A stretch of 64,000 bases of DNA from an uncultured archaeon (lineage in GTDB: Archaea; Asgardarchaeota; Lokiarchaeia; Sigyniarchaeales; SOKP01). The notes under the pieces are model-generated. The model was not told where the DNA came from. It ran no database searches and was given only the letters and a program-made list of their open reading frames with translations. Every line of letters starts with the position of its first letter. The first letter of the stretch is position 1. Shown one piece after another: positions 1 to 64,000 of this stretch. The position numbers were made by a program, and so were the translations under genes. The stretch covers positions 12,272 through 76,271 of the forward strand of contig CAZOYD010000009.1 of NCBI GenBank assembly GCA_964583985.1, written 5' to 3'.

Positions 1-2219
1 ATCCTTTCCAAGTTATCTCTCAGATTGTACAAGTCACCCGCCATGATATTATGCTTCTGAATGATACTATCGACGGGTTCTTCATCTGTCCATTCCAATA
101 GGGGGTTTAATAATCTATAATCCCTCACTCTTCGTTCAGCACGAAGAATGTCATAGGCTTCCTTTATCATTTCTTGATAAGAGGCTATTTCTAAATTCTC
201 CAATTTAGATCGAATTAGAACCCCTGATACAGGATACAAATATAGTCGTATGATCAACTTTCCAAATTGTGAACATTTTATGGTCCCATTCTCGTTTTTA
301 ATTATTAAACCTTTTTCAAACAAGTAATTTAGTATGTATTGGGTCTTTAAACATTGAGGAATAACATCCTCCACGTGTTTCTGGAAGTTTGGGTCGGGAA
401 TTTCAAACAGATATAGCAAGAAGGCTACGACATGATCGCAAAATTCAAAAGAAAACTTGGTAGTTGCGTATCCATCCGACATTCCATTCTCAAACCCACA
501 AGAACATTCAATACCCCTATCAAGATCAAATTGGATGTTATAGACCCCATAATCTGTTTTCAAGTATCCACCAATTCCCTCCTTGGTAAACCGAGATATT
601 TTAATGGGATACGATCGCTTCTTAATGGTATTTATTTTTTCAGGATGAGAATGTAATCTCAAAATGTTTTTTGGTGATATTTCTTCGATCAGGAGTAGCT
701 GCTCTATAGGAATAGCATCATCTCCCATTTTATCTTGTATACAAAACCAAAAAAATGTTTTTTTAAAGAAACTCTTTAATTGGTCCATTGAAATGTTTTC
801 TTCCTCGTAAACTCTTAATAGAACTTGTTCCTTCAGCGTGTGAACGGTATTTAACCCGGAACCTAAATCATTATATTTGGGAACAATTTCCTTGGTTGAA
901 TCTCCGGGGAAAAAATAATGATCTTCCACAAAATCTCTCTCATTTACATCACTTACGAGGATGATTCCATGTCCTATTGAATCCAAGCCTGGTCTACCAG
1001 CTCTTCCCAACATTTGAAATACCTCATTTGGGGAAAATGGTTTAAAATAGGAAAATCCATCTCCATTTTCATGAAGATCTTCGAAATTCTTGATGTTATG
1101 CCCCGATGTGGTATATCTCTTGAAATCTCTTAAAATGACCATTCTTGCCGGAAGGTTAATACCAGCAGATAATGTGGTGGTGGTAATTATAACTTTAAGC
1201 ACGTGCTTTCTAAATGATTCTTCGACAACTTTACGTTCCCTTGGAAGTAAACCTGCATGATGAAATGCAATACCATGCTTTATTGACTTTCTCAAGTCAG
1301 GAACACCTCCTCTAAGTGATGACAAGTTACCTTCCGCTTCTTTACATCCATTCAGTTCATCGGGACTCAGGTGTCCTTTTACCAACATTCTTAGATTATT
1401 AGCAATGCTCTGGGTGAGCTTTCGCTTATTAACAAACACTAACACCTGACCATTCTGAGATAAAGTATCATTTACGACTTTTTTCAAGGTGGAATCCTTG
1501 TTACGAGTGATTTCAATCTGATAGTGAAGCGGTACGGGTCTCACATCCGACTTGATTAAAACTGTCTCATTTCCAAGCGATGAAAGCCATTGATTGAAAA
1601 ATTCTGGGTTTGCAATGGTTGCAGAAAGCCCGATGATTTGAGGTTGGTGCAAGAATTCATTGAGTCGCACGATGAGTGATTCCAAACGCGGACCCCTATC
1701 AGATTCGTCAATAACATGGATCTCATCTATCACGATAGTAGTGATCTCTGAAATCCATTGCTTGTCGTGAAAATTCCTTAGTATGGAATCCATTTTTTCG
1801 TAGGTCGTGATGATTAGATCAGCTTCCTCTAATACTTTTTCTTCGGGTTCTTGATCTCCTATGGAAAGTTCCACGCGTATGCCAAACCGTTCGTAATCAT
1901 GCTTGAATGAAAGATATTTTTCGGAAGCTAATGCTTTGAAGGGTACTAAATATGCTGATTTACCAAAATTATTGAAAAGGGCGTGAACCGCGCATAACTC
2001 GCCAATGAGAGTCTTGCCACTCCCGCTTGGTGCACAAACTAAGAAGGATTTTCGGAAAAATAACCCTTTCGCGATCGCTTCTTTTTGAATTGTTCTTAAA
2101 CTAAAAATTTGGTGTTCTAAGAGCACCCGTTGAAGTCGTTCATCATTTATGTATTGAAGCACTTCTGGAGGTCCATCTATTGTGGGGATTTGTGATCTGA
2201 CATACTTTTTTAACGACAC
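1..2219 (-). CDS. Hel308/Ski2-like SF2 DExH helicase with inserted SWIM Zn finger (3' end beyond window)
   Basis: Not in ORF track; translated by hand in segments from a probable GTG at 2219, no in-frame stop seen before the edge. Walker A APSGSGKT (2010-2033), DEIH (1716-1727), GLSAT, TTTLSAGINLPAR, QMLGRAGRPG; CxC-x19-CxH at 432-506. Confidence 0.9.
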   Translation of the reverse strand, partial: MSLKKYVRSQIPTIDGPPEVLQYINDERLQRVLLEHQIFSLRTIQKEAIAKGLFFRKSFLVCAPSGSGKTLIGELCAVHALFNNFGKSAYLVPFKALASEKYLSFKHDYERFGIRVELSIGDQEPEEKVLEEADLIITTYEKMDSILRNFHDKQWISEITTIVIDEIHVIDESDRGPRLESLIVRLNEFLHQPQIIGLSATIANPEFFNQWLSSLGNETVLIKSDVRPVPLHYQIEITRNKDSTLKKVVNDTLSQNGQVLVFVNKRKLTQSIANNLRMLVKGHLSPDELNGCKEAEGNLSSLRGGVPDLRKSIKHGIAFHHAGLLPRERKVVEESFRKHVLKVIITTTTLSAGINLPARMVILRDFKRYTTSGHNIKNFEDLHENGDGFSYFKPFSPNEVFQMLGRAGRPGLDSIGHGIILVSDVNERDFVEDHYFFPGDSTKEIVPKYNDLGSGLNTVHTLKEQVLLRVYEEENISMDQLKSFFKKTFFWFCIQDKMGDDAIPIEQLLLIEEISPKNILRLHSHPEKINTIKKRSYPIKISRFTKEGIGGYLKTDYGVYNIQFDLDRGIECSCGFENGMSDGYATTKFSFEFCDHVVAFLLYLFEIPDPNFQKHVEDVIPQCLKTQYILNYLFEKGLIIKNENGTIKCSQFGKLIIRLYLYPVSGVLIRSKLENLEIASYQEMIKEAYDILRAERRVRDYRLLNPLLEWTDEEPVDSIIQKHNIMAGDLYNLRDNLER

Positions 2220-2344
2220 GTATGAGCTAACCTTATCCTTTTTTATAAAGAAAAATTTTCAGGAAAAATCATGCAAGTTGCTTTTTCTCTTTTTTTCAGT
2301 TTTTTTTTTTATAAATAAGAACATTCTAATTATACTTGAATATC

Positions 2345-4453
2345 ATGGTTAGCGTAAATGGAACACTTCAAGTAGAAAAAAAATGGGATTTGGTATTTTT
2401 ATATGAAAATCTGCAAGAAATTCTCGATGAAAATGATATCGAGCAAGCAATGTATTTTGCTAAGAATGCATTAAGGGAAGCGCAAACTCAAGAAAATGCG
2501 GAGTGGACTGCAAAATTTCAAGAAATAATAAACCAGCTCATTCAAACCAGAAATTTATATGAAGCTCCATCTCAAGAATCTACAAGTAACAATCAAGTGA
2601 TTCAATCAAAAAGAGATGATCTCACAAAAATAAAAGGAATCGGACCAAGTATCGCCCTAAAATTACAATCTAATGGATTTAATACCATTAAAGATATCAT
2701 AACTTCTACACCAGAACAAATTGCTAGCATTCCGGGAATTGGAGTTGCTACCGCAAGTAAGATGATCACGAATGCAAACGCATGGGTTAATGAAAGTGAC
2801 GAACAATCTATCCCTAAAAGTAAAAATCTCGCCGCCGTAACCCCAAAAGCTCTCACATCCTATAAAATGTTAAAATCCCAAGCTCAAGATAATAAGCCAA
2901 TTAGTAAAAATCTAAATGAATGGTTCGATTCCTTGCAAGATCAAAAAGCAATTGAAACCGAGAAAGTTTCTGATTCTCTTAATGAAGAACGTGTAAATTT
3001 CAGCTCTGCCACAAAAGAAATAGATACAGATGAAAATATAAGTAAAATTGATGAGGAGAAAGTGGCAAAAGAAGAACTTGAGGAAGAAAATCTTAGTACT
3101 AGTGAAGAATATGAGGTAAAACCATTGCAAAACAAAATATGTGTGCCTTATTTCACGAGGAGAGTCGATGCTGAAATTGAACCATTATCAAAGCCAGTTC
3201 AAATACCAGAAATAGAATTAAGTGAGAAAATCGTACCAATAAAAACGCCAATAATTGACAAAAATCGGCATTGTCAAACAATTGCACGAATTATAAAAGA
3301 TCGACAATTGCACGAGTTTTCTTTAAATGATCAAGAAATGCGGGAATTTCAACGTGGGATCGACAATTTTGCATGTAAAGTTATTACGGTTTCCTATAAC
3401 AGGCGTTTAATATTGCTCATGCCGATAAAATTCCTAAACTCTCAAAATCCCCTCTTCATATCTGAAATGAGGGTTTTGAAACCAATTAGTGCAAATAACT
3501 CTACATCATTACAATATGTCCCAGATTCCGTAGCAGAAGCCCATGCAAGGCAACTCAAGAAGGTTTCTGATGCCATGTTTGATAATTTTACGGATGAGGG
3601 AGCTCTGTACGCATTATTATCGAGATATTTTGGATTGGATACCATTGTACAAAAAGGTTTCAAACAAAAACCTCTTTTCATGGCATCTGGAGAAATCGAG
3701 TATGAGATCGTCATCGATCCAATACTTGTGACAAATCATTCCGTTTCATCCATTGAAAAAACGGTCTCATTTCCTTATCAACATTCATCAAATTTACACG
3801 TAATTGAATTGGAGGAATTAAGTGAGTTAATGGAATTCTTGGAACAAAAACATAATCTAATAACAACTCAAGATTCGGCTTCAAATTCCCTCGTGAAACA
3901 AGTTAAGATGAAAAACGTGTTCTATAAAAACCTTAAGAATTATTCGTTACCTTTCTTGTTTTTTGGCGCAATTTTTTCCCTTTTCTTAGTAATACAAATG
4001 AGAGATTTAATACGATTGCTTATATCTCTTGGATTTGCATTGATTTTTATATATGGAGGTGCCATCGCGCTAGTTTTATATCAATATTTCCAAGGAACAA
4101 ACAATATGGCAATTAATTTTAAGATGCCTTATTATGAGAAGCCGATTGAGCTTCGCAAGGAGGATCTGATCTTAATCAGGGAGGAATTTTCTGATGATTG
4201 GATGATTCAGCTTGAGCATGAAGTAAAAGAGACAGCATATAATTCAAAGAAAAACAGATTCACGTCTTTCCAAACCAAGAAATCGGGGATTGAGCCTCAA
4301 AACGATAATAATTCGATTAGAGGTGACCAATTAGGCCTCGAGCAATTCGAAGCTGAAACCTTGGTCAAGAAAACTGAATTCGAACGAAATCAAGATTTAA
4401 ATTCATTGAATGATCCTATTCTATCCAAGTATCAGTCATTTTTAGATGACTAA
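2345..4453 (+). CDS. Membrane-anchored helix-hairpin-helix protein with putative PD-(D/E)XK-like domain
   Basis: Tandem HhH (DDLTKIKGIGP...IPGIGVATA), acidic linker, globular domain, two C-terminal TM helices; ATG 2345 preferred over TTG 2336. Confidence 0.75.
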   Translation: MVSVNGTLQVEKKWDLVFLYENLQEILDENDIEQAMYFAKNALREAQTQENAEWTAKFQEIINQLIQTRNLYEAPSQESTSNNQVIQSKRDDLTKIKGIGPSIALKLQSNGFNTIKDIITSTPEQIASIPGIGVATASKMITNANAWVNESDEQSIPKSKNLAAVTPKALTSYKMLKSQAQDNKPISKNLNEWFDSLQDQKAIETEKVSDSLNEERVNFSSATKEIDTDENISKIDEEKVAKEELEEENLSTSEEYEVKPLQNKICVPYFTRRVDAEIEPLSKPVQIPEIELSEKIVPIKTPIIDKNRHCQTIARIIKDRQLHEFSLNDQEMREFQRGIDNFACKVITVSYNRRLILLMPIKFLNSQNPLFISEMRVLKPISANNSTSLQYVPDSVAEAHARQLKKVSDAMFDNFTDEGALYALLSRYFGLDTIVQKGFKQKPLFMASGEIEYEIVIDPILVTNHSVSSIEKTVSFPYQHSSNLHVIELEELSELMEFLEQKHNLITTQDSASNSLVKQVKMKNVFYKNLKNYSLPFLFFGAIFSLFLVIQMRDLIRLLISLGFALIFIYGGAIALVLYQYFQGTNNMAINFKMPYYEKPIELRKEDLILIREEFSDDWMIQLEHEVKETAYNSKKNRFTSFQTKKSGIEPQNDNNSIRGDQLGLEQFEAETLVKKTEFERNQDLNSLNDPILSKYQSFLDD

Positions 4454-4582
4454 TCGTTCCTTTTTTAGACAAATACTTCACATATTATGACTATTTGAAG
4501 ATATAAATTATAAATATGAATCTCAAAATGATCATCGCGCTTTTTTTTTGTTTTTTATATACTTTTATTTGTTTTTTATGAT

Positions 4583-5350
4583 ATGAATATTCATGATAAA
4601 TCAGCTGACGTTCTTAAGCTGTGTTTTATCGTTGGACTATTATTCACGTTTGTATCGTTGTTTTTAGAATGGTACATCGTGGATGTTTTCAATGAATCGG
4701 GACAAAAACTAGTAGAAAACACTCATGCGATCCTGAATGGATGGGTAACCATCAAGTATCTTGAAAATAGCGTGTTAAATCAATATATTCCTAAAAATAC
4801 CATGATGTCGCCCATGTTGACTCTCATTCAGGTCTTCATGATAGTAGGATCGATTATAATCGCTTTATTTAAAAACCCAGAAACTGCATCGAACTTGGAG
4901 ACAACAAAATCAAATGCCTATTTCTTCCTCACAACAAGTTTTATGATCACTCTCATGATTACGACCTTTCCTTTCACGATTCTCTTTCCCAATGATCTTT
5001 TTTTTCCAGGAATGGTTCTAAATAATATGGGACTTTCCATCATTATCAATGAAGAGATTGGGATTGGTTATATTTTGCAATGCATGGGTTTCATCTTGAC
5101 TTTTCCATATGCATTTTTTTGTTATAAAGTTGCCACCACGTTCCAACAACAATCAAAAGTTCCTAATAAGCGCGTTCAAATGCAACGAGTTAAGAAATCT
5201 GTTAATTTGGATCAACTAATAGCAGAAGAAGACGCTTTTTTAACTGCCAAAGAAAGCATAAAAGGACAAGAAGGGGTCGAGCACCAAGTTGAGATTGCCT
5301 ATCAGCAATTTCAATCGCAAAGAAAAAATGGTAAGAGGGTAAAAAATTAA
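4583..5350 (+). CDS. Uncharacterised 4-TM membrane protein
   Basis: Four hydrophobic segments, charged C-terminal tail; stop overlaps next start (TAATG). Confidence 0.75.
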   Translation: MNIHDKSADVLKLCFIVGLLFTFVSLFLEWYIVDVFNESGQKLVENTHAILNGWVTIKYLENSVLNQYIPKNTMMSPMLTLIQVFMIVGSIIIALFKNPETASNLETTKSNAYFFLTTSFMITLMITTFPFTILFPNDLFFPGMVLNNMGLSIIINEEIGIGYILQCMGFILTFPYAFFCYKVATTFQQQSKVPNKRVQMQRVKKSVNLDQLIAEEDAFLTAKESIKGQEGVEHQVEIAYQQFQSQRKNGKRVKN

Positions 5351-6210
5351 TGTTGATGGATTCAATAGACCATAAATTTGAGACGTTAGTAGAGAAATGC
5401 ATAATGACTGGAAATCACGCCAAACTTTCTGCTACCACATTACACCTAATTAGCAACCAAGCAGATGTGATGGGTATTAAATTAGGAATTGGTAGCCGAA
5501 ATCCAAGAGAGGATGAATTTATCCATCATTTTTTGGAACGAATTAATCGCTATATCGTTCACTTAGGAATCGAACTCATTCCTGATGATATTATCATGAG
5601 AATAAAAATGGTCGAAGCGCTCTTTTCCAAATCAAGAGGAAACTTGCCAAAAACCTACTTAAAAGATGCTATCGCTCTTTATTATGACATTCAAAAGATA
5701 AAGATACCGGAAATTGATGGTTTTACTCGCATCCTAAGAACACAAGGCAATTCTGATACTAAGTCATTTAACATGTTTTCAAGAAGACCTCAAAATGCTT
5801 CTTCTTCAATGGTTCGCGATCTCTTAATGGATGAAATTGAGAAAAGAGAGAGAGAGTTCCAGAACCAATTAAAAAATTCAAAAGAAATAAATGAAGAAGT
5901 TTTAGAAGCTTCATTGCAATTAAAGAATATTAAGTCTATACTCAATCTCAAGGATTATCGTAAGATACCCATTCAAGGAAGATTGAAAGATAACCCGGAA
6001 TACCTCGCTTCCAAAAGAGGAAGTGGATGGTTAGTGATATTAGGGTTTATCATCTTGTTGGGAATATTTGAGGCAACAATGATCGCAGAAACAATTATCT
6101 TGCCGAGTTCGTTAGAAGCGGTTGGAGGACTCTTGATCTTCTTAATGATGAGCATCCTATTGATAGGATATCTCTATTATAACGCTATAAAAAGAGAGAG
6201 GAGGTATTAA
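5350..6210 (+). CDS. Uncharacterised helical/coiled-coil protein with two C-terminal TM helices
   Basis: Soluble helical N-terminus, coiled-coil, two hydrophobic helices; translationally coupled. Confidence 0.75.
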   Translation: MLMDSIDHKFETLVEKCIMTGNHAKLSATTLHLISNQADVMGIKLGIGSRNPREDEFIHHFLERINRYIVHLGIELIPDDIIMRIKMVEALFSKSRGNLPKTYLKDAIALYYDIQKIKIPEIDGFTRILRTQGNSDTKSFNMFSRRPQNASSSMVRDLLMDEIEKREREFQNQLKNSKEINEEVLEASLQLKNIKSILNLKDYRKIPIQGRLKDNPEYLASKRGSGWLVILGFIILLGIFEATMIAETIILPSSLEAVGGLLIFLMMSILLIGYLYYNAIKRERRY

Positions 6211-6213
6211 ACA

Positions 6214-9200
6214 ATGGTTAATTATGCAGAATATCTAAAACCAAAAATAATCCAAGTAGAAGAAAAGGAAGAGAAGCAGTATCTCAACATCTGGCGCCAA
6301 GGTCCTATACGAAAAGACGTGAATAAAAGCGTAATTTGGGTAAAATGGGGTGTTTTATTAGGAATCATTTCTGTCATTGGAGTCCACGGGTTTTTGTTAT
6401 CATTTGATCTCTTGAAAATCATCTCTCTATGTGCGTTCCTCATCATGCTCTTCATCGCGATCTTTTCCAACCTATTATCTTTTAGAGTTTCTTATAATCC
6501 TTTTGAATCCTTATCTTTTTGGCAATTGAAAGGGGACTCAAATTCCATTTTTTTTACCAATCGAGAAGATTTGCTGACGGTGGGGACGAGAATTTTTCGG
6601 GTCGAGGTACTACCTGAAAATGTTAGTGCCAATTTCACGCAATTTATCAGAGTGCTCTCAACTCGCTATCAAACCATTACTTACCAAGTGATTCAACAAC
6701 CTATCATATCTCCTTTAACTCAATCATCCCCAACGAAGAAAGAAATAAATGGAGCTAGGATGACTTCATTTCGAACCATTATCTATTTTGCATTATCTCA
6801 CGAGATTATAGGTAATTTTTCTACTAATAAATTTAATCGATTCTTAGAAACCTTGCATTCTAAAACGTTGGCAATTAAATCTGATTTTGTCGCAAATTTC
6901 CATCACTATAAGATAACACTATTGGAAAAAAATGAAGCATTACAAGCCTTGAGGACCATTTTCCTCAAGCAAGAGGTTCCTCCAAGTGATCAGACCAAGC
7001 ATGATGTAAAATTAACATTAAAAGCTATTTCCAAAGCAATCATGATCCTAATCATCTCAATTCTTGTTGGTGGGTTAGTTTCTGCCGTTTGGAAGAACTG
7101 GGTTCTTACAATCATATCATTCATCGTTGTAATAATGACTATAATCATTGGTTGGTGGAAAGAACCCTTATTCCAGCTTTTTTCAAAAAATAAATTTACC
7201 TCTCCAGAAATCATTCCTATTAATCCCTTTGAAGATATACAATTCTTTATTTTTTCACGGGTGCCTGAAACGATTTTTTTTCAAGTAGGAGACGAGTTAT
7301 TGGGAGGAATAAAAGCATTTAGCGTGAATGAGGTTAAATTACCCATATTTGCACATGATAGTAAGTTTTTCGGTTCGCTCATGGCTCAAGGAATATCCTT
7401 TGGAACCACGATAGTTGCAGGAGCAATTTCTTATTATAAATTTTATAAAATAGGAAACAAGTCCTTGAATCGATCAGAAAAAAAAAAACATATGAGCAAG
7501 ATAAGAGATAGGCAGGAAGAAGATAAGTGGATGATCCAAAGAGCCGGCATGTGGAAAATGATAGGAATGTATACTACTCAGGCATATAAGCGCGTGAAAA
7601 ACGTTTCCACCGCTGATTTCCAAGACCTTGAATCTCAGCTCCGGGAAAATGCGATGATCCTGAAAACCTCATTTCATTCCTATTACTCTACTTTTAATAT
7701 TAAACCTCTCAAAAAAGATCACTTGGAATCCGCACTTTCCCTGAGTTCACTCAAAACCAGGTTTATTCAGTCAAAAGGTTCATATTTGCCTTTCATGTTG
7801 ATTCAAGGTACCACATTAACTCATTTCATCACCATTGCCAATGAATTCAAGAAAGGAATTGAAACCAGAATTGCGGCTGAATTTAATACCCCACTACAAT
7901 TAGAAAGTCAAGTAAATATTGGAACAACTATCAATACAGAGTTTTTGGAGGGAGAAATCGACGCGGGATTTACAAGAGATCAGGTCAAACGTTTATTAAT
8001 AACCAATGGTACATCTCAAAGCAGGGAAATGGTGACAATGCTAATGGTCGCAGAGCTCATCAAGCAAGGTCAGCATTCCATAATTTTTGATTATTCGGGA
8101 AATTGGTCAAAACTTATCAGATTCTTTGATGGAATGCCCAAACAAAAGTCAATAATTTACTATAAATTGGGTCGAACGATGACAATCGATCCAATCCATT
8201 CTGAACTTCCATTCGATGCCCATAATCTTAAATTTTTGAACTTAATGCTAGATGTCTATGGCATGAGCTTTAAAAAAGATGAGAGAACTGTTGATCTTTT
8301 TAAAAATTCACTTTCAAACCTCCCCTCAAAGTTAAAAGATGAAGATTCGAGTGCGGATTATTCCACGCTCGTAACGCACGTAAAAAATTTACCCGACCAC
8401 GAAAAGAGAGATGGAGTTGAATCCATAATTGCCACTCTCAAAGAATTCTCGGCTGAAGATACTACATACCTTTATACTAAAAATTTTCGAGAAACTAAGT
8501 TCATCTCATCGATCTACGAATTCTTAACAAATAATAAAACGGTAATCATCGATATATCAGGTTCATCAGATTTGAACAAACAAGTCTTTTTTACTTGGTT
8601 GATCATAGCAAAATTCATCCATTATCTCAAATACAACGATACACATGTCCCCAAATTTTTAGTAATTCCAAATCTAGACCTCATATTTGATGTTTATTTC
8701 CTGGAAAAACCAATGAAATACGGCAAAATTTCTAAGTTAATGACCCCCTTATTGCAAAAAGGTTTTGGATTCATCTGCTCTGTCGATCAAATACACCATG
8801 TCCATCCACAAGTACTTACAATTCTTGAGAATTATATAGCATTTAAGTCAATTGATCCTCGAGATATTTCCACGCTTCGAAACCTACTCAATCTTGAAGA
8901 AATGCATGGAACGGGCATGTATAGTAAATCGCGAAATGAGTTATATCAAGCGAGATATTTAATGACCATGCGCCCTCTTGAAGCCATAATGAAGCGTACT
9001 GATATTTACCAGCCATTTCCAATAAAAATTGATTCATTAAAATTTACGGAATTAAAAGCACTCGATTGGGAAGAAATTATCATTCACATGGAAGCCCAAG
9101 GATTTAACATGAAAAAGAGCGAAAGAATAATATTAGAACGGGCACAAAAGACGGTGTTTGAAAAAGATATGGGGGATCATTCTCATCTGATTCCAGAAAT

Positions 9201-10005
9201 CATCACGTTCTTGGAAAGTTTGAGAACCGTTCATGCCATAGGGAATTTATATAAGAGCAAGATTCGTGAAGAACTCAAGAAGGTGATATATCCCAAACTT
9301 TCATTGATAAATCAGAATAAAAATGTAGTGAATAAAATTAGGGATGAAATCTTAAATATTCTTTTTAGTAGAGGATATTTAGTGGAAACTCATCCCCCAC
9401 AAGCAAGTGGGGGTCAATCCGTTCGTTCAAGTTATCAAGTCTCCCCAAAGTTTGATAGAGTCTTAGAGGATTATTATGAAACGCGAAGGAAAACACTAGC
9501 TGACATCGATTTGGAAATCATTGACAAGCAATCCGACACCATTCCTGATTTTAAATTCGGTCCATCCCAAGAATCCCTGCTAAAAAGGTTAGCCATAGAC
9601 AAAGTTAAACCCATCATTCGCTCCGAATTAATTGATATTTTACAATGGAACTTGTTTCAAATAACGAGGGATTTGAACAAGGGAAATCTGGATCGTGCGT
9701 TAACCATTGCCCAAGATCTCTCCGAGATGTATATTTCTAATGTTCAAGCACGAATAGAGCAACTCCCAGAGATTGGAGTGTTTAAATCAAGAGAACTTTT
9801 CCTAAAAAGCTTAGTAGCACTGGATGGTTTTCCTTTAACTCAAGAAGAAATAGAAAATTATTTAGCATATCCATCAACCCTGACAATTTCTGATGAAAAA
9901 ACACTGAAAAAGGAAGCGTGTGATGCATTAGTGAAATCCCACCAAAGAATATCTCATTTATTAGAAGAATATACTTACATGCAACAAGGAGGAGAAGACT
10001 TATGA
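6214..10005 (+). CDS. Membrane-bound VirB4/HerA-like P-loop protein with degenerate Walker A/B (pseudo-ATPase)
   Basis: Two (2TM + alpha/beta) repeats, then LLITNGTSQSRE (Walker A position), IIFDYSGNW, VIIDISG, FLVIPNLD (Walker B position), GFGFICSVDQ; SD GAGGAGG upstream. Confidence 0.65.
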   Translation: MVNYAEYLKPKIIQVEEKEEKQYLNIWRQGPIRKDVNKSVIWVKWGVLLGIISVIGVHGFLLSFDLLKIISLCAFLIMLFIAIFSNLLSFRVSYNPFESLSFWQLKGDSNSIFFTNREDLLTVGTRIFRVEVLPENVSANFTQFIRVLSTRYQTITYQVIQQPIISPLTQSSPTKKEINGARMTSFRTIIYFALSHEIIGNFSTNKFNRFLETLHSKTLAIKSDFVANFHHYKITLLEKNEALQALRTIFLKQEVPPSDQTKHDVKLTLKAISKAIMILIISILVGGLVSAVWKNWVLTIISFIVVIMTIIIGWWKEPLFQLFSKNKFTSPEIIPINPFEDIQFFIFSRVPETIFFQVGDELLGGIKAFSVNEVKLPIFAHDSKFFGSLMAQGISFGTTIVAGAISYYKFYKIGNKSLNRSEKKKHMSKIRDRQEEDKWMIQRAGMWKMIGMYTTQAYKRVKNVSTADFQDLESQLRENAMILKTSFHSYYSTFNIKPLKKDHLESALSLSSLKTRFIQSKGSYLPFMLIQGTTLTHFITIANEFKKGIETRIAAEFNTPLQLESQVNIGTTINTEFLEGEIDAGFTRDQVKRLLITNGTSQSREMVTMLMVAELIKQGQHSIIFDYSGNWSKLIRFFDGMPKQKSIIYYKLGRTMTIDPIHSELPFDAHNLKFLNLMLDVYGMSFKKDERTVDLFKNSLSNLPSKLKDEDSSADYSTLVTHVKNLPDHEKRDGVESIIATLKEFSAEDTTYLYTKNFRETKFISSIYEFLTNNKTVIIDISGSSDLNKQVFFTWLIIAKFIHYLKYNDTHVPKFLVIPNLDLIFDVYFLEKPMKYGKISKLMTPLLQKGFGFICSVDQIHHVHPQVLTILENYIAFKSIDPRDISTLRNLLNLEEMHGTGMYSKSRNELYQARYLMTMRPLEAIMKRTDIYQPFPIKIDSLKFTELKALDWEEIIIHMEAQGFNMKKSERIILERAQKTVFEKDMGDHSHLIPEIITFLESLRTVHAIGNLYKSKIREELKKVIYPKLSLINQNKNVVNKIRDEILNILFSRGYLVETHPPQASGGQSVRSSYQVSPKFDRVLEDYYETRRKTLADIDLEIIDKQSDTIPDFKFGPSQESLLKRLAIDKVKPIIRSELIDILQWNLFQITRDLNKGNLDRALTIAQDLSEMYISNVQARIEQLPEIGVFKSRELFLKSLVALDGFPLTQEEIENYLAYPSTLTISDEKTLKKEACDALVKSHQRISHLLEEYTYMQQGGEDL

Positions 10006-10928
10006 CCGCTGATGTGACTGATGTGAATTCATTAGACATTCTAAAGGGGCTAGTAGAAAAAGTGATATTTGATCAGGATAATCTCAACTCACTCAAGACG
10101 AAAATTAAGCAACTTTCTCGAGATGAAATTACCCAAAAAGAGATGAAGCAACTCATATTAAACCAGCGTGCCATAATGTTAGACGATATTCTCGAATTGT
10201 TTCCTTTCTATATTAATAAGTTGCAAGAAAATGAACAGTCAAGGACAAAATCAAGCAATAGCAATTCAATATCAGAATTAGAAGAAAAACTCGGGGAACG
10301 AGAAGAATTATTAGAGTTGCTTGCAAGAAGAATTCAAGGATTAGTACAAGGAAACCCTGCTATTGAAAAAACAGAAGCAAGTGATCTTAATGATAATGAG
10401 ATGCTTTATTCTATTGACAATGTGATTATCAAGGAATTACAAGTGATCAATATTGATTCATGGCTAAAGATGGTTGATTATATTAACTTGGAGAAAAAAT
10501 GTGTTAAGGATGACTTTCGACTCTTGGTCAGATTAATCGGAAATATCGCGTTATATCATGAGAGAATGCTTGAAAAAGATGAGGAATTACCAATTCCAAA
10601 AAAGATCAAAGAACTCAATTTTCCCATCGAATTGGAAAAAGATTTGATCCTCTTGAATAAGGCAAGAAATAATGCCGTTCATGATGGAAAAGAAATCTAT
10701 GACGATGATCGACTTCTCATGTATGATGTTTTTTTTAGAGTTCTTCAATTTTTATTAGAATATCACGTGAAAGAAAAAGTAAATGGATTAGTTTCCGAAA
10801 ATAGCGATAAAACGACAATATATAAAGAAACCAGGGAAATACTCGCTAATTACATTGCAAAAAAGGTATCGAAGACCAGTTGGGAACATCCTCAATTACA
10901 TAATCTCATCAAAGAAGTGTTTTCTTAA
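10002..10928 (+). CDS. Coiled-coil + HEPN-domain protein (putative RNase)
   Basis: RNNAVH (RxxxxH) at 10665-10682 in all-helical context; ATGA overlap and GGAGGAG SD. Confidence 0.65.
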   Translation: MTADVTDVNSLDILKGLVEKVIFDQDNLNSLKTKIKQLSRDEITQKEMKQLILNQRAIMLDDILELFPFYINKLQENEQSRTKSSNSNSISELEEKLGEREELLELLARRIQGLVQGNPAIEKTEASDLNDNEMLYSIDNVIIKELQVINIDSWLKMVDYINLEKKCVKDDFRLLVRLIGNIALYHERMLEKDEELPIPKKIKELNFPIELEKDLILLNKARNNAVHDGKEIYDDDRLLMYDVFFRVLQFLLEYHVKEKVNGLVSENSDKTTIYKETREILANYIAKKVSKTSWEHPQLHNLIKEVFS

Positions 10929-11028
10929 TCTAATTTTTTTGTAAAAAAACAATCCATATCACTTTAAACTAACGCTTGAATATTATATCTTAAATTACTC
11001 ACCAAAAAGGATAAATTAGGAGTTTAAG

Positions 11029-11190
11029 ATGAAAGAACATTATTTTTACATTTCAATGTGTTTCATTATTATTGGTATTTTTTATACTTTTATGATGTTT
11101 AACGGTGGTGTAATCGCTGGTATTAGTTACATAGTTGCTGGAATTCTCATGATAATTTATTTAATACTGCCTGATAGAGAAAAAGAGTGA
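11029..11190 (+). CDS. Small 53-aa two-TM membrane protein (not in ORF track)
   Basis: AGGAG SD at 11018-11022; MKEHYFYISMCFIIIGIFYTFMMFNGGVIAGISYIVAGILMIIYLILPDREKE*. Confidence 0.65.
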   Translation: MKEHYFYISMCFIIIGIFYTFMMFNGGVIAGISYIVAGILMIIYLILPDREKE

Positions 11191-11255
11191 AATTTTTAGT
11201 CAAAATTAAAAAAATATATATGATTCCATTGAGAAAAACCTAGTCAATGTAGGAT

Positions 11256-11280
11256 AATTCCGTCAAGGAATTTTTTATTT
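11256..11280 (+). terminator. Hairpin + T-tract between convergent genes
   Basis: AATTCC-gtcaa-GGAATT followed by T-rich run. Confidence 0.45.
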
Positions 11281-11285
11281 ATTTT

Positions 11286-12131
11286 TTATTCCATCTCGAA
11301 ATGAAATGGAATCATTCGCAAGTAATCGAACCCAACAACGTTAGGTGCTAAATTCATTGGTTTTACTCCAAGAAGACCCGCAAAAATAATTTCGGCACAT
11401 AAATATGATGCTGAAATACCGATAAAGGGAGCAAATGACCGATATGGAACCTCACCCCGCTTCATTTTTTCCCACATTCCAGGATAACGATCGTAAATCT
11501 CGCCGATTCGAGGAAATTGGGTCAGTTTGGGAAATAAATCCCCGAAACTCGTCATTCCTGATGTGAACAGTTCCTCAATAGTCATATCATGAGTATCAAG
11601 ATCATAGCAGGTTTCATAGTCAATGCTGCTCTGAGTGAACCAAAACGACCAAATGTATGGAATTCCCCACGTTTCTACCATCGGAATGTTCCTTTTTCTG
11701 CATTCGCGTGCGATTAATATTGATCCGATTGGATCATCCAATGTGAGAGCAACAATTTTCACATCATTAAGTAAACTGTCTATGGTGTCAAGATTAACTG
11801 CATTGAACTTTCTAACTTGAACCTTGGGATTTATCTTCTCTAGGTGTTCAGCTACCACATCAATTTTTAAATCACCCATGTGCTTATTCATGCATATTTG
11901 ACGGTTTAAATTCGAGGGTTCGAATACATCCCTATCACAAATAACCAAATGCTCACAACCAACGCGCACTAACTGTTCTGAAAGCAACCCACCTAATCCA
12001 CCGACGCCAAACACTCCAATAGGGGTTGTTCGAAGGATTTCTTGTTCTATCGGACTGACGTGACCGATGTTGCGGCTGACTTGGTGCGAATATTCATGAG
12101 ACCATTTCGACTCTAATTCTAATTCTAACAT
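11286..12131 (-). CDS. ThiF/MoeB/E1-like adenylyltransferase lacking Zn-binding CxxC pairs
   Basis: GVGGLGG, DRDVFEPSNLNRQ, K(I)D motifs; likely start ATG 12131 rather than 12212. Confidence 0.85.
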   Translation of the reverse strand: MLELELESKWSHEYSHQVSRNIGHVSPIEQEILRTTPIGVFGVGGLGGLLSEQLVRVGCEHLVICDRDVFEPSNLNRQICMNKHMGDLKIDVVAEHLEKINPKVQVRKFNAVNLDTIDSLLNDVKIVALTLDDPIGSILIARECRKRNIPMVETWGIPYIWSFWFTQSSIDYETCYDLDTHDMTIEELFTSGMTSFGDLFPKLTQFPRIGEIYDRYPGMWEKMKRGEVPYRSFAPFIGISASYLCAEIIFAGLLGVKPMNLAPNVVGFDYLRMIPFHFEME

Positions 12132-12278
12132 TCTAATTCTAATTTTAACATTCTTTGTATATAAAGAACAAAATGAAAAAACGATTCGAGAGATTATTGC
12201 CAATTTTGTCATTTTTCCTTTAAATAAAAAGGTTTTACTGGGTAGCTATTACTGTCTAATAACTATAAATGAAGACTC

Positions 12279-13511
12279 ATGATTACTCAAGAAATATTAA
12301 CCTGTCCAATCATTCCACGCAAAGTTTTATACCCAAAATCGATTGAAGCATTTCTCGATGCATTTGAAGGGATTCTTGATTTGGATATCGAAAATGGCAT
12401 GGAACTCGATTTTTTGATCGAAGGACGGGAAGGTTCCACCAAGATTAGTCCCGTGTTAAAACTTGCTCGTCCGGAAGATGCCAAGGATTTAGCAGATATA
12501 TGTAAAAAAGTATACGATAATTCATATCCATACCATGAAATGGAAGATGAAAAAGTAATTAAGAAGTTAATTAAGGATCCTCGTCATCATTTTATCTTGT
12601 TTAAGGTTGGAGACTATTCTGCAGGGTGTTTTCGCTGTGCTATCGATTTTGAGGAAAAAAAAGGATATATGGGTGGATTCATGCTGCGTAAACAGTTTCA
12701 TGGAGTTGTAGATGTCATAAAAGTTATCATGGGCTCATATTATTGGATGTGGTCAACATTCAAGGATGATGTAGTAATGTGGCATTGCGAGAATCGAACA
12801 GCACACGCAGCACTCCAGCACATGACTGCGCTATGTGGTATTGATACGGTTGCCATATTTCCAAACAAGGACATATTTTTTGGATTAGTGGAGAGTGATG
12901 TAATGGGTTTAATTTTTAATGAAGACACTCTAAAAAATTGTCGAACAAAGAAAGTACCTGCTTTAATCGAAAATGCCTTAGAGCCATACTTATTTGCTGA
13001 TAACTTGTACCAACTAGGATTTTTTCAATTGGTTTCTCCTCATTTAAAATTAGATCAGGAACAAATTGAATACTTAAGATCCAAAATTAATAGGAAAGTA
13101 TCGAAAGATAAACACGGTTATGAACATTTCTGTTTAACTTTTCAAGGAAGTAAATCATATTTCTCTTTTTTACACACACCCTCAGTAAAAAATTATGAAA
13201 AAGTGGAGTATCACGTGGATTCAGTAGAAGAGTTTCATGTGTTTATTGAAGAAGTGAAGATTTGCATGGCAGAACAAGATATACGATACTGCGAGATTTT
13301 TACCTCTGCTCATGAACCTGAATATCAACAAATTCTCTTTGAATTTGGTTTCCGGGCACGAGGATACGTTCCTTGCTGGGAACATGATACAAAAAAACAA
13401 TCATATGATGATAGCGTGGTGTTTAGTTACCATAAAGGAGAGATTAAGCACATTGAACTTTTAGCTCAGGGAAAAGAATTATTTTCCATGGTTGGTTTGA
13501 AAGTTGCCTAA
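12279..13511 (+). CDS. Tandem-GNAT-fold acyltransferase
   Basis: LARPEDA start of GNAT, MLRKQFHG acyl-CoA-site-like segment, C-terminal FGFRARGYVP. Confidence 0.65.
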   Translation: MITQEILTCPIIPRKVLYPKSIEAFLDAFEGILDLDIENGMELDFLIEGREGSTKISPVLKLARPEDAKDLADICKKVYDNSYPYHEMEDEKVIKKLIKDPRHHFILFKVGDYSAGCFRCAIDFEEKKGYMGGFMLRKQFHGVVDVIKVIMGSYYWMWSTFKDDVVMWHCENRTAHAALQHMTALCGIDTVAIFPNKDIFFGLVESDVMGLIFNEDTLKNCRTKKVPALIENALEPYLFADNLYQLGFFQLVSPHLKLDQEQIEYLRSKINRKVSKDKHGYEHFCLTFQGSKSYFSFLHTPSVKNYEKVEYHVDSVEEFHVFIEEVKICMAEQDIRYCEIFTSAHEPEYQQILFEFGFRARGYVPCWEHDTKKQSYDDSVVFSYHKGEIKHIELLAQGKELFSMVGLKVA

Positions 13512-13787
13512 AAACTATTTTCTATTTTTAAAACTAAGTTTGCTGATGGCGAATATAAATAAGAATCAAGATTTTTTCTTTTTAAATGTTCATTATATTG
13601 TGATATTGGGTTAAACAAAAGACATTAATAAATTAAGACAGTCTAGATCTTTTTTATCGGAGATTGTCTTAAAAAACATGCAATTCAGTGCGAATGGAAA
13701 TTGGAATTAGCTAAAATTAAGATAGGTTTACTTAGTAAGTACTTTAAGTCAATTTTTCATTTGTATTAGAGCATTTAGGGGATAAAT

Positions 13788-14735
13788 ATGAAAAGAAATC
13801 AGGAAATTTGGAAGTTGCATTCAGAACATATCTTGATAGGCATTATCATGGTAGTGTTGGTACTGGATCAGTTTCAATTTCAACCAAACGTGACCGATAA
13901 TTTCAATCTAAATCTAAACGCTTCTAGTGAAGAGGTAATTTGGGATTCTACGCATACTGTATTTAGTCCAAATGATCAAGTATTCCTTTCAGATCTATTT
14001 TTCGAGGAGAATTTTTTGTATGATTTTTATCTTGAAGTAATCACACCGCACCAATGTGTAATAAACATGTCTTTGACTGATCCTGAGGGATATTACTATG
14101 AAATTTTTCAAGGGATGGTAGATCAAGAATTAAAAGAGATTCAGTTCGGCATAGTTATTGAAGGTGATTACAATATTACATTAGAAGTTGTTACTGAATT
14201 TACACTGAATCTTCACATGAAGATTGAAAGAACAGTAAGCTTCATGGATCTTTTTGATCAAGAGAGTGATATTCTTACCTTCAATAGTTTCCGTTTCTCA
14301 AAAAACGAACCTATACGTGAACTACCCATTTTACTTAATCCAAACAGTTCATATAATTTTAATTTTGCTTTGGTCAGCCCCCTCATAAATATTTTACCCA
14401 TATTAAATACTTTTATTGATGATCCCGCTGAAAATCATTTTATCATTCATCAAGATCTAGTCTTGAATGAATTCTACTTAACTTTTAGTTTTCAAACCAT
14501 CAATTATGGTATCCATAAACTTCAAGTTTTAATCAATGCTTTAGAAGCTTGCCTGAACCTCATTGTTGTTGTAATGTTGGATAGCTCAGATCCACCAATT
14601 AGTAACAATCCACATTCTCAAAATGCACTCTATATACCGATTGAAATTCAAGTTGTATCAATGGGGGTTTTCATTTTTGCTGTATTGCTTGCGATAATAA
14701 TGAAAAAGGTTTCAAGGAATGAACTTATTTACTAA
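13788..14735 (+). CDS. Cell-surface protein with two beta-sandwich repeats and N- and C-terminal TM helices
   Basis: Terminal hydrophobic helices; repeated Y.F.(L/F)..(I/V)(T/S)P...(T/D)DP pattern; SD GGGG. Confidence 0.6.
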   Translation: MKRNQEIWKLHSEHILIGIIMVVLVLDQFQFQPNVTDNFNLNLNASSEEVIWDSTHTVFSPNDQVFLSDLFFEENFLYDFYLEVITPHQCVINMSLTDPEGYYYEIFQGMVDQELKEIQFGIVIEGDYNITLEVVTEFTLNLHMKIERTVSFMDLFDQESDILTFNSFRFSKNEPIRELPILLNPNSSYNFNFALVSPLINILPILNTFIDDPAENHFIIHQDLVLNEFYLTFSFQTINYGIHKLQVLINALEACLNLIVVVMLDSSDPPISNNPHSQNALYIPIEIQVVSMGVFIFAVLLAIIMKKVSRNELIY

Positions 14736-14783
14736 ATCTGTTTTCTTTAATTTTTTTGTTGTTTAAATAGATCCATATATGTA

Positions 14784-15950
14784 ATGATCATGTTAGTTCA
14801 AGACATATTAGTTCAAGACATTGATGTGTTAGAAATCGATAATTTTCAGTTGATTTCACTCGCTCGTCAAGCTTTGGAACTGCTTTTGTACGTGCCAGAT
14901 GAAAGGTTAAAGCCAAGGATAATTCAGGAAATTATGGATTATTATGGAAAAAAATTCCAATCTCCAGAACATCAAGTAAGCATGTTTATCACTGTAAAAG
15001 AAAACATACCCACGGGTTTTGTTATCTGTCAAATCGATCCTGATTATCGAACATATTCGAGAAAAGCCACCACTTTTGGATGGTTACTGGCAAATGACTT
15101 TGATACTTGTGCATTACTCATGGAGCAGTGTGAATTATTTGCAAAGGAACATAAACTTCGCAAGTTGCGGGGTCCCATCAATTATCCTAAATTGGTTGGA
15201 GGGATAGGAATTCAAACCGAAGGATTTGATGCACCATTAATGAATGGAGTTAATTTTAACCATCCAGAATCGCGTGTTTTAGAATTTCTTAATGAATTAG
15301 GGTACGAATCCGAATCAAAATACAGTTGTGTTCACGTAATTGATAAACCTTGGGAAAAGGGGGATGTTGTTGGACTTGAATATCGGTTGGGTTATCTCAC
15401 ACTTGAAGAGTTAATTAATCGTAAGGATGAAATCATGGAACTTGCTGCGAATTCATTTTATTCCATTTTAGCAGATGCTCCAGGAGGAAGATCTCGGTTT
15501 GATGAGATGATGTATCATTATGCTCAAGTACCTCCAGAATATTATCAATTAATCATCGATCCTCGCATGCTTACTGATGTTCCTGAATTCATTGAAACAT
15601 ATGAATCATATGATTTGGAAAACGTTGTTACGTGGGTCCATATCGCTTTTGAAAAGGATACTGATAAAATTGCTGGTCTAATTATGACGCTCCCAAATTT
15701 GTACCAACTTTGGCTTGGAGAGCCATTAACACACTGCAACGTAGATACGGTGATGATAGCCAAGCAACATGCAGGCAAAGGAGTATTCTCTTCAATCCAC
15801 AACATAGGTAAACCAATAGTAGTCGCTAAAGGAATTTCCTTCATAGAGGGCACTACAATATGGGCAAATAACGATCGGGCGATAAAAACGATATTTCCTC
15901 ACGCTAAACCATTAAGAACGCATGTTGTCGTTCAAAAAAGAGTGAAATAA
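14784..15950 (+). CDS. YghO-like double-GNAT acyltransferase
   Basis: TTFGW, KLRGPINY, G..TEGFD.P, NHP, QHAGKGV, EGTTIWANN motifs. Confidence 0.65.
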   Translation: MIMLVQDILVQDIDVLEIDNFQLISLARQALELLLYVPDERLKPRIIQEIMDYYGKKFQSPEHQVSMFITVKENIPTGFVICQIDPDYRTYSRKATTFGWLLANDFDTCALLMEQCELFAKEHKLRKLRGPINYPKLVGGIGIQTEGFDAPLMNGVNFNHPESRVLEFLNELGYESESKYSCVHVIDKPWEKGDVVGLEYRLGYLTLEELINRKDEIMELAANSFYSILADAPGGRSRFDEMMYHYAQVPPEYYQLIIDPRMLTDVPEFIETYESYDLENVVTWVHIAFEKDTDKIAGLIMTLPNLYQLWLGEPLTHCNVDTVMIAKQHAGKGVFSSIHNIGKPIVVAKGISFIEGTTIWANNDRAIKTIFPHAKPLRTHVVVQKRVK

Positions 15951-16080
15951 AACAATCTTTATTTTTTTCAATTTTTATTTTATATAAATCTAATACTCGT
16001 AAATTTTAGCTGATTTTCTGAGATTGAATCTATATTTTACAATAAAAAATTATTAATATCAGATTTCTTTACTTTTTCTT

Positions 16081-16773
16081 ATGAGAAAGGAAGATTTAAT
16101 CGAACCAACTTTATCTTCATTTGCAAATGAGAGAATTGAAAGACAGCCATCTCAAAATATGCAACCACAGTCATTTAAAACGGGGACCACAACTGTTGGA
16201 TTAGTATGTAAGGATGCTGTAATTTTAGGAACAGATAAAAGAGCTACCATGGCTTATTTTGTAGCTAGCAAGACTTCTGAGAAACTACACAAAATCCAGG
16301 AACATATCTACATGACAATTGCAGGGACCGTTGCGGATGCTCAATACCTCATTGATGTATTGCGTGCTGAAACTGCGCTCTATCAGCTGAAAGAAGAGAA
16401 GAAAATTAAAGTTAAAAGTGCGGGAAAAATATTATCGAATATCTTATATAAAAACAAGATGGATCCTTATCAAGTTGGGCTCATATTAGGCGGGGTTACT
16501 GAAGAAGAAGGTCCAGTGCTTTTAGACATCGGAGCGTATGGATCTATATTGCCAGATAAATTCGTCGCTGTAGGGAGCGGGCAGAATTTTTCGTATGGGG
16601 TGTTAGAAGCGAAATATAAAGATGATTTGACTATCGAGGAAGGAAAGGAAATTATTATTAAAGCCATTTCATCTTCTATAATTAGAGATATGGCTTCTGG
16701 GAACGGAATAGATATCGCTATCGTCAAAAAGGAAGGACCAGCGGAAAGAATTTTCATTCCAATAAAGGAATAA
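16081..16773 (+). CDS. psmB: Proteasome subunit beta
   Basis: Propeptide then G|TTTVG nucleophile, DKRAT, GSG, RDMASG. Confidence 0.95.
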   Translation: MRKEDLIEPTLSSFANERIERQPSQNMQPQSFKTGTTTVGLVCKDAVILGTDKRATMAYFVASKTSEKLHKIQEHIYMTIAGTVADAQYLIDVLRAETALYQLKEEKKIKVKSAGKILSNILYKNKMDPYQVGLILGGVTEEEGPVLLDIGAYGSILPDKFVAVGSGQNFSYGVLEAKYKDDLTIEEGKEIIIKAISSSIIRDMASGNGIDIAIVKKEGPAERIFIPIKE

Positions 16774-16996
16774 AAAAAATTTACTTATTTTTCAATTATG
16801 AAATATTTTATTAAACTCATTTAATAATAAGAAGAAACTTTAAAAGCGAAGATTTCGCAAGATTGATATTTACGTAAAATTTAAAAAGAAATTACTTATT
16901 ACATATTTAAATTATTAAGAATGTCGCAAAAACAAGTATTAAATCTATAGAGATCTTCAATTAAAATACACTTTAGCATAACAAGGTGCAAATTTA

Positions 16997-17725
16997 ATGT
17001 CATATAATATTCTAATCGATTTATCTCATCGTGAGCGGGTGGAGGAATGGCCAGAATTCGCGCTGGGTGAGGAAGATTATGATATAGATTATATAGATAA
17101 AAATGAAGGACCTATCGATTTTGACATGCTTGAGGATTACGATATCTTATTTATTGGAAACATTCAACATACACCAGATGGAAAAGCGGATAAAATCACT
17201 CAAGAGGAGTTACTAGCGATAAAAAAGTATGTAGGAGAAGGTGGAGCACTTCTCTTGACGAGTGGAGAAGGTGGGGATAGGGACATTCCCATGAAAAAGG
17301 GGTCAATTAGAGTCTTATATAAAATGACAGGAGTGAGGAGATTCTGGAATGGTGCTATTCAAGAGTCTGCTTCACATTTTTTAGTAAATCGGAGTAATAT
17401 AATCGCAAATGAATTATTTAACCATCCGATCACGAGTGGAATTGGAGAAGTTGTCCTGCCTAACTGCACGTTTTTTACGATTTCTGAAGAAGACGTTGAA
17501 GATATCATTGTAACTTCTGAGAAAGCAGAATTTAGATATTCTGATGAGGAAATCGGAGGAATCGGTCCCGTACCTGTTTGTGCTGTAGCTGACTTTTATA
17601 GTGGAAGATGCGTGACAATAGGTTCTTCTGAATTCTTACTAGAAGACTCTGATTTCGGAATTGATGCTGGGGATAATTTGAAGTTTCTTCAAAATATCAT
17701 TAGTTGGTTAACTTTTGAATCCTAA
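16997..17725 (+). CDS. GldG/IFT52 (GIFT)-like class I GATase-fold protein
   Basis: ILIDLSHRE, YVGEGGALLL, HPITSGI, GRCVTIGSS, DNLKFLQNIISWL. Confidence 0.6.
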   Translation: MSYNILIDLSHRERVEEWPEFALGEEDYDIDYIDKNEGPIDFDMLEDYDILFIGNIQHTPDGKADKITQEELLAIKKYVGEGGALLLTSGEGGDRDIPMKKGSIRVLYKMTGVRRFWNGAIQESASHFLVNRSNIIANELFNHPITSGIGEVVLPNCTFFTISEEDVEDIIVTSEKAEFRYSDEEIGGIGPVPVCAVADFYSGRCVTIGSSEFLLEDSDFGIDAGDNLKFLQNIISWLTFES

Positions 17726-17795
17726 TTGATATTACCTTCTTATGAAAGAAAAATTGTTATAAAAATTCCTTCATATATTGTATTGAGCATTAAAC

Positions 17796-18905
17796 ATGGT
17801 TTTCAAGATCCTCAGACCTGATTCTGAACAAGTATGGAAATATCAAGAGATTTTCCAGCGTTTCTCAAGATACCGCGGAATTATGGATAATACCGAAATT
17901 GCGCGTTATATTATTGCTAAAAGCCTTCAATGTGATTACAATCTTGAGAGCTCCATTGAAGATCTTGAGAAAATTTTAACTAATTCATCTATAGAATTTA
18001 ATAAAATATTGAATGAACCAGTTGAAAATTTAAAAGAGCGGAGAGTGTTTCCAAACAATTACTTAACATTAGCTAATGCGCTTGCTGAGAGATACCTTGA
18101 GGATTGTATATTTTGCGAAAGGCAATGCTCGGTTAATAGAAAAAATGATGAGAAAGGGTATTGTCAAATTACAAAAGAATCTTATGTCTCATCTGCTTTT
18201 TTACACATGGGAGAAGAAGCACCATTGATTCCAAGTGGTACAATTTTCTTTCAAGGATGTAATTTCGGATGCGTATTTTGCCAAAATTATGATATTTCTC
18301 AAGCGTGGAAATCTAATCCCATTGAAAATGTAGCTAAAAAAGTATCGAACGAAGACTTAGCAAAAATTACAGAGAATTTAGTAAACAAAGGAGCCATTAA
18401 CATCAACTATGTGGGAGGAGATCCGATTCCAAATATTCACACCATAATTGGAAGCATGAATTTTCAACATTCCAATATAACTCAACTATGGAATTCTAAT
18501 TTTTACTTGACTGAAAAATCTTTAGCGCTCATAATCGATTTTATTGATTTTTGGCTTCCTGATTTTAAATACGGAAATAATGAATGTGGTAAAAAATATT
18601 CCGGAGTAGATAATTATTATGATATTATCACCCGTAATTTGAAGCGCATTCACAATTACGGAAGTGGGGAAATAATCATTCGACATTTAGTCATGCCTAA
18701 TCACGTGGAATGCTGTTCTAAACCAATATTAAAGTATATAGCAAAAGAAATTCCACAATGCGTCGTTAACATAATGGGACAATATAGGCCAGAATATTTG
18801 GCTTATAAGTATTCTGAAATTAATCGCAGACCCACTAATCAAGAAATGATGGAAGTAAAAAGTTATGCCGATGATTTGAACATTCTCTACAAACCATTAT
18901 CATGA
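17796..18905 (+). CDS. PflX-like radical SAM protein
   Basis: CNFGCVFC (CxxxCxxC), HMGEE.PL.PSGTIFF, PDFKYG, IIRHLVMPNH. Confidence 0.9.
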   Translation: MVFKILRPDSEQVWKYQEIFQRFSRYRGIMDNTEIARYIIAKSLQCDYNLESSIEDLEKILTNSSIEFNKILNEPVENLKERRVFPNNYLTLANALAERYLEDCIFCERQCSVNRKNDEKGYCQITKESYVSSAFLHMGEEAPLIPSGTIFFQGCNFGCVFCQNYDISQAWKSNPIENVAKKVSNEDLAKITENLVNKGAININYVGGDPIPNIHTIIGSMNFQHSNITQLWNSNFYLTEKSLALIIDFIDFWLPDFKYGNNECGKKYSGVDNYYDIITRNLKRIHNYGSGEIIIRHLVMPNHVECCSKPILKYIAKEIPQCVVNIMGQYRPEYLAYKYSEINRRPTNQEMMEVKSYADDLNILYKPLS

Positions 18906-19015
18906 TCGGTAATTTTATTTCAAACTGATCGAAAAGTCTAAAAACAATCAAATACTTCATTGTTCATCTATTTATTAATTTTATAGTATATTTTTGAATT
19001 AGGATTTGAGTTCTA

Positions 19016-20128
19016 ATGAGCTTTAAATTAGATGACGTGAAAGGTTTAGGTAAAAAAGCTGATGTTCTTGTAGAAGCTGGAATTGATTCCGTTGAAAAAC
19101 TGGCAGCTTCGAATGTCGATGATTTACTGAAATTGAAAGGGATTGGGAAAGCCTCTGCAGAAAAATTTATAGAAAATGCAAAAAATTTACTTAAGGAAAG
19201 TGACAAGAAAGAAGTTGATGAAGAAACTTCTAAATTAGACGTTCCTGCAGATAAAATCGACGAGAAGAAGGAAATTGAAGAAGTCATGGCAAAATTGCAA
19301 GAAAAGCGTAAGAAGTTAGAGGGCAAGAAAGTTGAGAAGGGCGATTTTGTACTAGTTAAAATTACTGGAAAAACTCAGAAAGGTACGATTTTTCGAGTCT
19401 CAAGTGAAGAAGATGCACGAAAATCAGGAATCTATGATGAAGAAAAAGCAAAACAGGGTTACTACACGCCTGAATTTGTCATTGTTGGAAAACCTGGTTT
19501 TTTAAATGAAGGCCTTACTGAAACCGTGGAAAATTTGAATTTTTTTGAGAAAAAATCAGTGAGGATTCCACCAACAAAAGCATTTGGGAAAAGAGATCCG
19601 CAAAAAATTGAAAGAATTGGAATTAACAAGTTCAGGAAATTAAATGATGGTAAAAATCCGGAATATGGACAAGATTTTGTGAAAAAAGGAACGGGACAAC
19701 GGGGGACCGTAATAAGAGTGGATCAAGGTAAAGTCATAATAGATTATAATCACCCTCTTGCTGGGCAGAGCATTGATTATAACGTGGAAGTAATTGACAT
19801 AATTGAAGATTTCAATGATAAAATTGAATATTTCATGGTTTCTAAGGGTATTCCGAAAGAAAATGTGTCTGAATTTACTTTATCTTATGACAAGAATAGT
19901 AAAGACCTTGAAATCACTATTCCAAAAATGTTCTTATTTCAGAATTTGACTTATGTTAAGTTTGGGTTGGCAATGGATTTGCAAACACACATGGCAGATG
20001 ATATAAATAACGTGAAGTTCATTGAAATTTATGAAAAAATGCCTTTACCTACAGCAACGGCGAACTCAATTGAAGAGAAAGTTGGAAATTTTGAGAAAGA
20101 ACAAGATGAGTCAAAAACAGAACAATAA
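19016..20128 (+). CDS. slyD: Long-type FKBP peptidyl-prolyl isomerase with N-terminal HhH domain
   Basis: IPPTKAFGKRD, IDYNHPLAG; N-terminal VKGLG...LKGIGKASA HhH. Confidence 0.85.
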   Translation: MSFKLDDVKGLGKKADVLVEAGIDSVEKLAASNVDDLLKLKGIGKASAEKFIENAKNLLKESDKKEVDEETSKLDVPADKIDEKKEIEEVMAKLQEKRKKLEGKKVEKGDFVLVKITGKTQKGTIFRVSSEEDARKSGIYDEEKAKQGYYTPEFVIVGKPGFLNEGLTETVENLNFFEKKSVRIPPTKAFGKRDPQKIERIGINKFRKLNDGKNPEYGQDFVKKGTGQRGTVIRVDQGKVIIDYNHPLAGQSIDYNVEVIDIIEDFNDKIEYFMVSKGIPKENVSEFTLSYDKNSKDLEITIPKMFLFQNLTYVKFGLAMDLQTHMADDINNVKFIEIYEKMPLPTATANSIEEKVGNFEKEQDESKTEQ

Positions 20129-20161
20129 TTAGCCAATAATTCAATTTATCCTTTACTCTAT

Positions 20162-20968
20162 TTACTCGATTTTTTTAAGTTTATGATATTCATTTAAAAT
20201 TAAGCGACATACTTCTTTTTCTGGTTCACTACTGCAATTCCAATTAGAAAATTCAGGAAAAGATCCCGGATCAACTACGTATAATTTTTTCGTCATTTCA
20301 TCTTTTACTATGTCTAAGTGACCGAAAAGCATGTGATAATGATTTTTCCATTGCAACGTGATATCAATTACATTTTGAGGCATTTCTATTGCTTTTACTT
20401 TGGCATGTTCATTGGATAGTGGAATTTTTTCATAAACGCATACCTTATCTTCTATAAAATAAGAAAGGTAATGAGTTCCTCGGATATATTTTTCTACGTA
20501 TATGGGTTCATTATCAGTGGATTTTAAATTTTTAGGCTTTTTAATGAGTTTAATACCTTTACTTCCAGAACCCATCAATGGTTTTTGAATTAAAGGGTAC
20601 TCACTTTTCATTAGTTTCGATTTTAACACTTTAGCTGTACCCATAAATATTTCGGGTCCTAACAAACCAGCTTGTTTGATCAAATAATGTGCTTCGATAC
20701 GATTTTTATGTTTATAAGAAAGATTCACATCAGGAATTACTGGAATTCCATTTCCCTCTAAAAAGTAACCCGCATAAAGGAAAAACAAGTGTTTCGATTT
20801 CAAGATATAAAAATCATTTTTAAGGAGAGATTTATTGATACTTAAATTATCTAAAGTAAACAACTCAACGATATGTCCTTCTGATTCCAAATATTTCATG
20901 ATTTTAGCAGAAAACATTTTATTTCGCTTTGATAAAATTCCAATTTTCAAAATATATATCCCTCGCAT
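20162..20968 (-). CDS. ITPK1-like ATP-grasp protein (divergent, DPGSFP)
   Basis: KPLMGSGSKG, VEKYI, FGHLDIV, YVVDPGSFP. Confidence 0.65.
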   Translation of the reverse strand: MRGIYILKIGILSKRNKMFSAKIMKYLESEGHIVELFTLDNLSINKSLLKNDFYILKSKHLFFLYAGYFLEGNGIPVIPDVNLSYKHKNRIEAHYLIKQAGLLGPEIFMGTAKVLKSKLMKSEYPLIQKPLMGSGSKGIKLIKKPKNLKSTDNEPIYVEKYIRGTHYLSYFIEDKVCVYEKIPLSNEHAKVKAIEMPQNVIDITLQWKNHYHMLFGHLDIVKDEMTKKLYVVDPGSFPEFSNWNCSSEPEKEVCRLILNEYHKLKKIE

Positions 20969-20969
20969 G

Positions 20970-21788
20970 TTAAACTTTTGCTATTCTCATCAAATAATCA
21001 CCGACCAATTTAGGTCCATTTTTGATATAATTGAAATTGGGAGAAGAATTAATATCAGTAAGATAAAAATCACCATTTTCCGATTGAAGAAAATCTATTG
21101 ATGCGAGTTTTAAACCCACTACTTTTATTGCCCTTAAGGCAGTTTCGCTCAATTCTGGTATTTCATTAATTTTTTTTCTTGATTTCATCTTATCAGAATT
21201 TATTAATACAGGAATTTGCTTGTAGAAAAAAAGAGCATCTCCTATGCAATAAACTTTATATTCCCATTCACTCTTTATAAATTCTTGATAATATAAATAT
21301 TGATAATTTTCTTTTCCTCCTTGAGCTTCAATTAGAGCCCTTTTATCGCTGACAGATATTATTCCTTTTTGTTCTTTGATTAAAGGATTAAAAGTATAAT
21401 TTTTTTGATCTCGTATATTTTTAATAATATAATTCTGAAAAGGCGGATCTCTTCCAATGGGATTTAAGGAAAATTCTGGAACCCTGATATCATTTTTCTT
21501 TAATAATGTGCTATTTAGAAATCTATTATAGCATAACCATATACTAGCAGGTGAATTAACTATAGGGATGGAGGTTTCACGTTCAATTAGTTTTGCAAAA
21601 TTTACAACCAAATCCCCTTTTGCTTTAACAATAAATATATCTTCTTTGAAATTTAGGTTTGAAAAGTCAAGTAAATACTTTTCTTCAACGTAGAAATTGA
21701 TTTTCGCTTTATCTTTCATGTATTTTATGAATTCGTGTACTTTATTTTTTAGATGATATTCATCAATAATTAATCCAAGAGTTATCAA
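20970..21788 (-). CDS. ITPK1-like ATP-grasp inositol phosphate kinase
   Basis: YQEFI, EYKVYCIG, ASIDF, YLTDINSSPNF. Confidence 0.7.
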   Translation of the reverse strand: MITLGLIIDEYHLKNKVHEFIKYMKDKAKINFYVEEKYLLDFSNLNFKEDIFIVKAKGDLVVNFAKLIERETSIPIVNSPASIWLCYNRFLNSTLLKKNDIRVPEFSLNPIGRDPPFQNYIIKNIRDQKNYTFNPLIKEQKGIISVSDKRALIEAQGGKENYQYLYYQEFIKSEWEYKVYCIGDALFFYKQIPVLINSDKMKSRKKINEIPELSETALRAIKVVGLKLASIDFLQSENGDFYLTDINSSPNFNYIKNGPKLVGDYLMRIAKV

Positions 21789-22038
21789 ATATTCAATCCC
21801 AAAATCGTATAGTTCAATACATCGCTTTTTCTTAGTTCTATTTAGTAATAAATAATATAGAATTTAAATAAATATCAGTAAAATAAAAAAATATGATATT
21901 TTTGTTATATCTTTCTTCTTAAATGAATAGTCTATTAAGAGAGATCTCCTTAAGAAATCATTGTCAAGGCGTAACCTTATCAATATATTTATATACTTTG
22001 TTTAGTTTATAAAACATTAAACTGAAAGGGTTGTTCAA

Positions 22039-22950
22039 ATGGCAAATAATTTAAAAAAAGTATATATAGGAGCCATTTGTAATAGAGATATTGAAGTTTT
22101 AGCTAATATTAAATCATTTTTGCTTAAAAACTATAATATTGCTCTAATCGATTTCATGAAAACGGGATTGAATTCGTTTAATCCGAAATATTTTGAGAAA
22201 CGCTTGAAAAAATATCCCATTGTTTTTTTAATAGTCAAACTAACAACACAAAAAGAAAATAAAATAGTTTATGAAACTATTAAACAAATTTCTCCCAATC
22301 TTCCAATTCTAAATTCCTTGAATTCAGTTAACATTTGTGAAAGTAGAAAAGCAACATTTCAATATATTGAAGAAAACTGTAAGAAAGTTAATGTTCCAAA
22401 AACATATAATACAATTCAGAAAGCAAAAAGAGCTATAATAAATGGAGAACAAATAATTATTAAATTAGATGCTCATAACATCCCTAATTTTCCTAAAAAA
22501 GAGAGAATAATTGGAATCGCTAAGAATGAAGAAGATATACATGCCTTGATAAATGGTCATAATGAAAGTGAATTATTTTTGCAGCAATACCTTGGAGCAC
22601 ATGATATCGTGAATAAAGTCTATGTAATAGGACAATGGATTGTTTCGATTACCTCTCATAATCGATTGTGGCCTAATGAAAATTTATCACAATTAGAATT
22701 AATGCATATTAGAACTCCGATTGATGAGAAATTTAAAAGGAGAATTAAAAGAATTGGGCGAAAATTAGGAATGACCGTGTATGGAGTTGATTTTATAGAT
22801 ACCAACGATGGTCCCTATATTGTTGATGTAAACGATTTTCCTAGTTTTCATAGCATTCCTGAAGGTATTAGCTTGATCGCAGATCATATTTATAATACCA
22901 TTGATATAAGAGAACAAGTCATTAAAGATTTAATAAAAGTTAGAAGTTAA
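22039..22950 (+). CDS. ITPK1-like ATP-grasp inositol phosphate kinase
   Basis: LQQYL, KVYVIG, YGVDFI, YIVDVNDFPSF; next to MIPS. Confidence 0.75.
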   Translation: MANNLKKVYIGAICNRDIEVLANIKSFLLKNYNIALIDFMKTGLNSFNPKYFEKRLKKYPIVFLIVKLTTQKENKIVYETIKQISPNLPILNSLNSVNICESRKATFQYIEENCKKVNVPKTYNTIQKAKRAIINGEQIIIKLDAHNIPNFPKKERIIGIAKNEEDIHALINGHNESELFLQQYLGAHDIVNKVYVIGQWIVSITSHNRLWPNENLSQLELMHIRTPIDEKFKRRIKRIGRKLGMTVYGVDFIDTNDGPYIVDVNDFPSFHSIPEGISLIADHIYNTIDIREQVIKDLIKVRS

Positions 22951-22968
22951 TAGCAAATTTTTAAAATC

Positions 22969-24060
22969 TTATCTTTCTCTCTTACCTTGTAAAAATTCAG
23001 ATAATCTTTTCTTAGCTTCTTGATCCTCTAATTGCTCTGGAGGATGTTTGTTAAAAAAAGAACTCGCAGATTGTAAAACACCACCTATCTTTCGATCTTT
23101 CGCAATTTTTGAAACCCGAATGCAGTCAGCAATTATTCCAGCAGAATTATTTCCATCCTCCACAAACATTGTAATATCTACCCTAACAGGAGCACCTCCA
23201 AAAATTCTCCCTTCGAGTCTCATATATGCTTCCTTTTGATTCTTCAAAAAAGGGATGTAATCGACAGCGGAAATTTGACATTCTATTTCATTCCTATTCG
23301 GTAATCTCGAAATTACTGATTCAGTTTTTGACTGTCGTTTTCCTTCTTCATAAAATAATTGTCCGTCTGGTTTAGGGGTGAGAAGATTGCAAAAATCTGA
23401 AGAACCTCCCCAATCTAATTGAATTGTTTTATCAAGAATTGCCCCCCGCATGGGAAATAGGTTTGCTAAAGAACGATGTATTATTGTAGCCCCTACTTGT
23501 GATTTGACATCATCACCAATGATTGAAAGTTTCAATTTTTCGGCTTTTGCTACAATTTCTGAATCTTTCGCAACATGAGACGGCATTCCATTTATTACGC
23601 AAGCACCTGCTTCCAAAGCAGCATTAGCATAATATTTAACAGCTTCATGACATCCCGTTGGAAGCAGAATCACTGCTACATCTGCTTTTCTTTTTTCTAT
23701 TTCATGGACAACATCGGATTCAACTTGATTTTCATCTAAAGGAACTATATTCTTTATATTGCTATTCAATCCATCTAAGACAGGTCCTCTAACTGCAGGC
23801 GCATTAAGAAAATCTGGTTTAAAGAGGTTCATGTTACAATTTGGTTCACTAAATATCGCATCACTTAGATCTTGCCCTACCTTATTAGCGTTTACATCTA
23901 TCCCAAGAACAAATTCGATATCACTCACTAAATATTGATCGATTTCAGGTAATAATCCTATTATTTTATCGGGATTTTTCTTGTAATTTTCTACTCCTTG
24001 CACCAGAGCACTTGCGACATCTCCAATACCTATTAGTACTACTCTAATTGTGTTCGCCAT
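22969..24060 (-). CDS. ino1: myo-inositol-1-phosphate synthase (archaeal/actinobacterial type, divergent motifs)
   Basis: GIGDVASALVQG, IGDDVKSQVGATIIHR, SKT, NSAG, KHPP. Confidence 0.85.
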   Translation of the reverse strand: MANTIRVVLIGIGDVASALVQGVENYKKNPDKIIGLLPEIDQYLVSDIEFVLGIDVNANKVGQDLSDAIFSEPNCNMNLFKPDFLNAPAVRGPVLDGLNSNIKNIVPLDENQVESDVVHEIEKRKADVAVILLPTGCHEAVKYYANAALEAGACVINGMPSHVAKDSEIVAKAEKLKLSIIGDDVKSQVGATIIHRSLANLFPMRGAILDKTIQLDWGGSSDFCNLLTPKPDGQLFYEEGKRQSKTESVISRLPNRNEIECQISAVDYIPFLKNQKEAYMRLEGRIFGGAPVRVDITMFVEDGNNSAGIIADCIRVSKIAKDRKIGGVLQSASSFFNKHPPEQLEDQEAKKRLSEFLQGKRER

Positions 24061-24229
24061 ATTATTTTCAACAATTCAAATAAAATATTTAAATTATTTT
24101 GAAATATACTATAGAAAAAAACCCAGCTTATTAGGATTATGACAATTTTAATAATATCGAGGGTATTCAATAATAATACTTAACAATCCTTGTTCATTAA
24201 TTAAAGATAATTAATCAAGTGATCTATTT

Positions 24230-27049
24230 ATGGAAATTAGTAAAAAAAAGATATATTTCGTCCTTTCTCCTCACATTAACTATTATCATTCATACAGAGG
24301 AGATTCAAAAGGTAAGACTGGCTTTGGCAAGGATCTCGCTATGATGAGAGGAATTCTTGATGAATTAGATGAGATAGAGGATATGAATTTAAAATTTGGA
24401 AATATGAGAATGTGTTGGGATTATGCCGATACTTTCTTTTCTATCCAACTTCAAAAAGAATATCAACACGATGTGCTTGACAGAGTCATCGAAAGGTGCA
24501 AAGCTGGAAAAGATGAGGTATTAATTGGGTCTTGGGGCAATGTTGCTCAATCCGTAATGGATACGGAAGAATTTTTACAGCAACATGATTGGTTTTTAGA
24601 AAATTTCATGGGTATCGGCGTTAACCAATTATTTCCCGGTAGAGTAGCACCCTATGCTCGCACGCAAGAATCAATGTTCACTCAGGGCATGATCGAACTC
24701 TACAATAAGATCGGTGTAAAAGGTATTTGTAATTATTATTCAATGTATGGCTTTGATGCTTCAAGACCTTATATCAATCCTAGATTAGACTGGGATCAGC
24801 GATATGGATTAATTAAATTCAAGTCCACCTTATCGGAAGCTTCTTGCTTAATGATTCCAACCTATGCATTTGGGGACATACTTGATTTTTATTCCATAAA
24901 AAAATGGTTCGAATATATTAGAAAAAGACAAGAAATGGGAGATATTTCCGGTCATGCATTAATATTTTTAAACTTTGATATGGACTATGAAAATTGGGTG
25001 GGTCTAAACCTCCCAAAATTTATGAAATGGATGCCAAATTCAAGAGGGGTCAAAGAATTTGCAGAAGCAGTAGATCAATATGATTATGTTGAATTTACTA
25101 ATTTAATTGATATTGTTCCTAACTTAGAGATTCACGGAGATTGCATTTTACGTGAAGATGTAGCAGATGGAATGTGGAATGGGTATTATAATTGGGCTCA
25201 AAAATATGATAATACTAAATTTTGGACTCTTGGTCAAGAAGCAAGATGGTTAAAGTGCATTTCTGATACCTTAATTTCGAATCATGCCGTGAAAAATTCA
25301 ATTTCTGAAATTAATGATTTGTTACGTAATATAGATGAATCTCACGACTCTTACATGAAAAATAAGATATTATTTGCTTCAACGACGAATTTTGGGATGG
25401 CCATGCCTTTTCTTCATTCTGATCGCCGAAAAACGGCAATGAATTTTGGTTTAAAAGCTTTTTATTCCTCTGAAAGAGCTACCAAATTGGCTATAAAAGA
25501 AGCTCTCATAACATTAAATAAAGGTTTACAAGATAATGAATTTAACATGTTTATAATGCCAATCACTAATCGAGGGATCTCTGAAAAAGAGAAAATTGAA
25601 TTGAGTGATTTCACATTAGTTAAAATGGAATTACCTTCATCGTTGAGTGAAGTTGTTCAAAAAAAGGGAAAATTCTTAAGATTTTTGAACACTCACTCAA
25701 ATGAAGAGTTAAAATCATTCAATATTCATGAAGAACATTCAAATTTGATTTTTGAAGCCTTAATACCTCGATCTGATTTCACTCATGACGACAGTAAAAT
25801 GGCATTATATGCTATAACTTTTTCAGACGCTGTACAGAATAATGTAGAAAAGGAAATAGGCGCTACAGAAAATTATTTGAAAAATAAATATCTATATTTA
25901 AAATTCGATGAAAATGGAAAAATTATTTCTTTTAAATTTAAAGGGAAAGAATTTGCGGTTCCCAAATTTTTAGAATCATCAATTAGCTATGGTAATACTA
26001 AAAAGCCAAAACGGTATTACTCTAAAAAAGACAAAATTCTTATTCAAAGAGATGGGAGTGATGGATTTTCTGCATCTGTTATTATTCAGAGTGAGTTCTT
26101 TATTGAAAAAGAATATCTTGTCCAAACTGAAAAAAGACTAAAATTGTATAATGACCTGCCATCTTTGTTTGTTGAAGTATCGATGAAGATACCACCTATT
26201 CAAGGTAAGTCAAAGAATATCGGAAGGAGCGATGGAACATCTTATTTTGTGGAAGAGGAATATCAAAATAAATGGCAAGAAATAATTCCTTGTGAAATAA
26301 GATCGAATATTTTAGGAGTGCATGATTTTTTAAAAGTCTGGAAGCATAATTTTTTGGGAGTTACAGACTATTTTACCCTTGACATGAAAGAAGTTGACTC
26401 TAAGAATGCCAACATCGATTGTTTAGTTGCAAATATATCAGACGGATGGATGGCATTAACAGACAATGAAAAAGGATTATTAATTGGATTCGATTCGTTA
26501 AAAGCGGCGAATTTTGCATTTTCTCCAATTAAAATAAAAGATAAAGGATTCGGGGATACTAAAGTAAAGGCACAACAAGTAAGAATAAATCCTTTTGGAA
26601 CTTATTATGGTAAGTCATTACATTATTGGACTAAGGGAAATGGTCATGCCCAGAAAATAGTTGCGCAAATTACAGGCACAAACGAATCTACAGCCCCTAC
26701 TTTTAGTGGTAAAACTCTATCGTTTGATTTAATTATGACTCCCTTTTTAGGAGACAATCCTCCAAAGTCAATTCAATCATCCGTGGATCATTTTTCCTTT
26801 AAACCATTAATCATTATCACTCAAAAAGAAAAACAGATATATACAAATTATGAGAACTATTCTTCAAATGCAGAGAAATTAGTACGAGAATTTAATTTAG
26901 AGGAATTGATGAAATTAAGTTATATCGAATGGGTAAAAAAAGTGAATGAAAATTTTAAGCCTCCTGTTGTAGATTCTCCTTCGGGAATACCCAAGTTGTC
27001 ACTCAAAACCTTGCTAATGATGTTAATTGATGGGATTAAAGGACGTTAG
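24230..27049 (+). CDS. GH38/GH57-like glycoside hydrolase
   Basis: N-terminal HINYYHSYRGD and NFDMD in barrel-type domain; C-terminal beta-rich domain starting LKNKYLYLKFDENGKI. Confidence 0.55.
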   Translation: MEISKKKIYFVLSPHINYYHSYRGDSKGKTGFGKDLAMMRGILDELDEIEDMNLKFGNMRMCWDYADTFFSIQLQKEYQHDVLDRVIERCKAGKDEVLIGSWGNVAQSVMDTEEFLQQHDWFLENFMGIGVNQLFPGRVAPYARTQESMFTQGMIELYNKIGVKGICNYYSMYGFDASRPYINPRLDWDQRYGLIKFKSTLSEASCLMIPTYAFGDILDFYSIKKWFEYIRKRQEMGDISGHALIFLNFDMDYENWVGLNLPKFMKWMPNSRGVKEFAEAVDQYDYVEFTNLIDIVPNLEIHGDCILREDVADGMWNGYYNWAQKYDNTKFWTLGQEARWLKCISDTLISNHAVKNSISEINDLLRNIDESHDSYMKNKILFASTTNFGMAMPFLHSDRRKTAMNFGLKAFYSSERATKLAIKEALITLNKGLQDNEFNMFIMPITNRGISEKEKIELSDFTLVKMELPSSLSEVVQKKGKFLRFLNTHSNEELKSFNIHEEHSNLIFEALIPRSDFTHDDSKMALYAITFSDAVQNNVEKEIGATENYLKNKYLYLKFDENGKIISFKFKGKEFAVPKFLESSISYGNTKKPKRYYSKKDKILIQRDGSDGFSASVIIQSEFFIEKEYLVQTEKRLKLYNDLPSLFVEVSMKIPPIQGKSKNIGRSDGTSYFVEEEYQNKWQEIIPCEIRSNILGVHDFLKVWKHNFLGVTDYFTLDMKEVDSKNANIDCLVANISDGWMALTDNEKGLLIGFDSLKAANFAFSPIKIKDKGFGDTKVKAQQVRINPFGTYYGKSLHYWTKGNGHAQKIVAQITGTNESTAPTFSGKTLSFDLIMTPFLGDNPPKSIQSSVDHFSFKPLIIITQKEKQIYTNYENYSSNAEKLVREFNLEELMKLSYIEWVKKVNENFKPPVVDSPSGIPKLSLKTLLMMLIDGIKGR

Positions 27050-27054
27050 AATTT

Positions 27055-28083
27055 ATGAGGGATAAGATGATGAAAGATAAAATGAAGGCGCTAATATTTC
27101 CTAAACCGTGGGAAGTAAAACTCGTAACTATAGATACTCCAAAGCCAAAATCTAGGGAAGTATTAGCTAAAATTATTAGCGTGGGTATCTGTGGTAGTGA
27201 TGTAGGCATTTTTGAAGGAGATCATTGGATAGTCGCCCATGAACCCGGTGGACATGGCCATGAAACGGGTGCTATTGCTGTTGAGGTGGGGAAAGACGTT
27301 ATTGGAATTAGTGAAGGAGATCATTTAGCACGCATGGGTCAAGGATATGCTGAATATTCAACTCATGTGAATGTTATTGGACATGGTAAAGATGAAGAAA
27401 GTGGGGCATTTCCAATTGTTAGAAATGATCTTTCAATGGATGAAATTTCTTTTGCTGATGCCGTTGGTTGTGCTATTAATTGCTTTGAAAGAGCGGAATT
27501 TGATAAAATTGAAGGCGAAAAAAAAGCTGCTGTTTTTGGTTTGGGACCAATTGGATTGATCCTCACTAAGATTTTATTAAATAATAATATTGAAGTTGCC
27601 GCATCAGAACCATACAAGCATAAACGAGATATTGCAGAGAAATGGGGTGCTAAAATATTTGATCCCAGTCAGTACACGCGTTCCACCCACGGAAATTACA
27701 CGATAGCTGATCACGTTCTTAAAGTTTTTGGAGAGTCTCATGCTGTATTTGAGATGGTCGGTCATAATGATACCTTACTAAACGCAATCGATATAGTTAA
27801 ATCAGGTCATCGAGTCATAGTTTTTGGAGCCCAAAAAATGCAATACATCCCTTATGTGAATTGTAGAAAAAAAGGAGTAGAATTAGTATACCCAGAAGCA
27901 ATGGTTAATTCAAAACTCGATAAAGATTATTGGAATGATGCATTAGATATGATCGCAAATAAAAAACTAGATTTAGAAAAATTAATCACAAAAAGAATAA
28001 GCTTAGAAGAAGCAATAGACGCGTTTAATTATTATGATCGGGAAAAATGGATAAAAATTATAGTAGAACCTCAAAGAAGTTGA
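27055..28083 (+). CDS. Zn-dependent medium-chain (polyol/inositol-type) dehydrogenase
   Basis: GICGSD, GHET, GLGPIG; no structural-Zn Cys cluster. Confidence 0.85.
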   Translation: MRDKMMKDKMKALIFPKPWEVKLVTIDTPKPKSREVLAKIISVGICGSDVGIFEGDHWIVAHEPGGHGHETGAIAVEVGKDVIGISEGDHLARMGQGYAEYSTHVNVIGHGKDEESGAFPIVRNDLSMDEISFADAVGCAINCFERAEFDKIEGEKKAAVFGLGPIGLILTKILLNNNIEVAASEPYKHKRDIAEKWGAKIFDPSQYTRSTHGNYTIADHVLKVFGESHAVFEMVGHNDTLLNAIDIVKSGHRVIVFGAQKMQYIPYVNCRKKGVELVYPEAMVNSKLDKDYWNDALDMIANKKLDLEKLITKRISLEEAIDAFNYYDREKWIKIIVEPQRS

Positions 28084-28122
28084 AATCAATTTAAAGATAA
28101 AAAAAAATGAAATGAAAAATTA

Positions 28123-29430
28123 TTACTCTAGTTTTACAGTCTCCTTTACCTTCATAAAGAATGGAATTGACGCAATGAAAAATACTGGTCCCAAAACGAA
28201 TATCCAAGAAATGCCAAATATCGTGAAGATGAGCGCTCCTGCAATCGAACCAATGATTTGAGAGACCGTATTAACTATGTTAAAGATACCTGTAAATTTA
28301 CCACGTTTTTCGCTGGGTAATAAATCTTGAGACCATGCATTAAGAGGAGTGAGCAATGCTAATATTCCAACTAGTATAAATGGCAGGCTAAACATGAATA
28401 AAATCTTGTTAGCAAATATCCCCGCAAATGGCATTGTAAAAAATCCAATACTGACAAGAATTATAGCTAAGGGAACATACTTTTTTCTTCCAAATTTATC
28501 CGCAAGTTTACCTAAGTATAACGTTGCAATGAAAACGATTGGAAATGCAATAGCTATTCCTAGCAGTAATTCCATTGTGCTGAGCCCTTGAGCAAATATG
28601 AAGATAAACAGATATGGCATTACTGAAGATATACCCGATTGAAATACTACAAATGCTAAGAGGATCTTATAAAATTCCTTTTGTTTTTTCACGTCTGCGA
28701 TATCGAAAGTTTGCTTCAATTCAGGAAAAAATTTCTTTTTTTCAGGAAGTTCCGCACCCGGTTTTTCTCTAATAAACAAAAACCCTATTATTGAAACAAC
28801 CAAAAAAACGATGCCCGCAATCGAGAGGAGAATAAAATGACCCTCTTGAGGAATAATTGTGCCAATAGGAGGCACGGTATCACGAGGATCTGGAATTCCA
28901 AACAATTCATTACCTAAAAGTAAAAATGCGACACCAACCAATAAACCAATGTAACTGATTGAGTTAATTATACCATTAGCTCTTCCTCTTTTTTCAACTT
29001 CTATCGTGTCTGGAATTAAAGCTCTTTCAGCAACTAAATATGCATTCGATGAAAATCCAATAATGACAACATCTATAATTAGACACCATAAAAATGCAGT
29101 TTCAGTTCTCCCAAATAATGGATATGCAAAACCAAATAAAATCATTCCAATTCCCGCTATTATTCCAAATAGTAAAAAAGGTCTACGGCGACCATATTTT
29201 GTACGCGTGTTATCACTTGCAATTCCCCATAATGGCATGCTAATAAGACCAACAGTGGCGGATAATGAAACCATCACCGATATATATATTGGGGCAAGGT
29301 AAAGAACGTGATCTAGATATGTATTGAAATAATTTTGCTCAAAAAAGAAGAATAGATAATCTCCCATATATAACATTCCTATTAAGAGCACTTGTCTTAA
29401 CAAAAACCCTCTAAAAGCTTTTTCTTTCAT
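28123..29430 (-). CDS. MFS sugar/glycoside transporter
   Basis: ~12 TM, SDNTRTKYGRRRPF, LADKFGRKK. Confidence 0.9.
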   Translation of the reverse strand: MKEKAFRGFLLRQVLLIGMLYMGDYLFFFFEQNYFNTYLDHVLYLAPIYISVMVSLSATVGLISMPLWGIASDNTRTKYGRRRPFLLFGIIAGIGMILFGFAYPLFGRTETAFLWCLIIDVVIIGFSSNAYLVAERALIPDTIEVEKRGRANGIINSISYIGLLVGVAFLLLGNELFGIPDPRDTVPPIGTIIPQEGHFILLSIAGIVFLVVSIIGFLFIREKPGAELPEKKKFFPELKQTFDIADVKKQKEFYKILLAFVVFQSGISSVMPYLFIFIFAQGLSTMELLLGIAIAFPIVFIATLYLGKLADKFGRKKYVPLAIILVSIGFFTMPFAGIFANKILFMFSLPFILVGILALLTPLNAWSQDLLPSEKRGKFTGIFNIVNTVSQIIGSIAGALIFTIFGISWIFVLGPVFFIASIPFFMKVKETVKLE

Positions 29431-29544
29431 TTTAATTTCCTAATTATGGTTAAAAGTAAAAAATATTTAGATTAAATAAATTATTAATCTGTATAAAATA
29501 ATTTTCTTTTCGATTCATTCCTTTGAATTAATAGAGTAATAAAA

Positions 29545-30438
29545 ATGAATAAAAAGGTCATATTCTCCGCAAGACAAAGCCATGATGTAATTAAACAAGT
29601 TATTGATGAATTAAAAAATAATACTGAAGTGGATTTCACGTTTCATGATCCGACAAAACAATTTTTTAATCTTTCGAGAATGCCTAAAGCATTCAAAGAA
29701 GCTGATTTATTAATAATTAAAGTTAGAAATGATTGTTCTGTGGATTTACTTCATTTTGCGAGGATAAATGGTATCAAATGTTTACATGATGTTCAAACCG
29801 TATCTACATGTAAGAATAAAATAGCTCTTGACTATGCACTAAGGAGAATATTTTCCCAATACAAATCTAAATTGAAAGAATTTTCATTAGCTCAATCTTG
29901 GAATCAAAATGCGAAAAAATTAGATCAATTTAAAAAATGGGGCTCTTCTAAACTTCCTATAGTAATTAAAAGCCATTCTCAACATGATAAATATAATCGC
30001 TTTAATTTCTTGGCAAAAAATCCAGATGATTTCGATAAATTTTACGAGCGTTATAAACACTTAATTTATTATGATGTATATGTTCAAAAATTTATTGAAT
30101 GTGATGCTGTAGATAGGAAAATATATGTAATTGGAGAGAACGTATTTGGGATTAAACGAGAAAATCCAATATACCTGTATCTGAGGGATAAGCCCACGAA
30201 TATAGACGTAGATACTATCGAAAGAAAAGAATTTAAAGTTTCAGAAGAAATTAGGATGCTCGCTCATATTTTATCAAAAGAGCTAAACCTAAAAATATTT
30301 GGTTTTGACTTGATCAAACCAGTTGAAAAAGATCGTTATTATCTTATTGATTTGAATGATTTTCCGGGTTTTCAAGGAATAAAAAATGTGGAAAAAATTC
30401 TTGCTGATTACTTATTGGATTACATAAAGCAAATATAA
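29545..30438 (+). CDS. ITPK1-like inositol phosphate kinase
   Basis: VQKFI, DRKIYVIG, IFGFDLI, YYLIDLNDFPGF closely match ITPK1 signature. Confidence 0.8.
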   Translation: MNKKVIFSARQSHDVIKQVIDELKNNTEVDFTFHDPTKQFFNLSRMPKAFKEADLLIIKVRNDCSVDLLHFARINGIKCLHDVQTVSTCKNKIALDYALRRIFSQYKSKLKEFSLAQSWNQNAKKLDQFKKWGSSKLPIVIKSHSQHDKYNRFNFLAKNPDDFDKFYERYKHLIYYDVYVQKFIECDAVDRKIYVIGENVFGIKRENPIYLYLRDKPTNIDVDTIERKEFKVSEEIRMLAHILSKELNLKIFGFDLIKPVEKDRYYLIDLNDFPGFQGIKNVEKILADYLLDYIKQI

Positions 30439-30446
30439 AGGTTAAT

Positions 30447-31295
30447 TCAAATTAAGAGAGGAATTATGATAACGAACGCTATCATTCCATATAAGATGCA
30501 GAAATAACCAAAATTGATTTTCCGTGCAACCCTTAATAAAATTTCAATGGTCAGGTAGCCAACTAAGAAGCTAACGATTGTTATGACTGAAATAGTGAGA
30601 AGATCCAAGCTACCGAATATTGATCCTTCTCCAAAAAGAATATCCACTCCAATAGATGCTAAAATTACAGGAACTGACATCAAAAAACTTAACTTTAAAG
30701 AGTGATCTTGTTCATAATTTTCGACCAGCATTGTAGACACGGTTAATCCGGATCGAGAGATCCCAGGAAGAATCGCGATTCCTTGGATTAAGCCCGATAT
30801 GAATGAATCTCGGTTTAATTCTTTATTGGAAACATAATCTATTGTCTTTCTTCCATATTTCTTTTTAAAGATCAATAAGATAATACCTGTTATTATAAGA
30901 AAACTGGATATAACCAATGTAAGCAAGTCACCTTGATTTGCCGAATAGGTTCCCAAAATCAATACTCGAAAGATAAGATATAACGGAACTGCTGTTATTG
31001 CTGTTCCCAATGTTGCGATAATTATCCAATTCCTCTTTTTTATATCATTTTGATCAACTTTCACTTTACTGGGAATCAAAGACTTGATAATTCCGTAGTA
31101 ATCTTTGCGAAATTTCAATAATACTGCAAGCATGGTGCCAAAATGCAACCAGATACTCAAACTATATGCTTGTTCTGGGGATATGTTAAGAAGATTTAAT
31201 GAGACGAGCATGACTTGTCCTGAAGATGATATCGGTAACCATTCTACTAATCCTTGCAAAATTGCGATTATTATGTATTCAATCATATTTTTCAC
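30447..31295 (-). CDS. uppP: Undecaprenyl(polyprenyl)-diphosphate phosphatase BacA
   Basis: QGLVEWLPISSSG, HFGT, PGISRSG, SFLMS. Confidence 0.92.
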   Translation of the reverse strand: MKNMIEYIIIAILQGLVEWLPISSSGQVMLVSLNLLNISPEQAYSLSIWLHFGTMLAVLLKFRKDYYGIIKSLIPSKVKVDQNDIKKRNWIIIATLGTAITAVPLYLIFRVLILGTYSANQGDLLTLVISSFLIITGIILLIFKKKYGRKTIDYVSNKELNRDSFISGLIQGIAILPGISRSGLTVSTMLVENYEQDHSLKLSFLMSVPVILASIGVDILFGEGSIFGSLDLLTISVITIVSFLVGYLTIEILLRVARKINFGYFCILYGMIAFVIIIPLLI

Positions 31296-31780
31296 TTATA
31301 TTTTTTTAATCCTTTAATAATGCACGTTTTAATTTGATCTCGAGCAATTCTAAAACCTTCTAATCCCTTCATGGATGGATCTTCAATATCACCGGAATCA
31401 CCTGCAAATTCTTTCAAAGTAAATATATCAATCTCATTTTGTAGTTCTAAAAAAGAGAGAATTTCTTCCTTATGTTTATTGGTTAAAGTGAGAATTAAGT
31501 CCGCGTTTCTAATTAATTCAGCATGTTTTTTTAAATCTAATGATAATGATTGATCAGATAATTCAATTCCTTCTTCTTGCATTGCTAACTTAGCATCAAG
31601 AGAAATAAGCATTCCATCCCGAGCATTAGAGGAGATACCTCCAGAATAAACGTTCACATCAAGTTCATTAATCTTGAAAATATATTTCAAGTATCCTTCA
31701 GCCATGGGAGTTCTTGCAGTATTCACGCTACAAACAAGTAATACAGATTTATAAGGGAAATTATTGATTTTTAAATTCAT
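31292..31780 (-). CDS. Low-molecular-weight protein phosphatase (LMW-PTP/ArsC fold)
   Basis: CSVNTART (Cx5R), MAEG, DIEDP. Confidence 0.85.
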   Translation of the reverse strand: MNLKINNFPYKSVLLVCSVNTARTPMAEGYLKYIFKINELDVNVYSGGISSNARDGMLISLDAKLAMQEEGIELSDQSLSLDLKKHAELIRNADLILTLTNKHKEEILSFLELQNEIDIFTLKEFAGDSGDIEDPSMKGLEGFRIARDQIKTCIIKGLKKYK

Positions 31781-31866
31781 AGAATAGCTTAAGAAGTATT
31801 TTGATATATAAAATGAAGTAGACTATTAAATTTTAAAGGATTTATAAAAAGAGAGAAAAAATAATT

Positions 31867-32541
31867 TTACGCAAAACTTTCTTTCAACACGAACCGTATC
31901 CCCTTAATCTTCATAGTTTTAAGGGCATTTGAAATATTACCTTTTGGTATATCTATCCCTTTTGTCAAGTCTAAAATAAAATAAACTTGAAATCCAAAAT
32001 CTATACCATCCATTGCTGTCGCATAACAACAATAGTCAAGGGCTAAACCACAGATAAAAATTCTCTTTATATTGAGGGATTTAAGATAACCTGCTAAACC
32101 CGTTTCAGATTTTTTATCATTTTCAATAAAACCCGAATAACTATCAATTTCAGGACGATATCCTTTCCGAATTATCGCGTGAGCATATTCTTTTTTCAAA
32201 TCCTCAGAAAATTCAGATCCATAAGTATTTTGAATGCAGTGATCAGGCCATAACACTGGACCAATTGCTTCTGATTGATATGTATCACCGGGATGCATTC
32301 CGGGGTGATTACTTGCAAAGGATAAATGCTCTTTAGGGTGCCAATCCTGAGTTAATAAAATAGTTCCCTTGTTTTTCCTGAAATTTTCTGCAATATGATT
32401 TATTCCATCCACTATTTCATTCCCTTTTTCAACCGGTAATGAACCTCCCGGAATAAAATCATTTTGCATATCGACAATTATCAGCGCATCTTCGTGAATA
32501 ATTTCAATTTTTTTTTCTATGTTTAAATTTTCAAGGTTCAT
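31867..32541 (-). CDS. pncA: Nicotinamidase/pyrazinamidase
   Basis: VDMQNDF, QDWHP, WPDHC, DSYSGF, GLALDYC. Confidence 0.93.
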   Translation of the reverse strand: MNLENLNIEKKIEIIHEDALIIVDMQNDFIPGGSLPVEKGNEIVDGINHIAENFRKNKGTILLTQDWHPKEHLSFASNHPGMHPGDTYQSEAIGPVLWPDHCIQNTYGSEFSEDLKKEYAHAIIRKGYRPEIDSYSGFIENDKKSETGLAGYLKSLNIKRIFICGLALDYCCYATAMDGIDFGFQVYFILDLTKGIDIPKGNISNALKTMKIKGIRFVLKESFA

Positions 32542-32629
32542 TTATGACACTCATTAATTCAATATTAGTAGAAATATAGAATTTGTGTATCTTAAATATA
32601 TACTATTAAGATCATTACTTAACTCTTAT

Positions 32630-35600
32630 TCAATCCAAGTTCTTGATTAATTTAATATTAAAAGTAGCTCCTTTGTTTCTTCCTTCAGATTCTGCCCAAA
32701 TGGTTCCATCGTGTAAATCTATGATTTCTTTAGAAATAAACAATCCTAATCCAGAACCTTCAATATCTACATCGAGTTGTTGTCCATATCTTTCAATTTT
32801 ACCAAATTGCTTAAATAGATGTTCCATATCATCAATGGTTAAGCCCACTCCATTATCCTTAATCGATAAATTTATCCAATTTTCATTATCTTCTAATTTT
32901 ACTTCGATTACGCCGTTAGATGGAGTATTTTTGATTGCATTTGTTAAAATGTTTACAATAACTTGCTCTATCCTTATTCTATCGATTGTAATATAAACTG
33001 TTGGAGGATGTTGAAAAGTAATATCAAGATCACGCTCATCAAGGAGATATTTTAAGTCTTCAGCACATTCTTTAATGATCTCAACTAAATTTTCTTCTTG
33101 TAATTTCAATGTAAGTTTACCAGACTCGATTCGTGAGATGTCAAGTATATTTTCAATTAAAATTTTTAATCTTTTTCCACCTTTATAAATCATTTCAATA
33201 AACTCCAAAGCTTCATTGCAAGTGGAATCTTTATAGGTATTTAATAATATTTGAGCTCCGCCATAAATCGAATTTAGGGGTGTTTTTAGTTCATGAGAAA
33301 CACGAGAGACGATATCTGTTTTCATTTTATTAAGCTCGAGTAATCTTTTATTTTCTGTCTTGATAATCTCTTCTGCTTTTTTTCTTTTAGTAATGTCTTC
33401 AGTGATTGACTCAATTATTAAATTCTCTCCGATATTTATGAGAGAGCATTGATAAAGGATCCATAAATCCTCTCCTGATTTGTTTTTAACCTTCAAACTT
33501 AAGGGTTCAAAAATTTCTCCATTAAGCATTTTTTTCACTCTAGTTTTGAGTAAAGATACTTGTACTGGATCAAATACATTAAAAGTACTAAAATTCTTAC
33601 CAATAGCAATATGTCTTGGAATGCCAAAAATTCTATCAACTGCATTATTTTGATCTAAAATGGTTCCACGTGTATCTGTAACGACAATTGCATTTGGAGA
33701 ATTTTCAAATAAATTTCTATATTGATATTCAGATTCCCTTAATTTTTGTTGAGCAATTTTTTTATCTGTTATATCCTTAATGGAAGTAATAAAACCGATT
33801 ATATTCCCATTATCATCATAATAATTTTTAGATGTACTCGTTAACCAAATGTAATTTTTTTCATTATCTAAGATCCTGAATTCCAATACTTTATCAGGAC
33901 TGGACTTTTCTTCAATCGTTTCTCGAAAAAAAGTCGTTATTTCATGTAAATCATCCTCATGGATATGTTGAAAGAACTGATCCGTTTCTTTAAAATCCTT
34001 TCCGTTCATTTTCAATATTACGGATAATTGTGGAGATACATATTGTAATTTTCCATTCAGATCGATTATGACAATGGCATCCTTTGTATTTTCGATGATA
34101 TTTTGATATTTTTTCTCCGAATCTTTTAACTTTTCCTCAGCTCTTTTTTTTTCAGAAATGTCTTCAATAATAACTTGAATGAGTTTTTTATCTCCAATAT
34201 TAACAATTTTTGCTTGAATTTTCATCCAATTGAATTTAAGTTTTGGATTATCAACATTAATTTCAAAAGGATCTAAAATTCCATCTATTAAGACTTTTCT
34301 AAACATTTCTGTTAAAGTTTTAAGACTTTTAATTTGCATTATATCGATAGTGCTAAAATTCTTGCCAATTAAGTCATCTTTTTGATATAGTATAGTATCT
34401 AAAGCAGTTTGATTTAAATCCAAGATCTTGCCTTTAAGATCTACAAGAAAAATCATATACGGGGAATTTTCAAACAGATTTCGATATTTTTCTTCTTTTT
34501 CTTTTAATTTTTGATCAGAAATCATCTTTTCTGTAATATCAATCGACATCACTAGATCTGCAGGTCTACCTAAATATGTAATGGTTTTTGAAAATCCATC
34601 AATCCATTTAATCTCACCTGTCTTTGTGATAATACGATACTTGTATTGCTCAACAACATCTTTAGCACCAGACTCTTTTTTTTTAGCTTGTTCTAATACA
34701 AATGCTTTATCATCAGGATGAATTATTTTTACGAATTCGTAAGGTTTCCAATTTTGGATCTCTTCAAGGGTATACCCATTCAACTCTATTGCTTGTTTAT
34801 TAAGATACTTGAATATGCCATCTTGAATTATAATTATACCCATAAATGACTGCTCAGTACTGGTCCTAAATTTTTCTTCAGATTCTCTTAAATGTTGATC
34901 AGCTTTTTTTTTCTCTGTAATGTCTCTTAGTACTGTAACAACTTGGACAACTTCTCCGTTTGTAAGGATAGGGATTTTTCTAGTCTCTGTATAAATTGCA
35001 TTTCCATCAAAAACGTTACATTCTTCAGTAATCAGAGTTTTTTGCGATTCAAACACGTATTTGTATTCATCAGCTACCTTTTTTGGAAGAAATGGAAAAA
35101 GGTCAAAAGGAGTTTTACCGATTATTTCAGAAGTAAGGTCAAACTTATTGATCCATTCCATAAAAGTAGAATTGGCAATAATAATTTGTAAATTCTTATC
35201 CACGACATGTATGGGATCTCCTATTGATTCGAGAATTTTGCGATAATGCTGTTCCGATTCCTCTACTTTTTTTTCATCATCTATTTTTTGTGAAATATCT
35301 CTGACAACAAAAATGTGCTTACATCCATCTTCTTGGTTGATTAGGTCTCCCTTAGTTGAAACATTAATGTAATTTCCGTTTTTATGTTTTGCTCGATATT
35401 CAAAAGAAAAATGATGTTCATCTGCTATAGCTTTTCTCCTCGCGTTCTTAACGATTTCCAAATCATCAGGATGGACAAAACTAAGAGAATTTTTACCAAT
35501 TATCTCTTTAGGTTTGTATCCCAATATTTGATAACTTTGAGGGCTTACATATGTAAAATTTCCATTTTGATCGATTTCAACTATAACATCTAGAATATTA

Positions 35601-35662
35601 TTAATGAGTTTTTGGAATTTTTCATTAGAATTAGTAAAATCATGGCTTTGGTTCTTTATCAT
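32630..35662 (-). CDS. Cytoplasmic six-PAS sensor histidine kinase
   Basis: Six PAS/PAC repeats, SHELKTP, NAIKNT, DNGVG, GSGLGL; no TM, no receiver. Confidence 0.92.
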   Translation of the reverse strand: MIKNQSHDFTNSNEKFQKLINNILDVIVEIDQNGNFTYVSPQSYQILGYKPKEIIGKNSLSFVHPDDLEIVKNARRKAIADEHHFSFEYRAKHKNGNYINVSTKGDLINQEDGCKHIFVVRDISQKIDDEKKVEESEQHYRKILESIGDPIHVVDKNLQIIIANSTFMEWINKFDLTSEIIGKTPFDLFPFLPKKVADEYKYVFESQKTLITEECNVFDGNAIYTETRKIPILTNGEVVQVVTVLRDITEKKKADQHLRESEEKFRTSTEQSFMGIIIIQDGIFKYLNKQAIELNGYTLEEIQNWKPYEFVKIIHPDDKAFVLEQAKKKESGAKDVVEQYKYRIITKTGEIKWIDGFSKTITYLGRPADLVMSIDITEKMISDQKLKEKEEKYRNLFENSPYMIFLVDLKGKILDLNQTALDTILYQKDDLIGKNFSTIDIMQIKSLKTLTEMFRKVLIDGILDPFEINVDNPKLKFNWMKIQAKIVNIGDKKLIQVIIEDISEKKRAEEKLKDSEKKYQNIIENTKDAIVIIDLNGKLQYVSPQLSVILKMNGKDFKETDQFFQHIHEDDLHEITTFFRETIEEKSSPDKVLEFRILDNEKNYIWLTSTSKNYYDDNGNIIGFITSIKDITDKKIAQQKLRESEYQYRNLFENSPNAIVVTDTRGTILDQNNAVDRIFGIPRHIAIGKNFSTFNVFDPVQVSLLKTRVKKMLNGEIFEPLSLKVKNKSGEDLWILYQCSLINIGENLIIESITEDITKRKKAEEIIKTENKRLLELNKMKTDIVSRVSHELKTPLNSIYGGAQILLNTYKDSTCNEALEFIEMIYKGGKRLKILIENILDISRIESGKLTLKLQEENLVEIIKECAEDLKYLLDERDLDITFQHPPTVYITIDRIRIEQVIVNILTNAIKNTPSNGVIEVKLEDNENWINLSIKDNGVGLTIDDMEHLFKQFGKIERYGQQLDVDIEGSGLGLFISKEIIDLHDGTIWAESEGRNKGATFNIKLIKNLD

Positions 35663-35969
35663 ATCTCATCATTCTCATTTTTGAATTATTTTTAATTTTG
35701 ATAATATTCTATTTTCTAATCTTTAAATAGATAAATTTCTCCTCAAAGATTGACTTGTTGGAAATAAAAAATAATTTAATAAATCCACGTGAATATTAAA
35801 ATTTTTTAGGTAATAAATATCTCAATGCATCCATCACTTGATATTTTAAAACTGTTATAATCTTAACCTTAAATACATTTGTTCGTTAATTTCGTACGAA
35901 ATTCAAAGATGATTTTGATAGAAAAAAAATTTATTTAGAAATCCACATTTATTAACAATAGACTATAAA

Positions 35970-36040
35970 GCGTTCGTAGTATAGTGGTAATATGCTGGCT
36001 TCCCAAGCCAGTGTCCCGGGTTCGACTCCCGGCGATCGCA
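35970..36040 (+). tRNA. tRNA-Gly (CCC)
   Basis: Cloverleaf: GCGTTCG/CGATCGC acceptor (U4.U69 mismatch), CTGGC-TTCCCAA-GCCAG, CCGGG-TTCGACT-CCCGG, discriminator A, no encoded CCA. Confidence 0.93.
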
Positions 36041-36047
36041 TTGCTCC

Positions 36048-36071
36048 AATCCCAGAAAAATATCTGGGATT
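36048..36071. terminator. 9-bp hairpin between convergent tRNA-Gly and EF-2 paralogue
   Basis: AATCCCAGA-aaaata-TCTGGGATT. Confidence 0.45.
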
Positions 36072-36125
36072 ATCCCGAATAATATTCTGAATTTTAGGAA
36101 TAGTTGTATTTATTTATTAATCTAA

Positions 36126-38312
36126 TTACCAGGATATTCCTTTCATAAAGCGCAGATCATTAATTATTTGTATAGCTTCGTGATTGGGCACCTCCATAAA
36201 AGCATAAAACTCATTTTGCCAAAATGCTTTTCCGGAAGTTGAGGATCGAATATCTTCGGCAAATTTTATCGAATTTCGTACTGGTAAGAGTACTTCTATA
36301 ATTGCTTGATAATCCTTTTCTTGATTGATATCTTTAATTTTTGCAGAATACTTTGAAAGTAAAGTGAGCGTAGTTTTGATGTAATCGGGATGTAATTGAA
36401 TGATTGTATGATAAATTGGTTCAAGCAAGATGAGTTCAGATTCGTTTAAAGCTTTTTTAAGGGCATTATAAAACATTGTGGATAATTCTGAAAACGCATT
36501 TTCGTCATCAAGGTTGTTTATGACTAAATCCTTAATGGTAATTTTTAATCCTATTAATTTTTCTCCACACAGAGGCCCATTTGATAATATCTTACCGATA
36601 ATTTCAGCAATAGAATCTTGATACACTTGATTTAATTCGTCTTTATGATGGTAGATTATAATATTATTATCATGATATATCCAAAAGTCGTTAATTTCAT
36701 CCCCAGCTAGAGATGTAAATTCCCCCATCATTTCTTTCAATCTTGCTTTTGATTTGATTGCTGCAATTTCATGGATTCGAAAAAATCTTGATGTTTTCTC
36801 ATCGAGTCTCTCAGTTTTAAGTTTAAGCGAATTTTTATAAAGGGATGATTCTACTGAAACTATAGATGAACCATGCCTGCAGGATTCTTTAAAAACAGCT
36901 CTTGGTTCTGATGTTGATACTTTTATGCCTCTTTTTTCAAGTTCATTTGCGGTAACTTCAAGGTGTAATGGACCCATGCCAGAGAGGAGGAATTCACCAT
37001 TTTCCTCATTTACTTCAAATATTAAATTTGGATCTTCGATTAGCAAATTTTCGACGGTCTCTTTCATCGTATCTAAATCTCTTAAATATTCTGGTTCGAT
37101 AGAGACAGTAACCACAGGGGTAGAAACGTATTTTACACTTTCAAATGGAACCATTTTATCGATATAGTTCTTATTAATTATTGTCTCACCACTTTTTACA
37201 TGCTTTAACCCTTCTATAGCCACGATATTCCCAACGGGAATTTCCTCAACTTGTTCTCTCCTTTGACCCATAAAAATTGCGGTTCTTCGTATTGTGTCAA
37301 AATTATTTTCTCGTAATAAAAATACTTCTTCTTTTTTAATACAATTTCCAGAAAAAATTCTCCCAGTGGCAACTAAACCATGCTTTTCTGCTTGCACTTT
37401 ACTCAAACATATAACTAAAGGTCCATTTGGATCGCAATTAACCATAGATTTTCCAACTTCAGATGTCACATCTCCGCCCCAAATCTTACCTATTCTATAT
37501 TTCTGAGCTTCAATAGGATTAGGTAGATGATCAACAACCATTTCCAGTATTGCGTTGTGTATTGGAAAATGGAGAGTCAAGTCAGCATAGGTGTCTTTCG
37601 TATATGTTTCCTTATGGTATCGTGATCTAATATCCGAAAATTTTAATTCACTATTTTCTAAAATATTTAGGGTAAAACCCCATTTATGAAGAGCTGAGCC
37701 GAATGCAACATTTCCATCAGCAGGAGATACTTGCCATTCTTCTTTAAAAGGCTTGTCAGCGTATCTTTCAATAAGAGTATTGAAATCGTTGATAATTCTG
37801 GCATATTTTTTTCTTATTTGTTCATCTGTTAGCTTTAATTCTCGGATGAGGCGATCTACTTTATTAATATAAAGAACTGGTTTCACACCTTCTTGTAGTG
37901 CTTGTTTAATAACCGTCTCAGATTGAGAAATGATTTCCTCAACGGCATCAACAACCACAACCACTCCATCTATTAACCTTAAAGCACGAGTAACCTTGCC
38001 ACTGAAATCTAAATGACCCGGTGTATCAACAAGATTTATCAAAAAGGGATCGTGACCTTTTAGAGATTTCTCATAATACAACGAAATATTGGTAGATTTC
38101 ATGGTAATTCCACGTCTTTGCTCTTCTTCTAAATAATCTAAAGCTCGAGCTTCTCCAGCTAAATCGGGAGATAATAAACCTGCTTCACTCAAAAGAGAAT
38201 CACTTAGAGTGGTTTTTCCATGATCAATATGACCAACAAATCCGATATTTCTTATATTTTGAGTCTTTCCCATCATATCCAAAATTTCAGAAATTTCCTT
38301 ACGTTGAGGCAT
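36126..38312 (-). CDS. fusA: Elongation factor 2 paralogue (aEF-2p type, no diphthamide His)
   Basis: GHIDHGKTT, RGIT, DTPGH, NKVD, GMGPLHLE intact; domain IV loop lacks HRG; not in rps12-rps7 operon. Confidence 0.85.
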   Translation of the reverse strand: MPQRKEISEILDMMGKTQNIRNIGFVGHIDHGKTTLSDSLLSEAGLLSPDLAGEARALDYLEEEQRRGITMKSTNISLYYEKSLKGHDPFLINLVDTPGHLDFSGKVTRALRLIDGVVVVVDAVEEIISQSETVIKQALQEGVKPVLYINKVDRLIRELKLTDEQIRKKYARIINDFNTLIERYADKPFKEEWQVSPADGNVAFGSALHKWGFTLNILENSELKFSDIRSRYHKETYTKDTYADLTLHFPIHNAILEMVVDHLPNPIEAQKYRIGKIWGGDVTSEVGKSMVNCDPNGPLVICLSKVQAEKHGLVATGRIFSGNCIKKEEVFLLRENNFDTIRRTAIFMGQRREQVEEIPVGNIVAIEGLKHVKSGETIINKNYIDKMVPFESVKYVSTPVVTVSIEPEYLRDLDTMKETVENLLIEDPNLIFEVNEENGEFLLSGMGPLHLEVTANELEKRGIKVSTSEPRAVFKESCRHGSSIVSVESSLYKNSLKLKTERLDEKTSRFFRIHEIAAIKSKARLKEMMGEFTSLAGDEINDFWIYHDNNIIIYHHKDELNQVYQDSIAEIIGKILSNGPLCGEKLIGLKITIKDLVINNLDDENAFSELSTMFYNALKKALNESELILLEPIYHTIIQLHPDYIKTTLTLLSKYSAKIKDINQEKDYQAIIEVLLPVRNSIKFAEDIRSSTSGKAFWQNEFYAFMEVPNHEAIQIINDLRFMKGISW

Positions 38313-38404
38313 CCTTGCTTTATTCTCTTGTTAATTATATATAATATATTATTACACCATGATTGATTTGATTAAAATTTTAGGTTTATATGACTGCAAA
38401 AGGA

Positions 38405-38507
38405 GCGGGAAATGAGTAATCTCATTACTCAAGATCTTCTTCATTAAGTAATGGAAGATACCAATACTTTCAGTTGGGTCAGAGTCTTCAAAGATATCAT
38501 TTCCCGC
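38405..38507. ncRNA. Putative structured RNA/element closed by 11-bp perfect inverted repeat
   Basis: GCGGGAAATGA (38405-38415)/TCATTTCCCGC (38497-38507) enclosing hairpins. Confidence 0.4.
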
Positions 38508-38518
38508 ATTTTAGAGGT

Positions 38519-39154
38519 TTAAAAATTAATTTCACCTTCTACATGTACAATTCTATTCTCAATATGTAGGCGATTATCACAATATAATTCTATAGCTTTC
38601 GGGAAGATTTTATGTTCCCATTCCAAAATCCGTGAAGCTAGTATTTCTTCAGTATCTTTAGCAAATACCGGAACGCATTTCTGAATTATAATTGGTCCGT
38701 GATCCTCACTCGCGTCTACAAAGTGAACCGTGCATCCAGATACTTTTACACCATATTTAAGCGCATCTCGATGACCATGAAGTCCTTTAAATGCAGGTAG
38801 TAATGCAGGATGAATGTTCATGACCTTGCCATCAAAAGCAGCAATAAATTTTGGACTTACAAATCTCATGTAACCTACTAATACAATTAATTCACAACCA
38901 TGTTCCTTTAGCACGTTAATCATAAGTAGATCAAATTCTTCACGAGGGATATCAAGATACTTATCTGATTCTATTAAAAAATAAGGTATTTTGTGTTTTT
39001 TTGCTCTCTCCATGCAGTAAGCTCCCGGTTTATTACAAATTAACACCTCTACCGAGGCTTTTTTCTTTAAAATCCCCCCTTCGCAAGCATCAACAATTGC
39101 CTCGAAATTTGATCCGGAACCGGATGCAATCGCGCCAATCTTAACTTCTGGCAT
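38519..39154 (-). CDS. purN: Phosphoribosylglycinamide formyltransferase
   Basis: ASGSGSN, NIHPALLPAFKG, GCTVHFV, DHGPII; start ATG 39154. Confidence 0.95.
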   Translation of the reverse strand: MPEVKIGAIASGSGSNFEAIVDACEGGILKKKASVEVLICNKPGAYCMERAKKHKIPYFLIESDKYLDIPREEFDLLMINVLKEHGCELIVLVGYMRFVSPKFIAAFDGKVMNIHPALLPAFKGLHGHRDALKYGVKVSGCTVHFVDASEDHGPIIIQKCVPVFAKDTEEILASRILEWEHKIFPKAIELYCDNRLHIENRIVHVEGEINF

Positions 39155-39477
39155 AGGATTTTTTAATTTCCATGAGTTATAAAATTTTACTTCTAGATAT
39201 AATGTAATGAGATATGATAAAATTTTTATGCGATAATCCAATATAATATTTAGAGATTAATAGAATTCATTCTTAAATTCACTCTCTTGTAATAGTGATA
39301 ATATCTAAGAGATAATTATTCTATTTATACAAAATCACTGAAAATTAACTTGATATTTACCACGGAAAAAGGATTAATATAAAAAAGAGTTAAGGAAAAT
39401 AATTTTCATTGTTTACACGATTAATTATTTTCAATCAAATATTTATTTACATAAAATAATTTTAAAATCGGATTACT

Positions 39478-41388
39478 ATGAGTTTTGAAGGAGAATTACA
39501 AAGAATTAGGGAAGAAATTATTCACATCCTCCCTTCTAATATTGTTGTGAAAAATATCGAATTTGAAGGTCCAGAAATTGCTGTTTATTCTGAAAATTCG
39601 GATGTTGAAGGTATAGAAAATTCCGAAATTCTCAAGGATTTGGCAAGGACTATGAGAAAAAGGGTAGTATTTCGTTGGAATGTTGAGAAACGGAAAGATC
39701 CAGATGAAACTGAAGCATATATTAGAACTCTTGTCGGTGAAGAAGCAGAAATTACGAGTATCGAATTCGATCATACTCGAGGAGAAGTCATTATTGAATC
39801 AGGAAAACCTGGCATAGTAATTGGGAAAAAAGGGATGAATCTCAAGGAAATCAGGTCAAATACGTTTTGGCAGCCTAAAACAATACGAACGCCCCCTCTT
39901 ACATCTAAAACTATCCAATTAATAAGACAAATGTTGAAAAAAGAACGTCAAAACCAAAAGCAAATACTATTAGATATTGGAAAGCGAATCCATCGACCCC
40001 CTCTTTTTCAAGATTTAGCTATCAGGATGACAGCTTTAGGAGGATTTCGAGAAGTAGGACGATCTTGCATATTAATGCAAACTAGAGATAGCAATATACT
40101 TCTTGATGTAGGATTAAATATTGGAAATAAGAATGATAAATTTCCCGGTTTTGATATCCCCGAATTTTCAATTCGGGATTTAGATGCTGTAATTGTATCC
40201 CATGCTCATTTGGATCATTGTGGAATGGTCCCATTCTTATTTAAATATGGATATCGGGGTCCCGTTTATTGTACGCTTCCCACTCGAAACCTTTCTACCA
40301 TGCTTCAATTGGATTTTGTTCAAATTGCAGAAAAAGAAGGGACCGCCCCGCCCTATTCAAAAAGAGACGTAAAAACAACAGTACTTCATACCATTCCTTT
40401 AGCTTGGGGAAAAGTCACTGATATTGCTCCTGATATAAAGTTAACTCTTCATAATTCCGGTCACATACTCGGCTCATCCATGGTACACTTACACTTTGGA
40501 AAAGGAGGATATAATTTCGTTTACACGGGTGATTTTAAATACCAGAAAACCCGTTTACTTGAAAAAGCAGCGGTGAAATTTCCACGAGTAGAAAGTTTAC
40601 TAATTGAATCTACATACGGAGGTCCTCAAGATCGAATTCCCAGCCGTCAAGATTCAGAAAGAGATCTAAAACAAATCCTCACTTCAACAATTCGAAGGGG
40701 TGGTAAAATTCTCATTCCAGTATTAGCAGTTGGAAGGGCTCAAGAATTGATTATAGTGTTAGAGGAATTAATCTCAAAAGGTATAATTGATCGAGTCCCA
40801 GTTTTCTTAGATGGTCTTATTTCAGAGGCAACTGCAATACATACTGCTCATCCCGATTATCTTAGCTTGGATCTAAGAGAAAAAATACTTCACCAAGGAA
40901 AAAATCCTTTTATGAGTGATTTCTTTACAACCGTCTCCTCAGCTGAAGAACGTCAAGATGTAATACAAGGTGGTCCTTGTATTATTTTAGCCACGAGTGG
41001 CATGTTGATAGGAGGTCCTTCGGTTCAATATTTAAGAGAACTCGCAGAAGATAAAAACAATAGCCTAGTTTTCGTGTCTTACCAAGTAGCTGGAACATTG
41101 GGAAACCGGATCATAAGAGGATTTAGAGAATTTCAATATATCGATCCCAGAGGAAGAACACAATTAGTCAAATTAAATTTAGGCGTATTCACACTTGAAG
41201 GATTTAGCGGGCATTCATCTCGAAGTCAGATCTCTCAATTTTTACGGAGAATTGCACCCAGACCTAAGGTGATAATCTGTAATCATGGTGAAGAGACAAA
41301 AGTGATTAGTTTAGCCACGATGATTCATAGAAAGTTAAGGAAGACTACGAAAGCACCTAAAAACTTAGAAACAATTTTATTGAAATAG
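39478..41388 (+). CDS. fttA: aCPSF1/FttA beta-CASP ribonuclease with KH domains
   Basis: EFEGPE, KPGIVIGK, GGFREVGRS, SHAHLDH, ESTYG, GFSGH, NHGE. Confidence 0.95.
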   Translation: MSFEGELQRIREEIIHILPSNIVVKNIEFEGPEIAVYSENSDVEGIENSEILKDLARTMRKRVVFRWNVEKRKDPDETEAYIRTLVGEEAEITSIEFDHTRGEVIIESGKPGIVIGKKGMNLKEIRSNTFWQPKTIRTPPLTSKTIQLIRQMLKKERQNQKQILLDIGKRIHRPPLFQDLAIRMTALGGFREVGRSCILMQTRDSNILLDVGLNIGNKNDKFPGFDIPEFSIRDLDAVIVSHAHLDHCGMVPFLFKYGYRGPVYCTLPTRNLSTMLQLDFVQIAEKEGTAPPYSKRDVKTTVLHTIPLAWGKVTDIAPDIKLTLHNSGHILGSSMVHLHFGKGGYNFVYTGDFKYQKTRLLEKAAVKFPRVESLLIESTYGGPQDRIPSRQDSERDLKQILTSTIRRGGKILIPVLAVGRAQELIIVLEELISKGIIDRVPVFLDGLISEATAIHTAHPDYLSLDLREKILHQGKNPFMSDFFTTVSSAEERQDVIQGGPCIILATSGMLIGGPSVQYLRELAEDKNNSLVFVSYQVAGTLGNRIIRGFREFQYIDPRGRTQLVKLNLGVFTLEGFSGHSSRSQISQFLRRIAPRPKVIICNHGEETKVISLATMIHRKLRKTTKAPKNLETILLK

Positions 41389-41749
41389 TATTTCAATACT
41401 CCTAAATGTTTTCTCTTGAATTTAATCATTGAATTTTAACTATTTTTAATGATTTTTAATAATTATATTAATATACCAAGTTATTTTTAGAATCTGAGAG
41501 GTTAAATCATACTTTTATTGAAATTTTTTTAAGATCCTAAATTTTTCTCATTGCACCTAAGATTAGATCTCTTGGTTCATCTTTTTGGTCATATTTTTTC
41601 ATGACATTTCTGAATATTCTAAATAAATTATTATATACTAAAAAGATAGATTCTATTGTTCTTAGGAGATTTCTAATTTGAATTAATTTTTTTAAACACC
41701 AATAATTTGATTATGATATTATAATAAATAAAGTTAAAAATTTTTATAA

Positions 41750-42691
41750 GTGGTACATTTGAAATTAAGACTTCAGTTGAAAGCTCACAAGATTATTCTG
41801 GCAAGACGCATCGTCCAAATCACTACATTTTTATTAATTAATTATGTAATACTTGAAACAATTTTTACAATAAATTTAAAGGGATTTGAAGGGCTCATTA
41901 AGGTCCTTCCAATTCTGAATAGTCCTCGAAATCCTCTCTCACAGGGAGCAGGAATTCTTGAATATATTTTTTATTCGATTACAAATGGATTCTTCCCTTT
42001 ATTCCTCATTGCTGTTTTAATCCTTTTTATTCTTTTCACAAATCGATCATTTTGTGGTTGGGTGTGCCCCATAGGAACTATTGAAGATGCTTGTGCTGCA
42101 TTACCAACAAAAAAGAAGGTTATCAAAACTAAAACTCATAAATCTCTACTTAATATTAAATATGTTATTATAATAATTTTAATAATCTTTATTGTACCCT
42201 TAGGAATTACGAAAACAACTAATCAATTATTTTACTTGGAATTTAAGACCCAATTAGGTGATTTTGGAAACAAACCAATTGGCTATTTTTCCATGTCAGA
42301 GTTTATCTTTTCTTATTTTATGCAATTTATAACTGATTGGTCATCAATTTTCAATAGCGGTAATTGGGGTGCTATTATCATTTTCCTGTTCTATCTATTG
42401 ATTCTACTCTTATCCATTTGGTATCCTCGAATGTATTGCAGGTATTTTTGTCCTTTTGCAGCGGTTTCAGCAACAATTGCAGATTATTCCTTTTTGAAAC
42501 TCTCAAGGAATCCTGTGCGATGTGTTGGAAGATCAGAGTGCGGGATCTGTGAGAAAGTGTGTCCGAAACAAGTTAGAATATTAGATGAACCTTTCGAATT
42601 TTTCACTGGAAATGGCGAATGCAATTTCTGCTTGACTTGTAAGGAAAAATGTCCTCATAATGCCATTATTATAAAGTTTGGTAATGTATAG
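41750..42691 (+). CDS. NapH/MauN-type membrane polyferredoxin
   Basis: FCGWVCP, YCRYFCP, two C-terminal 4Fe-4S motifs, TM helices. Confidence 0.85.
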   Translation: MVHLKLRLQLKAHKIILARRIVQITTFLLINYVILETIFTINLKGFEGLIKVLPILNSPRNPLSQGAGILEYIFYSITNGFFPLFLIAVLILFILFTNRSFCGWVCPIGTIEDACAALPTKKKVIKTKTHKSLLNIKYVIIIILIIFIVPLGITKTTNQLFYLEFKTQLGDFGNKPIGYFSMSEFIFSYFMQFITDWSSIFNSGNWGAIIIFLFYLLILLLSIWYPRMYCRYFCPFAAVSATIADYSFLKLSRNPVRCVGRSECGICEKVCPKQVRILDEPFEFFTGNGECNFCLTCKEKCPHNAIIIKFGNV

Positions 42692-42782
42692 CATCAATCA
42701 TCATTATGATGAGTCAATTTAATAATTAAATGAGATAAATGAGGTTTTAAATAATAGATTCTTCATGTTTGGTGGTTGACTA

Positions 42783-43979
42783 ATGGATCCCGCTCGAATA
42801 GAATTATTACGACAACTTATGCAAAAAAATACTGATATAGGTAAACGAGGTATCCCAGATTCTTGGGCGATAAGGCATAATAAAGAAGAGGATGATTCAG
42901 ATATTCGACCCCCTTTCTTTAGGGATGTAGATAGAATTGTTCATTCCAAAGCGTATGCGAGATATATTGATAAAACACAAGTTTTCTTTGGAGTAATCAA
43001 TGCAAATATAACACACCGATCTCTTCACGTACTATTAGTGTCAAGGGTATCACGTCAAATAGGAAGAATCTTAAAGTTAAATTCTGATTTAATTGAGGCA
43101 ATAGCTCTTGGTCATGATATTGGTCATTCCCCTTTCGGTCATCTTGGGGAACAAATCCTTGATGAAATAAGTGACGATTATGCAATGGGTAATTTTAACC
43201 ACAATGCTCAAGGAATACGATGGCTTTCATTTTTGGAAAAGCGATTTCCAAAAGAATCAGCAAAAGGATTGAACTTGACATTGCAAGTACTTGATGGGAT
43301 TTTATGTCATGACGGGGAAATATATGAGAGAGAATTAAAACCTGAAAAGATAAATGGTAAAACGTGGATTGATCATAATAATGAATACCAAGATGCTATT
43401 GCGAAAAATAAGATCAGGAAAATTCCTACCACGTTTGAAGGTATTGCTGTCAGATTTGCTGACACAATTTCGTACATCGGAAGGGATATTGAAGACGCAA
43501 TTTTACTGAAATTTATTAAGAGAGAAGATATACCTGAATTCTGTAAAGAAGTGTTAGGAGATACTAATCGTGAAATTATGAAATCCTTGATTATGGATTT
43601 ATTAAACTATAGTTTAGAAAATAGCACTATCGGATATACTGAAGAAGTATTTAAAGCTCTGCGTGAATTAAAAGCATTTAATTATAATCGTATATATACG
43701 AGACGAGACTTGATGATTGGAAATGGAGTAAAATTTCTTGATAAATTAAAAGAGAAGTTTCAACTTATTTTTATCACGGCTTTAAAAGATTTAGAAGAAG
43801 AAAAATATGATTCACCAATTTTTAATGACCATATAGCATATATTGACGATCCCGATTATAATACATATTATCATCCCTTACAAGATCAAAATAAACTAAC
43901 TTTAATTGTCAGAGATTATATCGCTGGAATGTCAGATAAATATTTTGAAGAAGTTTACTATAAATTTAAGAAAAATTGA
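42783..43979 (+). CDS. dGTP triphosphohydrolase-like HD protein
   Basis: RDVDRIVHS, KTQVF, GHDIGHSPFGH, DYIAGMSD. Confidence 0.88.
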   Translation: MDPARIELLRQLMQKNTDIGKRGIPDSWAIRHNKEEDDSDIRPPFFRDVDRIVHSKAYARYIDKTQVFFGVINANITHRSLHVLLVSRVSRQIGRILKLNSDLIEAIALGHDIGHSPFGHLGEQILDEISDDYAMGNFNHNAQGIRWLSFLEKRFPKESAKGLNLTLQVLDGILCHDGEIYERELKPEKINGKTWIDHNNEYQDAIAKNKIRKIPTTFEGIAVRFADTISYIGRDIEDAILLKFIKREDIPEFCKEVLGDTNREIMKSLIMDLLNYSLENSTIGYTEEVFKALRELKAFNYNRIYTRRDLMIGNGVKFLDKLKEKFQLIFITALKDLEEEKYDSPIFNDHIAYIDDPDYNTYYHPLQDQNKLTLIVRDYIAGMSDKYFEEVYYKFKKN

Positions 43980-44038
43980 GCTTAGGCATTAAAATTAATC
44001 TTAGATTAAAAAATGTAAAAAAAAAAAGTGATAATTCA

Positions 44039-45640
44039 TTATGACTTTACTTTTCTTTTTATCGATATAAATATTACTACTCCAATAATCGCCATCACGC
44101 TTCCAGAGATAGTTAAGCCATAAAGTAAGGCAGAAGAGAGTTCAGCGGGATTAAAAGGTAAACCTTGCTGAATTTGAGCTAATAATGGAACAACTTTATC
44201 TCTGAAAGTGGGTAACCATAAAATAATATCATCCATCTGATCATCGGTTAAATAATTAAAGGTTTTCATATTACTATAGATTAAAGGGTCAGGATTGTCT
44301 AATAAACCATACCAATATTGAAGACCACTTTCACTGACTAAAGCATAAACATTAGTTACGTCAAACAATGATTCAGATGCTCTTAGTGAGATTGTTGAAG
44401 CAATTGGTACTCCGACCTCCCAGCCATTTACTCCCATTCCTATTGGTAATGTTAAACCATTAGGATAGAGTGTTCCATTTGCCCATTGGGCATAAAAAAG
44501 AATTTCTGAATATCGTGTAAGGGTTATCCCTCTATCATACAAGAATAATCCTGGAACGACATCTTCTTTAAAAGAGGAATTATATCCCCAAAGCCATTCA
44601 AGAATGGATTTAAGTTGAAAATCTGTCAAGTTAAACTGATTTTTTAAAGCATTTTTTGAAGAATTACCATCATCTATAGTATTATTCGCCAAGATCCACG
44701 TTGCTAACCCATCAGATTCTTGCAACGAGGGTAAATCTCCTTTATAAGTGATGTTTAAAAATGAATATGGATTGGTTTTATTAAATAGATCTAAGCACGT
44801 TTGAAAAGATATATTAGTAGCAATAGGATATCCTACTTCAAAACCGATAACACTATAAGTCATACCTAGTAAATCCCCGAGATCGAGTTGTCCCAATGAA
44901 GCATTTGCCCATTGGTCATAATACATAATTTCAGCGATATCAACCGTGGTTAATCCTACATATTCCGGAGGTGCCAACGAACTAAGAAGAATTATGTTTA
45001 TTGCTTCTACAATAAAATAATCTAATATATAGCTCGTTAAGTTTGTTAATTGCCCCCATGATGCATTGTAATTGGTGATCATGAATTCCTTTATTGTGTC
45101 ATTTAGACCAGCTTTATCATAAAGATCTAAGTAATTTATAACACCCCATCCTACATCTATATCTTCCATCAATCCGGGTAATCCAATTGAATCATTCCCA
45201 AATGTTAAAGCCTCACTTGCCGCATCAGTATAATTTAGCGAATAAGTAGCATTGGAAACATACTCTGATACCCCCTTTATAGGTGGATATCCGAGAGCAG
45301 TAAGGAGTGCACTGAGTGTAGCATAATTTAAAATTAATGTGATGCCCGTTAATCCAAGAAGATTATAAAATTCATTCATAGCCCCTGCAAGAAACGTACA
45401 ATTTACTAAGAAGTGAATTATTGGAAAACCTTCTTCATAAATTCCCGTTAAAACGTCTGGGATTGCTACAGTCTTTATCGTTTCATTAATTTCTGGAATC
45501 ATTTCTTCTTGTATACCAAGAAGTGCATCAGGAACTCCTTGAGAAATTTCATTGTTGATGAGATTATTTATTACTAAACCAGATGGGATTAAACCACATG
45601 CTAAAAGCATCGTGATTATCACAACAGTTTTTTTCTGCAT
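44039..45640 (-). CDS. Double-anchored surface glycoprotein with internal repeats
   Basis: N- and C-terminal TM; two QWAN...G(F/W)EVG.PIA repeats 142 aa apart; >15 N-x-S/T sequons. Confidence 0.65.
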   Translation of the reverse strand: MQKKTVVIITMLLACGLIPSGLVINNLINNEISQGVPDALLGIQEEMIPEINETIKTVAIPDVLTGIYEEGFPIIHFLVNCTFLAGAMNEFYNLLGLTGITLILNYATLSALLTALGYPPIKGVSEYVSNATYSLNYTDAASEALTFGNDSIGLPGLMEDIDVGWGVINYLDLYDKAGLNDTIKEFMITNYNASWGQLTNLTSYILDYFIVEAINIILLSSLAPPEYVGLTTVDIAEIMYYDQWANASLGQLDLGDLLGMTYSVIGFEVGYPIATNISFQTCLDLFNKTNPYSFLNITYKGDLPSLQESDGLATWILANNTIDDGNSSKNALKNQFNLTDFQLKSILEWLWGYNSSFKEDVVPGLFLYDRGITLTRYSEILFYAQWANGTLYPNGLTLPIGMGVNGWEVGVPIASTISLRASESLFDVTNVYALVSESGLQYWYGLLDNPDPLIYSNMKTFNYLTDDQMDDIILWLPTFRDKVVPLLAQIQQGLPFNPAELSSALLYGLTISGSVMAIIGVVIFISIKRKVKS

Positions 45641-45845
45641 TTTAATATACCATTATTTTCTTGGATTAGTGATACATTTGTTGGTCTTATGCTAATTCTT
45701 TATTTAAAAATATGCATAATAATGGTCACCATTATTATCAAATATAAATAATTTTACTTGAATAGGATCATCAAAAGCAATTTATCATAAAGGATAAGCT
45801 AATTGTGTAATAAATCTAACAAAAATGTAATAGAAAACAATAAAA

Positions 45846-45993
45846 GGATTACACATGGAGGATACAATTTTTAATACGGGGTTTTGTTTGTTTTCAGTCA
45901 CGGGGTTTAACCCTATAAAAGGGCTAGAAGAAAATATTTTTAAAAAATTAGGATATCCTCCAAGAAATAATGTTGTGTAATCCAAGAAATAAT
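45846..45993. repeat. Nested inverted and direct repeats in long intergenic region
   Basis: GGATTACACA/TGTGTAATCC, TGGAGGATA/TATCCTCCA, ACGGGGTTT x2, TCCAAGAAATAAT x2. Confidence 0.6.
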
Positions 45994-46162
45994 AAAACCA
46001 TTTACTAATAAAAATCTATCTTAAATTTTTGATAGTAGTCTCAATATTTTTAAAAAAAATTTTAATGTCATACATCTCTCTCATAAAATGTACTAAAGAA
46101 AGATAATTATAAATTAATCTTTCAATTGGTATTTAAACCAAAAAAAATACTAAATATCTTTC

Positions 46163-46292
46163 AGCCCGGTAGTGTAGTGGCCAAGCATTTGGGACTCTGA
46201 AAAAACTCAATTTCTGAGAACTGGTGAGATCCTGAGACCACGGTTCGAAAATTGAACTTTCTTTTGTTCAATCGAAATTCCGTGCCGGGCTA
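46163..46292 (+). tRNA. tRNA-Gln (CTG) with two introns (37/38: 46201-46228; 59/60: 46250-46278)
   Basis: A1-U72 acceptor AGCCCGG/CCGGGCT, anticodon CTG at 46197-46199, T stem CACGG/CCGTG; removing 28+29 nt gives a 73-nt cloverleaf. Confidence 0.88.
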
Positions 46293-46313
46293 TTAATTTA
46301 TCTTTTAAAAAAC

Positions 46314-46664
46314 CTATCCCGTTCTCTTAATTACATGATACCCATATTTGGTTTTAACAGGCTTAGATATTTCTCCGATTTTTAGGTTTTTACAAGCATT
46401 CCAAAACTCTGGAACCATATCATTTTTGGTAAACTCTCCTAGATTGCCACCTCGTTTCTTACTTGGACAATTTGAGAATGTTCGCGCTAAATCTTCAAGT
46501 TTATCTCCCGATAATATGTTTTCATAGATTTCTTGAGCCTTGCTTAATTTATCTACCAATACATGACTTGCTTTTATTTTTCCACCTTTAATTGGAGAAC
46601 CCCCTTGGTTGCTTGAACTGATATCCTTTTTTTGGAATTCCTTGCCATACTTATTCTTTCCCAT
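46314..46664 (-). CDS. ppiC: Parvulin-type peptidyl-prolyl isomerase
   Basis: ASHVLV, SNCPS...GGNLG, MVPEF, PVKTKYGYHVI. Confidence 0.9.
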   Translation of the reverse strand: MGKNKYGKEFQKKDISSSNQGGSPIKGGKIKASHVLVDKLSKAQEIYENILSGDKLEDLARTFSNCPSKKRGGNLGEFTKNDMVPEFWNACKNLKIGEISKPVKTKYGYHVIKRTG

Positions 46665-46694
46665 AAAATCACATCTTATCTTTTTTTTCTTATA

Positions 46695-47834
46695 TTATTC
46701 CAATCCTTTCTCCCTTCGACGCAATTCTGCTTTTTTATGCATAATTTCTAAATAGAGCTCTGTTTTTGATGGAGGTGGAATAAATTCTGTTGTTTTCTTT
46801 TTCAATATTATTGCTTCTTCAGGACATATTATGGTGCAATTACCGCAACCTATGCATAAATTCTTATTGACTATAGCGATCCCATCTTCTAATGAAATAG
46901 CGTCCAATTGGCACCGTTGTTCACAAGTACCACAACCAACACATAATTCAATATCAACTTCAGCATAAAAATTATTGTGCATTAGATCAGCTGGTCTATC
47001 TAATTTCTTTATATTTGTTATCATATCGCAACAGCAACCACAACAGTTGCAAATATAATTAGGTTTTAAAGCATTCCCCGGTTGAATAATTAGTCCAGCA
47101 TCTTGAGCTTTCTTAAAGATGTCAAGTGCTTCTTTCTTGGTAATTTCGCGACCTTTTTTGTTATCTAAAATGTGTTGAACAGAACTGTCTAAAACAAAGC
47201 ATACTTCTCTTAAATCTGATACTTTACATGGTTTTCCGATGAGATCCTTTCCTTGGCGACATACACAATCTTGTACTGCGATTCTATTAGCATTTTCAAT
47301 CAGATTCTTTATTTCATCAAATGTAGCAATATGATGCTCTGGAGTGATGCTTTTTTCCACGGGAATAGTCCGTAATTGATTTATTTTAGTACTTGCAAAC
47401 TCTTCTCTAAAAACTTCATCCATGTACTGTTCGAACGTTTCATAAAATTCCGCATCCATGCGATGCAACTGATACTCAAACATGCCTACAGCTAAAAATG
47501 CATTATGATAATGAATCTCTTCTCCATTTTCATTCTCTACTCTTTTAACGTTAATTGCCCCATTTTTGTACATATTTCTTAAAATTATCTCAAGTTGCTC
47601 TAAAGTTATGCCATATTTTTTTACTCGTCTATAGATCGTCCTCAGTGATTCGGGAATCAATCTCAAGTTAATGCCAATTAATGCTTCTTCTGGTGTGAAT
47701 ATAAATTTCAAGATTTTTAAATCAGTTCCTGATTCGGTTGGTGGATATCCTATGGGTAAGGTATCTAAATGTTGCTGTAATTTTCGATATATATCTTGAG
47801 GTACATCTTTTATAAATGTTTGATCTACACACAT
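46695..47834 (-). CDS. 4Fe-4S dicluster protein with N-terminal helical domain
   Basis: CVCR, ICNCCGCCC, two CxxCxxCxxxC motifs. Confidence 0.85.
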   Translation of the reverse strand: MCVDQTFIKDVPQDIYRKLQQHLDTLPIGYPPTESGTDLKILKFIFTPEEALIGINLRLIPESLRTIYRRVKKYGITLEQLEIILRNMYKNGAINVKRVENENGEEIHYHNAFLAVGMFEYQLHRMDAEFYETFEQYMDEVFREEFASTKINQLRTIPVEKSITPEHHIATFDEIKNLIENANRIAVQDCVCRQGKDLIGKPCKVSDLREVCFVLDSSVQHILDNKKGREITKKEALDIFKKAQDAGLIIQPGNALKPNYICNCCGCCCDMITNIKKLDRPADLMHNNFYAEVDIELCVGCGTCEQRCQLDAISLEDGIAIVNKNLCIGCGNCTIICPEEAIILKKKTTEFIPPPSKTELYLEIMHKKAELRRREKGLE

Positions 47835-47939
47835 GATTCATTTCTGATATTTAAGCTTGATTCTCCTAAACATATGATGAAAAGTATCACTCATTTTAAA
47901 CTTGACTTCATATCAAGTTAATTAGCGAAACTAAGAAAA

Positions 47940-48353
47940 TTAATTCATAATTATGTATCGAAAGTTTGAGATTTCTTGAATTCCATTTATTTCTACTACG
48001 AATTTTTGGAATAATTCTACAGTCGTTTCTATCATCATAAAAATTATCACATTATTAGCGTGAAAATGTTGATTTTTACTTATGATATAATCTTTATATT
48101 CCGCTTCTATCTTGTTGAGTTTTTTCTGAATTAATTGATCATGGGGCATTACAATTATTAGATTACCAATAATCGTTTTACCTAATGGAGTTAAATTACT
48201 AAATGTTTCTATATTTGATACATCCATAGATGACATTAATCTTAAAAGCGCGTCTCTAATCAACTTTGATTTATTCTCGTATTGATTTCGTGAGACTAAT
48301 TTATTAATAAATTCTCGAAGATTTTCATTTATAGAAAAAGATACAATTGGCAT
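47940..48353 (-). CDS. CopG/NikR-like ribbon-helix-helix regulator
   Basis: MPIVSFSI...KSKLIRDAL RHH, C-terminal ACT-like domain with HxH. Confidence 0.75.
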   Translation of the reverse strand: MPIVSFSINENLREFINKLVSRNQYENKSKLIRDALLRLMSSMDVSNIETFSNLTPLGKTIIGNLIIVMPHDQLIQKKLNKIEAEYKDYIISKNQHFHANNVIIFMMIETTVELFQKFVVEINGIQEISNFRYIIMN

Positions 48354-48438
48354 GATAAACTGACTTTTTTATATTAATCATATATTATTAGATCTATTAA
48401 ATATATATAACTATTAGTTGTGACAATTCAGTCAATTA

Positions 48439-50814
48439 TCATAGCTTTATTGACCGTGCAATAACACCTTTGAATTTTTCCACATCTTGTACAAGCCGGT
48501 CGGCATCATCTTCGCTGATTTTATCATCCTTTCCGTATTTATTGAGTTGAGTTAGCCAAAATTCAATCCGCCCAAGAATAGCCTCATTATCACCTAATAA
48601 TTTCCGCAAACGGACGAAAGTATCATGCATTTTATTTCTAATATTTTGGGCTTTCCACCTTAACATAGAATAGTCACTAATCTCTGCTAAATTTTGGGTT
48701 ATTGCCATAACATCAATAGTTTTCTCGCGCTCCTCGCTCTTGATTTTTCTGATGATGTTAATTTCTTCGAATAAGAGTTCAATTATACGAGCTAAAAAAC
48801 CCGTCAACTGTCCTGCATTTCCACACCATACTCGAACTTCTAAAGATTGACTGCTTTCTGACACGTAGACGCGTGTGATGATTCTCCCGCCCGTAATCTT
48901 CGCTTCTGCGCAAAACCAAGCTTCTGCTTCATACATTCCAGTTGTATCATTACCTTCGTGAGAGGTTACTGTGCTAGTCTCAAAATGCTTTAAAGTCCTG
49001 ATGGCGGCTCTGAAAGTCAATCGGGGATCTAAATCAGCGATTAAAAATGCGCGGGCATCATTTGGTAGCGTTTGTATCGCTACTTGGCAATCCTCGATAT
49101 TTGATAAATTTGTGCAGACCAATGGGCATTTAATTTGAACCTCTTTCTTTTTTATATTGATAGTGTGTTTTTTACCAGTTGCATCCTTGTAAATCACGGT
49201 TCCACCAACATTTGAAGCTCCACAGGATTTAGGTTCTAAATAAAAATCAACACCTCTACTCGATTTACTTTCTATAACGGGTATACTGAAAAGAGGTTGC
49301 TTCATTTTGAAGCTAGAAGGCGCATCTAATATGACTTTTACATTGTTGATCGCCATATTACTCTTATTGCGAACAGCTACCTTCATATGAACTTGTCCTC
49401 CTTCAAAATCGTAATCCCTAACAACCTCAATTTTACCTTCATCGATAGGTTCGATATCTCCCGGTGTTTTAGGCGGGCTTTCAGCCCCACCAGATCGAGG
49501 GACGCTATAAGCAACAAATAATCGTTTATGCAAGTCAATATACCCATCTATATCCCCTCGACTGATTAATTGAGCTAAATTTTCTTCAATGCTAGATTCG
49601 GTTACTCCCAACCTATTTGATAATTCTCTCAAGGGCATGGTTCTATATGCTCTTGCGAGTTCTTTTATCTTGTCTTCAAGATATTTTCGGGTCATGAATT
49701 CCCTTCTCTGAGTAAAGATGCCTTTTATTGACCCTGCTTTAATCAATTCATGAAGGCTTTTTCGAGCTAATTCTACAGCAATTTTTAGATTTTCAGCTAA
49801 TTTCGATAATTCAAATAATCCCGTTTCCTTTGAAAAAGCTTTAATTTCATTATAAATCTGTCCAGAAGTGATAATTTCATTTCCTCTTTCAGCAAAAAAG
49901 GAATTTATTGCTCCAGTCCTCATTATATTTACACAAAATGATTTAGTTAATTCCTTTGGGATGTCAAATAGCTTTGATAATTGTGATAATGAAATCCGTC
50001 CTTTTTCTTTAATTTCCTTTATTAAATTATCCATGATGTATTTCTGGGTATAATAAAAGCTTTTATCTTGTGAAAACGAGCCTCTGATCTGATATTGATT
50101 TATAATTTTATAAATGACTTTCATTACAATATCAGAATTCATGTCTAACATGATACCTAAATCTTTAATATTGATCTTTCCTTCATCTTGGATTTTGGAT
50201 AATATTTGTTCCCGAATCTCGTCCGAAATATAATAGAACATCTGCGTTTTCTGATCAATAATCCCATAAATTCTTTCTTCATTAATATATTGGTTAATCA
50301 ATTTTACTACCTGGTTTGCAGGAATATTAAATGAATCCATAATTGTAGAAAAATTGGTAATATGTGCTCTTTTCAACAAATCAAGAAAGCATTCGGGACA
50401 TATTTCTTTTCCAACATTTTTTTTCAAGTTCCTGCGACAAAGTTCTAACCGATATCCTTTTATTAATTTATTTTTCGCAGCCTCACGCGCTAATTGTTCT
50501 TTTGTGGGAAAAAATAAGCCAGGTGTTTTTAAATAAGAATTCCAGCCACAAGATTCATCAGTACATTCTAAATAATACTGTCCCGATGATAATCTCTCCA
50601 AACGTAGGAGTTTATCGCATTCTGGACATCTGCTATTTTCGATTATCGTACATCGATAGAATTTTTCTGCCGCACTAGCTTTTGAATAGATATGATCGTG
50701 TTTTTTACAAATCCATTCTTCAGTGCTTGCCATGTGATTGATGCAAAAGCTTGAATTGCATTTTTCACAAGTGAATGTAATCTTTTGGCTTTCGCAGAAC
50801 TTGCAATTTGGCAT
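48439..50814 (-). CDS. Zn-finger + five winged-helix (PCI/UFL1-like) + adaptin-appendage-like protein
   Basis: CxxC..CxxC..FCxxH, Zn ribbon, 5 wH repeats (last YRTMPLRELSNRL..LISRGDIDGYID), beta-sandwich + platform-like C-terminus. Confidence 0.6.
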   Translation of the reverse strand: MPNCKFCESQKITFTCEKCNSSFCINHMASTEEWICKKHDHIYSKASAAEKFYRCTIIENSRCPECDKLLRLERLSSGQYYLECTDESCGWNSYLKTPGLFFPTKEQLAREAAKNKLIKGYRLELCRRNLKKNVGKEICPECFLDLLKRAHITNFSTIMDSFNIPANQVVKLINQYINEERIYGIIDQKTQMFYYISDEIREQILSKIQDEGKINIKDLGIMLDMNSDIVMKVIYKIINQYQIRGSFSQDKSFYYTQKYIMDNLIKEIKEKGRISLSQLSKLFDIPKELTKSFCVNIMRTGAINSFFAERGNEIITSGQIYNEIKAFSKETGLFELSKLAENLKIAVELARKSLHELIKAGSIKGIFTQRREFMTRKYLEDKIKELARAYRTMPLRELSNRLGVTESSIEENLAQLISRGDIDGYIDLHKRLFVAYSVPRSGGAESPPKTPGDIEPIDEGKIEVVRDYDFEGGQVHMKVAVRNKSNMAINNVKVILDAPSSFKMKQPLFSIPVIESKSSRGVDFYLEPKSCGASNVGGTVIYKDATGKKHTINIKKKEVQIKCPLVCTNLSNIEDCQVAIQTLPNDARAFLIADLDPRLTFRAAIRTLKHFETSTVTSHEGNDTTGMYEAEAWFCAEAKITGGRIITRVYVSESSQSLEVRVWCGNAGQLTGFLARIIELLFEEINIIRKIKSEEREKTIDVMAITQNLAEISDYSMLRWKAQNIRNKMHDTFVRLRKLLGDNEAILGRIEFWLTQLNKYGKDDKISEDDADRLVQDVEKFKGVIARSIKL

Positions 50815-50964
50815 TTGAACGTCTCCAAAAATGTTAATAGTTTTGATCTAGGTTATTAATATATAAAAAAATCCGATTATAAATAATTATTATAGTCCAT
50901 TTTTCCTTTTTCTTGAAAATGAATGGTAAGTAAATTTTTAAGTTTATCCTTATCATGTCTCATA

Positions 50965-51672
50965 TTAAATATTTTGTAAGGGAAAGACTGAAATCTGGAA
51001 AAATGATAAGATCATGACAACAGTGTTAAATACAACGATGATTAATATCATTAAAACAAAGACAGTATTTTTCCTGTTTATTTTTGTTTTTACTATTTGA
51101 GACGTTCCATACTGAGCTAAAGCAAGGGGAAATAATCCCACGAAAGTTCCTAAAGAAAAGTAAAATACCACCAATACTCCTTCAATAAATCCATATCCTA
51201 AAGAATACTGCAAGCATTGAGTATAGATAATAAGTTCGAAAATACAAGGTGCGAATCCTGCAATCATCCCAAATAAGTATGGTGTCTTGCTTTTTTCCCA
51301 ATCCAGTGTTCCAATATCCTTTGATTGCTTGGAATGAGGCATGTAATTTCTTGTCATTACAAAAAATAATAAGTAGATACCTGCAAACGTGGATACAAGT
51401 GCTCCGAAGAAATTGATAGCATAGGGGTTGAAAACTAAATGGGGAGCAATTAACCTCGGAATCACGCTAAGGAAAACAGTACCCATCGCAATTATAAGAT
51501 TGGCAGAAATTAATCCAAGCCCATAGAGAATTAAGATATTTACACTCCTTCTCGGTGTCTTCGAGATACCAAAAGACCAGAAACAAAATATGGCTTTGTC
51601 TTCGCACGGAATAACTGAATGGAGCAAGCCAAGTAGAAATGCTGGTAAAAAAATTATAAAATATTCGTACAT
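50965..51672 (-). CDS. UreH/NiCoT/DsbD-like membrane protein
   Basis: GLLHSVIPC, GMIAGFAPC, FSLGT; ~6 TM. Confidence 0.6.
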   Translation of the reverse strand: MYEYFIIFLPAFLLGLLHSVIPCEDKAIFCFWSFGISKTPRRSVNILILYGLGLISANLIIAMGTVFLSVIPRLIAPHLVFNPYAINFFGALVSTFAGIYLLFFVMTRNYMPHSKQSKDIGTLDWEKSKTPYLFGMIAGFAPCIFELIIYTQCLQYSLGYGFIEGVLVVFYFSLGTFVGLFPLALAQYGTSQIVKTKINRKNTVFVLMILIIVVFNTVVMILSFFQISVFPLQNI

Positions 51673-51736
51673 TATGGATTAATTTCTATCTTTTAATCAT
51701 GAATTCAAGTAAATTTAGAAACCTAATTATTTAATT

Positions 51737-53017
51737 TTAATTATTATTATTTCTAATCTTTCGGAGAATTATGATAATCCCATAAAAAGATAATATTAGG
51801 AATATAGTACTCGCAAAATTGAAAGGAAAGAACGCTTGAGTGATGAGAAATATCCCCATAAATATTATATCAAAGAAACTAAAGAAAAATATGCTAGATT
51901 TAATGTATTTTCTGGAAATTTCTGAATTTCTAGGTTGATCAAATAATATTATGGTCAAGAGTGGGGTCAAGATTAATAGATGATGATCCCAAGAATCAAA
52001 ATAAGTGAGAAGCATTACTAAAATACCTAAAGTGTATCCATAAATCACTACGTTGCGAGTTTTTTGTCGAAAAATGAACATGAAGAATCCCAGACCTCCT
52101 ATAATGAGCAAAATGGGGATAAAAACATAGATCTGATATCGAACAAGCAAGTTTGCGGGAACCCCAATGAAATATAAGAAATTTGTACCCAACTTGGTTA
52201 TGCTAAATGAATAATTGATCAGAGTATTCGTTTCTCCCGTAATATTTATTGCGATAAAATCTTGCAATAATGTAGGATAGATCATAAATACAATAGCATT
52301 AATTGCTAGGGGTAACAATATACCAATAGATCTGATGGTACTCCTTGAAAGTTCAAACTTGAACTTTTTTTCATTATAATTGTAATGACTTAGGATTAGA
52401 AAAGGAACCATGAAGATGATAATTGGTTTGAAAATTCCGCTAATCCCTAATATTAAACTTGCCAAAAACTGCATTTTCATTTGCTTTTTCTTCAAAAATA
52501 AATAAAGGGAAAAAATCGTGAAAAATGTGATATAGAGATTAATTTGTCCCAGGAAATAATTAAACAACTGAGGAAGACTCATTAAAAAGATACAGATATA
52601 CAAAATAATTCGATCATCGCCTTCCTCATGATCATCTCGGTATATCAACTTGATAATCTTATACAGATAAATTGAGATGAAAATATTCAAGATAAAATTT
52701 ATGAAATTAAAGATAATGAATCCTAGATTAAATCCCATCAAATAAAAGGGAATGAAGTAAAAGGCAGCTATGGGAAAATATCTAAATGGCCAGATATAGT
52801 TAGCAGGATTATACAATTCCATAAAATCGTTAAGAGCAATCTCACCTGCTCTATAATATACTAAAAAGTCATTTTGATTGCGGAAGAAAATAAGAGTTAA
52901 TGTTGTGGAAACAATGAAATAGAAAATTTGAATCATGATGGCATATTTAAATATTGGTATGCTCCAATACCTTCTCAATTTTTCCTTAATATTTTGTAAT
53001 AGATTATTATCGTTCAT
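51737..53017 (-). CDS. GT87-like (GT-C) polyprenyl-P-sugar glycosyltransferase
   Basis: DFLVYY, FRYFP, GQIN, FKP, SWDHH; multi-TM. Confidence 0.75.
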   Translation of the reverse strand: MNDNNLLQNIKEKLRRYWSIPIFKYAIMIQIFYFIVSTTLTLIFFRNQNDFLVYYRAGEIALNDFMELYNPANYIWPFRYFPIAAFYFIPFYLMGFNLGFIIFNFINFILNIFISIYLYKIIKLIYRDDHEEGDDRIILYICIFLMSLPQLFNYFLGQINLYITFFTIFSLYLFLKKKQMKMQFLASLILGISGIFKPIIIFMVPFLILSHYNYNEKKFKFELSRSTIRSIGILLPLAINAIVFMIYPTLLQDFIAINITGETNTLINYSFSITKLGTNFLYFIGVPANLLVRYQIYVFIPILLIIGGLGFFMFIFRQKTRNVVIYGYTLGILVMLLTYFDSWDHHLLILTPLLTIILFDQPRNSEISRKYIKSSIFFFSFFDIIFMGIFLITQAFFPFNFASTIFLILSFYGIIIILRKIRNNNN

Positions 53018-53040
53018 CGATATGATCTTCTCACATTTTT

Positions 53041-54129
53041 CTATTTATTTCTCTTATGATCCCATATTTTTTTAACTTTAATTGCCGTATTATATAAATT
53101 CTCGATTTTTTCACCAATTTTATCAAAATCATGTAGTTCTATCGCATCATTACATGCATTTTCAACGATTTTTTTTTTAAAATCTGAATTTGAGACTATT
53201 TTATTTATACCATCAACAAATTCAGCAACAGTTTTAGCTTTATAACAGGAATGTTCATGAGTAACCCAATCAAATGCTGATAAATCTCTGGCAACAACGG
53301 GTAATTTACAAATTGCGGCTTCAATTATTGGAATTCCTTGATTCTCCACCCAAGAAGTATTTAAAAATATGTCAGCTCCATAATATGCCTCCCGTATGTC
53401 ATCATAAAACCCTGTAAATATCACGTTATTGAGTTTTAGGACTTCATCAATCTCGGGATTTTTATTTATTGGTCCAACCCATACAAAATAATAATCGGGA
53501 AATTTCTCCGCTATCTCTCCAAATGTCTTCACACCTTTCTTCTTCCAACTTAACCCCACGTTTATAATGACTATAGCATCTTCAGGAACAGCATATTTTT
53601 GAGAGAGAAATCTTCTAAAATTGATTCTATATTTATTATCTTCCTTGAATTCTTCAAAACATATTCCATTACTTACAACATGTATGGGATAAGTCATGGA
53701 AGTTTGAATATTTATTAAACACTCTTTAGAAAATTCACTGGGCGTAATTAATAAGTGTGCTTGACCATACAAAAGTTTTAGCCAGTATTTAAAAATCGAG
53801 TTAAAAATTGGTTTATCTGGTACAAAATTTCCTGCTAAATCTTCTACTGTTGTATGACCATGAATAACTACAGCGGCAGATTTGTACTTTTTCTTATACT
53901 TGCTAATTTGAAAAAAGGTAATCGGATCAAAAGTGGAGGCTGCTATGAGATCGATTTGTTGTTTATCTGCCCAATAGGGTTTTGCCTCTCTATTTAATAC
54001 CCAGATGTTATGTCCTTTTTGACGAAGATCATGGATTATATCATTAGTATTAGTTTCAATTCCACCTATCGTCTTAACACTTGTTAATTTTTTAAATAGT
54101 TTGAAATTTTCAATAAAAAGAATGTTCAT
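53041..54129 (-). CDS. GT4 glycosyltransferase (glycolipid synthase-like)
   Basis: GGIET, HGHTTVEDL, VSNGI, KKG, ENQGIPIIEA. Confidence 0.85.
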   Translation of the reverse strand: MNILFIENFKLFKKLTSVKTIGGIETNTNDIIHDLRQKGHNIWVLNREAKPYWADKQQIDLIAASTFDPITFFQISKYKKKYKSAAVVIHGHTTVEDLAGNFVPDKPIFNSIFKYWLKLLYGQAHLLITPSEFSKECLINIQTSMTYPIHVVSNGICFEEFKEDNKYRINFRRFLSQKYAVPEDAIVIINVGLSWKKKGVKTFGEIAEKFPDYYFVWVGPINKNPEIDEVLKLNNVIFTGFYDDIREAYYGADIFLNTSWVENQGIPIIEAAICKLPVVARDLSAFDWVTHEHSCYKAKTVAEFVDGINKIVSNSDFKKKIVENACNDAIELHDFDKIGEKIENLYNTAIKVKKIWDHKRNK

Positions 54130-54242
54130 ATCTTTTATTATTATTAATTGGAAAAAAAATTAACTAATCATATAATGTATTTAAACAAACCATTTAGCAA
54201 CTACTTCCCAAATTTTTTATTCCAACCAATATAACAATAGAT

Positions 54243-54896
54243 GTGAGTAATAGCAAATTTGAAAGGGAATATTTTGAAGGAGAGGATTCTCACTTCTCAA
54301 AATCACTAGGGTATGATGTCCTAGTAAAATTAAATCTATGGCGCTCAAAAAAGTACAAAAAAAAAATAAAACTTCATTCGACGTTTCATAAAACGCTATT
54401 AGATATCGGTTGCGGATATGGTCATTTCTTGGACATTCTAAAAGATGATTTTACCATTTATGGAATGGACATATCTAATCATGCCATAAGGGTGTCTAAG
54501 AAACGGGTGGATTGCGAATATACGCAAGGAAATTTGGAGGATACTATCCCTTTTGATATGAAATTTGATATCATTACTGCTATATCTGTTGTCGAACATT
54601 TAGAAGATCCAACAAGAGCTTTAAACCACATACATGCGCAATTAACCGATGGTGGTTTGTTTTGTTTAGAAATTCCTACTGTAAGCGGAAAAATAAGCAA
54701 AATAGTATATGACTTGTTTTTTGCTTCAGATAAAACACACGTTTTTATTAAATCGGTTGATGAAATTGAAGCTCTGATTGGTTTATGTGGGTTTAAAAAA
54801 TTGGCAATGTACAGCTCTTTATTACCAATCTTTACACAACGAAGGAATTGGGTTGAAAATTTTAGTTTTATTTTTGGTGTCTTTGAAAAAATTTAA
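54243..54896 (+). CDS. Class I SAM-dependent methyltransferase
   Basis: LLDIGCGYG, GMDIS, VVEHLEDP. Confidence 0.85.
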   Translation: MSNSKFEREYFEGEDSHFSKSLGYDVLVKLNLWRSKKYKKKIKLHSTFHKTLLDIGCGYGHFLDILKDDFTIYGMDISNHAIRVSKKRVDCEYTQGNLEDTIPFDMKFDIITAISVVEHLEDPTRALNHIHAQLTDGGLFCLEIPTVSGKISKIVYDLFFASDKTHVFIKSVDEIEALIGLCGFKKLAMYSSLLPIFTQRRNWVENFSFIFGVFEKI

Positions 54897-54908
54897 TGGT
54901 AAATTCTT

Positions 54909-55799
54909 ATGGATCCAATCATCTATTGGCTGGGCGTGTTATTGGCAATTTTAGGTGGATTTTCGCATTATTCGGGATTAATCATTGAGAAATATGTCAT
55001 CAACAAAATGCCAGCTGAACTAAAATTGATGAAAACTCTCATCAGAAAACCATTATGGATTTTCGCAATATTTGTTAGGTTTGGTATTGGTTCCCTCTTA
55101 TTTATTTTTGCACAAATAATCATTGGACCTGCAATAACTCCTGGATTAATGGCTTCTGGATTAATCATTTTAGCAATTGGATCCATTAAAATTCTTGGTG
55201 AAAAACTCAATTACAAGGAAATTGTTGCCATATTCATAATGATCTTGGCTATATCATTCATTGGACTGAGCGGTCTCTCAATTGAAATAAGCGAAGAAAA
55301 TCTATTAGATGCAGCATTTTTAATCAGGATGTTTACATCAACAAGTATTTTAGTATTAGTTGCGATAATCTTCCAAATAATTCAAGAAAAAATACCCCGT
55401 TTTAAAGTGATTCTGTTGGCATTGATATCTGGGTTAATGTTATCATTGAATAACTTTTGGATAGCACCTTTCATTTGGGCAGTGATTCACATGTTCGGAA
55501 ATTCCTTTTTTATCGAAACCTTTCTTTTATTTCTCGTATCTTCCGTGATATTAATAACAGCTAATATTTTTGGCGTTGTCAAAATGTCACAAGCTTTTAG
55601 AAGTGGAAAGGCAAGTTTTCTTGCTCCGATTCAAAATGTTCCAGTTCAATTGACACCTTCAATCCTCTATTTCTTTGTGTTTTTGATGACAATTTCGACA
55701 ATAATATCAATCCTGTTGTTTATTCTTGGAATTGCTCTCATCATTTCAAGTTCTTTTATCTTAGGAAAAAGGCAAGCAGAAATTGAGCAAATTAGTTAA
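54909..55799 (+). CDS. DMT-superfamily (NIPA-like) transporter
   Basis: ~9 TM, RKPLW, LGEKL. Confidence 0.6.
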   Translation: MDPIIYWLGVLLAILGGFSHYSGLIIEKYVINKMPAELKLMKTLIRKPLWIFAIFVRFGIGSLLFIFAQIIIGPAITPGLMASGLIILAIGSIKILGEKLNYKEIVAIFIMILAISFIGLSGLSIEISEENLLDAAFLIRMFTSTSILVLVAIIFQIIQEKIPRFKVILLALISGLMLSLNNFWIAPFIWAVIHMFGNSFFIETFLLFLVSSVILITANIFGVVKMSQAFRSGKASFLAPIQNVPVQLTPSILYFFVFLMTISTIISILLFILGIALIISSSFILGKRQAEIEQIS

Positions 55800-56014
55800 A
55801 TGCAGTAAAAAAATTTGGACTGGCAAATTTTATATTAATTTATCTCAAAAATAATCCTGATCTCATAATAGAGAATATTTGATATAATCTTTCACGTGAA
55901 ATTTGAAAGAAATACATATCCTAATAAACTACAAAATCTAGATAATTTATTAATCAATTAACTAATTAATTAAAAATATATTTAAACAAAATGGACAGAG
56001 GGTAACAATATTCA

Positions 56015-57280
56015 ATGATAAAAGAACGAATATATTTGAAAATTTCCAATACCAAACTAATAAGTTTCAAGAAGCTCGAGGATGGTGAAATTATAGGCAC
56101 GGGTATTTTAAATCCAATCCTTGAGAAATTACGTCTATTCGCGATGCTCTATTTGCAAGCAGGGTTTTATAGGAAATATAACAATCTTGGAAGATGGAAT
56201 GGAAAATTGGTGGCTAACACTTTTGCTCCTCCTGTTGGAAGTCGTCCTCAGCTCCGGGCGTTCATAGGGTTAATAAAGTCGCACATTTTAGGACATCCTT
56301 CTCCTATTGCAATGACTTTTGCTGTAACATATAGATGCATGTGTAAATGTGTACATTGTAGTGCTGGGAAACATTTTAAAGAAGATGTAGCGGAACTGAG
56401 CACGGAAGAAGCAAAAAAGCTCATCGATGATAGTCAAAAATTGGGCGTTACGATTATCGCTTTTACTGGAGGAGAACCTTTACTAAGAGAGGATCTTTTT
56501 GAATTAATTTCTCATGTAAACAAAAAAAAGGCAATGCCCATCATGTTTACTAATGGATTGTTACTTACCGATGAAAACGTGCAAAAGTTAGTCGATGCAG
56601 GTCTTTATTCGATTTTTGTCAGTATTGATAGTCCAATTCCAGAAGAGCACGATAGTCTGAGAGGTTGGCCTGGACTTTTTGACACTGCCTTAAAAGGAAT
56701 CCAAAAATTAAAATCAAAAGGCATATTCGTAGGTCTTTCTTCTTATGCCACACGCTCGGCTACCGAAAAAGGGATGTATAAAAAGTTGCATGATCTAGCA
56801 AAAGAAATAGGAGTTCATAATGTGATTCTTTTTGATGGTGTACCTACAGGTAACATGTTAAAGGACACGAGTGAACTTTTAACTCAAGAACAGCGAGAAG
56901 AAATATATGTTTATTCCTCTAAGTTATTTGAACATAGCGTCATACCTCCTCTTTCATCTCAATCGTGGCAAAATTCTGTCGAAGGTAATTTATCAGGGAT
57001 AGGTTGTCTCGCAGGAAATATACAATTCTACGCATCAGCCTATGGAGATATTGCGCCTTGTGATTTTACGCCCCTTTCTTTTGGTAATATCCGAGAGCAA
57101 CCTTTAAAGAAAATTTGGAAATCAATGATCTATCATCCAGCATATAATCATAGAAGCACATTCTGCAGGATGCAAAATCCTCAATTCCGCCGATTCTACA
57201 TTGATCCTATACCAGATGAAGCTAAACTTCCTTATCCAATCGAAAAACTCCCTCGTGTAGATTATACAATCTCCTCGTGA
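56015..57280 (+). CDS. Radical SAM/SPASM-twitch protein
   Basis: CMCKCVHC, TGGEP, GCLAG...PCDF...GNI. Confidence 0.85.
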   Translation: MIKERIYLKISNTKLISFKKLEDGEIIGTGILNPILEKLRLFAMLYLQAGFYRKYNNLGRWNGKLVANTFAPPVGSRPQLRAFIGLIKSHILGHPSPIAMTFAVTYRCMCKCVHCSAGKHFKEDVAELSTEEAKKLIDDSQKLGVTIIAFTGGEPLLREDLFELISHVNKKKAMPIMFTNGLLLTDENVQKLVDAGLYSIFVSIDSPIPEEHDSLRGWPGLFDTALKGIQKLKSKGIFVGLSSYATRSATEKGMYKKLHDLAKEIGVHNVILFDGVPTGNMLKDTSELLTQEQREEIYVYSSKLFEHSVIPPLSSQSWQNSVEGNLSGIGCLAGNIQFYASAYGDIAPCDFTPLSFGNIREQPLKKIWKSMIYHPAYNHRSTFCRMQNPQFRRFYIDPIPDEAKLPYPIEKLPRVDYTISS

Positions 57281-57366
57281 TTTAAAGAAGCATTCTCTCA
57301 TTGAAGAAATTTTTCTTTTGGATTGAAAGAAATAAGCTTTTTAATTTTAAAAATTTGAAAATACTT

Positions 57367-58809
57367 ATGTCCTTCATTGATAAACGAGATAAATTAGAAA
57401 AAATTACGTTTGGAATTATAGTTGGGAATCGAGATGTGTTTCCTGACACGTTAGCAAGGCAAGGGAGAATCGAAATAATCGAATTAATGGAAAATTTAGG
57501 CTATAATTATGTTATTTTGAGTGAAAATGATACTAAGTTTGGAGTTGTCGAAACGCACTCAGATGCTAAAAAGTGTGCGGAGCTTTTCAAACGAAATCGA
57601 GATAAAATTGGGGGCGTTATTACTTGTCTTCCTAATTTTGGTGATGAAAAAGCCTTAGCAACAACTCTAAGATTAGCAAATCTTGACGTGCCCGTTTTAG
57701 TGCAAGCTTCATCAGATGAGATCGATAAAATGGGTCGAAAGTACAGAAGAGACGCATTTTGTGGCAAAATTTCTGCCTGTAGTGTTTTATATCAATACGG
57801 AATTCCTTTTAGCCTCACGAGTTCTCATACTTGCCCCATAAAGTCAGAAATTTTTAAGAAAGACTTATCACGTTTCGAAAAAGTGTGTCTTATAGTAAAT
57901 AAACTCAAAAACGTGCGATTTGGCCAAATAGGAACACGACCTAATGCTTTTGAAACTGTTCGTTATAGTGAAAAAATTTTAGAATTTAATGGTATTACGA
58001 TTGAACCAATTGATTTGTCTGAAATCTTTGGGATGATTAATCGCTTAAAAGATGATGATCCAAAAATCCAAGATAAGATACAATTTATAAGAAATTACAC
58101 TTCTACAACGATTTTCCTTGAAGATGGATTGCTCAAATTGGCAAAACTTGCCGTTGTTGTTGAAAATTGGGTTGTAGAGAATGACCTTGATGGTTTTGCC
58201 TTTCAGTGCTGGCCTTCGATACAGGACAATTTCGGAATCGTCCCATGTGCGGTCATGTCAATGTTTAGTGAGGGATTGGTTCCTGCGGCATGCGAAGTTG
58301 ATGTTTCTGGTTTGATTGGGATGTACATCTTGCAAGTAGCATCCGAGACTCCTTCTGCAATATTAGATTGGAATAATAATTATGGAGAGGAACCAGATAA
58401 AATGGTTTTGTTCCATTGTAGCAACCTTCCTAAATCATTCTTTAAAGACACTCGCATGACCATACATCCTATAATTTCTGATCAAAAAGGAGCAGAGGAA
58501 ACTTTTGGTGCGATTCAAGGGAGGATAAAATCAAAGCCTTGCACCCTATTGAGAATAGAAACTGATGACTTGTATGGAGAAGTCAAAGTATTATTAGCAG
58601 AAGGGAATTATACTGATGATCCTTTAGAAACCTTCGGAGGTTTCGGTGTTGTGGAAATACCTCGTTTACAATCCTTGTTAAAAACATTATGTAGAGAAGG
58701 ATTTGCCCATCACGTAGCTGCTACATTAAATGAAGTAGGAGATATTGTATATGAAGCACTTTTTCATTACTTGGATTGGAACGTGATTTACCATAATAAA
58801 TATGAGTAA
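57367..58809 (+). CDS. L-fucose/L-arabinose isomerase family protein
   Basis: NFGDE, RDAFCG, QCWP, ACEVD, FHCSN, GFAHH; start ATG 57367 preferred. Confidence 0.85.
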   Translation: MSFIDKRDKLEKITFGIIVGNRDVFPDTLARQGRIEIIELMENLGYNYVILSENDTKFGVVETHSDAKKCAELFKRNRDKIGGVITCLPNFGDEKALATTLRLANLDVPVLVQASSDEIDKMGRKYRRDAFCGKISACSVLYQYGIPFSLTSSHTCPIKSEIFKKDLSRFEKVCLIVNKLKNVRFGQIGTRPNAFETVRYSEKILEFNGITIEPIDLSEIFGMINRLKDDDPKIQDKIQFIRNYTSTTIFLEDGLLKLAKLAVVVENWVVENDLDGFAFQCWPSIQDNFGIVPCAVMSMFSEGLVPAACEVDVSGLIGMYILQVASETPSAILDWNNNYGEEPDKMVLFHCSNLPKSFFKDTRMTIHPIISDQKGAEETFGAIQGRIKSKPCTLLRIETDDLYGEVKVLLAEGNYTDDPLETFGGFGVVEIPRLQSLLKTLCREGFAHHVAATLNEVGDIVYEALFHYLDWNVIYHNKYE

Positions 58810-58817
58810 TTCACCAT

Positions 58818-59900
58818 TTAATGCCTTTTAAATTTCATGTTTTTTTCAAAAAAACCAGTGTTAATTATTTTTCTCTTCTCATCAGTTAAATGAGTAAGAA
58901 CTCTAAATTTATTTCCAAACTTTTCCCCATTTCTTGTTTCTTGCTGGTAATTCAATAATCTTTTCTTGGTAAGATATATCGAGAATTTTGAAACATCGCA
59001 TCCAATCCATCTCCGATTCAACTTTTCTGCTGTTAAAAGAGTTGTTCCAGAACCACAAAAAAAATCGGCAACCAAATCTCCTTCATTACTCCCTAAAAGA
59101 AGAATTCTTTCTAATAATTCATGATGTTTTTGAGTAGGAAATCCAGTCCATTCTTTTGAGGCGGGTTGCATGCAAGGAATCTTCCATACATCATCCAATT
59201 TCTTATCTGATACGGATCTATAAATTACATGTCCATCTTTATCCTTAGCATTCTTTAATACACCATCAACTATGACTCTCTTTAATTGCTTGATTGGTTT
59301 ATCACGAGGTAGTCTTAATTCATTGAGTGAATAGTTTTTCGTTTTCGAATATAACAAGATATCATCATGAGCTCTTGGTAAAGTTTGTTTTCCCGCAGAA
59401 TATTTGTTATAATAGTACCAAACTATGCTATTAACAAAACGTTTTTCTCCAAAAATTTCATCCAATAGTACTCTAATGTAGTGACTGACGTGCCAATCAA
59501 GGTGCACGAATAATAAGCCCTTATCAGATAATAATTCTTTAAAAAGCACTAATCTCTCGTAAAGCATCTGCAAATAAGAATCTAAATCTTTATTCCAATG
59601 ATCATAATATGCAATGGAATCATACTCCTCTCCATCATGCTCAATCTTCATACTATAATTAGTACCAGAAAAGAACGGTGGATCTATATATATTAAATCT
59701 ATTTTTTTTTTTAAGTTGAGAATGAGATAATTAAGAACATGCAAGTTATCACCCCAAAATAACAAATTATAGGTATTTATTTCCGTTTCAGGTACAATTT
59801 GATCCTTTTGGAGCTTAATTTCAGTAAAAAAAACATCATAGTTTGGTGGAGTTTCGAATTTAGCATTTCTCTTAGTACCATTCCACTCTAACTTTACCAT
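58818..59900 (-). CDS. Orphan beta-class N6-adenine DNA methyltransferase (Mod-like)
   Basis: IYIDPPF precedes DFFCGSGTT; FPTQK; no restriction subunit adjacent. Confidence 0.88.
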   Translation of the reverse strand: MVKLEWNGTKRNAKFETPPNYDVFFTEIKLQKDQIVPETEINTYNLLFWGDNLHVLNYLILNLKKKIDLIYIDPPFFSGTNYSMKIEHDGEEYDSIAYYDHWNKDLDSYLQMLYERLVLFKELLSDKGLLFVHLDWHVSHYIRVLLDEIFGEKRFVNSIVWYYYNKYSAGKQTLPRAHDDILLYSKTKNYSLNELRLPRDKPIKQLKRVIVDGVLKNAKDKDGHVIYRSVSDKKLDDVWKIPCMQPASKEWTGFPTQKHHELLERILLLGSNEGDLVADFFCGSGTTLLTAEKLNRRWIGCDVSKFSIYLTKKRLLNYQQETRNGEKFGNKFRVLTHLTDEKRKIINTGFFEKNMKFKRH

Positions 59901-59929
59901 GATAAATTCGATATTTATATTTCAAGACA

Positions 59930-61198
59930 TTAAAAAGGGAGATTGAATATTATAATTGTAAAATAGGTTAATATCATTAATAAGGTTATTGTGATGAAAA
60001 TATATAAGATAAGGTGAAATAAATAAACCTTCTTATTTTTATCCGAGCGTAATGCCCTTGTAGAATAAAAAATCTTATTTAAAATGGCCGCTGATAACCC
60101 AATTGTCAACATTATTAATGCACTCCCTTCATTTATTAAATGCGACTGGAAAGATGTTACAACAAATAATGAAGATGCTCCACCGGATAATAATCCTATC
60201 ATAAACACGACAATATAATAAACAAATACATCGAAATCCACTAAACCTAAAAAAATTGATAGTATAATTGCTAGCATATAAGTACCGGCAAAAGCTATTG
60301 CTCCTTTTAATGATAATGGATTTTTAACTTTTGCCAGTTCAATTTTCCGCTCCTTTTTTCTAAGAATTAAAAAGGATCCTAATAAACCAATACTCGATGT
60401 TATCAAAATTGGATATATCGCATAAATCATTAAAGTGGGTGTGATTGTTATTATAATTAACATTCTTATCAACATTGTTTGAATTACCAACCAAACGGAT
60501 GAAGATGATGCCCCTGCTTCAGCTAATTCCAATGTTGTTGCTTCACTATGAGCAAATCCCCCTAAAAGAGAGATGTAATATACGTTTTTTTCAATTGAAC
60601 TCCTAAGTATGAAGTAGCTGAAATATTTAACAACTAAAATTGTTATAAATATGATGATAATTGGCTTGATTTGAATGCCAAATAGTAAATAATCATTTGG
60701 GATTAAAATATACAGTAACACAACTATTGCTATAAATTCTATCGTCCCTGTCCATTCAATATCTTTCATGCTCTTGATTTTGTAAAATTGTTTTTTCGTT
60801 GAAAGGATGATTAAAAAAATAACAGAGATCGCAATCGCTAAGGTTTCCGTATAATATGTTAATATCCCTACAATTATCGCTAAAAGCATGGATAAAGTTG
60901 AAGTATAACCAGCATGATTCTCCCGAAATAATCTGTATATGCTACCAATTAGTAAAAACAACAGCATGCCAGCAAAAAATATGATAATTAGAATAAATCC
61001 TTCAGATGTTGTTAAAAATCTCTCATGCAATAAGATTAAAGTTGTGCTGATCATCGAAAAGAAGATATGATCACGTGCACCATATTGTGCACTTACTCTC
61101 GTACGCTCTATTCCGATAATAAAGCCACAGAAAAAAGAAATAAGGATCTTTATAAATAAGAGATAAAAATCTTCCAATGTAAGCACTTGCTGGATCAT
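59930..61198 (-). CDS. MgtC/SapB-DUF4010 membrane protein
   Basis: GFIIGIER...GARDH, GYTS, LGGFAHS; multi-TM. Confidence 0.8.
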   Translation of the reverse strand: MIQQVLTLEDFYLLFIKILISFFCGFIIGIERTRVSAQYGARDHIFFSMISTTLILLHERFLTTSEGFILIIIFFAGMLLFLLIGSIYRLFRENHAGYTSTLSMLLAIIVGILTYYTETLAIAISVIFLIILSTKKQFYKIKSMKDIEWTGTIEFIAIVVLLYILIPNDYLLFGIQIKPIIIIFITILVVKYFSYFILRSSIEKNVYYISLLGGFAHSEATTLELAEAGASSSSVWLVIQTMLIRMLIIITITPTLMIYAIYPILITSSIGLLGSFLILRKKERKIELAKVKNPLSLKGAIAFAGTYMLAIILSIFLGLVDFDVFVYYIVVFMIGLLSGGASSLFVVTSFQSHLINEGSALIMLTIGLSAAILNKIFYSTRALRSDKNKKVYLFHLILYIFITITLLMILTYFTIIIFNLPF

Positions 61199-61269
61199 GA
61201 TAAGTTTTATCTGTATAATTGAAAAAATAAAAATTAATTAAAAAACCTCTTAAAATAAATCCTTTAGGA

Positions 61270-62013
61270 TTAATCATTCAAGTTTCGATCTAATATATCT
61301 TCTAATTCTTTATCACTGAGGAAGCCCTTGTGTACCATTGTATCCTTAATCTCCTCGACAATTTTAGGGTAAGTTTTTGATTCTTCAATGAAATCCTCAA
61401 GAGACTTAACTTTTTGGTTCAAGGACTCCGTTTCTTTTGATTGAACATCCAATTGACTTTTTAATTCTAAAACTTCATTTTCTTTTTCAGCTATGGCTTT
61501 ATTCTTGTCATTTTTCAGGCTCTCAATTTCTATATATTTATCCGAAATTGTCTGTTGTAAATCTTTTTTGATGCTTTCTATTTCTCTATCTTTTTGTTCG
61601 AGATCTTCCTTAATATTGGTTAATTTTACCTCCGAATCACGAAATTTTGTCAAGTCTTTCTCAAAATTATTATTCTTATCATTTGCAACGGTTAATTTTT
61701 CCTCTAAATCCTTTTTTTCTGATTTAAGATTGGATATTTCCTTGTCCAAATTATCCTTTATTTCTTTTAAACTACTTTTTTCAATTTTAAGGTCAGAACA
61801 TTTTTCACTTTCTTCTAAAAGTTTGCTTTCAGAAGTTTCTAATTTGGCTTTAGTGTCAGATAATTCTTTAACTGTCTTGTTCAATTTATCCATTTGAATT
61901 TTAAGTTTCTGTTCTAAATCATTTATCTTAGATCTTAAATCTAGAAGAAATCGGCCTTCAACTTTTAAAGATTTTTCAGGTTTTGACTCTGCCAAACTCC
62001 AATCTATTGACAT
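61270..62013 (-). CDS. Head-rod-tail coiled-coil protein (paralogue A)
   Basis: KPEKSLKVEGRFLLDLR head, long heptad rod, MVHKGFLSDKEL tail. Confidence 0.75.
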   Translation of the reverse strand: MSIDWSLAESKPEKSLKVEGRFLLDLRSKINDLEQKLKIQMDKLNKTVKELSDTKAKLETSESKLLEESEKCSDLKIEKSSLKEIKDNLDKEISNLKSEKKDLEEKLTVANDKNNNFEKDLTKFRDSEVKLTNIKEDLEQKDREIESIKKDLQQTISDKYIEIESLKNDKNKAIAEKENEVLELKSQLDVQSKETESLNQKVKSLEDFIEESKTYPKIVEEIKDTMVHKGFLSDKELEDILDRNLND

Positions 62014-62144
62014 ATCGATTTTTCACCTTTAAGTTTATAATTCACTTTTTTAATAAATTGAATTTTTTATAGCATTTTATATTTATTAAGTTATTTTCTT
62101 TGATTTTTTAAACCCAAGAAATTAAGATTAATTCTCATGTTCTA

Positions 62145-62840
62145 TTATGACTCAAACTCTTTTTTTATATCGGATAGTTCTCGATCCGATATAAATCCTT
62201 TATGTACCATCATTTCATTAATTTTATTTAGTATTTGTGGCGTGGATTCAATTTCAGATAACTGTTTTTCAAGCGTTTTAACTTTGTCAACTAATTGCTG
62301 CGTTTCTTGTTGCGAAATGGTTAATTGTTCTTTTATAGATGTAATTTCTTTGTTCTTTTCGTCTAATTCTTTTTTATGAATGTCGGTTGATTTATTCTTA
62401 AAAGATAATTGTTGTTCAAAATCCCTATTTTTTTCATTTAAGAATTTTATCTCACCCTGTAATTCTGCGACTTTAGCGTTGAGTTCAGACAATTTCTGCT
62501 CAAAATCTGCTTTTATCTTGTTATTTTCAACTTGTAATTCAGTCAATTGTGGTTTTAATTTTGTTAATTCAATATCAACATTGAGTTTTTGTTCTGAAAC
62601 CAAATCCAAGCTCTTTTTTGATGCTGTAAATTTTTCATTCATTTTTACAAGGCTTTTTTCTCGACCTTGAAGTTTAGTGGATTTTTCTTTGAGTTCTTCC
62701 ATTATTTTTTTCAATTGTTCCGTTGTTTGAGCTAATTCCTTTTCTAATTCCATGGTTTTAGCACGCATATCTAATAATGCGTGCCCTTCAATGGGAAACT
62801 TTTTATCAGGTTTTTCTTCAATTTTATCGTATGGAATCAT
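62145..62840 (-). CDS. Head-rod-tail coiled-coil protein (paralogue B)
   Basis: KPDKKFPIEGHALLDMR head, heptad rod, MVHKGFISDREL tail. Confidence 0.75.
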   Translation of the reverse strand: MIPYDKIEEKPDKKFPIEGHALLDMRAKTMELEKELAQTTEQLKKIMEELKEKSTKLQGREKSLVKMNEKFTASKKSLDLVSEQKLNVDIELTKLKPQLTELQVENNKIKADFEQKLSELNAKVAELQGEIKFLNEKNRDFEQQLSFKNKSTDIHKKELDEKNKEITSIKEQLTISQQETQQLVDKVKTLEKQLSEIESTPQILNKINEMMVHKGFISDRELSDIKKEFES

Positions 62841-63022
62841 GTTAATCCGCCTGTTTATTTTGCAATTTAATAGGTAATTATATCGTTGCTGTATTTAGTA
62901 ATTATTTATTGATTCTATTTATTAATTTCTTCTATCTATATAAAAATTAGTACAAATTTATTATTTTATACATGACAAATTAAATCAAAATTACTGAGAT
63001 TACTTCATACATGTGATTGAAA

Positions 63023-63823
63023 ATGGTAGATATACATATTGGAACGGCAGGATGGGATTATAAGGATTGGATCGGCCCATTTTATCCCAAGAATCTTGAT
63101 AGAGGTAAATTCTTAGCATTCTATTCCAAATACTTTGATGTAAATGAAATAAATTCGACCTTTTATAACCTTCTTTCTGGGGAGACTTTTAAAAAATGGA
63201 TTAACAAGGTACCTTCAAATTTTCAATTTATCTTAAAGGTATGGAAAAAAATTACACATGAATTTGATAATCCAAGCTTAGAAGATGATATTTATACTTT
63301 TCAAAGTAATGTTAAACCTTTTGAAAACATGGTAAAAGGGTTTTTATTACAATTTCCTCCTTGGTTTAAGCATTCTGATAATCATTTCCAACATTTATCT
63401 TATATCGTCAGAAAATTTGCGAAAAATTACCGCATATTTATTGAATTAAGAAGTAATTCATGGTTTGAAGAACTTGATCTCGCAAAACTTATCGATGGTA
63501 AAAATATCATATTAGTAACGTCTTATCTTGAAAATTTGAAACCATTCTATTATCCCAAACAAGAAGTATACTACATTAGGCTAATTGGAGATAGAGAAAT
63601 TACTAAATTTGATCATCTCCAAAAATCTCAAGATATTTCCTTAAGTCATTTATATTTAAATATTAAAGAACTTCAGATTGTTCCAAATATTCGTGAAATA
63701 TTCATAATTGTGAATAACCACTTCTCAGGATTTGCTCCTGAAACCGTCAACCAACTAAAACGAGAACTTAATTTACCTTTCAAATATTTTGCAAAACAAA
63801 AAAAGTTAACCGAATATTTTTAA
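63023..63823 (+). CDS. DUF72 (YecE-like) protein
   Basis: IGTAGWDY.DW.G.FYP, EINSTFY, LQFPP, ELR, YIRLIG, NNH. Confidence 0.9.
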   Translation: MVDIHIGTAGWDYKDWIGPFYPKNLDRGKFLAFYSKYFDVNEINSTFYNLLSGETFKKWINKVPSNFQFILKVWKKITHEFDNPSLEDDIYTFQSNVKPFENMVKGFLLQFPPWFKHSDNHFQHLSYIVRKFAKNYRIFIELRSNSWFEELDLAKLIDGKNIILVTSYLENLKPFYYPKQEVYYIRLIGDREITKFDHLQKSQDISLSHLYLNIKELQIVPNIREIFIIVNNHFSGFAPETVNQLKRELNLPFKYFAKQKKLTEYF

Positions 63824-64000
63824 AGTTAAGATTTATTCATGAGGCCCTATATTATGAGAAAGTTTTCTAGTTTGAAGCGATTTCAGGGGGTATACATTCT
63901 TTCTTTGAAATAACTAAAAAAAACTGTGTAATATTCTCTTTTTAAATTCGAGTAATAAGTTCGCCTTTAATCAAAATATAGAAAGAAAAATAATTTGAAG

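Follow-up and report, generated by a model that had tools for sequence, protein, structure and literature searches.

Analysis of the window, by which we mean the whole 64,000-nucleotide stretch of DNA from an uncultured Asgard archaeon (Lokiarchaeia), revealed five co-oriented forward-strand genes near its start that are divergent from a helicase gene. These comprise an HhH-TM gene (ORF 2336/2345-4453), a gene for a 4-TM protein (4583-5350), one for a 2TM protein (5350-6210), one for a large 1263-residue protein (6214-10005) and a last gene encoding a small protein with an Rx4H extension (10002-10928); the Hel308-type helicase ORF occupies 3-2219 on the reverse strand and its gene extends beyond the window start. 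Because the HhH-TM gene starts at ATG 2345, which aligns with the invariant Met of its orthologues, the divergent spacer is 125 bp (2220..2344), as the initial annotation had stated. The spacer harbors two A/T-rich TATA-like boxes, each positioned ~25 nt upstream of one start codon, and probably serves as the promoter region for both directions. The tight gene junctions described earlier are real: the 4-TM and 2TM genes overlap by TAATG (5348-5352), the big gene at 6214 is preceded by gagaggagg and adjoins the 2TM gene as TAA-aca-ATG, and the big gene and the last gene overlap by ATGA at 10002. A single operon is the best explanation for the genes at 2345-10928, with possibly two transcripts in the source genome. 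Hydropathy analysis placed two TM segments in the HhH-TM protein, four in the 4-TM protein, two in the 2TM protein, four in the big protein and none in the last product, in agreement with the claim of TM helices in four of five products. Searches of Pfam, NCBIfam and PADLOC gave no family match for four of the five cluster products. As anticipated, no complete known system was recovered; PADLOC gave only generic HamB hits of the helicase, and no other component matched a known defence family.

The HhH-TM protein (2345..4453) harbors an HhH2 DNA-binding domain (nt 2615-2767, residues 94-144), proposed earlier and now supported by a Pfam HHH_5 match above cut-off (E 4e-14, 53 bits vs. 27) and by its conservation in 17 of 19 aligned orthologues. 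An acidic disordered linker separates HhH2 from a conserved alpha/beta domain (nt 3269-3868), delineated from orthologue alignments; the protein also carries a TM hairpin (nt 3938-4090, from hydropathy and alignments) and two further conserved elements, a helix next to the membrane and the C-terminal tail KY(S/Q)SFL(E/D)D (nt 4427-4450). The restriction-endonuclease-like fold that had been assigned to this protein was not confirmed: the AF2 model of residues 312-705 is confident (pLDDT 83.7, with the alpha/beta part above 90), yet fold searches gave no significant match, with the best PDB row at E 0.15, Shedu (8ti9) at E 0.28 (probability 0.35), sub-significant BFVD rows for Mrr-like and NERD proteins at E 0.26-0.46, and VIA lists filled by the TM hairpin of the model. 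The supposed degenerate PD-(D/E)xK motif corresponds to a conserved ID..A.K ... P-I-K segment (nt 3359..3433). Orthologue alignments of this segment did not reveal a catalytic D...(D/E)xK, the candidate reading P363-I-K with an invariant Pro at the acidic position, though D343, like K348, is nearly invariant. We surmise that a PD-(D/E)xK fold, if present, is not an active nuclease.

Neither of the two small membrane proteins has a Pfam or NCBIfam family or a PDB profile hit. Hydropathy and alignments of the 4-TM protein displayed two aromatic-rich loops, which would face outward, and an acidic tail (DLD..IAEE), which would be cytoplasmic. The 2TM protein comprises a helical domain of ~215 residues, probably cytoplasmic, followed by a C-terminal TM hairpin.

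The big protein (6214..10005), encoded by a single-copy gene in the source genome, begins with tandem modules, each made up of a TM hairpin and an alpha/beta part (nt 6301-6999 and 6997-7773), that match each other by hhalign (99.1%, E 7e-19), showing this N-terminal module to be duplicated. The ensuing core domain (nt 7867-9147) was recognized from an AF2 model of residues 520-1263 (pLDDT 77.5), for which Foldseek returned HerA 4d2i (E 3e-10, probability 1.0) and VIA returned DndH-C 7es4 (Z 25.7), VirB4 4ag5 (Z 25.3) and HerA 4d2i (Z 24.6) over ~330 aligned residues at rmsd ~4.2, followed by TrwB (Z 22.5), the SIR2-HerA and DUF4297-HerA chains (about 20-22) and R388 TrwK (Z 18.8); in addition, the homologue P0075 had a weak Pfam DUF87 hit. 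In this model the domain adopts a HerA/VirB4-type RecA-like fold, as the initial annotation had proposed in naming an FtsK/HerA-fold match as decisive for this product. It is followed by a winged helix (nt 9253-9489), for which the C-terminus of a relative hits HTH_34 and PadR, and a helical domain closes the protein. The claim of dead Walker motifs likewise withstood scrutiny. In the model, the degenerate Walker A NGTSQSRE (residues 598-605, 8005..8028) lies between beta1 and alpha1, with Lys replaced by Arg and Ser/Thr by Glu; N598, G599 and R604 are invariant or nearly so, the family consensus being NGxxxxRE, with GGTxEQRF or a still poorer version in remote relatives. The degenerate Walker B, VIIDIS (residues 777-782, 8542..8559), retains an invariant D780 followed by I/L and an invariant S782. 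An hmmalign alignment of 30 relatives, remote ones included, had GK[ST] in none, and the catalytic Glu is missing from all. Since the catalytic Walker residues are lost in every known relative, the big protein would serve as a scaffold or as a switch, and not as a motor. An invariant SRNxxYQ motif, R907..Q912 (nt 8932-8949), makes R907 a candidate trans-acting arginine finger.

The last gene (10002..10928) begins with a conserved helical domain of ~115 residues (10002..10346, from the phmmer domain table), which in most related loci is a free-standing protein of 106-135 residues and is a true fifth core component. Its C-terminal part (10434..10928) is a lineage-specific helical domain, a putative HEPN-type RNase, with the Rx4H motif RNNAVH (residues 222-227, nt 10665-10682). 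Of the earlier claim of a HEPN protein, the Rx4H motif stood, its R and H being kept in nine fused orthologues, and the HEPN-clan assignment was not confirmed: no HEPN family was hit among 18 members scanned, DUF4145 scored E 0.08 (below the Pfam cut-off), HepS 9oij was sub-threshold over the motif region (E 0.31), and free-standing 284-residue homologues have RxxxxQ instead of Rx4H. HEPN as a core part was rejected; the Rx4H domain is an accessory fusion to the conserved ~115-residue protein. At the same position two other loci (L074 and L032) carry an NYN RNase (PF11977, E 2e-13), one relative of the big protein is fused directly to NYN (P0089) and another bears an Rx4H extension (P0075); a recognizable effector domain is absent from most class-1 loci.

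The initial annotation had made its proposal depend on co-occurrence of these genes in other genomes, and the order HhH-TM, 4TM, 2TM, 1263-residue protein and small protein, as four to five genes, recurs in 53 of 80 related loci, far more than chance would give. Within the 53 class-1 loci, a 4TM gene occurs in 51 of 51, the HhH gene in 43 of 44 with enough flank and the small protein in 44 of 49; the 2TM gene adjoins the big gene in 50 loci. Together with the lack of Pfam, NCBIfam or PADLOC families for four products, this conservation upholds the claim of an undescribed gene unit. At the Asgard-wide scale the cluster proved confined to one GTDB family, with 50 of its 67 genomes positive and next to none elsewhere among 300 genomes of the phylum, and 1.84 billion protein clusters yielded only 260 relatives of the big protein. 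For several of the MAGs, the NCBI class label conflicts with genome-based placement. No cluster was found in 13 of the 67 genomes of the family, and several of these 13 reach 95-99% completeness, bearing in mind that absence from a MAG can be an assembly artefact; within the same genera, several near-complete genomes yielded no such block, and in one same-genus genome the cluster is degraded, with a big gene cut to 154 residues. The cluster is dispensable. It also evolves faster than its surroundings, with 27-34% identity between genera vs. 40-60% for syntenic flanking genes. Across the family it holds a fixed position, flanked by Hef-DUF1922 and Hel308 at one end and by ThiF/c5 at the other, in a ~25-kb block of uniform composition in which we saw no integrase or tRNA boundary. 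Paralogues of the big protein, found in 18 loci, have no 4TM, HhH or small-protein gene beside them and reside in variable contexts, with neighbours that include a TPR protein, a protein of 1400-1800 residues and a HerA-like ATPase whose Walker A is intact.

The window holds the first 739 residues of the helicase, its own C-terminus being masked by N; orthologues, 53-63% identical, have about 840 residues and carry a C-terminal HLH domain. NCBIfam Hel308 models matched at E 1e-108 to 1e-87, all below equivalog cut-offs (best equivalog score 363 bits vs. 887), with only the motor and WH domains aligning, and Pfam recognized DEAD and Helicase_C, with ratchet domain 4 weak (E 3e-4). Of the SWIM finger claimed earlier, the CxC-x19-CxH signature between the winged-helix and ratchet domains (432..506, reverse strand) stood, with C572, C574, C594 and H596 invariant in 18 orthologues, and the Pfam SWIM profile (PF04434) gave no hit at E <= 0.1. 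CxC-xn-CxH also occurs in Hel308 of five other Asgard families (n = 11-28); a SWIM-like finger of this kind is common to Asgard Hel308s in general. The domain order (RecA1-RecA2-WH-ratchet-HLH), the best NCBIfam matches and the one copy per genome are as in archaeal Hel308 (Hjm); the window helicase differs from Hjm in the finger and in scoring below equivalog cut-offs, and is ~100 residues longer than the ~735-residue Hel308 of other Asgard families. We take the helicase to be the lineage's ordinary Hel308, a neighbour of the cluster. The initial annotation had left room for this outcome, a sole housekeeping Hel308 with variable neighbours, and it holds in part: this is the only Hel308-like gene of the source genome and the neighbours in a sister family differ (RadA or a NACHT protein), whereas within the family synteny extends over the entire ~25-kb block. 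Because of that block synteny, the adjacency of helicase and cluster says little, and the proposal that the helicase replaces the dead ATPase as motor is not supported, given also the sole orthologue, the Asgard-wide finger and the differing neighbours. That Hel308 additionally works with the membrane complex we consider possible, though less likely than not.

Among the known systems closest to the cluster are the HerA-effector complexes (SIR2-HerA/Nezha, DUF4297-HerA) and the C-terminal motor of DndH in DndFGH, with which it shares the HerA-clade core fold (Z about 20-25.7). As in those complexes, a HerA-type subunit is joined by a variable effector, and paralogue loci of the big protein add a true HerA-like ATPase. 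In contrast to them, the big protein has neither the Walker-A Lys nor the Walker-B Glu in any relative, is embedded in the membrane by four TM helices, and appears to bear its duplicated N-terminal module where they have a HAS barrel; moreover, its HhH, 4TM and 2TM partners are of no known family, and the cluster effectors are putative RNases, lacking in most loci, rather than SIR2 or nucleases. The VirB4 proteins of T4SS and archaeal Ced/Ted share the C-terminal fold (4ag5 Z 25.3, TrwB Z 22.5) and small membrane proteins in one operon, but the cluster is without an active P-loop, coupling protein, relaxase or pilus genes, its soluble domains are predicted to be cytoplasmic, RNase fusions occur, and we could detect no homology between the 4TM or 2TM proteins and VirB6, VirB3 or CedA. 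Hachiman (HamA, a DUF1837 nuclease, with the Ski2-like helicase HamB) resembles the locus in having a Ski2/Hel308-like helicase beside a possibly nuclease-like alpha/beta domain, and PADLOC HamB models do hit the window helicase (E 1e-46). However, Hel308 models fit that helicase far better (E 1e-108) and the genome has no second Hel308, no neighbour matches DUF1837/HamA, the genes are divergent and not co-transcribed, and an invariant Pro stands where the catalytic acid would be expected.

Our favored reading, held tentatively and with somewhat less than even confidence, is that the cluster is a conflict-type system, namely a scaffold bound to the membrane that senses nucleic acid and has an RNase as its output. 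The operon products would form a membrane-embedded complex facing the cytoplasm, with the 1263-residue protein, anchored by two TM hairpins, as a core scaffold or switch. DNA would be bound at the inner face of the membrane by the winged helix of this protein and the HhH2 of the HhH-TM protein, and the 4-TM protein would contribute the only sizeable outward-facing loops. The small helical protein, whose translation is coupled to that of the core, may be the adaptor, carrying the Rx4H (HEPN-like) domain in the source genome, an NYN RNase in others and nothing in most lineages. We surmise that, at the membrane, the complex detects nucleic acid that is foreign or aberrant, or a disturbance of the envelope, and that a conformational change of the pseudo-ATPase assembly releases the output, namely RNA cleavage where an RNase is attached and elsewhere perhaps membrane perturbation by the TM subunits, with a role of the conflict or abortive-infection type, possibly antiviral. 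The antiviral sensor-effector alternative of the initial annotation thus gained support, because RNase domains (Rx4H or NYN) have repeatedly been attached to the big protein or its small partner, and lost HEPN as the core toxic output. Also in favor are the conserved unit, translational coupling, dead HerA fold, effector swapping, variable paralogue contexts, fast evolution, narrow distribution and dispensability. Against it, no component belongs to a known defence family apart from the generic HamB hits, a family-wide syntenic ~25-kb block is not a typical variable defence island, most class-1 loci have no effector domain, the 284-residue homologues read RxxxxQ and the HEPN/RNase assignment is putative, and weakly constrained membrane or scaffold proteins would also be expected to evolve fast.

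Recognizing the fixed place of the cluster between Hef-DUF1922/Hel308 and ThiF/c5, its single copy in the source genome and the divergent promoter region in common with Hel308, one may instead envisage a housekeeping, lineage-specific DNA-maintenance complex, in which HhH and winged helix tether chromosomal or damaged DNA to the membrane for work with Hel308 and Hef, e.g. fork restart or recombination, and the pseudo-ATPase ring is structural. Hel308 and the cluster were found or missing together, each discordant case checked being a contig end or a paralogue, and both helicase and big gene are truncated in G200; however, linkage alone predicts co-absence of genes 4 kb apart, and two genomes (L041 and L051) retain the four-gene module although no helicase lies next to it. 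RNase fusions would be unexpected for a DNA tether, the cluster proteins evolve much faster than the adjacent repair genes and the block was not recovered from several near-complete genomes within the same genera, so that we regard this explanation as unlikely.

We think it more improbable still that the cluster is a VirB4-derived conduit for DNA import or export of the T4SS or Ced/Ted type, in which the 4TM and 2TM proteins and the big-protein hairpins form a channel, HhH holds DNA and Hel308 is an external motor. The VirB4 C-terminal domain is among the top folds (TrwK of R388 as well), the TM-hairpin and polytopic partners recall a VirB3/VirB6-style layout and the DNA-binding HhH protein has a membrane anchor, but HerA and DndH-C match as well as VirB4 does, so that the fold is not specific to T4SS. 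The T4SS/Ced reading of the initial annotation is also unsupported in view of the absence of a working P-loop from every family member and of any recognized coupling protein, relaxase, pilin or secretin-like gene at the locus; among the six products, Pfam, NCBIfam and PADLOC gave no hit to T4SS or Ced components. Moreover, all large soluble domains, HhH included, would be cytoplasmic by topology, the RNase fusions are at odds with DNA transfer and the helicase link is unsupported. Least probable of all, and by a wide berth from the favored reading, is a membrane-anchored RNA-processing platform, loosely degradosome-like, with RNases and a Ski2-family helicase on a scaffold for RNA turnover. 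Recurrence of RNase domains on the scaffold and the adjacent Ski2-like/Hel308 helicase are consistent with it, but most loci have no RNase domain, the recognizable nucleic-acid modules are of DNA type (HhH2, winged helix), the helicase is an orthologue of Hel308, a DNA helicase family, and the system is dispensable and narrowly distributed.

Going beyond the conflict-type reading, and on balance rather unlikely in its full extent, the big-protein family may represent a new class of Asgard membrane machines for immunity or surveillance in which an ancient, catalytically dead HerA/VirB4-like ring is the conformational switch. In the class-1 operon, DNA would be read at the inner face of the membrane by HhH and winged helix, possibly with a co-opted Hel308, and the RNase outputs (HEPN-like/NYN) would be interchangeable; in the paralogues, the drive would come from a separate HerA-like ATPase that is active, alongside TPR and giant partners. 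What the initial annotation called a SWIM-Hel308 is simply the Asgard form of Hel308. The unusual element is an entire family of membrane-anchored HerA/VirB4-fold pseudo-ATPases, in a cluster of which four of five products lie outside described families, and the operon presents structural work, and later genetics in cultured Lokiarchaeia-type Asgards, with a well-defined target. Should the cluster cooperate with Hel308 and Hef, these repair helicases would have in it their first membrane-bound partner. If the sensor-effector reading is true, the cluster would illustrate how a dead translocase ring comes to serve in signalling, as a scaffold for exchangeable RNases, and would constitute a new architecture of archaeal immunity in the lineage closest to eukaryotes.

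Judged from a predicted model, the system rests on the HerA/VirB4 superfamily. The AF2 model of the 1263-residue product (open reading frame at 6214-10005, plus strand) covers residues 520-1263 with a pLDDT of 77.5; a Foldseek search with this model returned HerA (4d2i) at E 3e-10, and VIA scored it at Z 25.7 against DndH-C (7es4), 25.3 against VirB4 (4ag5) and 24.6 against HerA, with weaker scores for TrwB (22.5) and FtsK (14), the alignments spanning ~330 residues at an rmsd of ~4. These matches support the VirB4/HerA-like fold that the initial annotation had proposed for this product; as the DndH-C, VirB4 and HerA scores are tied, the fold cannot pick among HerA, VirB4 and DndH. The Walker motifs, which had been called dead, are indeed so: the Walker A position, between strand beta1 and helix alpha1, reads NGTSQSRE, the Walker B position reads VIIDIS, and neither GK[ST] nor the Walker-B glutamate occurs in any of the 30 relatives aligned with hmmalign, the most remote ones included. 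An R..YQ motif (R907, Q912) is invariant. The modelled ATPase-like domain is followed by a winged helix and then a helical C-terminal domain, and one remote relative gave HTH_34 and PadR matches at its C-terminus. The N-terminal 520 residues comprise a tandem duplication of a module made of a TM hairpin and a ~170-residue alpha/beta part (hhalign 99.1%, E 7e-19). Profile searches of PDB sequences with the protein and with its N-terminal module yielded no significant match, and profile-profile comparison found no homology between it and the HhH, 2TM and 4TM proteins.

This pseudo-ATPase is encoded fourth among five plus-strand open reading frames, after the HhH-TM gene (2336/2345-4453, with the start at ATG 2345 by orthologue alignment), the 4TM gene (4583-5350) and the 2TM gene (5350-6210) and before the last gene (10002-10928); the helicase gene, also an open reading frame, lies at 3-2219 on the minus strand and extends beyond the window start. 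The tight coupling described at first is present in the sequence, with TAATG joining the 4TM and 2TM genes at 5348-5352, TAA-aca-ATG leading into the pseudo-ATPase gene at 6214 (a 3-nt gap, with the GAGGAGG lying in gagaggagg just upstream) and ATGA joining the latter to the last gene at 10002. With the HhH gene starting at ATG 2345, the divergent spacer to the helicase gene measures 125 bp and holds two TATA-like boxes. The gap between the HhH and 4TM genes is 129 bp with a T10 tract in the window genome and only a few bases in most relatives; a T7 tract lies 3' of the last gene. By hydropathy, the first four plus-strand products contain 2, 4, 2 and 4 TM segments and the last one none, and GC content (0.31-0.39) is even over the region. 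A gene of ~100-125 residues (neighbour cluster c11) sits between the Hel308 and HhH genes, on the helicase strand, in about one third of the loci that have the pseudo-ATPase gene in this gene order (L003, 4635-4937, and ~17 other loci), and is missing from the window, where the spacer is 125 bp. We also noticed, between the operon T-tract and a ThiF gene, a 53-residue open reading frame (11030-11191, plus strand), below the 60-residue threshold, with two hydrophobic segments and a GGAG-like box upstream.

Family matches were obtained for only two of the six products, the helicase and the HhH protein, with Pfam, NCBIfam and PADLOC giving none for the 4TM, 2TM, pseudo-ATPase and last products. 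The DNA-binding HhH domain ascribed to the first plus-strand product is borne out by an HHH_5 match (E 4e-14), corresponding to an HhH2 domain, which is followed by an acidic disordered linker, an alpha/beta domain, a TM hairpin, a juxtamembrane helix conserved in the orthologue alignment and a C-terminal tail. The restriction-nuclease fold proposed for the same protein fared less well. Its alpha/beta domain (residues 312-511) is well conserved and modelled with pLDDT above 90, but Foldseek against PDB and BFVD returned no row below E 1e-3, the nuclease-like rows being sub-significant (Shedu at E 0.28, Mrr-like and NERD at E 0.26-0.46), and both VIA runs were dominated by TM hairpin matches; the candidate (D/E)xK reads P-I-K, with the proline invariant. 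With fold matches below significance and that proline in place, the nuclease claim stands unconfirmed, and if a nuclease fold is present, its sequence predicts that it is not catalytic. Profile searches of PDB sequences with the C-terminal half of this protein and with the 2TM protein gave no significant match. The conserved acidic-aromatic tail, KY(S/Q)SFL(E/D)D (4427-4450, plus strand), preceded by a disordered stretch of ~55 residues, looks like a candidate docking peptide for a soluble partner; a complex prediction pairing helicase residues 1-739 with the cytoplasmic tail (residues 599-705) of the HhH protein scored 0.00, which speaks neither for nor against binding.

The last product is composite. 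Its residues 1-115 are the counterpart of a free-standing protein of 106-135 residues encoded 3' of the pseudo-ATPase gene in most loci, and residues ~145-308 contain the Rx4H motif RNNAVH (222-227), which is retained by nine orthologues that share this fusion. The HEPN identity given to this product by the initial annotation is thus plausible for its C-terminal part on the strength of the motif, but Pfam made no HEPN call (best hints DUF4145 at E 0.08 and HepS at E 0.31); a profile search of PDB sequences found no significant match. At loci L074 and L032 the adaptor corresponding to residues 1-115 instead carries an NYN RNase of the Zc3h12a type (PF11977, E 2e-13), and among relatives of the pseudo-ATPase itself, P0089 is fused directly to NYN and P0075 carries an Rx4H-bearing extension. 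RNase-type domains, as recognized from sequence, are therefore shown to recur at the C-terminal end of the assembly. Seven loci (L025, L026, L027, L037, L043, L049, L064) encode a separate 284-residue protein ~7 kb downstream of the cluster, at a conserved position after neighbour cluster c19. In this protein an N-terminal zinc ribbon (CxxC...CxxC) is accompanied by a domain that is homologous to the C-terminal half of the operon's last product but reads RxxxxQ where the latter has Rx4H.

Full-length relatives of the pseudo-ATPase numbered 129 in a word-based search, all of them from Asgard metagenomes, and only 260 relatives turned up when 1.84 billion cluster representatives were searched exhaustively by HMM. 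The 80 loci compared, drawn from species-representative genomes, split into two classes. In 53 the gene stands in the arrangement of the window, with the 4TM gene in 51 of 51, the HhH gene in 43 of 44, the small gene in 44 of 49 and the divergent helicase in 33 of 35; another 18 are paralogue loci without the HhH, 4TM, 2TM and small genes, where a TPR protein often precedes the paralogue and a ~650-residue HerA-like ATPase whose Walker A is intact (GLTGxGK[TS]) often follows, together with a protein of 1400-1800 residues of no family. In such loci (L054, L061, L063, L068, L069, L086, L111, L004, L031, L035, L048) the ~650-residue ATPase has PADLOC mad8/HerA matches, and the L111 pseudo-ATPase bears an NYN RNase fusion. 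Recurrence across Asgard genomes was not borne out: in a survey of 300 genomes of the phylum, scoring three candidates per genome, strong matches occurred in 50 of 67 genomes of the window's own GTDB family; beyond it there were 2 weak matches among the 7 genomes of the sister family, a single match among the 21 of another family, and no match in the rest. The survey thereby rejects the Asgard-wide system that NCBI labels (Thor-, Hod-, Hermodarchaeota) had suggested; one "Thorarchaeota" MAG belongs to the window's own family, and the lone Hodarchaeum-family match is a 12-kb contig, which may be mis-binned, in a MAG with 7% contamination. Labels and genome-based placement disagree at L033 (genome G240, Hodarchaeum mangrovi FT_5_011) and L057 (G287). 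The distant homologues in the sister family do not lie beside HhH, 4TM, 2TM or helicase genes.

Within its family the cluster has diverged more quickly than the genes flanking it, as judged by median identities between genera of 27% (HhH), 29% (4TM), 29% (2TM) and 34% (pseudo-ATPase), vs. 51% for Hef, 42% for DUF1922, 51% for ThiF, 40% for c5, 45% for c8 and ~60% for Hel308. It is also dispensable, some genomes of the same genera lacking it or having it in damaged form. In G200, a 98% complete genome of the same genus, locus L122 is degraded, with a pseudo-ATPase gene of 154 codons, a helicase of 211 codons and the HhH, 4TM and 2TM genes between them intact; at ~7900-12800 of this locus (G200:C17:122000-141900) the c5 gene adjoins the helicase stump and the pseudo-ATPase remnant is the N-terminal open reading frame, a pattern suggestive of an inversion with a deletion at each breakpoint.

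The helicase as a part of the machine, as first proposed, finds less support. It matches Hel308 models at E 1e-108 to 1e-87, all under the equivalog cut-offs, along with DEAD/Helicase_C, and it adjoins the cluster in those 33 of 35 loci; however, it is the only Hel308-like gene of the window genome, and its SWIM-like finger recurs across Asgard families. The finger (CxC-x19-CxH) is invariant within the family, whose helicases are 53-63% identical, and a CxC-xn-CxH occurs at the same place in Hel308 of five other Asgard families without the cluster, so that we regard it as a trait of Asgard Hel308 generally and no mark of this system, and reject the idea that the insert co-evolves with the cluster. 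Counting spacers of 11-28 residues, the finger is found in at least six Asgard GTDB families (window 432-506, minus strand; L109, L110, L112-L116), between the winged-helix and ratchet domains, with 19 residues in the window's family; we found no literature mention of it in Asgard Hel308. Just left of window position 1, this assembly has N at the 3' end of the helicase gene (~35 codons translated as X; L008/L095), where orthologues encode a C-terminal HLH domain. Gene order is conserved in the family over ~25 kb, running from a Hef-like helicase, a DUF1922 zinc ribbon and a small gene through Hel308 and the cluster to (ThiF), c5, c10 and c8, and a place beside Hel308 accordingly says no more than one beside ThiF. 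The upstream genes (c9, c6, c7, in an order kept across the family) encode, at 7292-10374 of L094, a 750-residue Hef-like SF2 helicase with Pfam helicase domains only and no nuclease match, a 175-residue DUF1922/DUF5817 zinc-ribbon protein and a 96-residue product. The four-gene module occurs without an adjacent helicase at L041 and L051; in the sister family Hel308 neighbours a RadA or NACHT gene, and a 1264-residue product encoded beside it in one such genome proved to be a NACHT protein and not a relative of the pseudo-ATPase. Helicase and pseudo-ATPase genes are both present in 41 genomes of the family and both missing in 13, with 13 discordant genomes explained on checking by contig ends or paralogues, and a Hel308 orthologue was likewise not found in four near-complete cluster-free genomes. 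Because linkage alone can explain this joint loss, we consider a functional tie between Hel308 and the cluster possible but rather doubtful. A maintenance platform linked to Hel308 and Hef, which the shared neighbourhood would favour and the dispensability of the cluster would not, seems unlikely.

We found no description of this cluster in the searchable literature, and PADLOC gave nothing on the six products beyond generic HamB/BrxH helicase matches, in keeping with the expectation of no full defence-system match. The nearest systems are the HerA-effector defence complexes (SIR2-HerA, DUF4297-HerA) and the DndH motor, which resemble it in fold and in the concept of an effector-coupled ring; the cluster differs from them by its dead P-loop, membrane embedding, partner set and effector type, and that it constitutes a distinct class of machine is a proposal we hold to be somewhat unlikely. 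A conduit derived from T4SS/Ced could share the VirB4-like fold, but by the features tested the cluster is no member of T4SS/Ced, Hachiman or HerA-NurA, and we consider such a conduit improbable. An RNA-processing platform would accommodate the RNase-type domains, though most loci hold no recognisable effector, and seems very improbable. We tentatively favour a sensor-effector reading, in which the assembly would serve in conflict or surveillance. This reading draws on a dead membrane scaffold of translocase fold with DNA-binding modules at the cytoplasmic face and interchangeable RNase domains at one end, on paralogues accompanied by an active HerA-like ATPase, TPR and giant partners, and on the fast evolution, narrow distribution and dispensability of the cluster; its fixed non-island location and the lack of a recognisable effector in most loci call for caution. 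Taken together, the supporting features fit a conflict or surveillance system more readily than a channel for DNA transfer or a machine for core maintenance.
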